Shown here one piece after another: positions 1 through 36,353 of a stretch of DNA of 36,353 bases. The notes beneath the pieces are model-generated. The model saw only the letters and a program-made list of their open reading frames with translations, was not told where the DNA came from and ran no database searches. This DNA is from a virus. The stretch is from the UHGV virus genome UHGV-0234394; one strand, given 5' to 3'. Position 1 is the stretch's first letter, and each line of letters opens with the position of its first letter. The translations under genes were made by a program, and so were the position numbers.

Positions 1-158
1 TCTAAGGCTCCTTTATCAACAAACGCCCATTTGCAAACTGCTGTTTAATCTGAAAAAACATTAATAATCATACAGATAACAACATAACCATTTAGACGGG
101 CAATACTGAAAAATTGTTATTCAGTATCGCCCTTTAAGCCGTTTCAGGCTATATAAAA

Positions 159-1163
159 TTAATCCCCCGTGGACACTGCGTGGACACTTACGCCACCTTT
201 CAGCGGATTAAGGGCCACCGCATCCTGCAGGTAATCCGGTGCAAAATGCGCATATGCCATTGTTTGCTGAATGGTTGCGTGACCAAGAATCTTCTGAAGC
301 GCAATAATGTTTCCTCCGTTCATCACAAAATGGCTGGCGAACGTATGCCGCAGCACATGTGCAGCCTGGCCTTTTGGTAAATCGGGCTTAACTCTTTTCA
401 GCGCCAGGCAGAATTCCCGGTACTTCACCTCAAACAAACCGCCTGTTTCTCTGGTTTTGATCGCCTCACAAACTGCCTGCGAAATTGGCACTGTTCTCTT
501 CCGGCCATTTTTGGTTTCAAGAAACGTTACACGGTTATGAACTATCTGTTCACCACGAAGCTTACAAGCTTCACTCCAGCGCGCCCCTGTGCTTAAACAC
601 AAAAGCGCAACACGCCAGTAGTCGCCCTCCAGTGTATCGAGCAATAGCGCCACTTCCTTCTGTGACAGGAACGCCATTTCTCGTGGAGATACATAAAGAA
701 TAGAAATTCCCCTTACTGGATGTTCTGCATCCCAAAGACCTATTTTTTTCAGCACGGTAAACATTCCGGATAACCGATTCATGTACCTGTTAGCAGATGA
801 CGGTTTCAATCCTTCAGCTATCTTTTGAGAACGCCACGCGATAATTTTCAGCTTATCAAGATCCACAGCCTGCATATCAGCGCCAAGCTCATTGATTATG
901 TTGCGCAGTTGTTTTCGGTCTTCTTCCGCCTTACGCCTGTGCTGGCCGTGATACATCCACCACAACTCAAGCAAATCATTTAGCGTTCGACGATCACGGT
1001 AGCCCTGTATATATTCCCGCTTTTCAGCGTTCGCCATGATGTAGCGTTCAGTGGCCACCGCTACCGATTTTTTGTCAAATACCTTACGCACGCGCTTTCC
1101 CTTGCGTCCGTTCGGCCTGATGTCCAGCAAATAACGACCATCTTCGAGCTTCTTAATCGACAT
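159..1163 (-). CDS. int: tyrosine integrase (P2 Int family)
   Basis: Track ORF 159..1178; C-terminal region has the tyrosine-recombinase signature (HVLRHTFASH ... LGH ... Y); start moved to the ATG preceded by GGAGG (protein begins MSIKKLEDG). Confidence 0.9.
   Translation of the reverse strand: MSIKKLEDGRYLLDIRPNGRKGKRVRKVFDKKSVAVATERYIMANAEKREYIQGYRDRRTLNDLLELWWMYHGQHRRKAEEDRKQLRNIINELGADMQAVDLDKLKIIAWRSQKIAEGLKPSSANRYMNRLSGMFTVLKKIGLWDAEHPVRGISILYVSPREMAFLSQKEVALLLDTLEGDYWRVALLCLSTGARWSEACKLRGEQIVHNRVTFLETKNGRKRTVPISQAVCEAIKTRETGGLFEVKYREFCLALKRVKPDLPKGQAAHVLRHTFASHFVMNGGNIIALQKILGHATIQQTMAYAHFAPDYLQDAVALNPLKGGVSVHAVSTGD
169..193. repeat. candidate attL core (gtggacactgcgtggacacttacgc), overlapping the last codons of int
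   Basis: About 22 of 25 positions shared (one 2-nt gap) with 35173-35195; contains an internal tandem GTGGACAC motif. Confidence 0.5.
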
Positions 1164-1259
1164 TACGAAGCCCTCCAATGAACCGCTCTACAATTTCTCC
1201 AGCCTCTTTCCAGCAATAATCAGACCAGACAAAAAGCAGGTCTAACCAGTTTTCTGGCC

Positions 1260-1580
1260 TCAGCGGGATAATTTTTGGATTGTTTCGGTTGAAACGCGAT
1301 CTCCCTCCGAATTGCAGGAACCATCAAGAGAGAGAGCCGGAGAAATTTGCCCGACCTCCGGCATCGTTTCATCTGTTGATAACCAATAAGCATACTTCTT
1401 AAATTTAGGGTGTTTCGTAACCTTAAGTAAGGCACCCTCTGTTACTTGCTTCCCCCTCACCTCATAGTTAGTTACCGTCCCATAAGGCAGCCCAACACAA
1501 TCCGCAAACTCCTGGCGGGTCATACCTTCTGCTTCACGAATCAGGCGAAATTTTTCACCCATGCTTGACAAAGATGCCAT
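1260..1580 (-). CDS. C: immunity repressor, P2 C-like
   Basis: Product resembles P2 C (GLPYGTVTNYE, KFKKYAYWLSTDE, GQISPALS); same strand as int and divergent from cox as in P2; start at the internal ATG giving MASLSSMGEK is my choice and is uncertain. Confidence 0.8.
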   Translation of the reverse strand: MASLSSMGEKFRLIREAEGMTRQEFADCVGLPYGTVTNYEVRGKQVTEGALLKVTKHPKFKKYAYWLSTDETMPEVGQISPALSLDGSCNSEGDRVSTETIQKLSR

Positions 1581-1693
1581 ATCGGGCATATCCTCCATCG
1601 CAACATGCCACATCGGGCACAAACATAAAAGCACTCAAATAAGCCGATATAAGCCATTTTGAGCCATTCGAACGAATTAGGGAGATTACCACA
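1581..1693. promoter_or_regulatory. C/cox divergent switch region with direct repeats (candidate operators)
   Basis: ATCGGGCA direct repeat at 1581-1588 and 1611-1618; three 10-bp phased repeats AAGCCGATAT/AAGCCATTTT/GAGCCATTCG at 1641-1670 just upstream of cox. Confidence 0.4.
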
Positions 1694-1981
1694 ATGAGCG
1701 AATCAGAGCTTGGGGGGTTCATTCAGGTAGCACCATATCCACTTGAAGCGGTGCCATATCAACTATTCGCCAAGATGATCGGCCGCAAGGAATCCACAGT
1801 CAGAACCATGATTGACGCAGCAAAGCTACCGACAATTGATTTTGTGAAACCAGGTTCAGTAAAGACGCGTGCATCAGAAAACTGGGTATATCTGCCAGCA
1901 TTTAACGAAGGCATGCGCAAAGCGTTTTTTGAGCAACCGAAAGAACGCCGCGACGCATGGTTGTTGTGGCTGGGACTTTAG
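1694..1981 (+). CDS. cox: Cox-like excisionase / early-promoter regulator
   Basis: 95 aa; strong resemblance to P2 Cox (WVYLPAFNEG, DAWLLWLGL at the C-terminus); SD GGGAGA upstream. Confidence 0.85.
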   Translation: MSESELGGFIQVAPYPLEAVPYQLFAKMIGRKESTVRTMIDAAKLPTIDFVKPGSVKTRASENWVYLPAFNEGMRKAFFEQPKERRDAWLLWLGL

Positions 1982-1987
1982 TCATAA

Positions 1988-2194
1988 ATGACCAGCCATA
2001 TCATCAGCGCCATTCTGACCCTTGTTTTTATTGAGATAGGCGTAATAGAGATCTATTTGTTTCGCAAGTTAACGGGACATGAAGAACGCTTTATTGAACT
2101 CAGCATTGAATATATCGCCGCTTATACCAAAGGACTTTTCCCGGCAGCTATTGGGGCGATGTTTATAGCGTTTGTTATCTGGTTTATCGGGTGA
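1988..2194 (+). CDS. small hydrophobic early protein (68 aa), unknown function
   Basis: Track ORF; two hydrophobic stretches; tightly packed after cox. Confidence 0.45.
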   Translation: MTSHIISAILTLVFIEIGVIEIYLFRKLTGHEERFIELSIEYIAAYTKGLFPAAIGAMFIAFVIWFIG

Positions 2195-2233
2195 GAAACC
2201 TGACAACCCACAACTACTGCAATGAGGGTAATT

Positions 2234-2341
2234 ATGTGTGGCATGGACAAATTGGACCTTATGTTAATTGTAATACTATCAATTAACTTCGGTTACCTCT
2301 TAAGCGGCGCAATTCTCATGTGCGGAGGCAAACGAAAATGA
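2234..2341 (+). CDS. small hydrophobic peptide (35 aa, MCGMDKLDLMLIVILSINFGYLLSGAILMCGGKRK)
   Basis: ATG at 2234 preceded by GAGGGT; single TM-like stretch with basic C-terminus; stop overlaps next ATG (ATGA). Confidence 0.3.
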   Translation: MCGMDKLDLMLIVILSINFGYLLSGAILMCGGKRK

Positions 2342-2445
2342 ACCAGCAGTCCGCAAAACGTGAAAACAATGCGATGCGATTTAATCGCAAATATTTTGAG
2401 TTCGGCCTCTATGCCGGAATAATTAAATCTGTACAGAGTCTTTAA
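2338..2445 (+). CDS. small ORF (35 aa), translationally coupled
   Basis: ATG at 2338 overlaps the preceding stop; ends 1 nt before the ATG at 2447. Confidence 0.25.
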   Translation: MNQQSAKRENNAMRFNRKYFEFGLYAGIIKSVQSL

Positions 2446-2446
2446 C

Positions 2447-2788
2447 ATGAAACAGCAACGTAATTCACGCTTTCGCAATGGTGCAGAACGCCACGCTAAC
2501 CGTTTTGCTACCAGTGCATCACGCAGCAACATCCGCTACAGCCTGAGTGATACACACGCAACGCCGGATGGCTACCCAGTAAAACAAATCGGCGAGCATG
2601 CCTGGCTGATTGAGAAAGCTGGAATCGTGATCCACAAATGCCCACGCAATCCGTTTACCGGAAACCGCATTTTTGCTCTAAGCAGTGGCGACAATCAGTT
2701 CGGGCAGGATTTCACATTATACGAAGCACTTCGCACGGTTGATCGTCTGCTTCGCGGGCAAAGTTTTATTAAACAGGCTGATTTATAA
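2447..2788 (+). CDS. hypothetical early protein (113 aa)
   Basis: Track ORF; in series with the early operon. Confidence 0.5.
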   Translation: MKQQRNSRFRNGAERHANRFATSASRSNIRYSLSDTHATPDGYPVKQIGEHAWLIEKAGIVIHKCPRNPFTGNRIFALSSGDNQFGQDFTLYEALRTVDRLLRGQSFIKQADL

Positions 2789-2798
2789 CAGGTGCTTT

Positions 2799-3086
2799 AT
2801 GACCAAAGACCATGCACAAGGTGTATTTATCCGTTTTATTGATTTTCGCGGTGAACTGTTATTACGTGCATCCGCTATTGACGGAGTAACTCCGGCGGGT
2901 AAAAACGGAGCCGACGAAGCCACTTACGTTTATCTGAACGGCACGCGACTGCTTGTGGAACTTCCGTACCAGACCGTACGAGAAATCATTAGCGAAGCTG
3001 AAAAGGCACGCCAGGTTAATGGCGATGAACCCTATATCGAAATTATTTGTATGGATTCAGAAGCTGAAATACAGAAAGCAGATTAA
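2799..3086 (+). CDS. hypothetical early protein (95 aa, MTKDHAQGVF...)
   Basis: In-frame ATG at 2799 within track ORF 2685..3086, chosen to avoid overlap with the upstream gene. Confidence 0.5.
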   Translation: MTKDHAQGVFIRFIDFRGELLLRASAIDGVTPAGKNGADEATYVYLNGTRLLVELPYQTVREIISEAEKARQVNGDEPYIEIICMDSEAEIQKAD

Positions 3087-3097
3087 AGGGCGTTGTG

Positions 3098-3340
3098 ATG
3101 GGCAAAGAATATAAAACTCTCATTAACAAAGCACTTGAGCGTTTTTATTTTCGCTTAAGTGCATCAGGCGCTCATGCTGAACGTGCGGCCCGTGACTCAT
3201 TGACCAGAGCAATCCGAAGTCTGTATGACGTGGCTTTTTACGCTGATGATCTGGATGCACTTAACGAACTTTCCGAGCTGATCTGTGCCGCAGAGTGCGG
3301 GGAACATATTGAACCGTATAAGCTGGGGAATATCGCATGA
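3098..3340 (+). CDS. hypothetical early protein (80 aa)
   Basis: Track ORF 3095..3340; ATG at 3098 preferred. Confidence 0.5.
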   Translation: MGKEYKTLINKALERFYFRLSASGAHAERAARDSLTRAIRSLYDVAFYADDLDALNELSELICAAECGEHIEPYKLGNIA

Positions 3341-3450
3341 GTATATTTATCTCATGGCTTGTTCTGATTATTTCGGTGGCCTGCGCTATTGGGATTATGC
3401 GAATTATTCATTCAATAAAAAAGATTGAACGCTTTTTCACTGGCGAATAA
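3337..3450 (+). CDS. small hydrophobic peptide (37 aa, MSIFISWLVLIISVACAIGIMRIIHSIKKIERFFTGE)
   Basis: ATG overlaps the preceding stop (ATGA); single TM-like segment followed by a basic tail. Confidence 0.3.
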   Translation: MSIFISWLVLIISVACAIGIMRIIHSIKKIERFFTGE

Positions 3451-3535
3451 CAGAGCAAATAAAACCACAAATTAAATAAGAAAATGTAAAACAATCCGCA
3501 TTCGCGGAGGTATTCGCACACGCCAAGGAGGCGTA

Positions 3536-3739
3536 ATGGCAATTAAGCATTTTCCTGTCGTTCGTTTTACCTCCAGAGGGCGTGAATACGAAGTCGACGA
3601 ACGCCTGATTACCACAATCGACAAACACCGTTCAGAAAAGGATGCACATCACATCTATCTCACTGACGGCACTTACTTCTGCGCCACGAATGTGGTGCGG
3701 GTGAACCTTATCCGACAGGTACAGGAGTCACGCAGATGA
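3536..3739 (+). CDS. hypothetical protein (67 aa)
   Basis: Track ORF with GGAGG 7 nt upstream of the ATG. Confidence 0.55.
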   Translation: MAIKHFPVVRFTSRGREYEVDERLITTIDKHRSEKDAHHIYLTDGTYFCATNVVRVNLIRQVQESRR

Positions 3740-3981
3740 CCATTCTGGACTATATCGCCGCCAATCCGGGGTGTAGCGGTGGAGAAATCGCCGCAGCACT
3801 GAATACCCCAACCACAGCCATTAATGCGGAGTTACGCCGACTCTGGCGCAGCGGTTCAGTCATAAGAAAAGAGCGCAAAACAGGCGGTCGCTTTTCTTAC
3901 CAGATAAACCCGATGCCGTTCGGGTGCGGCAATCCACTTACCAACATGTTTAACCAGCTACTGAAGGAAGCCAGAGCATGA
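3736..3981 (+). CDS. hypothetical protein (81 aa), possibly DNA-binding
   Basis: Track ORF; start overlaps upstream stop; helix-turn-helix-like impression only. Confidence 0.5.
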   Translation: MTILDYIAANPGCSGGEIAAALNTPTTAINAELRRLWRSGSVIRKERKTGGRFSYQINPMPFGCGNPLTNMFNQLLKEARA

Positions 3982-4277
3982 GCGCCATCAACCACCAGGA
4001 ATTACGCGAACTGGCGACTGACCTGCAACGAATGGCAACGCCTCAAAAATTACTGGCGTTTCGCGCAATGCTCTCGCCGTCTGCTGTGCTGGCGCTGCTG
4101 GATGAGCTGGAGCACGCCAGAACCACACCTCTCGCCATTCGCCTGACGCTCCGTCATGAAATCGAGGATTTCTGCGCGACGTTGGAGGCGCCAGGCGAAC
4201 CGGAAACGCCAGAAGCAATACAGCAAGAGCTGCTGCAACGCATTGACAAGGTTTTTGATTTTTTTCTGAACCACTAA
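3978..4277 (+). CDS. hypothetical acidic protein (99 aa)
   Basis: Track ORF; ATGA start/stop overlap with the upstream gene. Confidence 0.5.
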   Translation: MSAINHQELRELATDLQRMATPQKLLAFRAMLSPSAVLALLDELEHARTTPLAIRLTLRHEIEDFCATLEAPGEPETPEAIQQELLQRIDKVFDFFLNH

Positions 4278-4289
4278 GAAACCAGAACA

Positions 4290-4600
4290 TGCACACACAA
4301 AAAAACCGCTTGCCATGCCGCAATCAGTCAGGTTACATTTCCGCTGCACCTCACAAAACGGGTGCCGGGTTTCGCAGCCTGCTGACTACACAAGCGCACA
4401 ACCGCGCCAGCGGTTTTTTTGTGCGTACTGTATTGCCACGTTTTTTTCGCGTCAGAATTATGGCGGGGCGTACGGGGCCGACTTCGGTCGGGCCGGGTTC
4501 TTGTGTAGCCGGTACTGCGAACCTCGTACGTCTCGCCACCCACAGTTTCGCAGCTCTGGATGGTGAGTTTTCACAACTTACTACACAAGGGGCCACACCA
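4290..4600 (+). other. structured non-coding region (candidate regulatory RNA or terminator cluster)
   Basis: No credible ORF; perfect 15-bp inverted repeat cacaaaaaaaccgct (4296-4310) / agcggtttttttgtg (4409-4423); T7 runs; GC hairpin with a TTCG loop at about 4476-4496. Confidence 0.35.
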
Positions 4601-4830
4601 TGGCAAACCGCAAACCACACCGCGCTATCGCGGAGCGTCGTCACATCCAGACTGAAATCAACCGCAGACTTTCCCGCGCATCACGCGTCGCGCAAATCAT
4701 GCACATCAATATGCTGCATGAGCGCAGCCACGCACTATCAAACATTTATTCCGCCTCTGTTTTCAGCTATCTGGCGGATGATCTGCACGAGCTTCAACAG
4801 CTCATCCAGCAGCAAAACAAACTCCATTAA
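4600..4830 (+). CDS. hypothetical basic protein (76 aa)
   Basis: Track ORF. Confidence 0.45.
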   Translation: MANRKPHRAIAERRHIQTEINRRLSRASRVAQIMHINMLHERSHALSNIYSASVFSYLADDLHELQQLIQQQNKLH

Positions 4831-4902
4831 CTCCTGTTCCGGGCCTTTCCTGCACCTTGCGGCGGGAGGCCTTCGCACATCTGTAACAAGAGGATTGCCG
4901 CA

Positions 4903-5268
4903 ATGATTCTCGCCAACGACTTTCTTGAATACCTGCTCAACACAGAACGTGATCTTGCCGCTCGCGTGCGTGATCGTTATGACATGTACCTGAAATCCCT
5001 GCCTGTACCGCAGCTCGCTGACGGAAAGATTGTTATTGATGGTCGCTACATGATTGACAGCCACGAGGGAAATTACAGGCTTTACCGCATTGAAGGTGGC
5101 ACCCCGTCCGTTATTGGCATTTACCAGCGCCCATCCTCTGCAATCGTCGATGTGATTGCCGACAGCATCCGCATCACACATCGCCATGCCGACACAGAAG
5201 ACACCATGCTGGAAATTCAGCGGCTGGCTACAGTCTGCCGCGACACCCTGAATGGCATGACGAAGTAA
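4903..5268 (+). CDS. hypothetical protein (121 aa)
   Basis: Track ORF with AAGAGGA upstream; immediately precedes gene A. Confidence 0.5.
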   Translation: MILANDFLEYLLNTERDLAARVRDRYDMYLKSLPVPQLADGKIVIDGRYMIDSHEGNYRLYRIEGGTPSVIGIYQRPSSAIVDVIADSIRITHRHADTEDTMLEIQRLATVCRDTLNGMTK

Positions 5269-5274
5269 ATCACT

Positions 5275-8097
5275 ATGACGGCAGAGTACATCAGGGACTG
5301 GCAACAACCGCGCCACGCAGTGGGGCGTGAAGGAACGGGGATCCCCGCTCCTGAATCCGCGCTTTCCTCCTGGCTGGATGCCTACCGGGTAGAGAACGAG
5401 CACCGCCAGGAAATGGCTGATGCGGCGTTCTCCGCAACGCCGCTGGGCAACCTGATTAATAAAAGCCTGGACGCACAGGAAAAACAGGACAAAACCATCA
5501 CACTGGCAGGAGATGCCAGAAAACAGGCACGCGGCGCGGTGGATGAAGCCATGGCCTCGCTGCGCCTGCTGCCGTCCTATCTGCGCGATCCGCTTATTCG
5601 CCACCTCTCCTTCCTGTGCAAAAAACAGGAAGCCGATCGTCAGAAAGGCAAAAAGAGCTGGCAGGCTGAACGCTACGCGCGCGGAAACCTGCGCAAAATA
5701 TTCGAACGTCTGGAGCGCACCGATCACCGCTGGCTGACACAGGGTTATCGCTCCCTTGCCGGACGCGAACGCCTGGACGATTTGCTTTACCTGCCGCAGC
5801 TCAACAAACACCAGATACAGACACTGGCCACCATGACGGCGGCGATGTTCAGCAGCACCTTCGAAAAACTCTGCGATGGCTTTGGCGCGACCGATGGCGA
5901 ACTGACCATGGATGTAACACTGAAGGCGTATCAGATGCTGGCCCGCATGGCGTTACACCTGCACGCCATGCCTCCACATTATGACGCACTGACAACAGAC
6001 AAAGACCGGAGGAACGAACCGGACACGGAGCTGCTGCCGGGCGCAATCCTTCGCCTGACCTGTGCAGAATGGTGGAAACGCAAACTGTGGCTGTTACGTT
6101 GCGAGTGGAGAGAAGAACAACTCCGCGCCGCCTGTCTGGTTTCCAGAAAAACATCGCCCTATCTGAGCCAGGACGCGTTAAGCGAGTTTCGCGCACAGCG
6201 CGAGAAAACACGCGATTTCCTGAAAAGTTTCATGCTGGAAAATGAAGACGGGTTCACGATTGATCTCGAGACGGTGTATTACGCGGGAGTAAGTAACCCG
6301 GTTCACCGTAAGGCAGAAATGATGGCCACCATGAAGGGGCTGGAACTTCTGGCCGAAGCCCGTGGCGACAAAGCGGTGTTTCTGACTGTCACCTGCCCGT
6401 CAAAATACCACGCCACAACAGAGAACGGTCATCCGAATCCCAAATGGAACGGGGCCACCATGCGCGACTCCAGCGATTACCTGGTTAACACGTTTTTTGC
6501 GGCGGTCCGCAAAAAACTGAACCGCGACGGTCTTCGCTGGTATGGCATCCGCACGGTGGAGCCTCACCATGACGGCACCGTGCACTGGCATATGATGGTC
6601 TTTGCTCATCCGGAAGAAATCGACAGCATCGTGGCCATCACCCGCGATATTGCCATTCAGGAAGACCGCCACGAGCTGGGCAATGATATTACTCCGCGCT
6701 TTAAGGCGGAGTATGTCGACGGCTCAAAAGGCACACCAACCAGCTATATCGCGACCTACATCGGAAAGAACCTGGACAGCCGCGCCGTGGATGGCATCGA
6801 CCCGAAAACGGGCAAGCCACGCGTTGACCACGAAACCGGAAAATCAATGGCCGAGAGTGTGGAGCGCGCCATCGGCTGGGCGCGCCTTCATCGGGTCCGC
6901 CAGTTCCAGTTCTTTGGCATCCCCTCCCGTCAGGTGTGGCGTGAACTGCGCCGCCTTGCCAGCCAGATGGCACGCAACCCGGAAGGCCCGCAACGACTGA
7001 AAGATGACGCAATGGATGCGGTACTCGCTGCCGCCGATGCCGGGTGTTTTGCCACCTACATTGAAAAACAGGGCGGCGTACTTGTTCCACGCAAAGACTA
7101 CCTGATTCGCACCGCCTACGACCTCGCAGATGAGCTGAATGATTACGGCGAACAGAGCGTACAGATTTACGGGATCTGGTCACCACTCATCGGGGAATCC
7201 TCCCGTGTGTGCACGCATCCGGATAACTGGAAACTGGTAAGACGTAAACCGGAAACGGAAGACAGCGCCCGCGAAAATGGTTTTGACCTTCAGGGCGGCC
7301 CTGCCGCCCCTTGGACTCGTGGCAATAACTGTCCCCGTGTACAGGAAACGGACAACAACGGGACAGAACAGCCGGAAGAACGGCCAGCACCGTGGCCGCA
7401 GCTCCCTGACGGCGTTGATGTGGATGAATGGATGCGCTCACTGAAACGGCACGAACGCCGGGCGCTGATGCGTTCGCTTCGTGACAAACAGGCAAAAAAC
7501 AGCAGTGATGAAATGCAGAGCTGGACACAGAGCCGCAAACAGCAGCGGCCTTTGCCTGATAACCACGAATTACTCGCTAAAGAATGGCGGGAGTCTGCTG
7601 AATCTCTCGGCCTGCATATCGGTGAACAACAGATGCAGCACCTGTTACGGGGCGGCAGTCTGTACGTTGACGGCAGCATCATTGCACCGCAGGGATTTGA
7701 AATTGTACGCAAACCGGATACTCGCCCGGACAGCCGAATCACGCAGCTCTGGCAGCGCCTGAGCCGTAATCACGGCGTAAGTAGCACGGAGATCCGCCAT
7801 AACCCGGTCGCCAGCTATCTGGAACAGCTGGAGGCATCAGACCCCGAAGCCGCCGCACGCCTGGCATCCACACTTCAGCAGGACCAGAACACCATGAAAA
7901 CACCCGTTACCGTGCTTTCTGACATGCTGCGCGCCATCCGCGACGCAGAGCACGCACAGAGAATCAGTGAAACCACTGAACGCGCCCGCCGCAAAGCAGA
8001 CCTGCTGCGGGGTGGCCTGACCAGTGGAAACAAAAAACAGACAGAAACGGGACTCACGAATCCCGTAAATGAGCAAAAAACGCGCAGCGATATATGA
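5275..8097 (+). CDS. A: rolling-circle replication initiator endonuclease (P2 gpA family), long form of 940 aa
   Basis: HUH-type motif in TVHWHMMVFAH and paired tyrosines in YIATYIGK; position after the early genes as in P2. Confidence 0.85.
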   Translation: MTAEYIRDWQQPRHAVGREGTGIPAPESALSSWLDAYRVENEHRQEMADAAFSATPLGNLINKSLDAQEKQDKTITLAGDARKQARGAVDEAMASLRLLPSYLRDPLIRHLSFLCKKQEADRQKGKKSWQAERYARGNLRKIFERLERTDHRWLTQGYRSLAGRERLDDLLYLPQLNKHQIQTLATMTAAMFSSTFEKLCDGFGATDGELTMDVTLKAYQMLARMALHLHAMPPHYDALTTDKDRRNEPDTELLPGAILRLTCAEWWKRKLWLLRCEWREEQLRAACLVSRKTSPYLSQDALSEFRAQREKTRDFLKSFMLENEDGFTIDLETVYYAGVSNPVHRKAEMMATMKGLELLAEARGDKAVFLTVTCPSKYHATTENGHPNPKWNGATMRDSSDYLVNTFFAAVRKKLNRDGLRWYGIRTVEPHHDGTVHWHMMVFAHPEEIDSIVAITRDIAIQEDRHELGNDITPRFKAEYVDGSKGTPTSYIATYIGKNLDSRAVDGIDPKTGKPRVDHETGKSMAESVERAIGWARLHRVRQFQFFGIPSRQVWRELRRLASQMARNPEGPQRLKDDAMDAVLAAADAGCFATYIEKQGGVLVPRKDYLIRTAYDLADELNDYGEQSVQIYGIWSPLIGESSRVCTHPDNWKLVRRKPETEDSARENGFDLQGGPAAPWTRGNNCPRVQETDNNGTEQPEERPAPWPQLPDGVDVDEWMRSLKRHERRALMRSLRDKQAKNSSDEMQSWTQSRKQQRPLPDNHELLAKEWRESAESLGLHIGEQQMQHLLRGGSLYVDGSIIAPQGFEIVRKPDTRPDSRITQLWQRLSRNHGVSSTEIRHNPVASYLEQLEASDPEAAARLASTLQQDQNTMKTPVTVLSDMLRAIRDAEHAQRISETTERARRKADLLRGGLTSGNKKQTETGLTNPVNEQKTRSDI

Positions 8098-8173
8098 AGC
8101 GCGCACAAAACAGGCAAAAGCGGGATTTAAAAATCCTGTAACCGATTAATTAATCAACATAAGGAAAAGCGAC

Positions 8174-8338
8174 ATGAAAATTTGTATCGACGACGGCTCC
8201 ACCAACATCAAGCTGGCATGGACGCACTGTCGCCCTGCATGGAGAAAAACAATAAAAAAGATGAATAACTGCTCATGTCAGACGCGCTGCGGGCAAGTCT
8301 GGCACCCTGCCCTGTTTCCGCAAAGGCTGTTGTCTTAA
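8174..8338 (+). pseudogene. remnant of a ParM/StbA-like actin-type ATPase gene (N-terminal 16 codons only)
   Basis: 54-codon ORF begins MKICIDDGSTNIKLAW, matching the ParM N-terminus (MLVFIDDGSTNIKLQW) as I recall it, then diverges. Confidence 0.35.
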
Positions 8339-8358
8339 CACGACAGAGTATGCCAGCA

Positions 8359-8766
8359 TTAAATATAATCTTCTTCGTAGTCGCTGATTAATTCATTGCC
8401 ATAATCAGACAGCAATTTCAAAGCAAAGGTAACTTCCTCAAGGGTAGCTATCCCCATTGCTGAAAACACCGTTAATTTAACCAGCAGCAGGGAGTTTGAA
8501 AGTTCGGAAGAGTTCATCATTAAAAATATTGATGCAGCCTGAAAAGCTGTGCGTTTATTCCCATCATGAAAGGCATGAGCCTTGGCTATACCAATCAAAT
8601 ACATAGCAGCCAGAGCATGAATATCATCAACCCCTTCATAGTAGTGTAGTGTCCTGACGCGATTTAAAGCACCTTCAAGTAGCCCGTCATTGGCATTTCC
8701 GCTCTGGGGTAAAGTTTCAGCATGGATACGTTCTACTTGTTCTTTTGACAAAAACACTATGTCCAT
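8359..8766 (-). CDS. Doc/Fic-family toxin (death-on-curing type)
   Basis: 135 aa with Doc-type motif HAFHDGNKRTA; start overlaps the stop of the upstream antitoxin gene; AT-rich. Confidence 0.8.
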   Translation of the reverse strand: MDIVFLSKEQVERIHAETLPQSGNANDGLLEGALNRVRTLHYYEGVDDIHALAAMYLIGIAKAHAFHDGNKRTAFQAASIFLMMNSSELSNSLLLVKLTVFSAMGIATLEEVTFALKLLSDYGNELISDYEEDYI

Positions 8767-9122
8767 CAGTTATCCTCAAGCTTTTTAATGATATCCGCAT
8801 GTTTTTCTCTTGTACGCTTCATTGCATCTTCAAAAGACAATCCTTTTTTTCTCTGTGCGACAAGAGCTGGATGACGTTTTTCCAGATCTCTCACTGCATT
8901 TATTAAGAGTGGTTGCTTCATTTTGTTTATTTGATCCCGCAGTTTTTTGGTTTTGCCAAGGACAGCCCGTATTTCAGGACTAAGATCAGAACCAGCAAGA
9001 ACAACATCCTTCCCTCCCTGCGCAGTGATAACGACACTGCCACCGGAAGAAAGGTAATCCAGAATTTCACTCAGGTTCTCACGAAATTCATCATCAGTTA
9101 CAGTTTTCATATTCATTTCCAT
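8766..9122 (-). CDS. Phd/YefM-like antitoxin
   Basis: 118 aa; N-terminal region (FRENLSEILDYLSSGGSVVITAQGGKDVVL) has the Phd/YefM pattern; first gene of the two-gene operon. Confidence 0.65.
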   Translation of the reverse strand: MEMNMKTVTDDEFRENLSEILDYLSSGGSVVITAQGGKDVVLAGSDLSPEIRAVLGKTKKLRDQINKMKQPLLINAVRDLEKRHPALVAQRKKGLSFEDAMKRTREKHADIIKKLEDN

Positions 9123-9197
9123 TATGCACGCCCATAACGTAAGTATAACGGCTTGTTGGGCAGTAATAACACCGCCATATTTTCATTTTATACACCG

Positions 9198-9223
9198 CAC
9201 AATAGTGCACAAATTTGCACAAT
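9198..9223. promoter_or_regulatory. three 10-bp phased GCACAA repeats, candidate operator over the TA promoter
   Basis: GCACAA at 9198-9203, 9208-9213, 9218-9223; on the minus strand these overlap a -35-like TTGTGC followed by TATAAAAT. Confidence 0.45.
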
Positions 9224-9239
9224 TTTTTTGAACAACTTT

Positions 9240-9350
9240 TTACCCTTCCGGCCCGCGTGGCGACTGGATCCGTCAGGGATCCGTGCGTGCACAAAAAAAC
9301 GCGTTTTTTCTGCGCGCAGGTGACGGGGGAACAGCCCGCGTTTCAGGGGG
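9240..9350. other. candidate cos region
   Basis: GC-rich segment between the A-side accessory genes and the packaging genes; ggtgacgggggaacagc (9319-9335) and gcgtggcg (about 9250) resemble the P2/186 cohesive-end sequences as recalled; A7CGCGT6 palindrome at about 9292-9308. Confidence 0.3.
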
Positions 9351-9721
9351 TAAATAGCATTCCCTGAACGATGTCGCAGAGACACAACAGAATGGCCATA
9401 TTTCTCACGCTGAGCATGAAAAAGGCGTGAGGGCTTTTGATTTGATGGGGTGAAAGGTAAGGCCGTCAAAATCGCACTGAGGCAGCGAGAACATACAGTC
9501 AACGCGGTGGAATTGCGTAAGAGTCTGACCGTCGATGGTGGCGATAAACTGGAAGGCGTCGTGAAATTATCTGATTGATACAGGAGCTGGAGAGCCGGGG
9601 CATAAATTTTTTATGCCCCGGCGAAGCAGCAGACAAGCGAAGCGCGTCAGCGATACGGCACCTTGCCGACCATACTTCATAAGTGCAAAATACGAGCAAA
9701 GAAATCAATGGAGGCTGTCTT

Positions 9722-10246
9722 ATGGTCATTAATTACAAGCAGTTAAGAGAAAAACGGGAGCAGGTAAAGGAGAGCTTTCGCCGCAATGAAGATCTGACCC
9801 CGCTTGTACGCCTTGCCCAGGGCATTGTTGATGCTTATGAAATCTCGCTGGAGCTGCCATCACAGACCTGGACAGATAGCGACGGTAATCGCCAGCATTA
9901 CGTTTCATGCGGACTGGAAGCAGCCGAAGGATTTCGCAGAATGCCTTTATCCCAGATCCCTGCCGCTACCCCCAAAGCATGGGGCAGCAATGATGAGCGA
10001 AAACTGACTTTTAGTATTGAAACGGTGGTTGACGACACACCTGGCGAAGTCGCGTTCGTACACACTCCTGTTTCGATCGCAATGTATAACGATGAAATAC
10101 AGGTTCGCGTTAATAATAATATCGTGCCACTTAAAGAAGGTAATTCACCCTACACCACCGTTTGTGAAGCCATTCAATATTACGTTCTCTCTGAAATTGA
10201 TAATCTCAAGCCTGACGGCACCCAGAAAATGGTTCAACTCTGGTAA
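9722..10246 (+). CDS. hypothetical protein (174 aa), accessory gene of unknown function
   Basis: Track ORF 9683..10246; ATG at 9722 has GGAGG 7 nt upstream; no recognisable motif; ends at a bidirectional terminator. Confidence 0.6.
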   Translation: MVINYKQLREKREQVKESFRRNEDLTPLVRLAQGIVDAYEISLELPSQTWTDSDGNRQHYVSCGLEAAEGFRRMPLSQIPAATPKAWGSNDERKLTFSIETVVDDTPGEVAFVHTPVSIAMYNDEIQVRVNNNIVPLKEGNSPYTTVCEAIQYYVLSEIDNLKPDGTQKMVQLW

Positions 10247-10277
10247 AAAGGACAGCCCCATCACGGGGCTGTTTTTT
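10245..10277. terminator. bidirectional intrinsic terminator
   Basis: A5, stem acagcccc/ggggctgt, then T6; sits between convergent ORFs. Confidence 0.7.
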
Positions 10278-11307
10278 CATCAAGAAGAGCATAAGAGTTA
10301 AAACGGATCACCTCTTCGCCAAGCCAGTCATTGATGTGCTTCATAGCCTCCATGACGGGCATCAGCTCGTTAATTGCGTAAACCCGCGCTGCCTTCTCCA
10401 CATCGCCAAACGCACTTTTTTCGCCCGGCATCGCCCCCATCAGTTGCGGCGGAACGCGGTGCGCAGCCAGCACATCATCACGGGATGCCGCCTTAACATT
10501 CATGAATTCATCTTTTGCGGTGATCTGCTGGAACGGCAAAATTTGCACCCCCTCTTTGCCCCCGTTGGGCGCATGAATGAGCACGTTTTTAAACGCACCA
10601 CCACCACGTGCCCCCTGTAGCGTTTCTTTCAGGGAGTCCATGCTTTCGCGGTTTACCTGCGCTGCACCGATGTAGATGATGCACCCGGCGTGGGATCCGT
10701 TGTCGTAGTACAGTTTTCTGAACATGTCCGCCGAATGAGAAAGGCTGGCCGAGAGTAATGCGCCAAGATATTCCGGCATGCCGTAGATTTCCTGGTTAAT
10801 ATCCGGATTCATCAGGTGGCACACTTTGCCAGGACGAAACTGAAACGCGTCCTTGCCATCCTGCACATACCACCATGATTCAAGATCGCTTCCGCGTCGC
10901 ATGTATTTCGCCAGGGCGTGCCGTAATTTAAGCGGTTCGCCGAGCATATTGCTTCGAAGCTCAAGGAATGCGTTACCGAACACAAACCAGTCCAGCGCCA
11001 GCGCCGAGAAATCCTGCCGGGAAAGCAGCGGGTGCGGGATGTAGCAACCGAGTAATACATTGCGCTTAAAGTAAAGCGCAGACTGATGCCAGGACGTTTG
11101 CCGGGCAGCTCTTGCCAGACCGTACCAGTCCACCGGGGTTTCATACCACCGCCCGTTATCAGCACAGTACATATTGTCCAGCAGGTCATGCCCGGTCAGG
11201 CGATAAGGACCATCAAATGTGAATGCACTGAGCGATGATTCTTTCCTGAGCGCATCAGCGAGATCAATGCGTGAACTCATGCGCACTTTTTTATTTTTTC
11301 TGCTCAT
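10261..11307 (-). CDS. Q: portal protein (P2 Q-like)
   Basis: 348 aa; position and orientation as P2 Q, adjacent to terminase; start codon not refined. Confidence 0.8.
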   Translation of the reverse strand: MSRKNKKVRMSSRIDLADALRKESSLSAFTFDGPYRLTGHDLLDNMYCADNGRWYETPVDWYGLARAARQTSWHQSALYFKRNVLLGCYIPHPLLSRQDFSALALDWFVFGNAFLELRSNMLGEPLKLRHALAKYMRRGSDLESWWYVQDGKDAFQFRPGKVCHLMNPDINQEIYGMPEYLGALLSASLSHSADMFRKLYYDNGSHAGCIIYIGAAQVNRESMDSLKETLQGARGGGAFKNVLIHAPNGGKEGVQILPFQQITAKDEFMNVKAASRDDVLAAHRVPPQLMGAMPGEKSAFGDVEKAARVYAINELMPVMEAMKHINDWLGEEVIRFNSYALLDEKTAP

Positions 11308-13058
11308 CAGAACTCCATAACTGTGAAACGCTCGTTTTCTCCTTCGCCGCCAATTGGTTCGTTAATGACAGCAAGCATGGTTGCCCACGCAAGGTCGCCG
11401 TGGCTGATCCCCCTCGCGCGGTCCGTTTCGTAAGTGATAAAGCCGCCCGGTGTTTTCACCTTACGCACGGCGTTAAAGGCTGCGACCAGCTCGCGTTCGG
11501 CGCGATCGTATTCCCACCGCCCGGCACGCATTATTTGCAGCATTTTCAGTACCAGCGACCGTTTTGATGACAGCGTGAAGGTGTACGGAATAGCAGCAGG
11601 GAAAAACCGTTTCACTATCTGATAAACAGCCTCCCCGTTCCCGCCCGTCACATCAATGCCGATGTGTTCCACGTTGTAGCGACACGTGAACTCTTCAATG
11701 ACTCTGGCCTGTTCTTCAAACTCCAGCCCCTGAACGCGTCGCGTCTCCACCGTTCGAAAACGGCCACCAGGAACAGACGGAGGAACCACCACGGACACAG
11801 CGCCGCTGTCGCCGTTGCCACTGCTGCCGTTTGCGTCATACCCAATCCATACCGGACGATTCCCCATCGGGCGGGGAGCAAAAGGTTTCCAGTCTTTCCA
11901 GTCGTCGTATCCGTCAACACCACAGCCAATCAGGATATTCAGGTTAAATGCCGATTCCCCTTCGCGGACAAACTCACACATATAGAGATTGAGGAACTCG
12001 TCTTCGGTGTTTTCATCACGAATTTCATCAATATCGGTGTGTTTCCAGCCGTGATTAACCACATCTTCCAGCGTGACAATTTGCCGCCACGTCCGGTCAG
12101 GGCAGATAAGCCCGTTATGCAGCGTTTTCCAGTCCACAGAAAAACGCTGGCGTTTATGCGTGGCCTTTTTCTCGTTCCAGCGGTCGCCGTTCCAGTAGGC
12201 GTATGCCTCGTGCGTTTCGGTGGATGGCGTGGAGAAGTAGGTGCGCCGCAGTCCGCTGAGGGTTGCCATAGCGCCAGCCACCTTGCGCAGTTCAGCAAAG
12301 CGACTGACCCAGAAAAATTCATCAAAATAAAAATTGCCCGTATAGGACTGCGCCGACGCAGCAGAAGTGCCGAGAAAATGCAGCTCTGCGCCGTTGGAGA
12401 GGATGATTTTATCGCCCCCTTTCAGCTCCACATCAACTTCAGCCGCGGCCTTCTGAATAATGCTTTTAAACTGGAACGCCTGACGACGCGACGCAGACAA
12501 AAAAATCTGGTTACGCTGGTAAGGTTGCGCCACATCGTCACGCAGCGCCATCAGCAGTGCTTCCTGTGCAAAATACCAGGTCGCGCCAATCTGTCGGGAT
12601 TTCAGGATCATCCTGTTACGTATCCCGGCTTCCCTGCAAAGGGTCAGGGAGTCAAACCAGCCCCGCTGATGCCACTCCAGCCTGCTGATGATTTTTTCCC
12701 GCAGTGCGGCAATCTGTTCCGGCGTGAAATGATTTTTGAGTTTTTTCGCCCGGCCTTTCTTTCCTGTGGCCGTCGCATCCGGCTGGCCATCATGCATTTT
12801 TTTAAGCTGCCGGGTCAGCAGGTCTATTTCCTTAAAGTCACCGCCTGTTTTATTCTGTTTTTCAGTAAGCTGGATGAGGCGCGCATCGATGGACTGCGTG
12901 ACACGCTGCACGGGTGGCGTTTCATCCCACTGGTCGCGTTTTTTCCACGCATAAATCGTGTTCGGGTTTATTCCCATCAGACGTGATATTTCTGCGGGCG
13001 GATAACCCTGCCAGTAAAGTTGCCGCGCACGCTGGCGCACAAAAGCGTCCTGAATCAT
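11307..13058 (-). CDS. P: terminase large (ATPase) subunit (P2 P-like)
   Basis: 583 aa; same size class and position as P2 P, divergent from O. Confidence 0.85.
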   Translation of the reverse strand: MIQDAFVRQRARQLYWQGYPPAEISRLMGINPNTIYAWKKRDQWDETPPVQRVTQSIDARLIQLTEKQNKTGGDFKEIDLLTRQLKKMHDGQPDATATGKKGRAKKLKNHFTPEQIAALREKIISRLEWHQRGWFDSLTLCREAGIRNRMILKSRQIGATWYFAQEALLMALRDDVAQPYQRNQIFLSASRRQAFQFKSIIQKAAAEVDVELKGGDKIILSNGAELHFLGTSAASAQSYTGNFYFDEFFWVSRFAELRKVAGAMATLSGLRRTYFSTPSTETHEAYAYWNGDRWNEKKATHKRQRFSVDWKTLHNGLICPDRTWRQIVTLEDVVNHGWKHTDIDEIRDENTEDEFLNLYMCEFVREGESAFNLNILIGCGVDGYDDWKDWKPFAPRPMGNRPVWIGYDANGSSGNGDSGAVSVVVPPSVPGGRFRTVETRRVQGLEFEEQARVIEEFTCRYNVEHIGIDVTGGNGEAVYQIVKRFFPAAIPYTFTLSSKRSLVLKMLQIMRAGRWEYDRAERELVAAFNAVRKVKTPGGFITYETDRARGISHGDLAWATMLAVINEPIGGEGENERFTVMEF

Positions 13059-13212
13059 TGCTCCCCCTGAGTAATTACAGGAAGATTACCCGCGCGCGAA
13101 ACCGTTCTCCTTACCCCCCTGTTCTGGCCGTTTTCTTACAACAAAAGCCCTTTGTATCAGCCTGTTACGCTTTGCCATCATGACTGAAGAACCAGTCAGA
13201 GGGGCAAAAACT

Positions 13213-14049
13213 ATGGCTAATGAAAAAAAGACATCCCGCAAAAAGTTTCGCGTGGCTGTCTCCGGTGTAACGGCAGACGGGCGCGAAATCAACGGCGACA
13301 TGCTGAAAGCTGCCGCCACCAGTTATAACCCGTCCGTTTATGGTGCACGTGTGAATATTGAGCACATCCTGTCACCACTCCCCGGTAGCGAGTTTTCCGC
13401 TATGGGCGATGTTGTGGGGTTGAGCACCGAAGACATAACCGATGGCCCGCTGGCAGGCCGCACGGCACTGTATGCCGAAATTGAGCCGACCGCTCGCATG
13501 ATGTCCCTGCTTAACGATGGTAAAAAAATTTACTCCAGTATTGAGCTGGAACCACAGTCAACCATCACGGGAGGCCCTTACCTGCGCGGGCTGGCAATGA
13601 CCGACACCCCTGCCAGCCTGGGCACGGAACGTCTGGCCTTTGCGGCACAACAACGTATGCAACTGATGACATTCAACTGTCAGCAGGGAGACGTGGCGAT
13701 GTTTACCGCCGCTATGGAGTCAGAACTTATCGAACTCACCGAACAACGTCAGGAAGAAGGCACCCAGTGGTTTAACCGCGTTATGGGGATTATTGGCCGT
13801 GGCCGCAAAGCGGATGACGCCAGTTTCTCCCGTATTCAGGAAGCGGTGGAAGGTGTCGCAACGTCACAGGCCGACATTATCGACCGTTTTAATGTGCTGG
13901 AAACCCGCCATCAGCAGGACAGCCAGAAAATCACTTTACTGACCACAGAGCTGGCAGCACTGAAGGAAAAACTGCGCACGCAGGACGGCGATCCGCAGAA
14001 CCGGTTCACCGCAACAGGTGCAGCCTCCGACCAGCTGGCTGACTTCTGA
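13213..14049 (+). CDS. O: capsid scaffolding protein (P2 O-like)
   Basis: Track ORF 13180..14049; ATG at 13213 with GAGGGG upstream; position before the major capsid gene. Confidence 0.8.
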   Translation: MANEKKTSRKKFRVAVSGVTADGREINGDMLKAAATSYNPSVYGARVNIEHILSPLPGSEFSAMGDVVGLSTEDITDGPLAGRTALYAEIEPTARMMSLLNDGKKIYSSIELEPQSTITGGPYLRGLAMTDTPASLGTERLAFAAQQRMQLMTFNCQQGDVAMFTAAMESELIELTEQRQEEGTQWFNRVMGIIGRGRKADDASFSRIQEAVEGVATSQADIIDRFNVLETRHQQDSQKITLLTTELAALKEKLRTQDGDPQNRFTATGAASDQLADF

Positions 14050-14072
14050 TAAGACAAAGGAGCAAATTTTTT

Positions 14073-15125
14073 ATGAATCTGGTGATGTCAGATATTACCC
14101 GCAACAAGCTGGGTTGCTATATGGCGCAGCAGGCGTCGCTTAACAATATCCCGGTTTCTGCACTGGTATCGCGATTTACCGTGGAACCCGCGGTGCAGCA
14201 GCGTTTTGAAAACGCCTCAAAGGAAAGTACCGAATTTACGAAAAGAATTAACGTGATCGGCGTGACCGACCAGAAAGGCGAAAAAATCCTCCTGGATACC
14301 ACAGGACCGATTGCGCGCACGAATACCAGTTATGACGGCACAAAACGCCGTAACCCGAATAACGTGGTTGATCTGAAAAACCGCAAATACCAGTGCGAAC
14401 AGGTGAACTACGACACGTTTATTTCGTATCCGCAGCTTGATGCCTGGTCGGCACACCCTGATTTTCAGTCCCGCATCAGCGCACAGATTGCCCGACAGGT
14501 GGCACTTGACCGCATCATGATCGGTTTCAACGGCACGTCTCACGCGGATGAGTCCAACTTCAGCACCAACAAGTTGCTTCAGGACGTTAACGTGGGGTGG
14601 CTGGAGCACATCAGAACCGACGCCAGCGAACGCGTTATGAATGACGTGACGCTGACCTCCCGTAACATGGACAACACCGTGGCGCACGCGGGTAAGTATG
14701 CGAACGCTGATGCACTGGTACAGGACGCGCGCTCATCCCTGCTGGATGAATGGCACAAGGAAGCTGACGACCTCGTGGTGATTATGGGGCGCAACCTGTT
14801 TAACTCGCTGCGTCTGCCCGTGCTAAACAGCATCAGCGGCCAGAATCCCAATGCGGAATTACTTGCCGGGCAGCTCATTCTGTCATCGCGCACCATTGGC
14901 GGGCTGGGCGTGTTCCTTGCGCCGTTCTTCCCGGATTCAACGATGCTGATCACCTCGTTCAACAACCTGTCGATTTACTGGCAGAAAGGTTCAATGCGTC
15001 GTCTGATGAAAGATGAACCGGAATACAACCGCATCGCCACCTACCAGTCCATCAATGACGCTTATGTCGTTGAAGACTATGGCAAGTGCGCGATGGTCAC
15101 TGGCCTGAAGTTCGCCGACAGCTAA
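14073..15125 (+). CDS. N: major capsid protein (P2 N-like)
   Basis: 350 aa; clear resemblance to P2 N along its length (GFNGTS, LSIYW, YVVEDY regions). Confidence 0.9.
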   Translation: MNLVMSDITRNKLGCYMAQQASLNNIPVSALVSRFTVEPAVQQRFENASKESTEFTKRINVIGVTDQKGEKILLDTTGPIARTNTSYDGTKRRNPNNVVDLKNRKYQCEQVNYDTFISYPQLDAWSAHPDFQSRISAQIARQVALDRIMIGFNGTSHADESNFSTNKLLQDVNVGWLEHIRTDASERVMNDVTLTSRNMDNTVAHAGKYANADALVQDARSSLLDEWHKEADDLVVIMGRNLFNSLRLPVLNSISGQNPNAELLAGQLILSSRTIGGLGVFLAPFFPDSTMLITSFNNLSIYWQKGSMRRLMKDEPEYNRIATYQSINDAYVVEDYGKCAMVTGLKFADS

Positions 15126-15170
15126 TCAACTCACGGCGGGCATCATGCCCGCCTGTAACGGAGAGAAAAA

Positions 15171-15971
15171 ATGATTACTCCTGCACAGCAACACTGGCAG
15201 AACGTGATGGCACAGCGCGCAGGCCGGGCGAATGAAGGCGTGGACCACGCCGCGCGTACCGCGCATGAAGAGGTGCTGTATCGTCTGCGTCTGGCACAGG
15301 CCCGGCTTAAGGGCGTACAGGCCAGAAGTGCCAAAGCCGCCATCAAAAAAGAGTTGTTGCCGGACTTTTCCGGCTGGATTGAGGGAACGCTGGAGGCTGA
15401 CGGCGGGCAGCAGGATGAAGTGATTGCCACGCTGATGGTGTGGGCGATTGACTGCGGCGATCTTCCGCTGGCGCTGCGTATTGGTGCGTATGTGGTCCGT
15501 CACAACCTCATCATGCCGGATAACTTTGGCCGTACTGCTGCCACGGTACTGACCGAAGAAATCTGCAACCCGGTACTGACGCAGGCCGGGGCGGATGCCG
15601 ACGCGGATTTGTCCACCTTTATCGAACCACTGGACACACTTTGGGAAATTGTCGCCAACCAGGATATGCCGGACGAAGTGCGCGCCAAATTATGCAAGGC
15701 GTGCGCCTTTGCCCGCCGTGGCCTGAGCGATGCGGACAGCATGGCCTCATCACTGAAGCTGCTGCGCGAAGCGATGCACCTGAACCCGAACGCAGGTGTG
15801 AAACGCGAGATTGCAACCCTTTCCCGCGCCCTGAAAAAAGCTGATTCCGCAGCCGCACCAGAAGATGCCAGCACACCGCAGACGCAGGACGAAAGCAGCA
15901 AAAGTAAAAAGACAACGCGGAAGCCTGCAACACGAAAAACCACCGCGACGCAGAAGGCGAAGCGCGGTTAA
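15171..15971 (+). CDS. M: terminase small / endonuclease subunit (P2 M-like)
   Basis: 266 aa; position after N; basic Lys/Thr-rich C-terminus. Confidence 0.8.
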   Translation: MITPAQQHWQNVMAQRAGRANEGVDHAARTAHEEVLYRLRLAQARLKGVQARSAKAAIKKELLPDFSGWIEGTLEADGGQQDEVIATLMVWAIDCGDLPLALRIGAYVVRHNLIMPDNFGRTAATVLTEEICNPVLTQAGADADADLSTFIEPLDTLWEIVANQDMPDEVRAKLCKACAFARRGLSDADSMASSLKLLREAMHLNPNAGVKREIATLSRALKKADSAAAPEDASTPQTQDESSKSKKTTRKPATRKTTATQKAKRG

Positions 15972-16072
15972 CGACTGACCCCGTCAGCGGGCGGCGTGCG
16001 CGGTGTTCCGGTTTGACTCCGTGACCGTTTACACCGCGCACCCACCGCCCGATTTTTTCAGGAGTGAACCCC

Positions 16073-16567
16073 ATGAGTATGGTTGCCAGAACTGAACCCG
16101 GACCCGCAGAGGACGACATCACCGATACCGATGATGGTGATACCCGTATTTCAGCGGGCGCATTCTGGCCGGATATTGTGCTGCGTGAGCTGCGTCTGGC
16201 GATACGACTGCCGGGCCGTGTGACCACCTCCCGCCTGCTGCATACCGCCACCGGGGCCGTGGCACACGTTACCCGCGAACTGGAAGCGTGGCAGCAGGAA
16301 CAGCAGGCGGCTGGCCATCAGACGCTGGCCGATGTTCCGGCACCCGTAATTAACGGAGAAAGCGTCAATCTCTGGCACTGGCGCAATGCCGTTTATACCG
16401 CCACACGCGCCCTGATTCTGGAGCGTTACCGCGATGCGGACACAACGGACAAGGGCGACCGCCGGGCGGACGCACTGGATATACAGACATCGGATTTGTG
16501 GCGCGATGTGAGCTGGGCCATCTCTGACATTCTGCGCCGCCCGCGAATTTTTGCGGAGCTGTGCTGA
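16073..16567 (+). CDS. L: head completion/stabilisation protein (P2 L-like)
   Basis: Track ORF 16064..16567; ATG at 16073 with AGGAG upstream. Confidence 0.75.
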   Translation: MSMVARTEPGPAEDDITDTDDGDTRISAGAFWPDIVLRELRLAIRLPGRVTTSRLLHTATGAVAHVTRELEAWQQEQQAAGHQTLADVPAPVINGESVNLWHWRNAVYTATRALILERYRDADTTDKGDRRADALDIQTSDLWRDVSWAISDILRRPRIFAELC

Positions 16568-16767
16568 TGAAAGTGAAGGCACTGGAAGGCGACACCGTGG
16601 ATTCGCTCTGTTTCCGGTACTACGGCACGACGCAGGGCGTCACCGAAAAGGTGCTGGATGCCAACCCCGGACTCTGTCAGCAGGTATTTCTGGACGCCGG
16701 GCAGGACGTGGAGATGCCGGAGCCGGAGAAGAAGAAACGAGAAATGATTCAGTTGTGGGGGGAGTAG
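16567..16767 (+). CDS. X: tail protein X
   Basis: 67 aa; ATG overlaps L stop (TGATG); small protein preceding the lysis genes as in P2. Confidence 0.75.
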   Translation: MKVKALEGDTVDSLCFRYYGTTQGVTEKVLDANPGLCQQVFLDAGQDVEMPEPEKKKREMIQLWGE

Positions 16768-16769
16768 CA

Positions 16770-17093
16770 GTGAACACCATTCAAACAGGGATCACAGAGC
16801 AGGTTATTGCATGGCTCTTTGACCACCTGCCAACGGTGTATGCAGTAGGCGCGGCGGTCAGCATTTCCGCGCTGATGAGTCTTTATGACGGACGAACACT
16901 GGTTCAGACCGTAACGGGATCGCTGGCGTGCGGCGTTCTTGCCATGGCCGTGGCCGGGTCGTTGCGCTTCTTCGGTTTTCCTGAAGATGCCGTGACGTTT
17001 ATCGGCGCATCAATCGGTTTTATGGGGGCAGAGAAAGCACGCGACAAGGTTATTGCGGCCTTTAATCGCAGGGTGAAGGAGAAGGACGAATGA
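16770..17093 (+). CDS. holin (putative)
   Basis: In-frame GTG with a G-rich SD; about 107 aa with two hydrophobic segments and charged C-terminus; immediately upstream of the endolysin. Confidence 0.55.
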   Translation: MNTIQTGITEQVIAWLFDHLPTVYAVGAAVSISALMSLYDGRTLVQTVTGSLACGVLAMAVAGSLRFFGFPEDAVTFIGASIGFMGAEKARDKVIAAFNRRVKEKDE

Positions 17094-17482
17094 GCAACAC
17101 ATTTAAATTCAGCAGCCGGAGCGAAAAGAATTTGCAGGGCGTAAATCCTGATCTGGTGAAAGTGACCCGACGGGCACTGGAAATCTCGGAAGTGGATTTT
17201 GGTATCACCGAAGGGTTGCGCAGCCGTTACCGCCAGAAGCAACTGGTGGCCACGGGTAAGAGCCAGACCATGAACAGCCGCCACCTTACGGGTCATGCCG
17301 TGGATGTTGTGGCTTATATCGGCAGCCAGGTGTCATGGGAATGGCCGCTGTACGAAAAAATCGCAACCGCATTCAGACAGGCCAGCCGGGAACTGAATAT
17401 TCCGGTGGAATGGGGCGGCGACTGGAAGACCCTGAAAGACGGACCGCATTTTCAGTTACCACACGGAGCCTATCCGGCATGA
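17090..17482 (+). CDS. endolysin, peptidase M15-type rather than P2 K-type lysozyme
   Basis: 130 aa; SRHLTGHAVDV-type zinc-peptidase signature as I recognise it; located in the lysis cassette. Confidence 0.7.
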   Translation: MSNTFKFSSRSEKNLQGVNPDLVKVTRRALEISEVDFGITEGLRSRYRQKQLVATGKSQTMNSRHLTGHAVDVVAYIGSQVSWEWPLYEKIATAFRQASRELNIPVEWGGDWKTLKDGPHFQLPHGAYPA

Positions 17483-17886
17483 AGCTCTGGCCCACGCTTG
17501 GCGTCGCTTTCCTTCTGATTGCCGGATGGGGAACATCCATGCGTCTGTCGTGGTCGCTGGGCCGGGAGAACGCCAGAAACGAAGCGCAGGCCAGCACCCT
17601 GAAAAGTACCGCCGACACCCTGAATATCATCAGCGCCGGGGTACAGGATATGCAGCAGGTGCTGGCGCAACTCCGCGTGGAAAATCAGCAACGCAATCAG
17701 GACGGAGAGGTAAGACGTGAACAGCTACGCAACGATATTGCAAAAGATGAATGCGCCCACGCTTTGCCTGACGCTCGTTTTACTGACAGGCTGCGCAGGC
17801 ACGCAGAACGCGCCACTGCCAGCGCCGTCAGTCCGGCTTATACCGCAGACGCTGACCATACCGGTAACGCCTCCCCCCTTCCCTGA
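17479..17886 (+). CDS. i-spanin (Rz / LysB-like)
   Basis: ATG overlaps endolysin stop; N-terminal TM segment then a charged, helix-prone periplasmic domain. Confidence 0.65.
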   Translation: MKLWPTLGVAFLLIAGWGTSMRLSWSLGRENARNEAQASTLKSTADTLNIISAGVQDMQQVLAQLRVENQQRNQDGEVRREQLRNDIAKDECAHALPDARFTDRLRRHAERATASAVSPAYTADADHTGNASPLP

Positions 17887-18037
17887 CACTCCCACATGGG
17901 GAAATCTCGGTATATGGGGCGACCGCCTTCTGGATGCACTGGAAACCTGTAACGCGGATAAACGGGCCATTGAATTACTGGAACAGCGCAGGCTGCAACG
18001 ACTGAACAACGAGGACAACAACCATGCTGAAAACTGA
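17717..18037 (+). CDS. o-spanin lipoprotein (Rz1 / LysC-like), overlapping the i-spanin 3' end
   Basis: Alternate frame overlapping the i-spanin; lipobox LLTGC; proline-rich; start is GTG 17717 or ATG 17747. Confidence 0.6.
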   Translation: MNSYATILQKMNAPTLCLTLVLLTGCAGTQNAPLPAPSVRLIPQTLTIPVTPPPFPDTPTWGNLGIWGDRLLDALETCNADKRAIELLEQRRLQRLNNEDNNHAEN

Positions 18038-18491
18038 TTCCCTGCGTGAAGCCATGACCCGTTCATGCCGATGGTGTCAGGCTAACCCGGAAAAATTCAC
18101 CATTTTCGTGGAGAGCGGCAACATTGAAACGACCGGAGAAACGCCCTCGTTTGTTTACCGCTATCAGATGGTGATGTTTGTCATGGATTACGCCGGAGAG
18201 CTGGACGACCTCACGCTGCCGCTGCTGGCGTGGTTATCCGAAAATCAGCCACAGTTGTTGCTCAATCCGGAGCGTAATCAGGACATCAAATTCTCCGCCG
18301 TTATCAATGACGATGACAGCGCCGATCTCCTGTTTACGCTCCCCCTGCGGGAACGCGTTCGCATCACGCGCAGCAGTCAGGGCACACCGCAGGCAGAACA
18401 CCTGCCGGAGCCAAAACCCCGCCTGCCATCTTCCGAAGGCGACTGGTCGCATGTATTCCAGGATGTGACGTGGGGTGAAAGCGATGGATAA
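18024..18491 (+). CDS. R: tail completion protein (P2 R-like)
   Basis: 155 aa, same length and position as P2 R. Confidence 0.75.
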   Translation: MLKTDSLREAMTRSCRWCQANPEKFTIFVESGNIETTGETPSFVYRYQMVMFVMDYAGELDDLTLPLLAWLSENQPQLLLNPERNQDIKFSAVINDDDSADLLFTLPLRERVRITRSSQGTPQAEHLPEPKPRLPSSEGDWSHVFQDVTWGESDG

Positions 18492-19119
18492 GGCATTCAC
18501 CCGCGTGGATGAAACCTTTGAGGCCATCCGCGACAGCCTGAATCAGCAGGCCATCAATAACATCGCCAGAAAGCTGGCACAGGATTTACGCCGCGCCCAG
18601 CAGGCACGTATCCGGTCACAGAAAGCGCCGGACGGGACCGCATGGACACCACGCAGACGCCGCGTAACCCGGATACAGGAGCGCATTCGCTTTATCTGGA
18701 ATAACGAAGCACGCACGCTGAAAAACTGGCATCACGACACGGGGAAATACGGGCGAACCATTACCGGGTGGGATGAGGATAAAAACAATATCCGCACGTT
18801 TTACCGGGATGACATCGACCGTTTTCTGGAAATACGCACCCGGCGCATCAACCAGGACAGCACAAAGCGCGTCCCCATGTTCGTAAAACTGCGCACCACC
18901 CGCTACCTGAAAGCACGAGCGGATGCTTCCGGTGTGACGGTGGGTTACAGCGGTGTGGCTGCACGTATTGCACGCGTTCATCAGTTCGGTGAGCGCGATC
19001 AGGTTGCGCCAGGCATTTTCACCGATTACCCGGTACGTGAGCTGTTGGGCATCAGTCAGGCAGATGAACGCCTGATTTATAACACGGTGCTGGGCCGGAT
19101 TGCGGAGGCTGTACGGTGA
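18484..19119 (+). CDS. S: tail completion / virion morphogenesis protein (P2 S-like)
   Basis: Track ORF 18475..19119; ATG at 18484; position between R and V. Confidence 0.7.
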   Translation: MDKAFTRVDETFEAIRDSLNQQAINNIARKLAQDLRRAQQARIRSQKAPDGTAWTPRRRRVTRIQERIRFIWNNEARTLKNWHHDTGKYGRTITGWDEDKNNIRTFYRDDIDRFLEIRTRRINQDSTKRVPMFVKLRTTRYLKARADASGVTVGYSGVAARIARVHQFGERDQVAPGIFTDYPVRELLGISQADERLIYNTVLGRIAEAVR

Positions 19120-19697
19120 GCGCAGAACTCATGCGACTGCTGAGCAACATCATCCGCACCGGGATCATCTCTGAAGTTGATGAGAAGTCCTGGCGCGTGC
19201 GCGTTCGCAGCGGCGAACTGGAAACAGGCTGGTTGCGATGGAACACCACGCGCGCGGGAGCCTTCAATGTGTGGCTGCCGCCATCACCCGGCGAACAGGT
19301 GGTAATTGCCTGCATTGGCGGCAACCCGGAAACCGCCATGATAATTGGCAGCCTGTGGAGTGATGCCAATCCGGCCCCCGGCAAAAGCCTGAAAGAAATC
19401 GTGGTCACAGCGCCTGACGGCGCGGTGTTCCGCTACGATGCGGACGCAGGTGCACTGAGCGCCACCGGAATCAGAACCGCCACCATTCAGGCCGGAACGG
19501 GCGTGACGCTGGACACCCCCACCGTCACCTGCACAAATCATCTGAAGACGGCAACGTTTGAGGTGACAGAAGGCGGAACCCTGAGCGGCAATATCTCGCA
19601 CAGCGGCGGTGATTTCACCTCCAACGGTGTGACGCTGCACACGCACAAACACAGTGGCGTGAAGAGCGGCGGCGACACCACAGGAGGCCCGCAGTGA
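19116..19697 (+). CDS. V: baseplate assembly protein V (central spike)
   Basis: 193 aa; position and Gly/Thr-rich C-terminal region typical of gpV. Confidence 0.8.
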   Translation: MSAELMRLLSNIIRTGIISEVDEKSWRVRVRSGELETGWLRWNTTRAGAFNVWLPPSPGEQVVIACIGGNPETAMIIGSLWSDANPAPGKSLKEIVVTAPDGAVFRYDADAGALSATGIRTATIQAGTGVTLDTPTVTCTNHLKTATFEVTEGGTLSGNISHSGGDFTSNGVTLHTHKHSGVKSGGDTTGGPQ

Positions 19698-20059
19698 GTG
19701 CACGTTTTCTGGGGATGAACCCCGAAGCCACCGGCACGCTCAGCGACACGGACCATCTGTGGAACAGCGTGAGGGATATTCTGCTGACACCGCTCGCCAG
19801 CCGGGTGATGCGCCGGGAATACGGCAGCCTGCTGCCGGATTTGCTGGATGCACCGATGAATGCCACCACCCGCCTTCAGTGCATGAGTGCCGTGGTAATT
19901 GCCCTGACGCAGTGGGAGCCGCGCATCGCCCTGAATGCCGTTGATATTCAGTGGGAGGCGGGCGGAAAAGCCGTTATCACTCTCACCGGCACGCTGACAG
20001 AAAGCCTGGAAACCGTACAGAACACACTGACACTCAGGAGCGACAATGCCAGCCGTTGA
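19694..20059 (+). CDS. W: baseplate wedge protein W
   Basis: 121 aa; overlapping start/stop with V and J as in P2. Confidence 0.8.
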   Translation: MSARFLGMNPEATGTLSDTDHLWNSVRDILLTPLASRVMRREYGSLLPDLLDAPMNATTRLQCMSAVVIALTQWEPRIALNAVDIQWEAGGKAVITLTGTLTESLETVQNTLTLRSDNASR

Positions 20060-20942
20060 CCTGTCGGAACTGCCGACACCACAGATTATTGAAACGCCGG
20101 ATTTTGAAGTCATCCTGGCGGAGGTGAAAGAAAGCATGATTACGGCATTCCCGCAGACACAACAGGCTGCCGTCCGGTCAGCCATGGCGCTGGAGTCCGA
20201 ACCGCTCACGGTCATCGCTCAGGCATTTGCACTGCGTGAGTTGCTACTTCGCCAGCGAATTAATGAAGGGGCAGCGGCCTGTATGCTGAGCCATTCCACA
20301 GGTGACGACCTGGATAACCTCGCCGCCAACATGAACACCGCGCGACTGGTCATCACACCGGCCACGGACACCGCGGAGGCCGTCATGGAAAGCGACACAG
20401 CCCTGCGGCTGCGTGCACAGTCTGCGTTTGATGGCCTCAGCGTGGCCGGTCCCACCGGGGCGTATGAATATTTTGCCCGCAGTGCCAGCGGTCAGGTGGC
20501 GGACGCACGCGCTACCAGCCCCGCACCGGCGGAAGTGGTGGTGGCGGTGCTGTCCACGGAAGGCGACGGTACGGCGACCGAAGCACTCCTGACGACGGTC
20601 AGAAATGCGCTGAATGCCGAAGACGTTCGCCCGGTCGGTGACCGTCTGACGGTGCAGAGCGCAGAAATCATCCGGTATCAGATTGATGCCCGGCTTTACT
20701 TTTATCCGGGGCCGGAGTCGGAACCTATCCTGAATGCCGCCAGAAACAATCTGGAAACCTGGCTTGCCGAACAGGGCAAAATCGGTCGCGATGTGGCGCT
20801 TTCCGCCATCATGGCCGCGCTGCATGTTCAGGGCGTTCAGCGCGTGGAACTGACCAGCCCCGCACAGAATATTGTTATCAGTGATGTGCAGTCAGCGTAC
20901 TGCACATCGTTTTCGGTCAGCGCAGGGGGAACCAATGAGTGA
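20046..20942 (+). CDS. J: baseplate protein J
   Basis: 298 aa, close to P2 J length; position. Confidence 0.8.
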   Translation: MPAVDLSELPTPQIIETPDFEVILAEVKESMITAFPQTQQAAVRSAMALESEPLTVIAQAFALRELLLRQRINEGAAACMLSHSTGDDLDNLAANMNTARLVITPATDTAEAVMESDTALRLRAQSAFDGLSVAGPTGAYEYFARSASGQVADARATSPAPAEVVVAVLSTEGDGTATEALLTTVRNALNAEDVRPVGDRLTVQSAEIIRYQIDARLYFYPGPESEPILNAARNNLETWLAEQGKIGRDVALSAIMAALHVQGVQRVELTSPAQNIVISDVQSAYCTSFSVSAGGTNE

Positions 20943-21474
20943 ACCGTCACTTCTCCCCCCTTCAGCCAGCGATTTCATGCGCTGCGTGGAGCGGGGGGCT
21001 ACCCGGTTGTCAGCATTACCTGTCAGCCTTAATCAGCTCTGGGATCCTGACACCTGCCCGGTGGCCCTGCTGCCTTATCTGGCGTGGGCGCTGTCCGTGG
21101 ACAGGTGGGATCGTGACTGGACGGAAGAAACAAAGCGCCAGGTGATCCGTGATGCCTGGGCAATCCACCGCCATAAGGGAACCATCAGCGCCATCAGGCG
21201 TGTGGTTGAACCCTTTGGCTATGTCATTAACGTGACGGAATGGTGGGAAACCGGCGATCCGCGAGGGACTTTCCGGCTGGACATCGGTGTACTGGATACC
21301 GGTATCTCCGCTGCGACCTATACCGAGCTGGAGCGCCTCATCGATGATGCCCGCCCGGTGAGTCGCCATCTTACCGGATTAAATATTGTGCAGGACATTT
21401 ACGGGGATGTGTACGCCGGCGGGGCGGTATTTTGCGGCGACACTATTGAGGTTTATCCGGGAGAGGTTGTCTGA
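20935..21474 (+). CDS. I: tail protein I
   Basis: Track ORF 20872..21474; ATG at 20935 overlaps J stop; about 179 aa as P2 I. Confidence 0.75.
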   Translation: MSEPSLLPPSASDFMRCVERGATRLSALPVSLNQLWDPDTCPVALLPYLAWALSVDRWDRDWTEETKRQVIRDAWAIHRHKGTISAIRRVVEPFGYVINVTEWWETGDPRGTFRLDIGVLDTGISAATYTELERLIDDARPVSRHLTGLNIVQDIYGDVYAGGAVFCGDTIEVYPGEVV

Positions 21475-21476
21475 AT

Positions 21477-24323
21477 ATGAAATATGGTGCCATTATCACA
21501 GCGGCTGGCGCTGCCAGGCTTGCTGCAGCCACAACAGCAACAGGCCAGAAGCTGAACATCACTCACATGGCCGTGGGAGATGGTAATGGAAATCTCCCGG
21601 AACCATCGGCCTCACAGACCGCCCTGAACAATGAAGTCTGGCGCGGGACGCTGAATAAAATTACACAGAACAGCAAAGCGCCAAATCAGGTGATTGCGGA
21701 ACTGGTTATTCCTCCGGAAGTTGGCGGCTTCTGGATGCGGGAGCTGGGGTTGTATGACGACAGCGGAACCCTGATTGCCGTCGCCAATATGGCAGAAAGC
21801 TACAAGCCGTTACTCGCCGAAGGTTCGGGGCGCTCAATGGTCTGCCGCATGTTCATCATCATCAGCGATATGAACGCGGTGAATCTGTCAGTGGACAGCA
21901 GCGTCATTGCCGCAACACAGGAATATGTTAACGAAGCCATCTCCGGCCTGCACCGCGCCATCATTGATGATGTGGTTCTTCAGCATAAAGTTGTCCACGA
22001 TATTGACTACACCGGGATTTTTGACGGCGCGGATAAGATGAGCCAGGGGTTCTGTATCTGTGATACGCCGCAGGGAACCCGAATGTTTCTGCATCAGCCT
22101 GTATCGGGTGGCGTAAGGATTGTTGAAACGATATTTAACCCTGACGGAGAAAACGAAAACCCGACGGTCATTTCGTTTTCTCCCGTTTTCGCTGATATTG
22201 GTCACCAGAGTATCGGGGCTGTATGTGAAGACGATCGCGTGATGCTGTATACCCCGACCGCTGACGGCAAGGGTGTGAATATCATCAACTGGAATGGGGC
22301 TGACACCAGTCTGACAGATGTCACCCGTACGGAGATTTTCACCTCTGACTTTTTTACCGGGGATGAAATTATAACGGTGGCATTGTCGGCAGACGGAAGC
22401 CTGTTAATTGTTCAGTCAGGTGATGAGGCCGTCCATCTTCATTACAACAGGGATGATCGCCGCACAGTTTATGTTTTCGATCGCGCCTCTCTGACGTTTA
22501 AACACCGGATTTATCTGTCCACCCAGCCAATGGTGTCGCAGGCATTTCAGGGGATGGCCAGCGATGGTCATTATCTTTTTGCTTATTACGGTTATACAGG
22601 CGTATTTCTGACTCACCGCATTGTTGTATATAACCTGTCAACGGGCGAAGTTGTCAGACAGTTCAATGTGGATGGCGTTCGTGCCAGGTATGGTCGCCAG
22701 AAAATGCTGGGGAATGCAGAGCTGGGGTATCCCGTTTTGCAGGAAGCCGAAGGGCTGGCTCTCCATAACGGAAAACTGTATCTGCTCGATATGGATTTCT
22801 GGTGTCAGACAGCCGATGTGGTTTCTTTTGAGGGGGCATACTTTGCAGCACGTGCAACAAATTTTTCTGGCCGTTCCCCGGTGAATCCATCTTACTGGAC
22901 GCCTACAGCATATGGAACGGCGGCTGCAACGAAATATGATGCCACGAAGTCTTATACGTGTGGTGTGGCGACAAAACGCAGCAAAGCTGTGGTTTCCGTG
23001 GAGGCTTACGACGGCACAGGCTATCTGGTGGACTCCGGCGTGGCGTTTCCTGATAGCCATGCCAGCCTTTTTCTGAGTCCCAATGCTGTAAATATAGCCC
23101 TGTCACCCAATGAAGACTTCCAGGTGGCAGCCTATGAGCAGAATCTGCGCTCGCATCGCCCGTTATTTGAGGTCAGAAAGGAGGCTCCGGATACAGACAC
23201 TTCTGCTGCTGTTTTTCGTTTGTTCGGGGATGCGTTCCGAACCGGAGAATACACAGGCCGCTTCGTTCAGTGGAAACACCGCCTGAACGACGTGCACGAT
23301 TGTCTGGAAATACGCGCTGACGTGGATTTGTTGAGCGGTGGCGGGATTAACCTTTACTCAATGAACGATACTCAGTCGGCGGGACGCACAAGGCTTTATT
23401 GCACCGATGGCAGTGAAACCTGGTCTGTATTATTGAGTCCGGTCTCGCCGTCATTTCATCCCGACCAGGACAAGGCAATGAATCTGGGGTCATCGCCAAA
23501 TCGCTGGAATGTGGCATACCTGCAGGGCGTGAATATTAAATCGGATGACGAAACCCAGAAGCGCATGGCCATCAGCACCACGCTGAAGGCGGGAGCTTTC
23601 CAGGTATCAACAGCCGGGAATCTGGGTATTTATGACGATTCTGCTGACGCTTATGTAATTGCAGCCCGTAGTGACGGCACTGCATTCATGCAGATGGATA
23701 CAGATATTAACGGTGCATTCCGGCCATCGGTTAACAATACCAGCGACCTGGGTGCGCCCAACAAAGCATTCCGGAGCGTGTATCTCTGCAACTCGCCGAC
23801 CATTGTGTCGGATGCGACGTTAAAGGATACACCGCGCGATGCGACGGCAGCCGAAAACGCGGCATTTGCAGAAATAGCACGGCTTCCGGGCGTGTGGCGC
23901 TGGTTACAGAGAATTGAGGAGGAGGGCGAGGACGCGCGTCTGCACGCCGGGCCGACAGTCCAGGCCGCGATAGCCGTGATGGAGAAACACGGTCTGGACT
24001 GGCGGAAATACAGCGCATTTTGTCTGGATTCGTGGGAAGCGGAGGAGGCACAGTACGAAGATATACCGGAAGAGTATGAAGATATTCCGGTTCAGCCAGC
24101 GATTTATTCGGATGAAGGGGAGCTGTTGAGCGGGACAACCCGTGTGCTTACCCGACAGGCGGAAAGGGTTCTTGTTCGTCCTGCAACCGAAGCAGGAAGC
24201 CGTTATCGCTTCCGGAAAGAGGAGCTTCTCTGGTGGTGTCTGCGTGCTGTTGTCAGCCAGGTGGATGCGCTGACAGAGAGTATCAGCGCACTTACCCGCC
24301 GTGTTGATTTACTGGAGGAATAA
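21477..24323 (+). CDS. H: tail fibre protein (P2 H-like N-terminus) with divergent C-terminal region and apparent intramolecular chaperone domain
   Basis: N-terminal about 150 aa closely resemble P2 H (ELVIPPEVGGFWMRELGLYDDSGTLIAVANMAESYKP); C-terminal part contains SDATLK at codon 778 (nt 23808). Confidence 0.85.
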   Translation: MKYGAIITAAGAARLAAATTATGQKLNITHMAVGDGNGNLPEPSASQTALNNEVWRGTLNKITQNSKAPNQVIAELVIPPEVGGFWMRELGLYDDSGTLIAVANMAESYKPLLAEGSGRSMVCRMFIIISDMNAVNLSVDSSVIAATQEYVNEAISGLHRAIIDDVVLQHKVVHDIDYTGIFDGADKMSQGFCICDTPQGTRMFLHQPVSGGVRIVETIFNPDGENENPTVISFSPVFADIGHQSIGAVCEDDRVMLYTPTADGKGVNIINWNGADTSLTDVTRTEIFTSDFFTGDEIITVALSADGSLLIVQSGDEAVHLHYNRDDRRTVYVFDRASLTFKHRIYLSTQPMVSQAFQGMASDGHYLFAYYGYTGVFLTHRIVVYNLSTGEVVRQFNVDGVRARYGRQKMLGNAELGYPVLQEAEGLALHNGKLYLLDMDFWCQTADVVSFEGAYFAARATNFSGRSPVNPSYWTPTAYGTAAATKYDATKSYTCGVATKRSKAVVSVEAYDGTGYLVDSGVAFPDSHASLFLSPNAVNIALSPNEDFQVAAYEQNLRSHRPLFEVRKEAPDTDTSAAVFRLFGDAFRTGEYTGRFVQWKHRLNDVHDCLEIRADVDLLSGGGINLYSMNDTQSAGRTRLYCTDGSETWSVLLSPVSPSFHPDQDKAMNLGSSPNRWNVAYLQGVNIKSDDETQKRMAISTTLKAGAFQVSTAGNLGIYDDSADAYVIAARSDGTAFMQMDTDINGAFRPSVNNTSDLGAPNKAFRSVYLCNSPTIVSDATLKDTPRDATAAENAAFAEIARLPGVWRWLQRIEEEGEDARLHAGPTVQAAIAVMEKHGLDWRKYSAFCLDSWEAEEAQYEDIPEEYEDIPVQPAIYSDEGELLSGTTRVLTRQAERVLVRPATEAGSRYRFRKEELLWWCLRAVVSQVDALTESISALTRRVDLLEE

Positions 24324-24325
24324 TT

Positions 24326-24610
24326 ATGGACTTAACACCGGTGTTCCATGCACTTTGTGCGGTGGCCACTCAGTTTCTGGTGGGTCTTTTTACCGGAAAC
24401 TGGGCTTACGGAGCGATAGCCGGTTGCACGTTCTTCATTGCGCGTGAACACACCCAGGCAGAATATCGCTGGATTGAAATGTTCGGGCATGGCAGGCGTA
24501 TGAATATGCCGTGGTGGGGCGGTTTTGACCCACGAGCGTGGGATATGGCAAGTCTGATGGATTTTGCAGTGCCGGTGGTGGCATGTCTGCTGGTCTGGCT
24601 GGTCGTATGA
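24326..24610 (+). CDS. small membrane protein (94 aa) at the position of P2 Z/fun
   Basis: Track ORF starting 2 nt after H stop; two or three hydrophobic segments; followed by an intrinsic terminator. Confidence 0.55.
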   Translation: MDLTPVFHALCAVATQFLVGLFTGNWAYGAIAGCTFFIAREHTQAEYRWIEMFGHGRRMNMPWWGGFDPRAWDMASLMDFAVPVVACLLVWLVV

Positions 24611-24622
24611 CGTAGCAGGAAA

Positions 24623-24647
24623 CAGGGGGATTTGCCCCTGTTTTTTT
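24623..24647 (+). terminator. intrinsic terminator
   Basis: Stem cagggg/cccctg followed by T7. Confidence 0.6.
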
Positions 24648-24778
24648 GTTCAGAATGCAGCCTTCACCATTCGTCTCTAATCGTATTCAGTAATTCGCCC
24701 GCAGAAACAAACTAAAATTCATCCCCCACATCACGCCACTGAAAGCAGACGGTAAACTCCAGATTTTCAAACCAGCGT
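24648..24778 (-). pseudogene. degraded duplicate of the 3' end of tail gene U
   Basis: About 130 bp, roughly 75-80% identical by eye to 25429-25560 (3' end of intact U) in direct orientation, including an identical 21-mer ttcagtaattcgcccgcagaa; in-frame stops in the copy. Confidence 0.6.
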
Positions 24779-25093
24779 CAGAAGTATTTAAATGGCACCA
24801 GATGTAATATGCAGGCGATTAATATGGTGTGCTTAAAGATCATAAAAGCGGGCAACATTAAAACTCTGGGCTGTGTAAATTACCGCCACTCATAATCAGA
24901 GATGAAAACAGAATTAAACTGGCGGCGTGGATTGTATACATAAAATAAGTTCAGTTGTTGACTTTCACTTCCGTGAGTTGATGAGGGTTATTACAATACA
25001 CCGGTATGATCTCTCCTCCTTAAAAGGGAGGACTTTTCAGAACGCAGAAATTATTTATAATCCCGTAGTGTTCTACACATGCCAACATTCTTT

Positions 25094-25118
25094 GCCCGCC
25101 CCGTGCGGGCTTTTTTTT
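25094..25118 (+). terminator. intrinsic terminator in a non-coding island
   Basis: gcccgc-cccgt-gcgggc followed by T8. Confidence 0.6.
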
Positions 25119-25208
25119 GCCATAAAGACACAGTAACAAACAGAATTGTAATCAGAGCAATAAAATCATGAAAAACATTTTCATTGATGACGATAACAAT
25201 TAAAAATA

Positions 25209-25238
25209 TTGCATTAAATGATTCCCGTTCAATATAAT
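25209..25238 (+). promoter_or_regulatory. sigma70-like promoter (TTGCAT-18-TATAAT)
   Basis: -35 at 25209-25214, -10 at 25233-25238. Confidence 0.45.
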
Positions 25239-25244
25239 CCCCCT

Positions 25245-25305
25245 GCAACCAGAAAAATTAAATCTTCACACAATGCATGTTGCCCTCTTTATGAGGGCTT
25301 TTTTA
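25245..25305 (+). ncRNA. candidate small RNA (about 60 nt) between promoter and terminator
   Basis: Promoter above followed about 45 nt later by hairpin gccctc/gagggc (25282-25298) and T-run; no credible ORF with SD. Confidence 0.3.
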
Positions 25306-25397
25306 TTTCCCGAATATCACCATTGCCATCATCGGGCGATTTATATATAGTCAGAATGTATTGACAACATTTTGCTTCTTTTCCATGAAGGCCATAA

Positions 25398-25427
25398 GGG
25401 AGTGCTTTTTACACTCCCTCTTTTTTT
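25398..25427 (+). terminator. intrinsic terminator abutting the 3' end of U
   Basis: gggagtg-loop-cactccc followed by TCTTTTTTT. Confidence 0.5.
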
Positions 25428-25429
25428 AT

Positions 25430-25894
25430 TCAGAATGCCGCTGTCGCCATTTTGTCTTTAAGCGTGTTCAGTAATTCGCCCGCAGAAGCAGACTGAAACC
25501 TCTCCCTCATATCCTCATCACACCGCTGAAAGCTGATGGAGAACTCAATCTTTTTTGCCTTTCCGTAACGATCCAGTTCGGAGCGGGTGGTCTGTAATCC
25601 CGTAATCACGTACATTCCGTAAATCTGCCCCGTGCCATCAATCAGCGGCCAGGGACATCCTGTGTAGGCCTGGGTGTTCAGTAGTGTCAGCGACACCTCA
25701 CCGCCGGTAATTTCCGGGTACAGCAAACCGGACAGCGTGATCTGGTCATCACCTGCACCGATATACTGCCAGGCTGCAGAGCGGTTAATGCGCTCATTTT
25801 TCACATGTCGCCATGTTTTGCTCTGCTGGATCTGCTGATGCGGCAGCGTGCGCAGCTCAAAAACAAACATGCCGTAGATCATCATCATGGTCAT
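25430..25894 (-). CDS. U: tail protein U
   Basis: 154 aa; size and position next to the tape measure as in P2. Confidence 0.75.
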   Translation of the reverse strand: MTMMMIYGMFVFELRTLPHQQIQQSKTWRHVKNERINRSAAWQYIGAGDDQITLSGLLYPEITGGEVSLTLLNTQAYTGCPWPLIDGTGQIYGMYVITGLQTTRSELDRYGKAKKIEFSISFQRCDEDMRERFQSASAGELLNTLKDKMATAAF

Positions 25895-25900
25895 GACTCC

Positions 25901-28741
25901 TCAATCTTTATCGTAAAAACTGCCACGCCCGGCACGGGCGCGCCGTTCCATTTCTGCCCTGACCATTTCACCGACCAGTTTCGCCAGTTCGCGGGGATTC
26001 TGCGTAACAACGTTATGCAGATGAACATGAATTTCACCACCAAATCCGGAGGCAACAGGCTCCCGGTTACGGGAAGTTACAGGAACTGATGCCACTGGAG
26101 ATCGTATGGCCTCCGCCACCGGGCGGGAGCTGGCCGCAACAACAGGGACCAGCGCCGGAGGCAGCGGAGCCGGGACCGCGGGTGTGATATTAATTGCGGG
26201 GGGCTTACTGACCTGCGCAATCTTCCGCTCCTGCCACTCCCCACGAACAGCAAGTGCGCGGGGCAGGTTCTTAAAGACAATATCGCCGGGGCCAATGCGT
26301 TTTTTCGTCTCATCAACCAGCTTACCTGTGTTATCAGCAATTTTGCTGAGTCTGCGCAGCGTACCGGTATTGCTGTCTGTGAGCGGTTTATTGTCTTTGG
26401 GGTTATCACCTCCGGTGCCATTGCCATTTTCCACAGGCTTCGGCGGATTGATTTTCGCCAGGTCCCCCTGAAGCAAGGCAACCTTGTCCTGAAGAATGGC
26501 CGCACGCTGTGCGTCTTCGATTTTCTTGCGCGCCCTTTCCGCTTCATCCGGAAGGACGCCAAGTTTTTCAAGTATCCACGCCAGCGTATCCAGCAGCATT
26601 TTTGCAGGTGTCAGAACAAGCTGTAACGCACCGCCAAGAACGTTACCGAATATCTCGCCAGCACTGGTACATTTATCCAGCGTTTCCTTGCTGGACTCCA
26701 TCGGTGACAGCAGCGATTTAAACCAGTTAAACACCTGGCTGATCCCGCTCCCGATTGCGTCAAAAACAGGACCAAACCGTTCAAAGGTTTCGCGCAACGG
26801 GGTCAGCCTTTCCATAATCCCGCTGAACACCCCGGCAAAAAATGCCCTGATGGGATCCCAGTATTTCCAGATAAGAACGGCAGCTCCGGCAAGCGCAGCC
26901 ACGATAAGACCAACCGGACTGAACAACGCCCCGATAGCGCCTCCCAGCAAAGAAACAGAACCCGTCACCATTCCCCACAGCGCAGGCAACACCCTGATGA
27001 CATTCATTGACCGGGTAAGAATGTCGAAACCAAGACGCAGGGTGGCCAGCTTCCCGTAAAGCCCCCCAATAACCAGCGACAACGAGCCAATCGTTGCTGT
27101 CATTGCCAGCAACGCACCGCCTGCTATCAGTAGCTGGCGCGTCAGTACCGGATGGGCCTGCGCCAGCGAGGTGATTTTTTCAAGCACCCGCGTGAGCCAC
27201 TGCGTGACAGAACGCAGCGGACCGTCAACCAGATCACTGATGCGAATACGAAGACCTTCCCATGCGCTGTCGAGATTTTTCAGGTCCCCATCAAGATTAT
27301 CGGCCATTACTTTTGCAACGCGATCGGCCTCTCCCCTTGCCCCCTGCAATTCTCTGGTCAGTTTTTGCAGTTCTCCTGAACCAGCCGCCGCAACAAGCGT
27401 CTGCAAACCAACGAACGCCTCTTCTCCGGCGATGTCCTTAAAGAAGGAGACCTGGTCCACCTGTCCGTATTTTTGTGTCGCCTTATAGAGATCAAGCAGC
27501 ACATCCTCCATCGGGCGCATTTTGCCTCTGGCGTCAGCAACTGACACCCCCAGCTCTTTCAGTGCATCAGCCGCAGCTTTTGGCGGTGATGCAAGGCGGG
27601 ACAGACTTGCGCGCATGGCCGTACCAGCATCGCTTCCGCGAAGACCATTATTGGCAAGCATCCCGGCCATGGCCGCCGCTTCTTCAAGACTGATACCAAG
27701 TTTTGCAGCAACCGGACCGGTATACTTCATGGTTTCGCCCAGCGCGCGTAAATCAGTATTGGTCCGGGTAAATGCTGCTGTCAGCGTATCACCCACCCGG
27801 TCCATTTGATCGGCTGTCAGGTTGAACTGTGTGAGGATATTGGAGCCTATATCAGCCGTCTCGCCGAGTTCGACGCCACCTGCCAGCGCCATATTAAGAA
27901 CACCGGGCAATGCGGCCTGAATGGCCTGCGGAGTAAAACCAGCCATTGCCAGAAAGCTCTGCCCACTGGCGGCATCACTCGCAGTAAACTGTGTTTCAGA
28001 GCCAAGTTTTAACGCCTGCTCACGCAGCGCCTTAAACTGCGGGCTGTTTTTGTCGATTCGCGTCAGTGCCTGAACGCGGGACATCTCTTTGCCGAACCCG
28101 ATCGCAGGCTGCAAAAAACGCCCGACAGCATAGCCGCCCGCCGCTGCCGCACCAATTGCCAGCGCACCACCTGTTTTCAGTTTTCCCGCGGTTTCCTGCG
28201 CGCGCGAATACCGCTCACGCGCCCGCGTTACACGCGCAAGCGCCTGCCGTTCGCGTTCAAGCTGGTTGTTGTACTGTTCGGTGCGTCTGATGGCCTGCTG
28301 GATGGTGTTATCGCTGCCTGTCAGGGAAATGCCGTGGCGTTTCAGCTCTCCGCCAAGTTCCCGCATTTTCTGAATTTCCCGTGTGCGCGATTCATTCAGG
28401 CGTTCAAGCCGGGTGCTTAACTGCTGCATCAGCTTTTGTTGTTTTTCGCTGAGCACTGTACCCGTGCGTTGTAACTGATTAAGGGCGTTAAGCTGGCGTC
28501 GTGCTTTCACGATACCCGCATCCGCTTTACTGACAGCGTCGCGGGCGCGCTCAAATGAACGCGCCTGACGCTCGAGATTTTTGATCGCCCCCTGCGTTCG
28601 CTGGATGGAGTCACCAAACTGCCCCATCAGGCGGCGGGCGTTTTCGGCAGGCCGGGTCAGCCTGTCAACGGCGCTGAAAGCGACCCGGATATCAAGAGTC
28701 TTCATTGTCTGCATTCCCGCTGCGAAGTGCCGCCCGCTCAC
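25901..28741 (-). CDS. T: tail tape measure protein (P2 T-like)
   Basis: 946 aa, Ala/Gly/Leu-rich with helical heptad-like regions and a hydrophobic central segment; start not refined. Confidence 0.85.
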   Translation of the reverse strand: MSGRHFAAGMQTMKTLDIRVAFSAVDRLTRPAENARRLMGQFGDSIQRTQGAIKNLERQARSFERARDAVSKADAGIVKARRQLNALNQLQRTGTVLSEKQQKLMQQLSTRLERLNESRTREIQKMRELGGELKRHGISLTGSDNTIQQAIRRTEQYNNQLERERQALARVTRARERYSRAQETAGKLKTGGALAIGAAAAGGYAVGRFLQPAIGFGKEMSRVQALTRIDKNSPQFKALREQALKLGSETQFTASDAASGQSFLAMAGFTPQAIQAALPGVLNMALAGGVELGETADIGSNILTQFNLTADQMDRVGDTLTAAFTRTNTDLRALGETMKYTGPVAAKLGISLEEAAAMAGMLANNGLRGSDAGTAMRASLSRLASPPKAAADALKELGVSVADARGKMRPMEDVLLDLYKATQKYGQVDQVSFFKDIAGEEAFVGLQTLVAAAGSGELQKLTRELQGARGEADRVAKVMADNLDGDLKNLDSAWEGLRIRISDLVDGPLRSVTQWLTRVLEKITSLAQAHPVLTRQLLIAGGALLAMTATIGSLSLVIGGLYGKLATLRLGFDILTRSMNVIRVLPALWGMVTGSVSLLGGAIGALFSPVGLIVAALAGAAVLIWKYWDPIRAFFAGVFSGIMERLTPLRETFERFGPVFDAIGSGISQVFNWFKSLLSPMESSKETLDKCTSAGEIFGNVLGGALQLVLTPAKMLLDTLAWILEKLGVLPDEAERARKKIEDAQRAAILQDKVALLQGDLAKINPPKPVENGNGTGGDNPKDNKPLTDSNTGTLRRLSKIADNTGKLVDETKKRIGPGDIVFKNLPRALAVRGEWQERKIAQVSKPPAINITPAVPAPLPPALVPVVAASSRPVAEAIRSPVASVPVTSRNREPVASGFGGEIHVHLHNVVTQNPRELAKLVGEMVRAEMERRARAGRGSFYDKD

Positions 28742-28958
28742 GCCAGCTAACCACTTCGCCGGGCGTCATCATGAAGATTTCGGCGGGCGACCAGTTAAAA
28801 ATGGCGGCGATATCTGCCACCAGATCTTCGATGTGCTCAAAGCACACCAGGGTGATTACGCTGCCGTCTCCTGCACGCTCTTCGCGCCAGAGTCTGGCTC
28901 GCTCATAAAATTTACAGCCACAGCGCACAACTGAATAAAATCGCGTGACGACATTTTT
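28692..28958 (-). CDS. E' frameshift extension of the tail assembly chaperone (E+E')
   Basis: Open in the -1 frame relative to E from 28958 downward; only entry point is the A7 run at 28954-28960 inside E. Confidence 0.5.
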   Translation of the reverse strand, partial: KNVVTRFYSVVRCGCKFYERARLWREERAGDGSVITLVCFEHIEDLVADIAAIFNWSPAEIFMMTPGEVVSWRERAALRSGNADNEDS

Positions 28959-29230
28959 TTAATCATCACTTCATCCAGTCGTGGCGAGGTCACGCGAGGC
29001 AACAGCGTGAACATGGTATCCGCTTTCAGATTCAGCACATCAGACAGCGACAGACCACGCAGGGATCCAGCCTGTTCAATAGCCCCGGTGATCTCCACAT
29101 ACGTGATTTTTTCGCCACCACGCTCAATTGGTCGGGTCAGTTTTACGCCACGTTCGACAGCCATAACCTCACCTGCCGTCACATCATCCGCCACGGTGTT
29201 ATTCCGGGTTTCAGTATCGATGTCTTTCAT
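28856..29230 (-). CDS. E: tail assembly chaperone (P2 E-like)
   Basis: 124 aa between tail tube and tape measure genes; contains the A7 slippery run near its 3' end. Confidence 0.7.
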   Translation of the reverse strand: MKDIDTETRNNTVADDVTAGEVMAVERGVKLTRPIERGGEKITYVEITGAIEQAGSLRGLSLSDVLNLKADTMFTLLPRVTSPRLDEVMIKKMSSRDFIQLCAVAVNFMSEPDSGAKSVQETAA

Positions 29231-29285
29231 CAGTTGTCTCCTTTTCAGTCAGAGGCGACGCACTGCGCCGCCTGCATATTACTTA

Positions 29286-29798
29286 TCAGCCAAGCCCAAG
29301 CGCGGAACGGATGCGGTCAGGCACAATGTCCTTGCCGTCCTTCCGGTAGATGTGGTTCAACAGGTCGATTTCCCACAGCGGGCGATCGTTAACGCTCAGC
29401 TTGTAGTAGGTGTTTTTGACAGCGTAAGTGTGTGATGTGGCTTCGCCCTGTTTGGCTTCCCCCATATCAATTTCCGTCACACGCCCGCGCATCTCGATTT
29501 CATACAGATCGCTTTCTGCATCGGTGTAGTATTCACCCGCAAAACGCAGCAGCGTGCCGTCAATCGTGCCGCCATATTTAAGGAACAGCGCACGAACAGC
29601 TCCCCCCATGACAAAACTCGCATCAAGTGCGGAGTCGTCCAGACCGAGATCAATACTTACTGCCCCCATCATGCCACCACCACGATAGCTGTCGGTTTTG
29701 CGCGTCAGTTTGGGCGGCGTGACGGATGTCACTTTACCCACTTCGTTTTCACCATCCACAAACAACGTAAAAAAGCGAAGATGTTTTGGTACAGCCAT
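29286..29798 (-). CDS. FII: tail tube protein (P2 FII-like)
   Basis: 170 aa; position after sheath gene. Confidence 0.8.
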   Translation of the reverse strand: MAVPKHLRFFTLFVDGENEVGKVTSVTPPKLTRKTDSYRGGGMMGAVSIDLGLDDSALDASFVMGGAVRALFLKYGGTIDGTLLRFAGEYYTDAESDLYEIEMRGRVTEIDMGEAKQGEATSHTYAVKNTYYKLSVNDRPLWEIDLLNHIYRKDGKDIVPDRIRSALGLG

Positions 29799-30982
29799 CA
29801 GGCACCTCCCAGCACCGCAAATGCGGGACCAAAGAATTCATCAGTAAACGACTGGTAAAGCTCCATGTCTTCCAGTGGCGGAACGGGCGTATATTTGTAG
29901 CGAATACGCACACGTCCCTGACGTAAATTCGTGGTGCCGTTATCCACCACGTCATACCAGCACTCCGCGCCAATCAGTTTCCCGGCAGTAACCAGCGAAT
30001 CCAGTTTTGCCCTGATGGCGCTGATAACATCCTTCACGTTCGCAGGTGTCAGTGGACTGTCGATGGTTTCAAACTGCGCTTCCGCAATTGAATCAGCCAG
30101 CACCTGTGCGGTTCGGGTATACACCTCAAAGATGTAGGCGTTCGTTTCCGGTGTGCGGTTGCCCCAGAAGCGGAACCCGTTGCGACGAATAATGGTCGTG
30201 ATTTCTTTGTTGTTGAGGCTGTTGGCATCGCTGTCTTCGGCCTGCAACGACCAGAACACATGCCTGGACATTCCCAGCACATTTTTAACCGGAACGTTGG
30301 ACAGCGATTTGTGCCAGCCCTGCTCATGGTCAATGTACGCACGAAGGCCGCACGCATAAGCAGGCGCGGGGAACGTTTCGTTTTTGCCACTTTTCGGGTT
30401 GTAGGCGATGAAGTCCGGCCATAAGAGCATCACCTCACGTTCGTTGAATTTCTGGCGGTAGGTAATCGCCTCAGCCATCGTGTTACAGCCGTGACATGAG
30501 GCATACACAAACGCGCGCAGTTTACCTGCAATCACGCACAGGGATTTTGTTACAGCCTCCGTGTCCAGCTCCGGCGCGGCCAGAATACGCGGACGGTATC
30601 CGATGCTTTCATCCTGCTCTGCAACAAGCAGCGCATACATCCCCGTATAGCTGCCGTCATCCTCAGAACCACCGATAACCAGTTGATCCTGCGTCTTTCC
30701 GTCTTCTTCTTTGTGTTCAGCCACGCGAACGACGATCACCTTTGTGCTCACCTGGTCTGCGATGGCCTTAAGCGCACGATAAAGCGTCCCCGTTGTCCCG
30801 CATTTTCCCAGCACGTCATTGACGCGGGTCAGCAGTGTGGGCTTATTCAGCGGGAACAGCTTCGCGTCCGCATCATCCGCCGTTGCCACGATACCGATAA
30901 CGCTGGAATCAACATCGTTAATCGCTGTTACCAGGTCGGTATTTTCCGTAACACGGGCACCATGAAAACGAGTTTCACTCAT
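29798..30982 (-). CDS. FI: contractile tail sheath protein (P2 FI-like)
   Basis: 394 aa; extensive resemblance to P2 FI (KLRAF, WPDF, EQGWHK, LIRR-GFRFWGNRT, YTPVPPLE motifs). Confidence 0.9.
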   Translation of the reverse strand: MSETRFHGARVTENTDLVTAINDVDSSVIGIVATADDADAKLFPLNKPTLLTRVNDVLGKCGTTGTLYRALKAIADQVSTKVIVVRVAEHKEEDGKTQDQLVIGGSEDDGSYTGMYALLVAEQDESIGYRPRILAAPELDTEAVTKSLCVIAGKLRAFVYASCHGCNTMAEAITYRQKFNEREVMLLWPDFIAYNPKSGKNETFPAPAYACGLRAYIDHEQGWHKSLSNVPVKNVLGMSRHVFWSLQAEDSDANSLNNKEITTIIRRNGFRFWGNRTPETNAYIFEVYTRTAQVLADSIAEAQFETIDSPLTPANVKDVISAIRAKLDSLVTAGKLIGAECWYDVVDNGTTNLRQGRVRIRYKYTPVPPLEDMELYQSFTDEFFGPAFAVLGGA

Positions 30983-31139
30983 AGCTTCAGCCCCTTGTAT
31001 CCGTTAAATGATTCGGCAACAATCATCACCCACCACGCGCGTAATCTCACCCCTGCGCCGTTCTTCCGACCCAGAGACAACAAAAAGCAGTAACCCCCTC
31101 CGCACGCACATGCGACCATGCCGCACAGGGAGGGAACAG

Positions 31140-32249
31140 ATGACCGACACCACCATGCAATTGCTCAGTCAGAGCACAGACCCCGTGAAAATGCCGGATT
31201 TTGATATTCTCGCGGAGGGTAAAACGCTGTCAGGCGTGGCAGAGCGCCTGATGAGCCTGTCACTGACCGACAACCGGGGATTTGAGGCGGACCAGCTCAC
31301 CATCACGCTGGATGATGCGGATGGTCAGTTGCAGCTACCGCCACGGGGCGCGCGCCTGACGGTTCTCATTGGCTGGAAAGGAGAACCGCTGACAGAAAAA
31401 GGCACTTACATTGTTGATGAAATCGCTCACGAAGGACCGCCGGACAGGCTGACTGTTTCAGCCAGAAGCGCAGATTTTCGGGATGAATTTAACGTTAAAC
31501 GTGAGGTGTCCTGGCATGATGTGACCGTTGAGCGTGTGGTATCCGCCATCGCTCATCGGTATGGTCTGAAACCGCAAATCAGCGAAATGCTGATGGATAT
31601 CGAAATCGACCACGCCGACCAGACCGAAGAAAGCGACATGTCCTTCCTTACGCGCATGGCGGAAATGCTGGGCGCAATCACCACGGTAAAAAGCGGTAAT
31701 CTGTTATTCATCATGCCCGGCGGTGGCGTGAACGCGCAGGGCCAGCCGTTGCCATCGTTTGCCATCACACGCAGCAGCGGCGATCGCCATCAGTTCCGCA
31801 TTGCTGACCGCGAAGCGTATACGGGGGTACGCGCTTACTGGCTTGATCTTAATTACGGGAAAAAGAAAAAAGTCAGCGTGAAACGCCGCAAACCGCCAAA
31901 ACCCAAAAAGGAGAAAAGCAGCAGCCGTGAAGGTGATTATATGGAAGGCGCGGAAGGCAATGTGTTTGTGTTACGCAAGACCTATCAGAACGAACAGGCA
32001 GCAAGACGCGCAGCGGCGGCAAAGTGGCAGCAGCTACAACGCGGAGCCGCATCATTTTCCATCACGCTGGCGCGTGGACGTGCAGAACTCTACCCCGAAA
32101 TGCATGGCACGGTAACAGGATTTAAAAGCGAGATTGATAATCAGGACTGGATTATTGCGAAAGCCGAGCACACCATTGATAACAGTGGCTTTACCACGCA
32201 GCTTGAGCTTGAAGCAAAAATTCCGGAATGGATCGTAGAAACAGAATGA
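31140..32249 (+). CDS. D: tail/late-control protein D
   Basis: Track ORF 31008..32249; ATG at 31140 with GGAGGG upstream; about 369 aa; position before ogr as in P2. Confidence 0.8.
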   Translation: MTDTTMQLLSQSTDPVKMPDFDILAEGKTLSGVAERLMSLSLTDNRGFEADQLTITLDDADGQLQLPPRGARLTVLIGWKGEPLTEKGTYIVDEIAHEGPPDRLTVSARSADFRDEFNVKREVSWHDVTVERVVSAIAHRYGLKPQISEMLMDIEIDHADQTEESDMSFLTRMAEMLGAITTVKSGNLLFIMPGGGVNAQGQPLPSFAITRSSGDRHQFRIADREAYTGVRAYWLDLNYGKKKKVSVKRRKPPKPKKEKSSSREGDYMEGAEGNVFVLRKTYQNEQAARRAAAAKWQQLQRGAASFSITLARGRAELYPEMHGTVTGFKSEIDNQDWIIAKAEHTIDNSGFTTQLELEAKIPEWIVETE

Positions 32250-32371
32250 GTAAATTAGATGCATTAGCTCAGTCATGAGTTTACTGATTACGTACGGCAC
32301 AGAAGCAGACCTGATAGTTTGCTCTGTGCCAGAAACGGACATTGCCGACATCATAATCGACACAAATTACA

Positions 32372-33157
32372 TCAATCACCTATGTGATTACGTTCTATAT
32401 ATCTTACAATCTTCTCTAAAGATTCAAATCCCCACCTCTGCATAGCATGTGGGAATTCTGTATATTCATAATCTTCTATGGTGAGATCCCATGTACTTTT
32501 CTTGAATTCACACTGATATAATCGCACAGTCTTGTTTAAAACCAACCCTTCTAACACACTGCTTTTCTTAATGATTTTGTCAATGTCTTTATTGTTAATC
32601 CCAATGTAGATAGCTGTTACCGAACTTAAATCAGTTATCTTGTCAATTAAAATATTTTCTTGCTTTTGTAATAGCCCCACTCGCTTTATTATTCTAACTT
32701 CTTCTTCATATTTCCAATGCAATGATTTAGTAAGCAATAATTTACTAATTACATCAGCGCTATAAATGTTTTCTTGACTGATTTTTAGTTTACTTTTTAT
32801 TCGACTCTCTAAATAATTAATGTCACCTTTCTGTGCCGTAATTAGGCATTTTTCTTCATCATCAAACCCTGCCCTTTCTGTGTCAATTGCTACAACAAAC
32901 CCCTGATGTTTATCAGCATAATGTGACCACATCAGTACATTGAGAGGATTTTTAGAAAGGCATAAGCAGGCAACATTTTGATTGATCTCCCCCCTCATAG
33001 CTAATGGTTCAAGCGATTCACCATCTAATGAAAGTTCATAGCCATAGCTTTCAAAAGGATCATTAAACTCACTATATGGAGTGAATTTTATAGAGATGTA
33101 ACCATCTTTAAAAAATCGTTCCAATGATGTCTTATCTATATATTTATACAGAATCAT
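32372..33157 (-). CDS. AT-rich accessory protein of unknown function (about 261 aa), N-terminal LYKY motif
   Basis: Track ORF 32372..33208 begins with TTG; first ATG gives MILYKYIDKTSLERFF; strongly AT-rich versus flanking D and ogr; convergent with D. Confidence 0.6.
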   Translation of the reverse strand: MILYKYIDKTSLERFFKDGYISIKFTPYSEFNDPFESYGYELSLDGESLEPLAMRGEINQNVACLCLSKNPLNVLMWSHYADKHQGFVVAIDTERAGFDDEEKCLITAQKGDINYLESRIKSKLKISQENIYSADVISKLLLTKSLHWKYEEEVRIIKRVGLLQKQENILIDKITDLSSVTAIYIGINNKDIDKIIKKSSVLEGLVLNKTVRLYQCEFKKSTWDLTIEDYEYTEFPHAMQRWGFESLEKIVRYIERNHIGD

Positions 33158-33352
33158 AATATATTCAGAATTAATTATAGGTGTTATCAGTATACAGTAC
33201 TTCAACAAGTAGATGTAAAGATCCCATTTAAACGTTCCTCCTCAATACGCGGATTAAACAAATTAAAGCATCTTACTCAAAATGGACCATCAGTTGGATT
33301 TAGAGCCAACACAACCTAGAATAGCGGCAGCACCACGTTAAGGGAGGTCGCT

Positions 33353-33613
33353 ATGTTCCGTTGTCCGCTTTGTGGCGCATCTGCCCGTATCCGCACCAGT
33401 CGTCCGGAAAATGATTCAAACACCGTGCGACAAAAGTATTACCAGTGCAACAACCTGGAATGCGGCGTATGCTTCTCAACACTGGAAGCTTTCCATAAAT
33501 TCACATCGAAACACGCCTCCGGCGTTCACTCTTCAGAAGGTATCCCGTGGCATGAGCTGCCAGCTTCACACAGGGGAAACAATCAGATGAGTTTGCCTTT
33601 ACCTCAGAATTAA
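33353..33613 (+). CDS. ogr: late transcription activator, Ogr/Delta zinc-finger family
   Basis: MFRCPLCG...YYQCNNLECG four-Cys pattern as in P2 Ogr; GGGAGG SD. Confidence 0.85.
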   Translation: MFRCPLCGASARIRTSRPENDSNTVRQKYYQCNNLECGVCFSTLEAFHKFTSKHASGVHSSEGIPWHELPASHRGNNQMSLPLPQN

Positions 33614-33701
33614 CAGGCAGAATTGCCGGAGTAACAAAAAAGCGATAGATTACGCGCGGGTGCCTTTCGGCTGATGGTCGGAGGGAATACCCGAAGGCCA
33701 G

Positions 33702-33938
33702 ATGTGGAAAGGCCCCGGAAAACATTTCTGTTTAACCGAGGCCCTAACACTTCTTACCTTCGCAAGTAGAAGGTTAGCGCCTCTCCTCTCAGGAGACAAG
33801 CGTTATGACGCAAATTCCGTTAAAAACCCTGTTACTTTGCATAACTGCGGTAGCGATAATCTGGATCCTCCACACATCACCGTGCGAGTTACGATTCAGG
33901 TTTGCTGGCACGGAAATTGCGGCATTCTTACTATGTAA
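33702..33938 (+). CDS. mok: mok-like leader ORF overlapping hok
   Basis: 78-codon ORF in a different frame spanning nearly all of the hok-like gene, the arrangement seen in hok/sok loci. Confidence 0.45.
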   Translation: MWKGPGKHFCLTEALTLLTFASRRLAPLLSGDKRYDANSVKNPVTLHNCGSDNLDPPHITVRVTIQVCWHGNCGILTM

Positions 33939-33945
33939 TAAGTAA
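33805..33945 (+). CDS. hok: Hok/Gef-family type I toxin (46 aa)
   Basis: MTQIPLKTLLLCITAVAIIWILHTSPCELRFRFAGTEIAAFLLCNK: TM helix plus the conserved C-E-(I/L)-R...E-(V/I)-A-A-F core of Hok/Gef; AGGAGA SD 8 nt upstream. Confidence 0.8.
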   Translation: MTQIPLKTLLLCITAVAIIWILHTSPCELRFRFAGTEIAAFLLCNK

Positions 33946-34033
33946 GATAACCGCGACGGGGGAGTAATCCCCCGTCAATCGGTTGCTAAGGTTGGTCGAA
34001 ACGGCACCCTATCTCACAGACATGAACAACAAA

Positions 34034-34065
34034 CCCGCAGCGTAAAAACTGCGGGTTTTCTTTTT
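34034..34065. terminator. intrinsic terminator (functional on both strands) followed by a second perfect hairpin at 34066-34089
   Basis: cccgcag-loop-ctgcggg with T-rich runs on both strands; adjacent 10-bp stem ggtgccctca/tgagggcacc. Confidence 0.65.
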
Positions 34066-34112
34066 GGTGCCCTCACAAATGAGGGCACCATACATAAGCA
34101 ATAGGCATAACA

Positions 34113-34147
34113 GATCAATGCAATAAATCCGATCGATAAAAACGATC
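34113..34147. promoter_or_regulatory. cluster of three GATC sites upstream of com (two inside a GATCGAT direct repeat)
   Basis: GATC at 34113-34116, 34131-34134, 34144-34147; 50-80 bp upstream of the com start. Confidence 0.5.
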
Positions 34148-34194
34148 GATTTGTTATCATATCGGCAGCAGTAACCACACAAGAGGTGCCGCAA

Positions 34195-34392
34195 ATGACG
34201 CAAAATGTACGATGCAAAAATTGCAACAAACTACTTGCCCGCGCCTCATTTCACTACATTGAAATAAAATGTCCGCGCTGCAAAACACTTAACCAGATAA
34301 CGAGAGCCATCGAGCACCCCACACACATGAGGAGTTATGACCGTGGGGATCGCAATCCAGCACCAACCAGCACATACACCGGAACACACTAA
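34195..34392 (+). CDS. com: Com-like zinc-finger translational regulator
   Basis: MTQNVRCKNCNKLLARASFHYIEIKCPRCK...EHPT closely parallels Mu Com (RCKNCNKLL, IEIRCPRCK, EHPT); AAGAGG SD; 3' end overlaps the methyltransferase start. Confidence 0.8.
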   Translation: MTQNVRCKNCNKLLARASFHYIEIKCPRCKTLNQITRAIEHPTHMRSYDRGDRNPAPTSTYTGTH

Positions 34393-35128
34393 GGTTTATC
34401 AGACTGACAATGCCACGCTCTGTCGTGGGAATGCGCTGGAAATATTGCCGCTGATTGAGCCAGAAAGCATTGATGCCTTAATCACTGACCCGCCTTACAG
34501 TTCGGGTGCGACACACAAGGCCGGACGCACCAACCAGGGCAGCCATGCAAAATATCTGAACGGCGAGAACCTTCACCGCTTTGATGGGTTCGCGGGTGAA
34601 AACATGGACGCCCGTTCGTGGGCTTACTGGACACAATTATGGATGGCACAGGCACACCGCGCAGTCAGGCCGGGCGGTTATGCCCTGGTATTTACTGACT
34701 GGCGACAACTACCAGCTTTAACCGATGCGTTTCAGGCCAGTGGCTTTACATGGCGCGGCATCATTGCGTGGAACAAAGGGAGGGGGTCACGAACACCACA
34801 TACCGGGTATTTCCGGCATCAGTGCGAATACATCGTCTGGGGCAGCAAAGGCCATTTAGATAAATCGCCTTCGGGACCGTTCGACGGCTGCATGACGTTC
34901 CCGGTTATCTCGTCAAAGAAAATGCACCCGACCGGAAAACCAGAAGAACTAATGGCGGAACTGGTCAGGACTGTGAATAGTGGCGGAACAGTCCTTGATC
35001 CTTTTATGGGGTCAGGGACAACGGGTGTGGCTGCACTGAAAGCAGGACGCAAATTTATTGGTATAGAAACCAGTGATCATTATTTTGATGTAGCAACACA
35101 ACGGCTCAAAACGGCGATCGAACCATAA
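34337..35128 (+). CDS. DNA methyltransferase, beta-class (DPPY before FxGSGT), N6-adenine or N4-cytosine
   Basis: ITDPPYSS near the N-terminus and LDPFMGSGTTGVAAL near the C-terminus; alternative GTG start at 34343 has better SD spacing. Confidence 0.8.
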   Translation: MTVGIAIQHQPAHTPEHTKVYQTDNATLCRGNALEILPLIEPESIDALITDPPYSSGATHKAGRTNQGSHAKYLNGENLHRFDGFAGENMDARSWAYWTQLWMAQAHRAVRPGGYALVFTDWRQLPALTDAFQASGFTWRGIIAWNKGRGSRTPHTGYFRHQCEYIVWGSKGHLDKSPSGPFDGCMTFPVISSKKMHPTGKPEELMAELVRTVNSGGTVLDPFMGSGTTGVAALKAGRKFIGIETSDHYFDVATQRLKTAIEP

Positions 35129-35172
35129 GACAAAGCCCGCAATGTTGCGGGCTTACTCTACCTCTCGAAAAT

Positions 35173-35195
35173 GTGGTCACTGCGTGGACATACGC
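35173..35195. repeat. candidate attR core (gtggtcactgcgtggacatacgc)
   Basis: Matches 169-193; lies between the methyltransferase terminator and the flk promoter region. Confidence 0.5.
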
Positions 35196-35357
35196 TGATA
35201 CAAATCCTTTTATATCAATAAATTAAATCTTTGTTTTTTTCATCAACAAGGATTTTCACGTTTGTGTTACCTGTATGAGACGAGAGTTAACCAGACAAGT
35301 GTGCCATAATCTCGCGGCCAGGCATACTTGCGAAGATTTCAGGTATAAGGATACGTA

Positions 35358-36353
35358 ATGATACAACCTATTTCCGGCCCTCCTCCTGGGCAACCACCAG
35401 GTCAGGGAGATAACCTGCCGTCTGGCGCGGGCAATCAGCCTTTATCCAGTCAGCAACGTACTTCGCTGGAAAGCTTAATGACGAAAGTGACCTCACTGAC
35501 GCAACAACAAAGAGCAGAACTGTGGGCGGGTATCAGGCACGATATTGGTCTGTCGGGAGATTCACCGCTGCTTTCGCGTCACTTCCCTGCCGCTGAGCAT
35601 AATCTGGCGCAACGTCTGTTGGCCGCGCAGAAAAGCCATTCTGCCCGCCAGCTTTTAGCGCAATTAGGGGAGTATTTACGTCTGGGGAATAATCGTCAGG
35701 CGGTCACGGATTATATCCGTCATAACTTTGGTCAGACGCCGCTGAATCAGCTCTCACCGGAGCAATTAAAAACCATTCTCACCCTGTTGCAGGAAGGGAA
35801 GATGGTTATTCCGCAACCACAGCAGCGCGAGGCGACCGACCGTCCTTTATTACCGGCGGAGCACAATGCGCTCAAACAGCTGGTGACCAAACTTGCGGCA
35901 GCAACGGGGGAACCCAGCAAACAGATCTGGCAATCGATGCTGGAACTTTCCGGGGTGAAAGATGGCGAGTTAATTCCAGCGAAACTGTTTAACCATCTGG
36001 TGACCTGGCTACAGGCGCGTCAGACGCTAAGCCAGCAAAATACGCCGACGCTTGAATCACTACAGATGGCGCTGAAACAACCTTTAGATGCCAGTGAACT
36101 GGCGGCGTTATCGGCATATATCCAGCAAAAATATGGCCTTTCTGCGCAATCATCGCTTTCTTCTGCCCAGGCCGAGGATATTCTTAACCAGCTTTATCAA
36201 CGGCGGGTTAAAGGGATTGAGCCGCGTGATATGCAACCGCTGCTTAATCCTTTTCCACCGATGATGGACACGTTGCAAAATATGGCAACGCGTCCCGCGC
36301 TGTGGATACTGTTAGTCGCGATTATCCTGATGCTGGTCTGGCTGGTTCGTTAA
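35358..36353 (+). CDS. flk: flagellar regulator Flk-like protein with C-terminal membrane anchor (chromosomal flank)
   Basis: 331 aa, Pro/Gln-rich N-terminus (MIQPISGPPPGQPPGQ) and hydrophobic C-terminal tail (ALWILLVAIILMLVWLVR), as I recall for enterobacterial Flk. Confidence 0.65.
   Translation: MIQPISGPPPGQPPGQGDNLPSGAGNQPLSSQQRTSLESLMTKVTSLTQQQRAELWAGIRHDIGLSGDSPLLSRHFPAAEHNLAQRLLAAQKSHSARQLLAQLGEYLRLGNNRQAVTDYIRHNFGQTPLNQLSPEQLKTILTLLQEGKMVIPQPQQREATDRPLLPAEHNALKQLVTKLAAATGEPSKQIWQSMLELSGVKDGELIPAKLFNHLVTWLQARQTLSQQNTPTLESLQMALKQPLDASELAALSAYIQQKYGLSAQSSLSSAQAEDILNQLYQRRVKGIEPRDMQPLLNPFPPMMDTLQNMATRPALWILLVAIILMLVWLVR

What the first reader, a model, noticed from the sequence alone, without database searches (positions are those of the whole stretch)
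33640..34090. hok/mok-type type I toxin locus between ogr and the com-methyltransferase module
A 46-aa ORF (33805-33945) has the Hok/Gef architecture and conserved C-terminal core, with a mok-like overlapping leader ORF (33702-33938) and a heavily structured flanking RNA ending in a strong terminator. This is a post-segregational-killing-type module sitting inside a prophage, where it could stabilise the lysogen or act in abortive infection. The Sok-like antisense RNA could not be placed confidently.
Basis: partly seen in the sequence, partly recalled or inferred. Interest (0 to 1): 0.7.

Follow-up and report, generated by a model that had tools for sequence, protein, structure and literature searches.

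The report
Hok/Sok toxin–antitoxin locus in prophage
This is a real but ordinary, already annotated hok/sok-type toxin–antisense-RNA module sitting at the right end of a P2-like (P88-type) E. coli prophage; the only unusual points are that its "mok" leader reading frame is not conserved among close relatives and that its toxin gene was swapped as a cassette.

Summary
The ORF at 33805-33945 encodes a 46-aa Hok/Gef peptide: Pfam PF01848 gives 33.8 bits against a cut-off of 22, and phrog_251 "MokW-like host killing" gives E 3e-13. Identical DNA in complete E. coli genomes is already annotated "Hok/Gef family protein" (WP_032140709.1) between ogr and com.

The surrounding RNA has the hok mRNA architecture:
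- a 5' tac element (33658-75) that can pair with a downstream metastable partner, with ucb (33707-16) or with the 3' fbi (33991-34009);
- a protective 3' stem-loop (33955-76);
- a terminator (34031-58).

The full-length fold has z = -8. It is kept in 32 diverged relatives: 81% of cells are paired against 35-45% in slid controls, and there are compensatory changes.

I placed the Sok-like antisense RNA on the minus strand at about 33763 to 33700. Its promoter is TTGTCT-17-TAACCT, and the -10 box aligns with the -10 inferred from the sokW promoter-mutagenesis primer. Rfam's sok model hits at 47.4 bits, below its gathering score of 59.

The "mok-like" ORF is open here. However, it starts at a position not homologous to R1 mok, and it is missing in most relatives.

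Verdict: already known kind, low interest.

The parts
33623..33651 (+). Candidate sigma-70 promoter of hok mRNA: -35 TTGCCG (33623-28), 17-nt spacer, -10 TAGATT (33646-51). It would start transcription about G33658.
   Evidence: Read directly from the sequence. It matches 8 of 12 consensus positions, so it falls below the scan threshold. It is conserved in P88 and the Stx-phage relative (A5). The predicted +1 coincides with position 1 of the Rfam RF01794 match. Inferred, with no TSS data.
33658..34065 (+). Full-length hok mRNA (about 408 nt).
   Evidence: MFE -168.4 kcal/mol, z = -8.0. The structure is kept in 32 relatives: 81.3% of cells paired against 35-45% in slid controls.
33658..33675 (+). 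tac-like 5' element (GGGUGCCUUUCGGCUGAU).
   Evidence: It pairs with fbi in the full-length fold. It pairs with ucb in the 3'-truncated fold. It pairs with 33676-92 in the nascent 113-nt fragment. The core is invariant in 32 relatives.
33707..33716 (+). ucb-like box (GAAAGGCCCC), the alternative partner of tac.
   Evidence: Inverted repeat I9. It is the RNAalifold consensus pairing, columns 7-17 with 58-67, and the MFE of 33658-33985.
33702..33938 (+). Its status is doubtful.
   Evidence: Open in the window. It has no family hit in Pfam, NCBIfam or PHROGs. It is not conserved among relatives.
33711..33743 (+). Sok-target stem-loop of hok mRNA (GGCCCCGG...CCGAGGCC).
   Evidence: Aligns with the R1 target hairpin in the RF01794 alignment. 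Helices 5 and 6 are 85-90% paired in relatives.
33700..33763 (-). Candidate Sok-like antisense RNA (about 60-65 nt): a 5' tail, a long hairpin (33745 to 33710) and a U-rich tail.
   Evidence: The 67-nt minus-strand segment folds at -29.3 kcal/mol, z = -4.3, with the same shape as the R1-type Sok segment (z = -4.9). The ends are inferred from promoter position and homology, not measured.
33771..33799 (-). Candidate Sok promoter: -35 TTGTCT (33799-94), 17-nt spacer, -10 TAACCT (33776-71).
   Evidence: AGGTTAG on the + strand is invariant in 32 relatives. It is column-aligned with the R1 TATCCT box and with the Sp5 sokW sequence at the same place. I infer the sokW -10 box from the mutagenic primer YO-421 of the 'pro-less' construct in PMC8621323; the figure itself was not available.
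33782..33796 (+). hok Shine-Dalgarno AGGAGA (33791-96) sequestered by anti-SD UCUCCU (33782-87) in a local hairpin.
   Evidence: Folds. The outer stem (alignment columns 130-135 with 155-161) is 99.5% paired in relatives.
33805..33945 (+). hok toxin CDS, 46 aa: MTQIPLKTLLLCITAVAIIWILHTSPCELRFRFAGTEIAAFLLCNK.
   Evidence: PF01848 at 33.8 bits, above the gathering score of 22. phrog_251 at E 2.8e-13. Annotated as WP_032140709.1 Hok/Gef family protein. dN/dS about 0.2-0.3 against five alleles.
33955..33976 (+). Stable 3' stem-loop (GACGGGGGA-GUAA-UCCCCCGUC), the likely 3' end protector of the processed mRNA.
   Evidence: Perfect 9-bp inverted repeat I10. Helix 16 is 99.3% paired, and 4 of its 9 pairs show compensatory changes.
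33991..34009 (+). fbi-like element (GUUGGUCGAAA-C-GGCACCC), complementary to tac.
   Evidence: MFE. Duplex energies are -23 to -35 kcal/mol in 31 of 32 distinct 5'/3' end pairs; the exception, L054 at -18.9, had its fbi picked in the wrong place by the script. Helix 1 is 93.7% paired in relatives.
34031..34065 (+). Intrinsic terminator of hok mRNA (10-bp stem plus UUCUUUUU).
   Evidence: Terminator scan.

Best explanation
This is a hok/sok-family type I toxin-antitoxin locus carried as accessory cargo at the right end of a P88-like (Xuanwuvirus, P2-family) prophage.

Proposed mechanism:
1. A constitutive promoter (33623-51) makes a roughly 408-nt hok mRNA.
2. While nascent, its 5' tac element is held in a metastable hairpin. 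Once complete, tac is locked to the 3' fbi element, so the mRNA is inert and stable.
3. Slow 3' trimming back to the stem-loop at 33955-76 removes fbi. tac then switches to ucb, and the leader opens.
4. In a cell that keeps the prophage, the short-lived Sok-like antisense RNA (minus strand, about 33763 to 33700) pairs with the target hairpin at 33711-43. The duplex is destroyed and no Hok is made.
5. When Sok synthesis stops, through loss of the element, host transcription shut-off by an infecting phage, or prophage induction, the stable mRNA pool is translated. The 46-aa Hok peptide inserts into the inner membrane and kills or lyses the cell.

What is shown here: family membership of the peptide, the alternative RNA pairings and their conservation, and purifying selection on the peptide.

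What is inferred by homology with R1 hok/sok and Sp5 hokW-sokW: the transcript ends, 3' processing, RNase III decay, toxicity, and the biological role.
For: Peptide evidence:
- Pfam HOK_GEF is above its gathering score, and the peptide matches phrog_251 'MokW-like host killing'.
- Six of the seven residues conserved in more than 80% of 1,264 Hok peptides are present: M1, C12, T14, C27, E28 and E37 (alignment; logo in bioRxiv 10.1101/2025.08.07.668861).
- dN/dS is about 0.2-0.3 with saturated dS.

Annotation and distribution:
- Identical DNA is annotated Hok/Gef in 100%-identical E. coli genomes, and 1,257 of 5,426 complete genomes carry a megablast-level relative.
- The same ogr-adjacent position is occupied in P88, P884B11, 500465-2, Chuche and PhiR44_2; Shae_phiSM also carries the locus but is unannotated there.

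RNA evidence:
- Rfam RF01794 matches 33658-33816 over the full model length at E 2e-9. It matches on the same strand as in the R1-type positive control, which scores 87 bits.
- The full-length fold shows tac-fbi pairing with z = -8.
- Removing the 3' end switches the MFE to tac-ucb.
- The nascent 113-nt fragment forms the metastable 5' hairpin. This is the three-state scheme described for R1 (PMC9841398).
- The structure is kept in 32 relatives with 21 compensatory pairs, against 7-12 in slid controls.

Sok evidence:
- The minus-strand promoter boxes are invariant and align with the sokW -10 that I infer from the mutagenic primer (PMC8621323).
- The candidate Sok folds like R1 Sok.
Against: - The Rfam sok model scores 47.4 bits, below its gathering score of 59.
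- The NCBIfam HokA and Hok-family models score far below their cut-offs: 27.7 against 89 and 25.2 against 73.
- The -10 box TAACCT matches the sigma-70 consensus at only 3 of 6 positions, and neither promoter passed the generic scan.
- Pro26 replaces the Leu found in more than 80% of Hok peptides.
- A conserved mok is required for hok translation in R1, and it is absent from this subfamily.
- There is no expression or toxicity data for this allele.
Confidence: 0.88

Rival explanations
1. The locus is a decayed, non-functional hok relic, like most chromosomal hok loci of E. coli K-12. The ORF and RNA elements persist but no toxin is ever produced.
For: - Pro replaces the conserved Leu before the key Cys (logo).
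- The leader ORF is not conserved, although mok translation is needed for hok translation in R1 (PMC9841398).
- The RNA and NCBIfam model scores are below their thresholds.
Against: - The peptide is under purifying selection, with dN/dS about 0.2-0.3.
- All RNA elements are intact and show compensatory changes.
- The allele is 99-100% identical in 28 genome records.
- It sits in prophages related at about 92-96% identity to sequenced phages of the P88 group. P88 itself was obtained by induction of a lysogen (abstract of PMC5285337).
- Single alanine changes at the conserved Hok residues did not abolish toxicity (bioRxiv 10.1101/2025.08.07.668861).
Confidence: 0.09
2. The region is only the 3' untranslated tail and terminator of ogr, and the 46-aa ORF is a chance reading frame.
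For: No terminator-like site was found between the ogr stop (33613) and the hok leader, so ogr read-through into the region is possible.
Against: - The Pfam hit is at E 2.5e-8 and the PHROG hit at E 2.8e-13.
- A 46-48-aa ORF is conserved in all 47 distinct relatives despite saturated synonymous divergence.
- The same module occurs in lambdoid Stx phages that have no ogr next to it.
Confidence: 0.01
3. It is a working hok/sok module whose role in this phage is to assist lysis and phage release on induction, as shown for hokW-sokW of Sp5. On this view it neither stabilises the lysogen nor aborts superinfection.
For: - hokW-sokW is the only prophage hok/sok characterised. Sok disappears on induction, Hok is made before the endolysin, and phage yield halves without the locus (PMC8621323).
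- Here the locus lies directly downstream of the late activator ogr with no terminator between them. Late read-through on the plus strand could therefore collide with Sok transcription. This last step is inference.
Against: - Nothing in the sequence distinguishes the three possible roles.
- R1 hok/sok reduces T4 plating (cited in PMC8621323).
- The locus sits beside other cargo of defence type: a PDC-S31-like gene and a methyltransferase.
Confidence: 0.3

Closest known systems
hok/sok of plasmid R1 (with mok), the paradigm type I toxin-antitoxin system
   Same: - A Hok/Gef-family membrane peptide.
- A long structured mRNA with tac, ucb and fbi elements and a metastable 5' hairpin.
- A 3' stem-loop followed by fbi and a terminator.
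- An antisense RNA gene inside the leader, with its promoter overlapping the hok ribosome-binding region and a hairpin plus U-rich tail.
   Different: - The peptide is only 28% identical and is 46 aa rather than 52 aa.
- The leader is more diverged: RF01794 gives 47 bits here against 87 bits for R1 type.
- No start codon follows the conserved GAGG where R1 mok starts. The only leader ORF here starts 5' of the Sok-target hairpin and is not conserved.
- The location is a prophage, not a plasmid.
hokW-sokW of Sakai prophage 5 (Stx2 phage), PMC8621323
   Same: - A prophage-borne hok/sok.
- The same -10 box sequence (TAACC) for the antisense promoter at the aligned position.
- The same PHROG family, phrog_251 'MokW-like'.
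   Different: - HokW is 51 aa and its leader is of the R1/Rfam-seed type (GGGUGCUUGAGGC...). This locus belongs to a separate leader type (GGGUGCCUUUCGGC...) with a 46-aa peptide.
- The host element is a lambdoid phage rather than a P2-like phage.
The 46-aa Hok loci of P88-like phages (P88 gp52, P884B11, 500465-2) and of Stx2a phages (for example Lyz12581Vzw_75)
   Same: - The same subfamily, with the same leader, 3' UTR and peptide length.
- In P88-like phages, the same position next to ogr.
   Different: The window carries a different toxin allele, 46-48% identical at the amino-acid level. It lies in a block of about 200 bp (33750-33955) embedded in flanks that are 97-100% identical to P88. 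This is an allele swap with saturated dS.
Chromosomal hokA of E. coli K-12 (NCBIfam NF007290)
   Same: It is the best-scoring named Hok equivalog. It shares the W in the helix and the AAFL(A/L)C C-terminal motif; the HokA sequence is recalled from memory, and the score comes.
   Different: The score is 27.7 bits against a cut-off of 89, so this is not a HokA orthologue.

Membership tests
Hok/Gef toxin family (Pfam PF01848) | The peptide matches the family HMM above the curated gathering score. | tested here: met
   33.8 bits against a gathering score of 22, E 2.5e-8, residues 9-44 on profile positions 7-42 of 42. phrog_251 at 50.6 bits.
Hok/Gef toxin family (Pfam PF01848) | A small (about 50 aa) peptide with an N-terminal hydrophobic helix and the conserved residues M1, C16, T18, L30, C31, E32 and E41 (logo numbering of bioRxiv 10.1101/2025.08.07.668861). 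| tested here: met
   The peptide is 46 aa with a hydrophobic stretch L6-I21. M1, C12, T14, C27, E28 and E37 are present. The Leu position is Pro26, so 6 of 7 are kept.
Hok/Gef toxin family (Pfam PF01848) | The peptide is toxic and damages the inner membrane when expressed. | not testable with these tools
   This needs an induction experiment.
NCBIfam HokA equivalog (NF007290) / Hok subfamily (NF007279) | A score above the curated cut-off. | tested here: not met
   27.7 against 89 and 25.2 against 73. It is therefore a Hok-family member but not one of the named K-12 or plasmid orthologue groups.
hok/sok type I TA locus (R1 paradigm) | A long-range 5'-3' pairing (tac-fbi) closes the full-length mRNA. 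| tested here: met
   In the MFE, 33658-75 pairs with 33991-34009, z = -8. Helix 1 is 93.7% paired in 32 relatives, with one compensatory pair.
hok/sok type I TA locus (R1 paradigm) | An alternative tac-ucb pairing in the 3'-truncated mRNA, and a metastable 5' hairpin in the nascent RNA. | tested here: met
   The fold of 33658-33985 gives tac-ucb. The fold of 33658-33770 gives a tac hairpin with 33676-92. The RNAalifold consensus picks tac-ucb. These are predictions only, with no probing data.
hok/sok type I TA locus (R1 paradigm) | A cis-encoded antisense RNA (Sok) with its own promoter inside the hok leader. | tested here: inconclusive
   The promoter boxes TTGTCT-17-TAACCT are invariant in relatives and align with the R1 and sokW boxes. 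The hairpin is R1-like. However, the RF01794 score of 47.4 is below the gathering score of 59, and there are no transcript data.
hok/sok type I TA locus (R1 paradigm) | A mok leader ORF whose translation is coupled to hok and whose initiation region is the Sok target. | tested here: inconclusive
   An ORF at 33702-33938 exists in the window. Its start is not at the R1-homologous site. In P88 it ends after 19 codons. It is reduced to ATG-TGA or absent in the loci whose toxin is 63-67% identical to the window's (several lie on 44-51-kb viral contigs). Only 18 of 47 relatives have an SD-preceded leader ORF that reaches the hok SD.
Rfam RF01794 (sok) | A score at or above the gathering score. | tested here: not met
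   47.4 bits against 59, E 2e-9, full-length match. The relatives P88 (47.9) and the Stx phage (42.1) are also below it, while the R1-type control scores 87.2. The subfamily lies outside the curated model's reach. It is homologous but not captured.

The most novel reading that the evidence does not exclude
The 46-aa, P88/Stx-phage subfamily of hok loci may work without a mok leader peptide. The R1 mok start is missing. The only leader ORF is present in a minority of relatives and lies on the other side of the Sok-target hairpin. Sok would then control hok by a mok-independent route, such as RNase III cleavage or blocking the leader refolding that frees the hairpin-sequestered hok SD. In addition, the toxin CDS plus Sok promoter behaves as an exchangeable cassette of about 200 bp inside a constant regulatory RNA scaffold.
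Probability: 0.3. Interest if true: 0.4.

Novelty: already known. Interest (0 to 1): 0.15.

Why it matters
It matters little as a discovery. Hok genes in prophages are catalogued: 6,290 Hok homologs were found in IMG/VR phages, and 9.3% of Escherichia phages encode one (bioRxiv 10.1101/2025.08.07.668861). This exact peptide is already named in RefSeq.

What this work adds is a full element-by-element map of one uncharacterised subfamily: both promoters, tac, ucb, fbi, the Sok target, Sok itself, the 3' stem-loop and the terminator. It also adds the observation that mok is not conserved in that subfamily. That gives experimenters a concrete and inexpensive test of whether mok coupling is universal in hok/sok regulation.

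Tried and rejected
1. Rfam at gathering thresholds found nothing in the region. The E-value search found only the sub-threshold sok match; every other hit (Thr, Trp and Leu leaders, miRNAs, BSnc120) was noise driven by the terminator hairpin.

2. The word-indexed protein search returned only 6 close E. coli proteins and missed the P88 allele. The genome-contig scan gave only 6 loci. The viral-contig scan supplied the diversity that I used.

3. I tested whether the strong divergence of the CDS against P88 reflects diversifying selection. I rejected this: dN/dS is about 0.22 and dS is about 1.7, so it is a recombinational allele swap.

4. Comparing cognate with non-cognate 5'/3' duplex energies gave only a small difference, -27.6 against -26.2 kcal/mol, because the tac-fbi core is nearly invariant. 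I therefore relied on column-wise pair counts.

5. I searched for a start codon after the conserved GAGG, the R1 mok SD position. There is none in the window. A TTG lies 14 nt downstream in some relatives only.

6. PADLOC has no model that hits the Hok peptide.

7. The supplement look-up for the exact peptide failed for technical reasons.

Full report
**1. Observation**

The ORF at 33805-33945 (+) encodes MTQIPLKTLLLCITAVAIIWILHTSPCELRFRFAGTEIAAFLLCNK.
- It matches Pfam HOK_GEF (PF01848) at 33.8 bits, E 2.5e-8, above the gathering score of 22.
- It matches phrog_251 "MokW-like host killing" at E 2.8e-13.
- The NCBIfam HokA and Hok-subfamily models hit but fall far below their cut-offs.
- The overlapping 78-codon ORF at 33702-33938 exists but matches no family.
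- The segment 33655-34068 folds at -168.4 kcal/mol, z = -8.0 against dinucleotide shuffles.
- It ends in a 10-bp terminator at 34031-58 plus a U tract.
- The neighbours are ogr (PF04606), com (PF10122) and an N6/N4 DNA methyltransferase.

**2. Context**

The window is a P88-like (Xuanwuvirus, Peduoviridae) prophage, 92-99% identical over most of its length to P88, P884B11, 500465-2, PhiR44_2 and Chuche. A flk-like host gene starts at 35358 (the gene name is from memory).

DNA identical to 33600-34110 occurs in complete E. coli genomes, where PGAP already annotates WP_032140709.1 "Hok/Gef family protein" between ogr and com. Of 5,426 complete E. coli genomes, 1,257 carry a megablast-level relative. 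P88-like phages have a "MokW-like host killing" gene at the same place. Lambdoid Stx2a phages carry a 76%-identical copy.

**3. RNA anatomy**

Rfam's sok model RF01794 matches 33658-33816 over its full length (47.4 bits, E 2e-9) but stays below its gathering score of 59. As a control, an R1-type plasmid locus scores 87.2 bits. That match is also on the hok-sense strand and runs from the mRNA 5' end to the hok ATG. The model is therefore written in leader sense, and the strand of the window hit is the expected one. P88 and the Stx-phage copy score 47.9 and 42.1, so this whole subfamily lies just outside the curated model.

The folds reproduce the three-state scheme described for R1 (PMC9841398):
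- In the full-length RNA, the 5' element 33658-75 pairs with 33991-34009, which is tac-fbi.
- With the 3' end removed (33658-33985), the MFE switches to 33658-68 paired with 33707-16, which is tac-ucb.
- In the nascent 113-nt fragment, tac forms a hairpin with 33676-92.

The hok SD AGGAGA (33791-96) is held by an anti-SD (33782-87). A perfect 9-bp stem-loop at 33955-76 precedes fbi, like the stem-loop that protects the processed R1 mRNA.

**4. Comparative test**

I collected 85 related loci and aligned 32 non-redundant ones (below 97% identity to each other; 58-97% to the window).

The window's own full-length MFE structure was projected on this alignment:
- 81.3% of cells form standard pairs, against 35-45% when partners are slid by 1-3 columns.
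- 21 pairs have changes on both sides, against 7-12 in the slid controls.
- 0 of 500 shuffles reach the observed covariation score.
- The tac-fbi helix is 93.7% paired.
- The 3' stem-loop is 99.3% paired, with 4 of 9 pairs compensatory.

Because the structure was derived from one of the aligned sequences, the paired-cell figure is somewhat favoured. The compensatory counts are less affected.

**5. Sok**

On the minus strand, TTGTCT (33799-94), a 17-nt spacer and TAACCT (33776-71) occupy the columns of the R1 Sok promoter (TTGCGC-17-TATCCT) and of the Sp5 sokW promoter region.

I infer the sokW -10 box from primer YO-421 of the "pro-less" construct, which abolished antitoxin activity (PMC8621323). 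The figure was not available to me.

AGGTTAG (the + strand of the -10 box) and the TTG of the -35 box are invariant in the 32 relatives. This region also contains the hok SD hairpin, so the conservation has more than one possible cause.

The downstream 67 nt (33764 to 33698) fold into a tail-hairpin-tail RNA (-29.3 kcal/mol, z = -4.3) shaped like the R1-type Sok segment. I therefore place Sok at about 33763 to 33700. Its ends are inferred.

**6. mok**

In R1, mok starts 8 nt after a GAGG that lies 3' of the Sok-target hairpin, and its translation up to the hok SD is needed for Hok synthesis (PMC9841398).

In the window the homologous GAGG (33740-43) is conserved, but no start codon follows it.

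Among 47 distinct relatives:
- the same ATG opens 78-79 codons only in the window's allele group and one other locus;
- it opens 19-24 codons in P88-type loci, ending 28-44 nt before the hok ATG;
- it opens a single codon (ATG-TGA) in most loci of the group whose toxin is 63-67% identical to the window's, and it is missing elsewhere.

Counting any SD-preceded start whose ORF reaches the hok SD gives 18 of 47 loci. Some relatives use a GTG two bases later in the same relative frame, so the frame is not random. Even so, it is clearly not a conserved requirement. Status: inconclusive.

**7. Allele swap**

Against P88 the window is 100% identical from 33330 to 33749. Identity falls to 50-70% from 33750 to 33930, and returns to 97-100% at 33960-34049. 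The diverged block covers the Sok 5' tail, the Sok promoter and the hok CDS, which is 48% identical at the amino-acid level.

dS is saturated (about 1.7) and dN/dS is about 0.22. This is a recombinational exchange of an old allele under purifying selection, not diversifying selection. The closest CDS alleles found are 91% identical.

**8. Function**

The mechanism I commit to is the classical one. A stable, self-locked toxin mRNA is activated by 3' trimming. An unstable antisense RNA neutralises the activated form. Toxin is produced when antisense synthesis stops.

The sequence alone cannot decide which biological situation matters for this phage. The possibilities are prophage loss, superinfection by a lytic phage, or induction. 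Two published findings bear on this:
- The only studied prophage case, hokW-sokW, promotes lysis and doubles phage release (PMC8621323).
- R1 hok/sok reduces T4 plating (cited there).

No terminator-like site separates ogr from the locus. Late-phase read-through could therefore interfere with Sok transcription. This is speculation.

**9. Novelty**

The gene is already annotated, its PHROG family exists, and hok enrichment in prophages is published (bioRxiv 10.1101/2025.08.07.668861). I found no paper on this particular 46-aa subfamily or on hok in P88-like phages. This makes the element map and the non-conservation of mok modest additions.

Interest is low (0.15). The most novel reading still open is mok-independent control in this subfamily (probability about 0.3).

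Noticed in passing
window 32372-33208 (- strand): A 278-aa DUF2971 ORF lies in an AT-rich island (GC 0.31-0.37 against about 0.5 in the flanks) just upstream of ogr. It matches the PADLOC candidate defence system PDC-S31 (E 3.7e-27) and phrog_1762 (unknown function). It is absent from the same spot in E. coli CFSAN018748, whose hok locus (33600-34110) is identical. It is probably an anti-phage moron.
   Followed up: partly
window 4346-4420 and 4456-4543 (+ strand): The isrK Hfq-binding RNA (RF01394, 64 bits) lies directly upstream of a C4 antisense RNA (RF01695, 83 bits). Both are above their gathering scores and lie in the left (integrase/replication) arm of this P2-like prophage. From memory, this resembles the P1/P7-style c4 immunity RNA module.
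   Followed up: no
window 33750-33955: A block of about 200 bp covering the Sok promoter and the hok CDS is 50-70% identical to P88, while both flanks are 97-100% identical. dS is about 1.7 and dN/dS about 0.22. This is a cassette-like exchange of the toxin allele within a constant regulatory RNA scaffold.
   Followed up: yes
window 34066-34089: A perfect 10-bp hairpin, GGTGCCCTCA-caaa-TGAGGGCACC, follows the hok terminator immediately, close to where similarity to P88 falls away. Its arms resemble the tac (GGGUGCC) and fbi (GGCACCC) boxes. It could be a remnant of another hok end, or a coincidence.
   Followed up: no
window 34130-35128: A com-like zinc-ribbon gene (34186-34392) overlaps the start of an N6/N4 DNA methyltransferase (34337-35128) by 56 nt. 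It is preceded by the palindrome CGATCGATAAAAACGATCG (34130-48) and by the only promoter-like site that passed the scan (34133-60). The arrangement resembles Mu com-mom (from memory), but with an ordinary amino-methyltransferase.
   Followed up: no
L004 360-659 (R1-type IncFII plasmid NZ_CP128973.1): In this plasmid copy the mok start lies 57 nt before the hok ATG, so the leader ORF is in frame with hok and forms a 99-aa ORF from a GTG at 360. From the numbering in PMC9841398 I calculate 58 nt, which is out of frame, for R1. PGAP annotates only a 33-aa C-terminal fragment as Hok (102-nt CDS at 558-659). This is either a 1-nt difference or a numbering offset.
   Followed up: no
window 35358-36353 compared with L001: In the window the ogr-hok-com-methyltransferase arm abuts a flk-like host gene. 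In E. coli CFSAN018748 the same arm abuts raiA/bamD. Related prophages with an identical hok locus therefore sit at different chromosomal sites.
   Followed up: no
L005, L006, L009 (genome-contig hits): P88-type hok loci turned up on contigs labelled Planococcaceae, Vagococcus and Xanthomonas pisi. These taxa are outside the four families reported to carry Hok (bioRxiv 10.1101/2025.08.07.668861). The L006 peptide is identical to that of P88. Contamination of those assemblies by enterobacterial DNA is the likely cause.
   Followed up: no

Follow-up and report, generated by a model that had tools for sequence, protein, structure and literature searches.

At the right-hand end of the window (the whole stretch of 36,353 nucleotides that was analysed), a small zinc-finger ORF overlaps a DNA methyltransferase gene, which raises the question of how far this pair follows the com-mom system of phage Mu, in both its parts and its control. 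A sequence-only reading had proposed a Com homologue, a three-GATC cluster as in Mu, and a methyltransferase rather than Mom as the cargo. In this P2-like E. coli prophage, we find the two final genes to form a Mu-type com control cassette fused to a predicted adenine DNA methyltransferase, which takes the place of Mom. The module is real and well preserved, and the com-plus-methyltransferase arrangement itself is not new, having been described in Mu-like phages. The features on which the analysis draws are as follows.

34031..34058, plus strand: upstream intrinsic terminator, a bidirectional hairpin followed by a T-run (terminator scan and sequence)
34101..34147, no strand assigned: predicted Dam/OxyR-type operator, two overlapping 37-bp OxyR-consensus matches from 34101 and 34110 (consensus scan, GATC spacing)
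34133..34160, plus strand: predicted sigma-70 promoter, -35 TCGATA at 34133-34138, 16-nt spacer, extended -10 TGtTATCAT at 34152-34160 (promoter scan)
34195..34392, plus strand: com, from ATG 34195, encoding a 65-aa zinc-ribbon translational activator of the Com family (profile matches, alignment)
34302..34320, plus strand: predicted Com target site GAGAGCCAUCGAGCACCCC, counterpart of the Mu 19-mer GAAUGCCUGCGAGCAUCCC (SELEX motif match)
34317..34348, plus strand: translation inhibition hairpin, CCCCAC 34317-34322 with GUGGGG 34343-34348, inner stem CAUGA/UUAUG (RNA folding)
34343..35128, plus strand: beta-class N6-adenine-type DNA methyltransferase, 261 aa from the probable start GUG; the annotated ATG at 34337 is in frame and gives 263 aa (profiles, motifs)
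35133..35154, no strand assigned: GC-rich hairpin directly after the methyltransferase stop (scored as a minus-strand terminator; plus-strand T-run weak)
35172..35190, no strand assigned: attR core GTGGTCACTGCGTGGACAT (attL partner at 168-186; P2-like phages match only this side of the query)

The gene pair and its place in the prophage

The ORF list and the profile searches agree on com at 34195-34392 followed by an overlapping methyltransferase gene that runs to 35128. Members of the Com family adjoin and overlap a DNA-modification gene, and such a gene is found here with 50-56 nt of overlap: 56 nt when counted from ATG 34337, close to the approximately 55 nt previously noted, and 50 nt from the in-frame GTG 34343. 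The com ORF has a Shine-Dalgarno sequence (SD), AAGAGG at 34181-34186, 8 nt before its ATG. Its product matches Pfam Zn_ribbon_Com (PF10122) with 44.6 bits (9.5e-12; gathering cutoff 22.9) and the PHROG "gpCom control of modification" at 2e-17. In an alignment with Mu, SP18-type, and Smp131 Com, the zinc cysteines C7, C10, C26, and C29 are invariant, and identity is 53% to Mu Com and 61% to SP18-type Com. The proposed homology to Com is thus borne out, and the profile searches that the sequence-only reading had suggested return Com-family and N6_N4_Mtase matches for the two proteins.

Mu Com is an RNA-binding translational activator (PMC6483171, PMC3299994). By analogy, the window Com may bind its own mRNA and activate translation, and the RefSeq/PGAP product name, "Com family DNA-binding transcriptional regulator", is probably wrong. 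Downstream of 127 Com loci, the cargo was a beta-class methyltransferase in 46, Mom in 41, a C5 methyltransferase in 11, and a D12 methyltransferase in 9. The automatic downstream ORFs of L012, L014, and L025 were left out, their products having no Pfam hit and probably being read in the wrong frame.

The methyltransferase matches Pfam N6_N4_Mtase (PF01555) at 2.7e-33 (116 bits, cutoff 26.7) and phrog_67 at 2.3e-81. With DPPY (motif IV) at aa 51 and FMGSGTT (motif I) near aa 221, the motifs follow the beta-class order, IV before I; the earlier assignment as a beta-class DPPY enzyme therefore stands. A DPPY rather than an SPPY/F motif favours N6-adenine as the target, and the enzyme would accordingly be predicted to methylate adenine at N6. 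The best PDB relative is H. pylori M1.HpyAVI (5hek, full-length alignment, 2.5e-21), a site-specific enzyme, with 6pbd, 1g60, and 1eg2 as further relatives. The cargo is indeed not Mom: Pfam gives N6_N4_Mtase only, the Mom domain (PF25680) is absent, and the protein does not match Mu Mom, whereas the Mom cargos of other Com loci do.

Neither of two known classes of phage adenine methyltransferase accounts for this enzyme. The alpha/D12 architecture of the Hia5/Hin1523 type, with FxGxG N-terminal and DPPY C-terminal, is not found, the motif order here being reversed; other Com loci, L011 among them, do have D12-class cargos (PF02086). A relationship of the M.EcoGII type was also looked for, and the homologue from phage 1720a-02 is only 22-31% identical, over the core motifs alone, with about 150 of its central residues lacking a counterpart in the window enzyme. 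Among 224 phage records matching the methyltransferase at E <= 1e-20, none is an E. coli lambdoid phage. Non-specificity by homology was rejected, since the Hia5 family belongs to the alpha class and the M.EcoGII types share core motifs only. A literature search found no methylome, motif, or expression report specific to the P2-like E. coli enzyme.

The earlier placing of the module at the extreme right of a P2-like prophage is supported by int at 159-1178, by att core copies at 168-186 and 35172-35190, and by the host gene flk from 35358. With attR directly beyond it, the module is the last cargo within the prophage. It is also carried by a free phage, Chuche, in the order ogr-mokW-com-MTase-att-int, and the loci of the window lineage (L048-L082) are mostly arranged as ogr-hok-com-MTase, although in five of them ogr lies outside the stretch or gave no match. 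Approximately 170 of 5426 complete E. coli genomes (~3%) carry the module, where it is annotated already; the existing annotation, in RefSeq and in Chuche, is Com plus DNA methyltransferase. The terminator at 34031..34058 shields the module from ogr/hok transcription, and the hairpin at 35133..35154 is likely to be a transcript end or an insulator before att. An Rfam search gave no family for the Com site or the inhibition hairpin, its sole hit of interest being a sub-threshold sok upstream.

The Com target site and the inhibition hairpin

The SELEX motif and the native Mu 19-mer used to search for a Com target were taken from PMC6483171. As a target we counted GAG(N)2CC-(N)2-3-GAG(N)2CC within a small hairpin closed by a C-G pair and capped by a six-nucleotide loop, and the window has such a site. 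The exact form, GAGNNCC(N)3GAGNNCC, occurs at 34302-34318 and nowhere else in the window (0.05 expected), and 14 of 19 positions of the predicted target are identical to Mu's native 19-mer. Under a relaxed form of the motif, 80 of the 89 distinct Com loci have a site. The Com-site hairpin also covaries: over 43 distinct Com loci, 91.9% of its cells are paired and compensatory changes affect three of the four pairs, and the covariation score is 0.509 compared to 0.219 in shuffles, none of 500 of which scored as high. In the window lineage, three of the four pairs are canonical and one is A-A, and the helix is absent from the predicted MFE fold. The last nucleotides of the Com site are shared with the 5' arm of the inhibition hairpin.

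The sequence-only reading had proposed folding this region in search of a hairpin that occludes the start codon, and one is present, homologous to that of Mu. Its predicted free energy is -15.8 kcal/mol over 46 nt (z -2.3; 4 of 200 shuffles), the stem appears in both the MFE and the centroid structures, and the outer-stem pairs have probabilities of at least 0.99 within a 294-nt transcript. AUG 34337 and GUG 34343 are both base-paired within it, and the SD of the methyltransferase gene, GAGGAG at 34328-34333, is split between the inner stem, which holds its 5' half, and the apical loop, which holds its 3' half. The arms double as codons for a His-Pro-Thr stretch of Com. Identical arms are found in Mu (CCCAC/GUGGG) and in the SP18-type and Citrobacter-type cassettes, with loops that vary in length and sequence, and the three cargo families behind these arms are mutually unrelated. 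The arms do not vary among the enteric lineages and so give no covariation for the inhibition hairpin; a compensatory change is seen in the Neisseria-type variant only (L014 compared to L026).

The true start of the methyltransferase is probably GUG 34343 and not the annotated AUG 34337. The spacing from the SD is 9 nt to the GUG as opposed to 3 nt to the AUG, locus L082 lacks the AUG and yet keeps the GUG, and both Mu mom, for which GUG is the documented start, and the C5-methyltransferase cargo begin at the homologous GUG.

The predicted promoter and the GATC operator

The predicted sigma-70 promoter is the only promoter-like site in 33600-35400. It matches 9 of 12 hexamer positions in addition to its extended -10, and the sequence TG(t/g)TATCAT is conserved in all loci of the window lineage, including L082 and the alleles with GATC deletions. 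Transcription would start near 34167, and on its sequence the promoter looks constitutive. The operator overlaps its -35 and spacer. The operator thus lies over the core promoter, unlike in Mu, and the regulatory logic may differ.

Other ways of driving the module were considered. An Ogr-dependent late promoter was rejected: upstream of com there is no exact TGT-N12-ACA, inspection by eye of the -55 region gave a half-site only, and the only match nearby, at 34270-34287, is inside com. A Mu C-activator site was likewise rejected. No TTAT-N6-ATAA dyad is present, and TAACCACAC, the -35 region of Mu, occurs only 23 nt before the com ATG, too near to it to act as a -35 as in Mu. The architecture of the Mu mom promoter, in which a C site separates the operator from a poor promoter that has a -35 of ACCACA, a 19-bp spacer, and a T-run, was not found here. 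With neither a C dyad nor an Ogr box, no trigger for "late lytic" timing was found.

The three GATC sites that had been likened to those of Mu mom, within 35 bp upstream, lie at 34113-34116, 34131-34134, and 34144-34147, a spacing of 18 and 13 nt, and form the only such triple in the window. At least one triple arises in 23% of random placements of 94 sites, and the cluster by itself is therefore statistically weak; the case rests on spacing, register, and conservation. The exact 18/13 spacing is expected 0.0006 times per window and equals that of the Mu mom operator. Both OxyR-consensus matches score 15/20 and are the sole sites at or above 14/20 in 72,634 positions; by comparison, the OxyR site of Mu mom scores 13/20 and that of agn43 14/20. 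The register of the GATCs on the OxyR-like site is the same as in Mu mom, so that the likeness first noted extends to both spacing and register. GATC is depleted in the rest of the prophage, with 94 observed against 133 expected. An inverted repeat, CGATCG-N7-CGATCG, lies within the operator at 34130-34148.

L082 keeps the triad though its spacers diverged, and a lineage whose Com is only 71% identical, with a diverged spacer, still has the 18/13 spacing and the OxyR register. Natural alleles without the full triad also exist: L079-L081 have no GATC, L007 has one, and L053 has two; the L079 type is a deletion of 31 bp. That these alleles persist argues that the module can be maintained without GATC control. 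From its sequence, the operator is predicted to bind OxyR and to be sensitive to Dam methylation.

Related systems and the proposed working of the module

In Mu com-mom, the same four Com cysteines, a com gene overlapping the modification gene, a 19-nt target, a CCCAC/GUGGG hairpin with a GUG start, and an 18/13 GATC triad in the same OxyR-like register are all found. The differences are that the Mu cargo is Mom (PF25680), whereas that of the window is a Rossmann-fold beta-class methyltransferase; that the Mu GATCs lie at about -58 to -89 of the start, whereas those of the window sit over the -35 and spacer, 27 nt nearer to com; that Mu has a TTAT-N6-ATAA C-activator site, a T-run, and a 19-bp spacer, none of which the window has; and that Mu is a transposable phage and the window phage is P2-like. 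The view that the window has the same arrangement as Mu is supported for Com, the hairpin, the RNA site, and the GATC triad, and needs refining as to the position of the operator and the absence of a C site.

The nearest Com relatives, at 59-65% identity, are encoded by SP18-type and Citrobacter-type cassettes in Mu-like prophages of enterobacteria (L005, L008, and L083-L119). Similar to the window, these have the exact SELEX-type RNA motif, an identical CCCCAC/GUGGGG hairpin, and GATC2 and GATC3 at the same -64/-51 from the com ATG within the same CGATCG-N7-CGATCG repeat. They differ in having Mom or a C5-cytosine methyltransferase as cargo, in lacking GATC1, in the weaker -10 of the SP18 type, and in residing in Mu-like phages (with gin upstream in L008).

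A Com homologue directly upstream of an adenine methyltransferase in the place of mom has been described for FluMu (Hin1523), Pnm1 (Nma1821), Hia5, and phage B3 ORF47/48 (Drozdz et al. 2012, PMC3299994). The FluMu, Pnm1, and Hia5 enzymes are silent in lysogens, and predicted Com sites lie at the beginning of the methyltransferase gene (PMC3299994). In contrast to the window enzyme, these are non-specific, Dam-like enzymes of the alpha/D12 class, with an architecture unrelated to that of the beta class, and their phages are transposable. The Neisseria/Eikenella-type loci that we retrieved have no upstream GATC cluster and a different hairpin, GCAUCC/GGAUGC. Closer in phage type are the Peduoviridae of Stenotrophomonas and Ralstonia (Smp131 gp05/gp04), which are P2-like and in which a Com-like "translational regulator" overlaps a beta-class N6_N4 methyltransferase that is 46% identical to that of the window. 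The place of the module in these phages is different, however, after the portal gene Q instead of in the ogr-att interval; identity of Com falls to 32-37%, the 18/13 GATC triad is missing, and the alternative RNA pairing differs.

Two further systems resemble one part each. The Dam/OxyR switch of agn43 (flu), on a prophage remnant, has three GATCs spaced 19/13 in an OxyR site beside an activator-independent promoter, and shares very similar sequence blocks with the window operator (ACGATCAAT...ATCGATCG...CGATCGAT). It differs in that the operator is at and downstream of +1, there is neither Com nor a translational gate, and the cargo is an adhesin. M.EcoGII and M.EcoGI of lambdoid prophages are non-specific beta-class adenine methyltransferases, silent in the lysogen and presumed to act in anti-restriction, and M.EcoGII is harmful on overexpression (PMC5778455). 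The M.EcoGII type is located downstream of antiterminator Q, has no com, and shares with the window enzyme only the core-motif identity given above.

The reading that we favour, and regard as probable, is that a P2-like phage acquired a portable Mu-type com cassette, placed between ogr/hok and attP and fused to a compact beta-class adenine methyltransferase, and that the module works as follows. Transcription would start from the sigma-70 promoter with the extended -10, the -35 and spacer of which fall within the three-GATC OxyR-type operator. On DNA with unmethylated or under-methylated GATCs, OxyR would occupy the promoter and keep it shut, and full Dam methylation would exclude OxyR and admit RNA polymerase. 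From the resulting bicistronic mRNA, Com would be made first, with the methyltransferase start and part of its SD locked in the hairpin, until Com, bound to the adjacent GAGNNCC-N3-GAGNNCC site, opens the hairpin and the methyltransferase is translated. The enzyme would then modify phage DNA before packaging, allowing the progeny to escape restriction in the next host, and the double lock would limit the level of this potentially harmful enzyme in lysogens. From sequence comparison we infer the Com dependence of translation, the adenine specificity, the anti-restriction role, and the timing of expression.

The promoter evidence admits another use of the same parts. It is conceivable, and in our judgement a minor possibility, that the module is an agn43/gtr-like epigenetic phase switch of the lysogen, in which competition between Dam and OxyR yields heritable ON and OFF subpopulations, the ON state serves lysogenic conversion or a "phasevarion", and late lytic anti-restriction is not the main use. 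An extended -10 promoter with 9 of 12 hexamer matches and neither a C nor an Ogr site would suit such a switch, as would an operator over the promoter, which is the layout of repressor-type OxyR sites, and an 18/13 GATC spacing near the 19/13 of agn43, itself on a cryptic prophage. Morons beside att in the P2 family are, moreover, typically expressed in the lysogen. Nevertheless, the characterised Com-gated or comparable phage methyltransferases are all lysogen-silent, a translational lock would be odd for a conversion gene, GATC-free alleles exist, and the literature yielded no methylome or expression report on this gene. We hold as similarly tentative a related proposal, that the activator-dependent late operon of Mu has been rewired into a self-contained epigenetic switch, with bistable or phase-variable expression or titration of OxyR by replicating phage DNA. 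Were this true, Dam would gate a second methylase through an OxyR switch and an RNA lock, and if the enzyme also methylated the GATC adenine, its own promoter would be locked ON.

The persistence of GATC-deleted alleles in otherwise intact modules would also fit a constitutive, orphan, site-specific methyltransferase, for which the GATC cluster is a leftover of the Mu-derived cassette and Com and the hairpin only set a low level of translation. The compactness of the enzyme, like that of the site-specific M1.HpyAVI, and the frequency with which a GATC triple arises by chance point the same way, but we think this unlikely: the 18/13 spacing and OxyR register are kept at 71% Com identity although the spacers have diverged, the two top-scoring OxyR matches of the 36 kb fall in the operator, and GATC is otherwise depleted in the prophage. 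Least probable, and very unlikely, is that the small ORF encodes a DNA-binding transcriptional regulator acting on CGATCG-N7-CGATCG and not on RNA. The RefSeq/PGAP product name says as much, and the inverted repeat could be a protein site; however, Com of Mu is documented as acting on RNA, no evidence of DNA binding was found for any Com, and the RNA motif is present exactly once, in the homologous place, and covaries as an RNA hairpin.

The Mu com cassette, comprising the operator, Com, its RNA target, and the start-codon hairpin, moves among unrelated phage types, and the GUG-GGG junction is the exact point at which it has been joined anew to no fewer than four unrelated DNA-modifying enzymes: Mom, C5, D12 N6A, and beta N6A. 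Annotation of the version described here matters, since it is present in about 3% of complete E. coli genomes. The enzyme is likely to be silent and conditionally expressed, and standard methylomes of lysogens may miss it. Having no C-activator layer, the module is simpler than Mu for studying how Dam/OxyR and Com cooperate, and it is useful for asking why a modification gene senses Dam methylation at all.

Right end of the prophage and spread of the module

The window is a complete P2-like prophage, and its right end carries, in order, ogr, a hok/sok-like toxin locus, two hairpins, com, the methyltransferase gene and attR, with the host flk start at 35358.

Features of the prophage and of its com-methyltransferase module
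159-1178: int, then replication, head and tail genes and D
168-186 and 35172-35190: att core copies
32372-33208, - strand: DUF2971 moron (278 aa; phrog_1762), between tail gene D and ogr
33353-33613: Ogr
33658-33945: hok/mok/sok-like type I toxin-antitoxin locus, between ogr and com
33702-33938: mok-like ORF, overlapping the hok ORF
33805-33945: hok ORF (NCBIfam HokA 2e-06)
34113, 34131 and 34144: GATC triad, the only triple within 35 bp in the window
34133-34160: predicted sigma-70-like site (-35 TCGATA 34133-34138, 16-nt spacer, extended -10 TGtTATCAT 34152-34160), the only one in 33600-35400
34195-34392, + strand: com ORF (65 aa; SD AAGAGG 8 nt upstream)
34337-35128, + strand: methyltransferase ORF (Pfam N6_N4_Mtase 2.7e-33; phrog_67 2.3e-81)

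The same order (ogr-mokW-com-MTase-att-int) is found in the free phage Escherichia phage Chuche. The beta-class methyltransferase is cargo located inside a viable phage. ogr and hok also lie 5' of com in most IMG/VR loci of the window lineage (L048-L082; for five of them, L053, L055, L069, L077 and L082, ogr was beyond the stretch examined or without a match). Given the position in the prophage, the Chuche order and the presence of ogr and hok in most lineage loci, the com-methyltransferase module is cargo of the phage and not host DNA. Of 5426 complete E. coli genomes, 170 carry the module over >=80% of the 1.3-kb query, and in these it is already annotated as 'Com family DNA-binding transcriptional regulator' and 'DNA-methyltransferase'. 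The copy in E. coli TUM2820 (locus L001) is 100% identical to the window's.

The Rfam sok match at 33658-33816 scored 47 bits, under the gathering score of 59, and in related loci near-identical com-MTase modules are preceded by two very different hok alleles (100% vs ~48-50% aa identity). Between ogr and hok, L001 harbors an insertion sequence (4704-5792, 'integrase core domain-containing protein') that is absent from the window. The DUF2971 gene, moron-like in appearance, is not at the corresponding position in Chuche. L007 (NZ_JBQPOM010000071.1), a record whose title names the Firmicute Vagococcus sp., contains an ogr-hok-com-MTase block of the E. coli type (Ogr 100% identical, Com 92%), and this label is likely due to contamination or misassignment.

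Com and the methyltransferase

The sequence-only reading had proposed a Mu Com homologue at 34195-34392 overlapping a beta-class DPPY methyltransferase by about 55 nt, and profile searches bear out both parts. The com ORF matched Pfam Zn_ribbon_Com (9.5e-12, 44.6 bits, cutoff 22.9) and the PHROG 'gpCom control of modification' (2e-17). Its identity is 53% with Mu Com and 61% with the Com encoded by an SP18-type Mu-like prophage, with the four zinc ligands (C7, C10, C26 and C29) invariant in their alignment, and by tblastn it groups with the Com of Mu, D108, SfMu, Pseudomonas B3-like phages and the P2-like Stenotrophomonas phage Smp131. We would like to note that the DNA-binding name of RefSeq WP_001353016.1 ('Com family DNA-binding transcriptional regulator') conflicts with the role documented for Com, which binds RNA and acts on translation, and is likewise at odds with the RNA target found in the window.

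The two ORFs share 56 nt (from 34337), and the downstream product, matched by the N6_N4_Mtase profile, has the beta-class motif order (DPPY at residue 51, FMGSGTT near residue 221). The DPPY motif favors N6-adenine. The enzyme family is very large (>7,400 relatives at E <=1e-10), and relatives are common in temperate phages, including Bordetella BPP-1 (Bpm, 53% identical), Smp131 (46%), Ralstonia and Burkholderia phages, mycobacteriophages and Staphylococcus phages. Among enzymes of solved structure, the compact H. pylori M1.HpyAVI (5hek, 2.5e-21) is the best relative and aligns end to end; CcrM and other solved enzymes align in motif I only. The M.EcoGII-type enzyme of phage 1720a-02 has only the core motifs in common with the window enzyme (22-31% identity) and carries ~150 extra central residues. 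The Hia5/Hin1523 type was rejected for the window enzyme, as Hia5/Hin1523 is of the Dam-like alpha class.

RNA target, start-codon hairpin and GATC operator

The Mu Com target is the 19-mer GAAUGCCUGCGAGCAUCCC, which adjoins a translation inhibition structure holding the mom GUG start, and SELEX defined the Com motif as GAGNNCC(N)2-3GAGNNCC, presented in a short hairpin that has a hexaloop and is closed by a C-G pair (PMC6483171). This motif has exactly one match in the window, GAGAGCCATCGAGCACC at 34302-34318 on the + strand (expected 0.05), in the homologous place and 14/19 identical to the Mu 19-mer. Of 89 distinct Com loci gathered from genomes and viral contigs, 80 have a relaxed motif. 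Aligning 43 distinct versions showed the four-pair target helix to be 91.9% paired, with compensatory changes at three of the four pairs and a covariation score of 0.509 vs 0.219 in shuffles (0/500 as high). The weak point of this helix lies in the window lineage, where an A-A mismatch replaces one of its four pairs and the helix is absent from the MFE fold (ViennaRNA).

Directly 3' of the Com motif, and sharing its first nucleotides with it, is the inhibition hairpin. RNA folding, as suggested in the earlier reading, yielded a very stable predicted hairpin sequestering both candidate starts, AUG 34337 and GUG 34343 (46-nt segment, -15.8 kcal/mol, z -2.3, 4/200 shuffles as good). Its outer stem pairs CCCCAC 34317-34322 with GUGGGG 34343-34348 (each pair >=0.99 probability in a 294-nt model transcript), and the SD GAGGAG is split between the inner helix (CAUGA/UUAUG), which holds its 5' half, and the apical loop, which holds the 3' GAG. 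Mu has the same arms (CCCAC/GUGGG), with GUG the annotated mom start, as do the SP18-type and Citrobacter-type cassettes of Mu-like prophages, with loops that differ in length and sequence. Since the arms are invariant and also encode His-Pro-Thr of Com, no covariation signal is available for this stem; a compensatory change is, however, seen in the Neisseria-type variant (GCAUCC/GGAUGC in locus L014 vs GCAUCG/CGAUGC in L026). Translation of the methyltransferase probably begins at GUG 34343, because the SD is 9 nt from GUG and only 3 nt from AUG, because the diverged window-lineage locus L082 (71% Com identity) lacks the AUG yet keeps the GUG, and because homologous cargos begin at the same GUG.

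The three GATC sites within 35 bp upstream of com are also as first read. At least one triple cluster arises in 23% of random placements, so the cluster alone is unremarkable; the exact 18/13 spacing, expected 0.0006 times per window, is remarkable and is exactly that of the Mu mom regulatory GATCs. The prophage as a whole is depleted in GATC (94 sites vs 133 +/- 9.5 in 100 dinucleotide-preserving shuffles, 100/100 of which had >=94), making the local cluster more conspicuous. When 72,634 positions of the window were scored out of 20 against the OxyR consensus ATAGnTnnnAnCTAT-N7-ATAGnTnnnAnCTAT, only sites starting at 34101 and 34110 reached >=14, both with 15/20 and both on the triad. The proven OxyR site of Mu, which shares this register (GATC1 at motif position 4), reaches 13/20, and the visibly similar agn43 operator of E. 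coli K-12 scores 14/20 with 19/13 spacing. L082 retains the triad, its spacing and the 15/20 score despite different spacer sequences, and the SP18-type and Citrobacter-type cassettes retain GATC2/GATC3 at -64/-51 from the com ATG. In geometry the window departs from Mu, its GATCs being 27 nt nearer com.

The triad overlaps the only promoter-like site: by its position, GATC2 touches the -35 and GATC3 falls within the spacer. The TGtTATCAT extended -10 is conserved throughout the window lineage, and neither a Mu C-activator dyad nor an Ogr TGT-N12-ACA box was found upstream of com. In natural 31-bp deletion alleles (L079-L081 and L007), the GATC1 and GATC3 positions are joined and the -35 and GATC2 are gone, so that L079-L081 have no GATC and L007 has one; L053 lost GATC2 by a point change. 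In every one of these alleles the TGTTATCAT -10 is retained, and com and the MTase gene are intact. A lineage-conserved hairpin, GGTGCCCTCA-caaa-TGAGGGCACC (34068-34091), sits 3' of the upstream terminator and 5' of the operator; in locus L006 it reads TCCTCA/TGAGGA, a compensatory C-G to U-A change.

Cargo exchange and proposed regulation

Methyltransferases in mom's place downstream of com are known from FluMu, Pnm1, Hia5 and B3, where they are silent in lysogens and Com sites were predicted (PMC3299994). P2-like Stenotrophomonas and Ralstonia phages likewise have annotated Com-like regulators overlapping beta-class methyltransferases, and the E. coli module itself is already annotated in RefSeq and in Chuche. 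Com-gated methyltransferases are therefore already known in kind, and the E. coli P2-like module is a further member; our literature search found no paper on this version, its operator-over-promoter layout or its specificity. Overall, the reading of Mu com/mom-style control over a methyltransferase cargo at the right end of a P2-like prophage is supported.

At 127 Com loci, the downstream gene encodes a beta-class N6_N4 methyltransferase (46), Mom (41), a C5-cytosine methyltransferase (11) or a D12 (Dam-like) methyltransferase (9). Near-identical SP18-type Com proteins of enterobacterial Mu-like prophages are followed by Mom in some loci and by a C5-cytosine methyltransferase (PF00145) in others (L005 2001-3207, L008 and L083-L119), with divergence starting right after the GUGGGG start-codon arm. 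This switch, together with the cargo diversity, marks the cassette as portable and suggests that its cargo is exchangeable at the start-codon hairpin.

In the mechanism we propose, OxyR would repress at under-methylated GATCs, Dam methylation would relieve this repression, and Com from the same mRNA would open the hairpin and permit methyltransferase translation. The enzyme would be kept low in lysogens and would methylate phage DNA for anti-restriction. Expression could be triggered by agn43-like bistability in lysogens or by titration of OxyR by replicating phage DNA.
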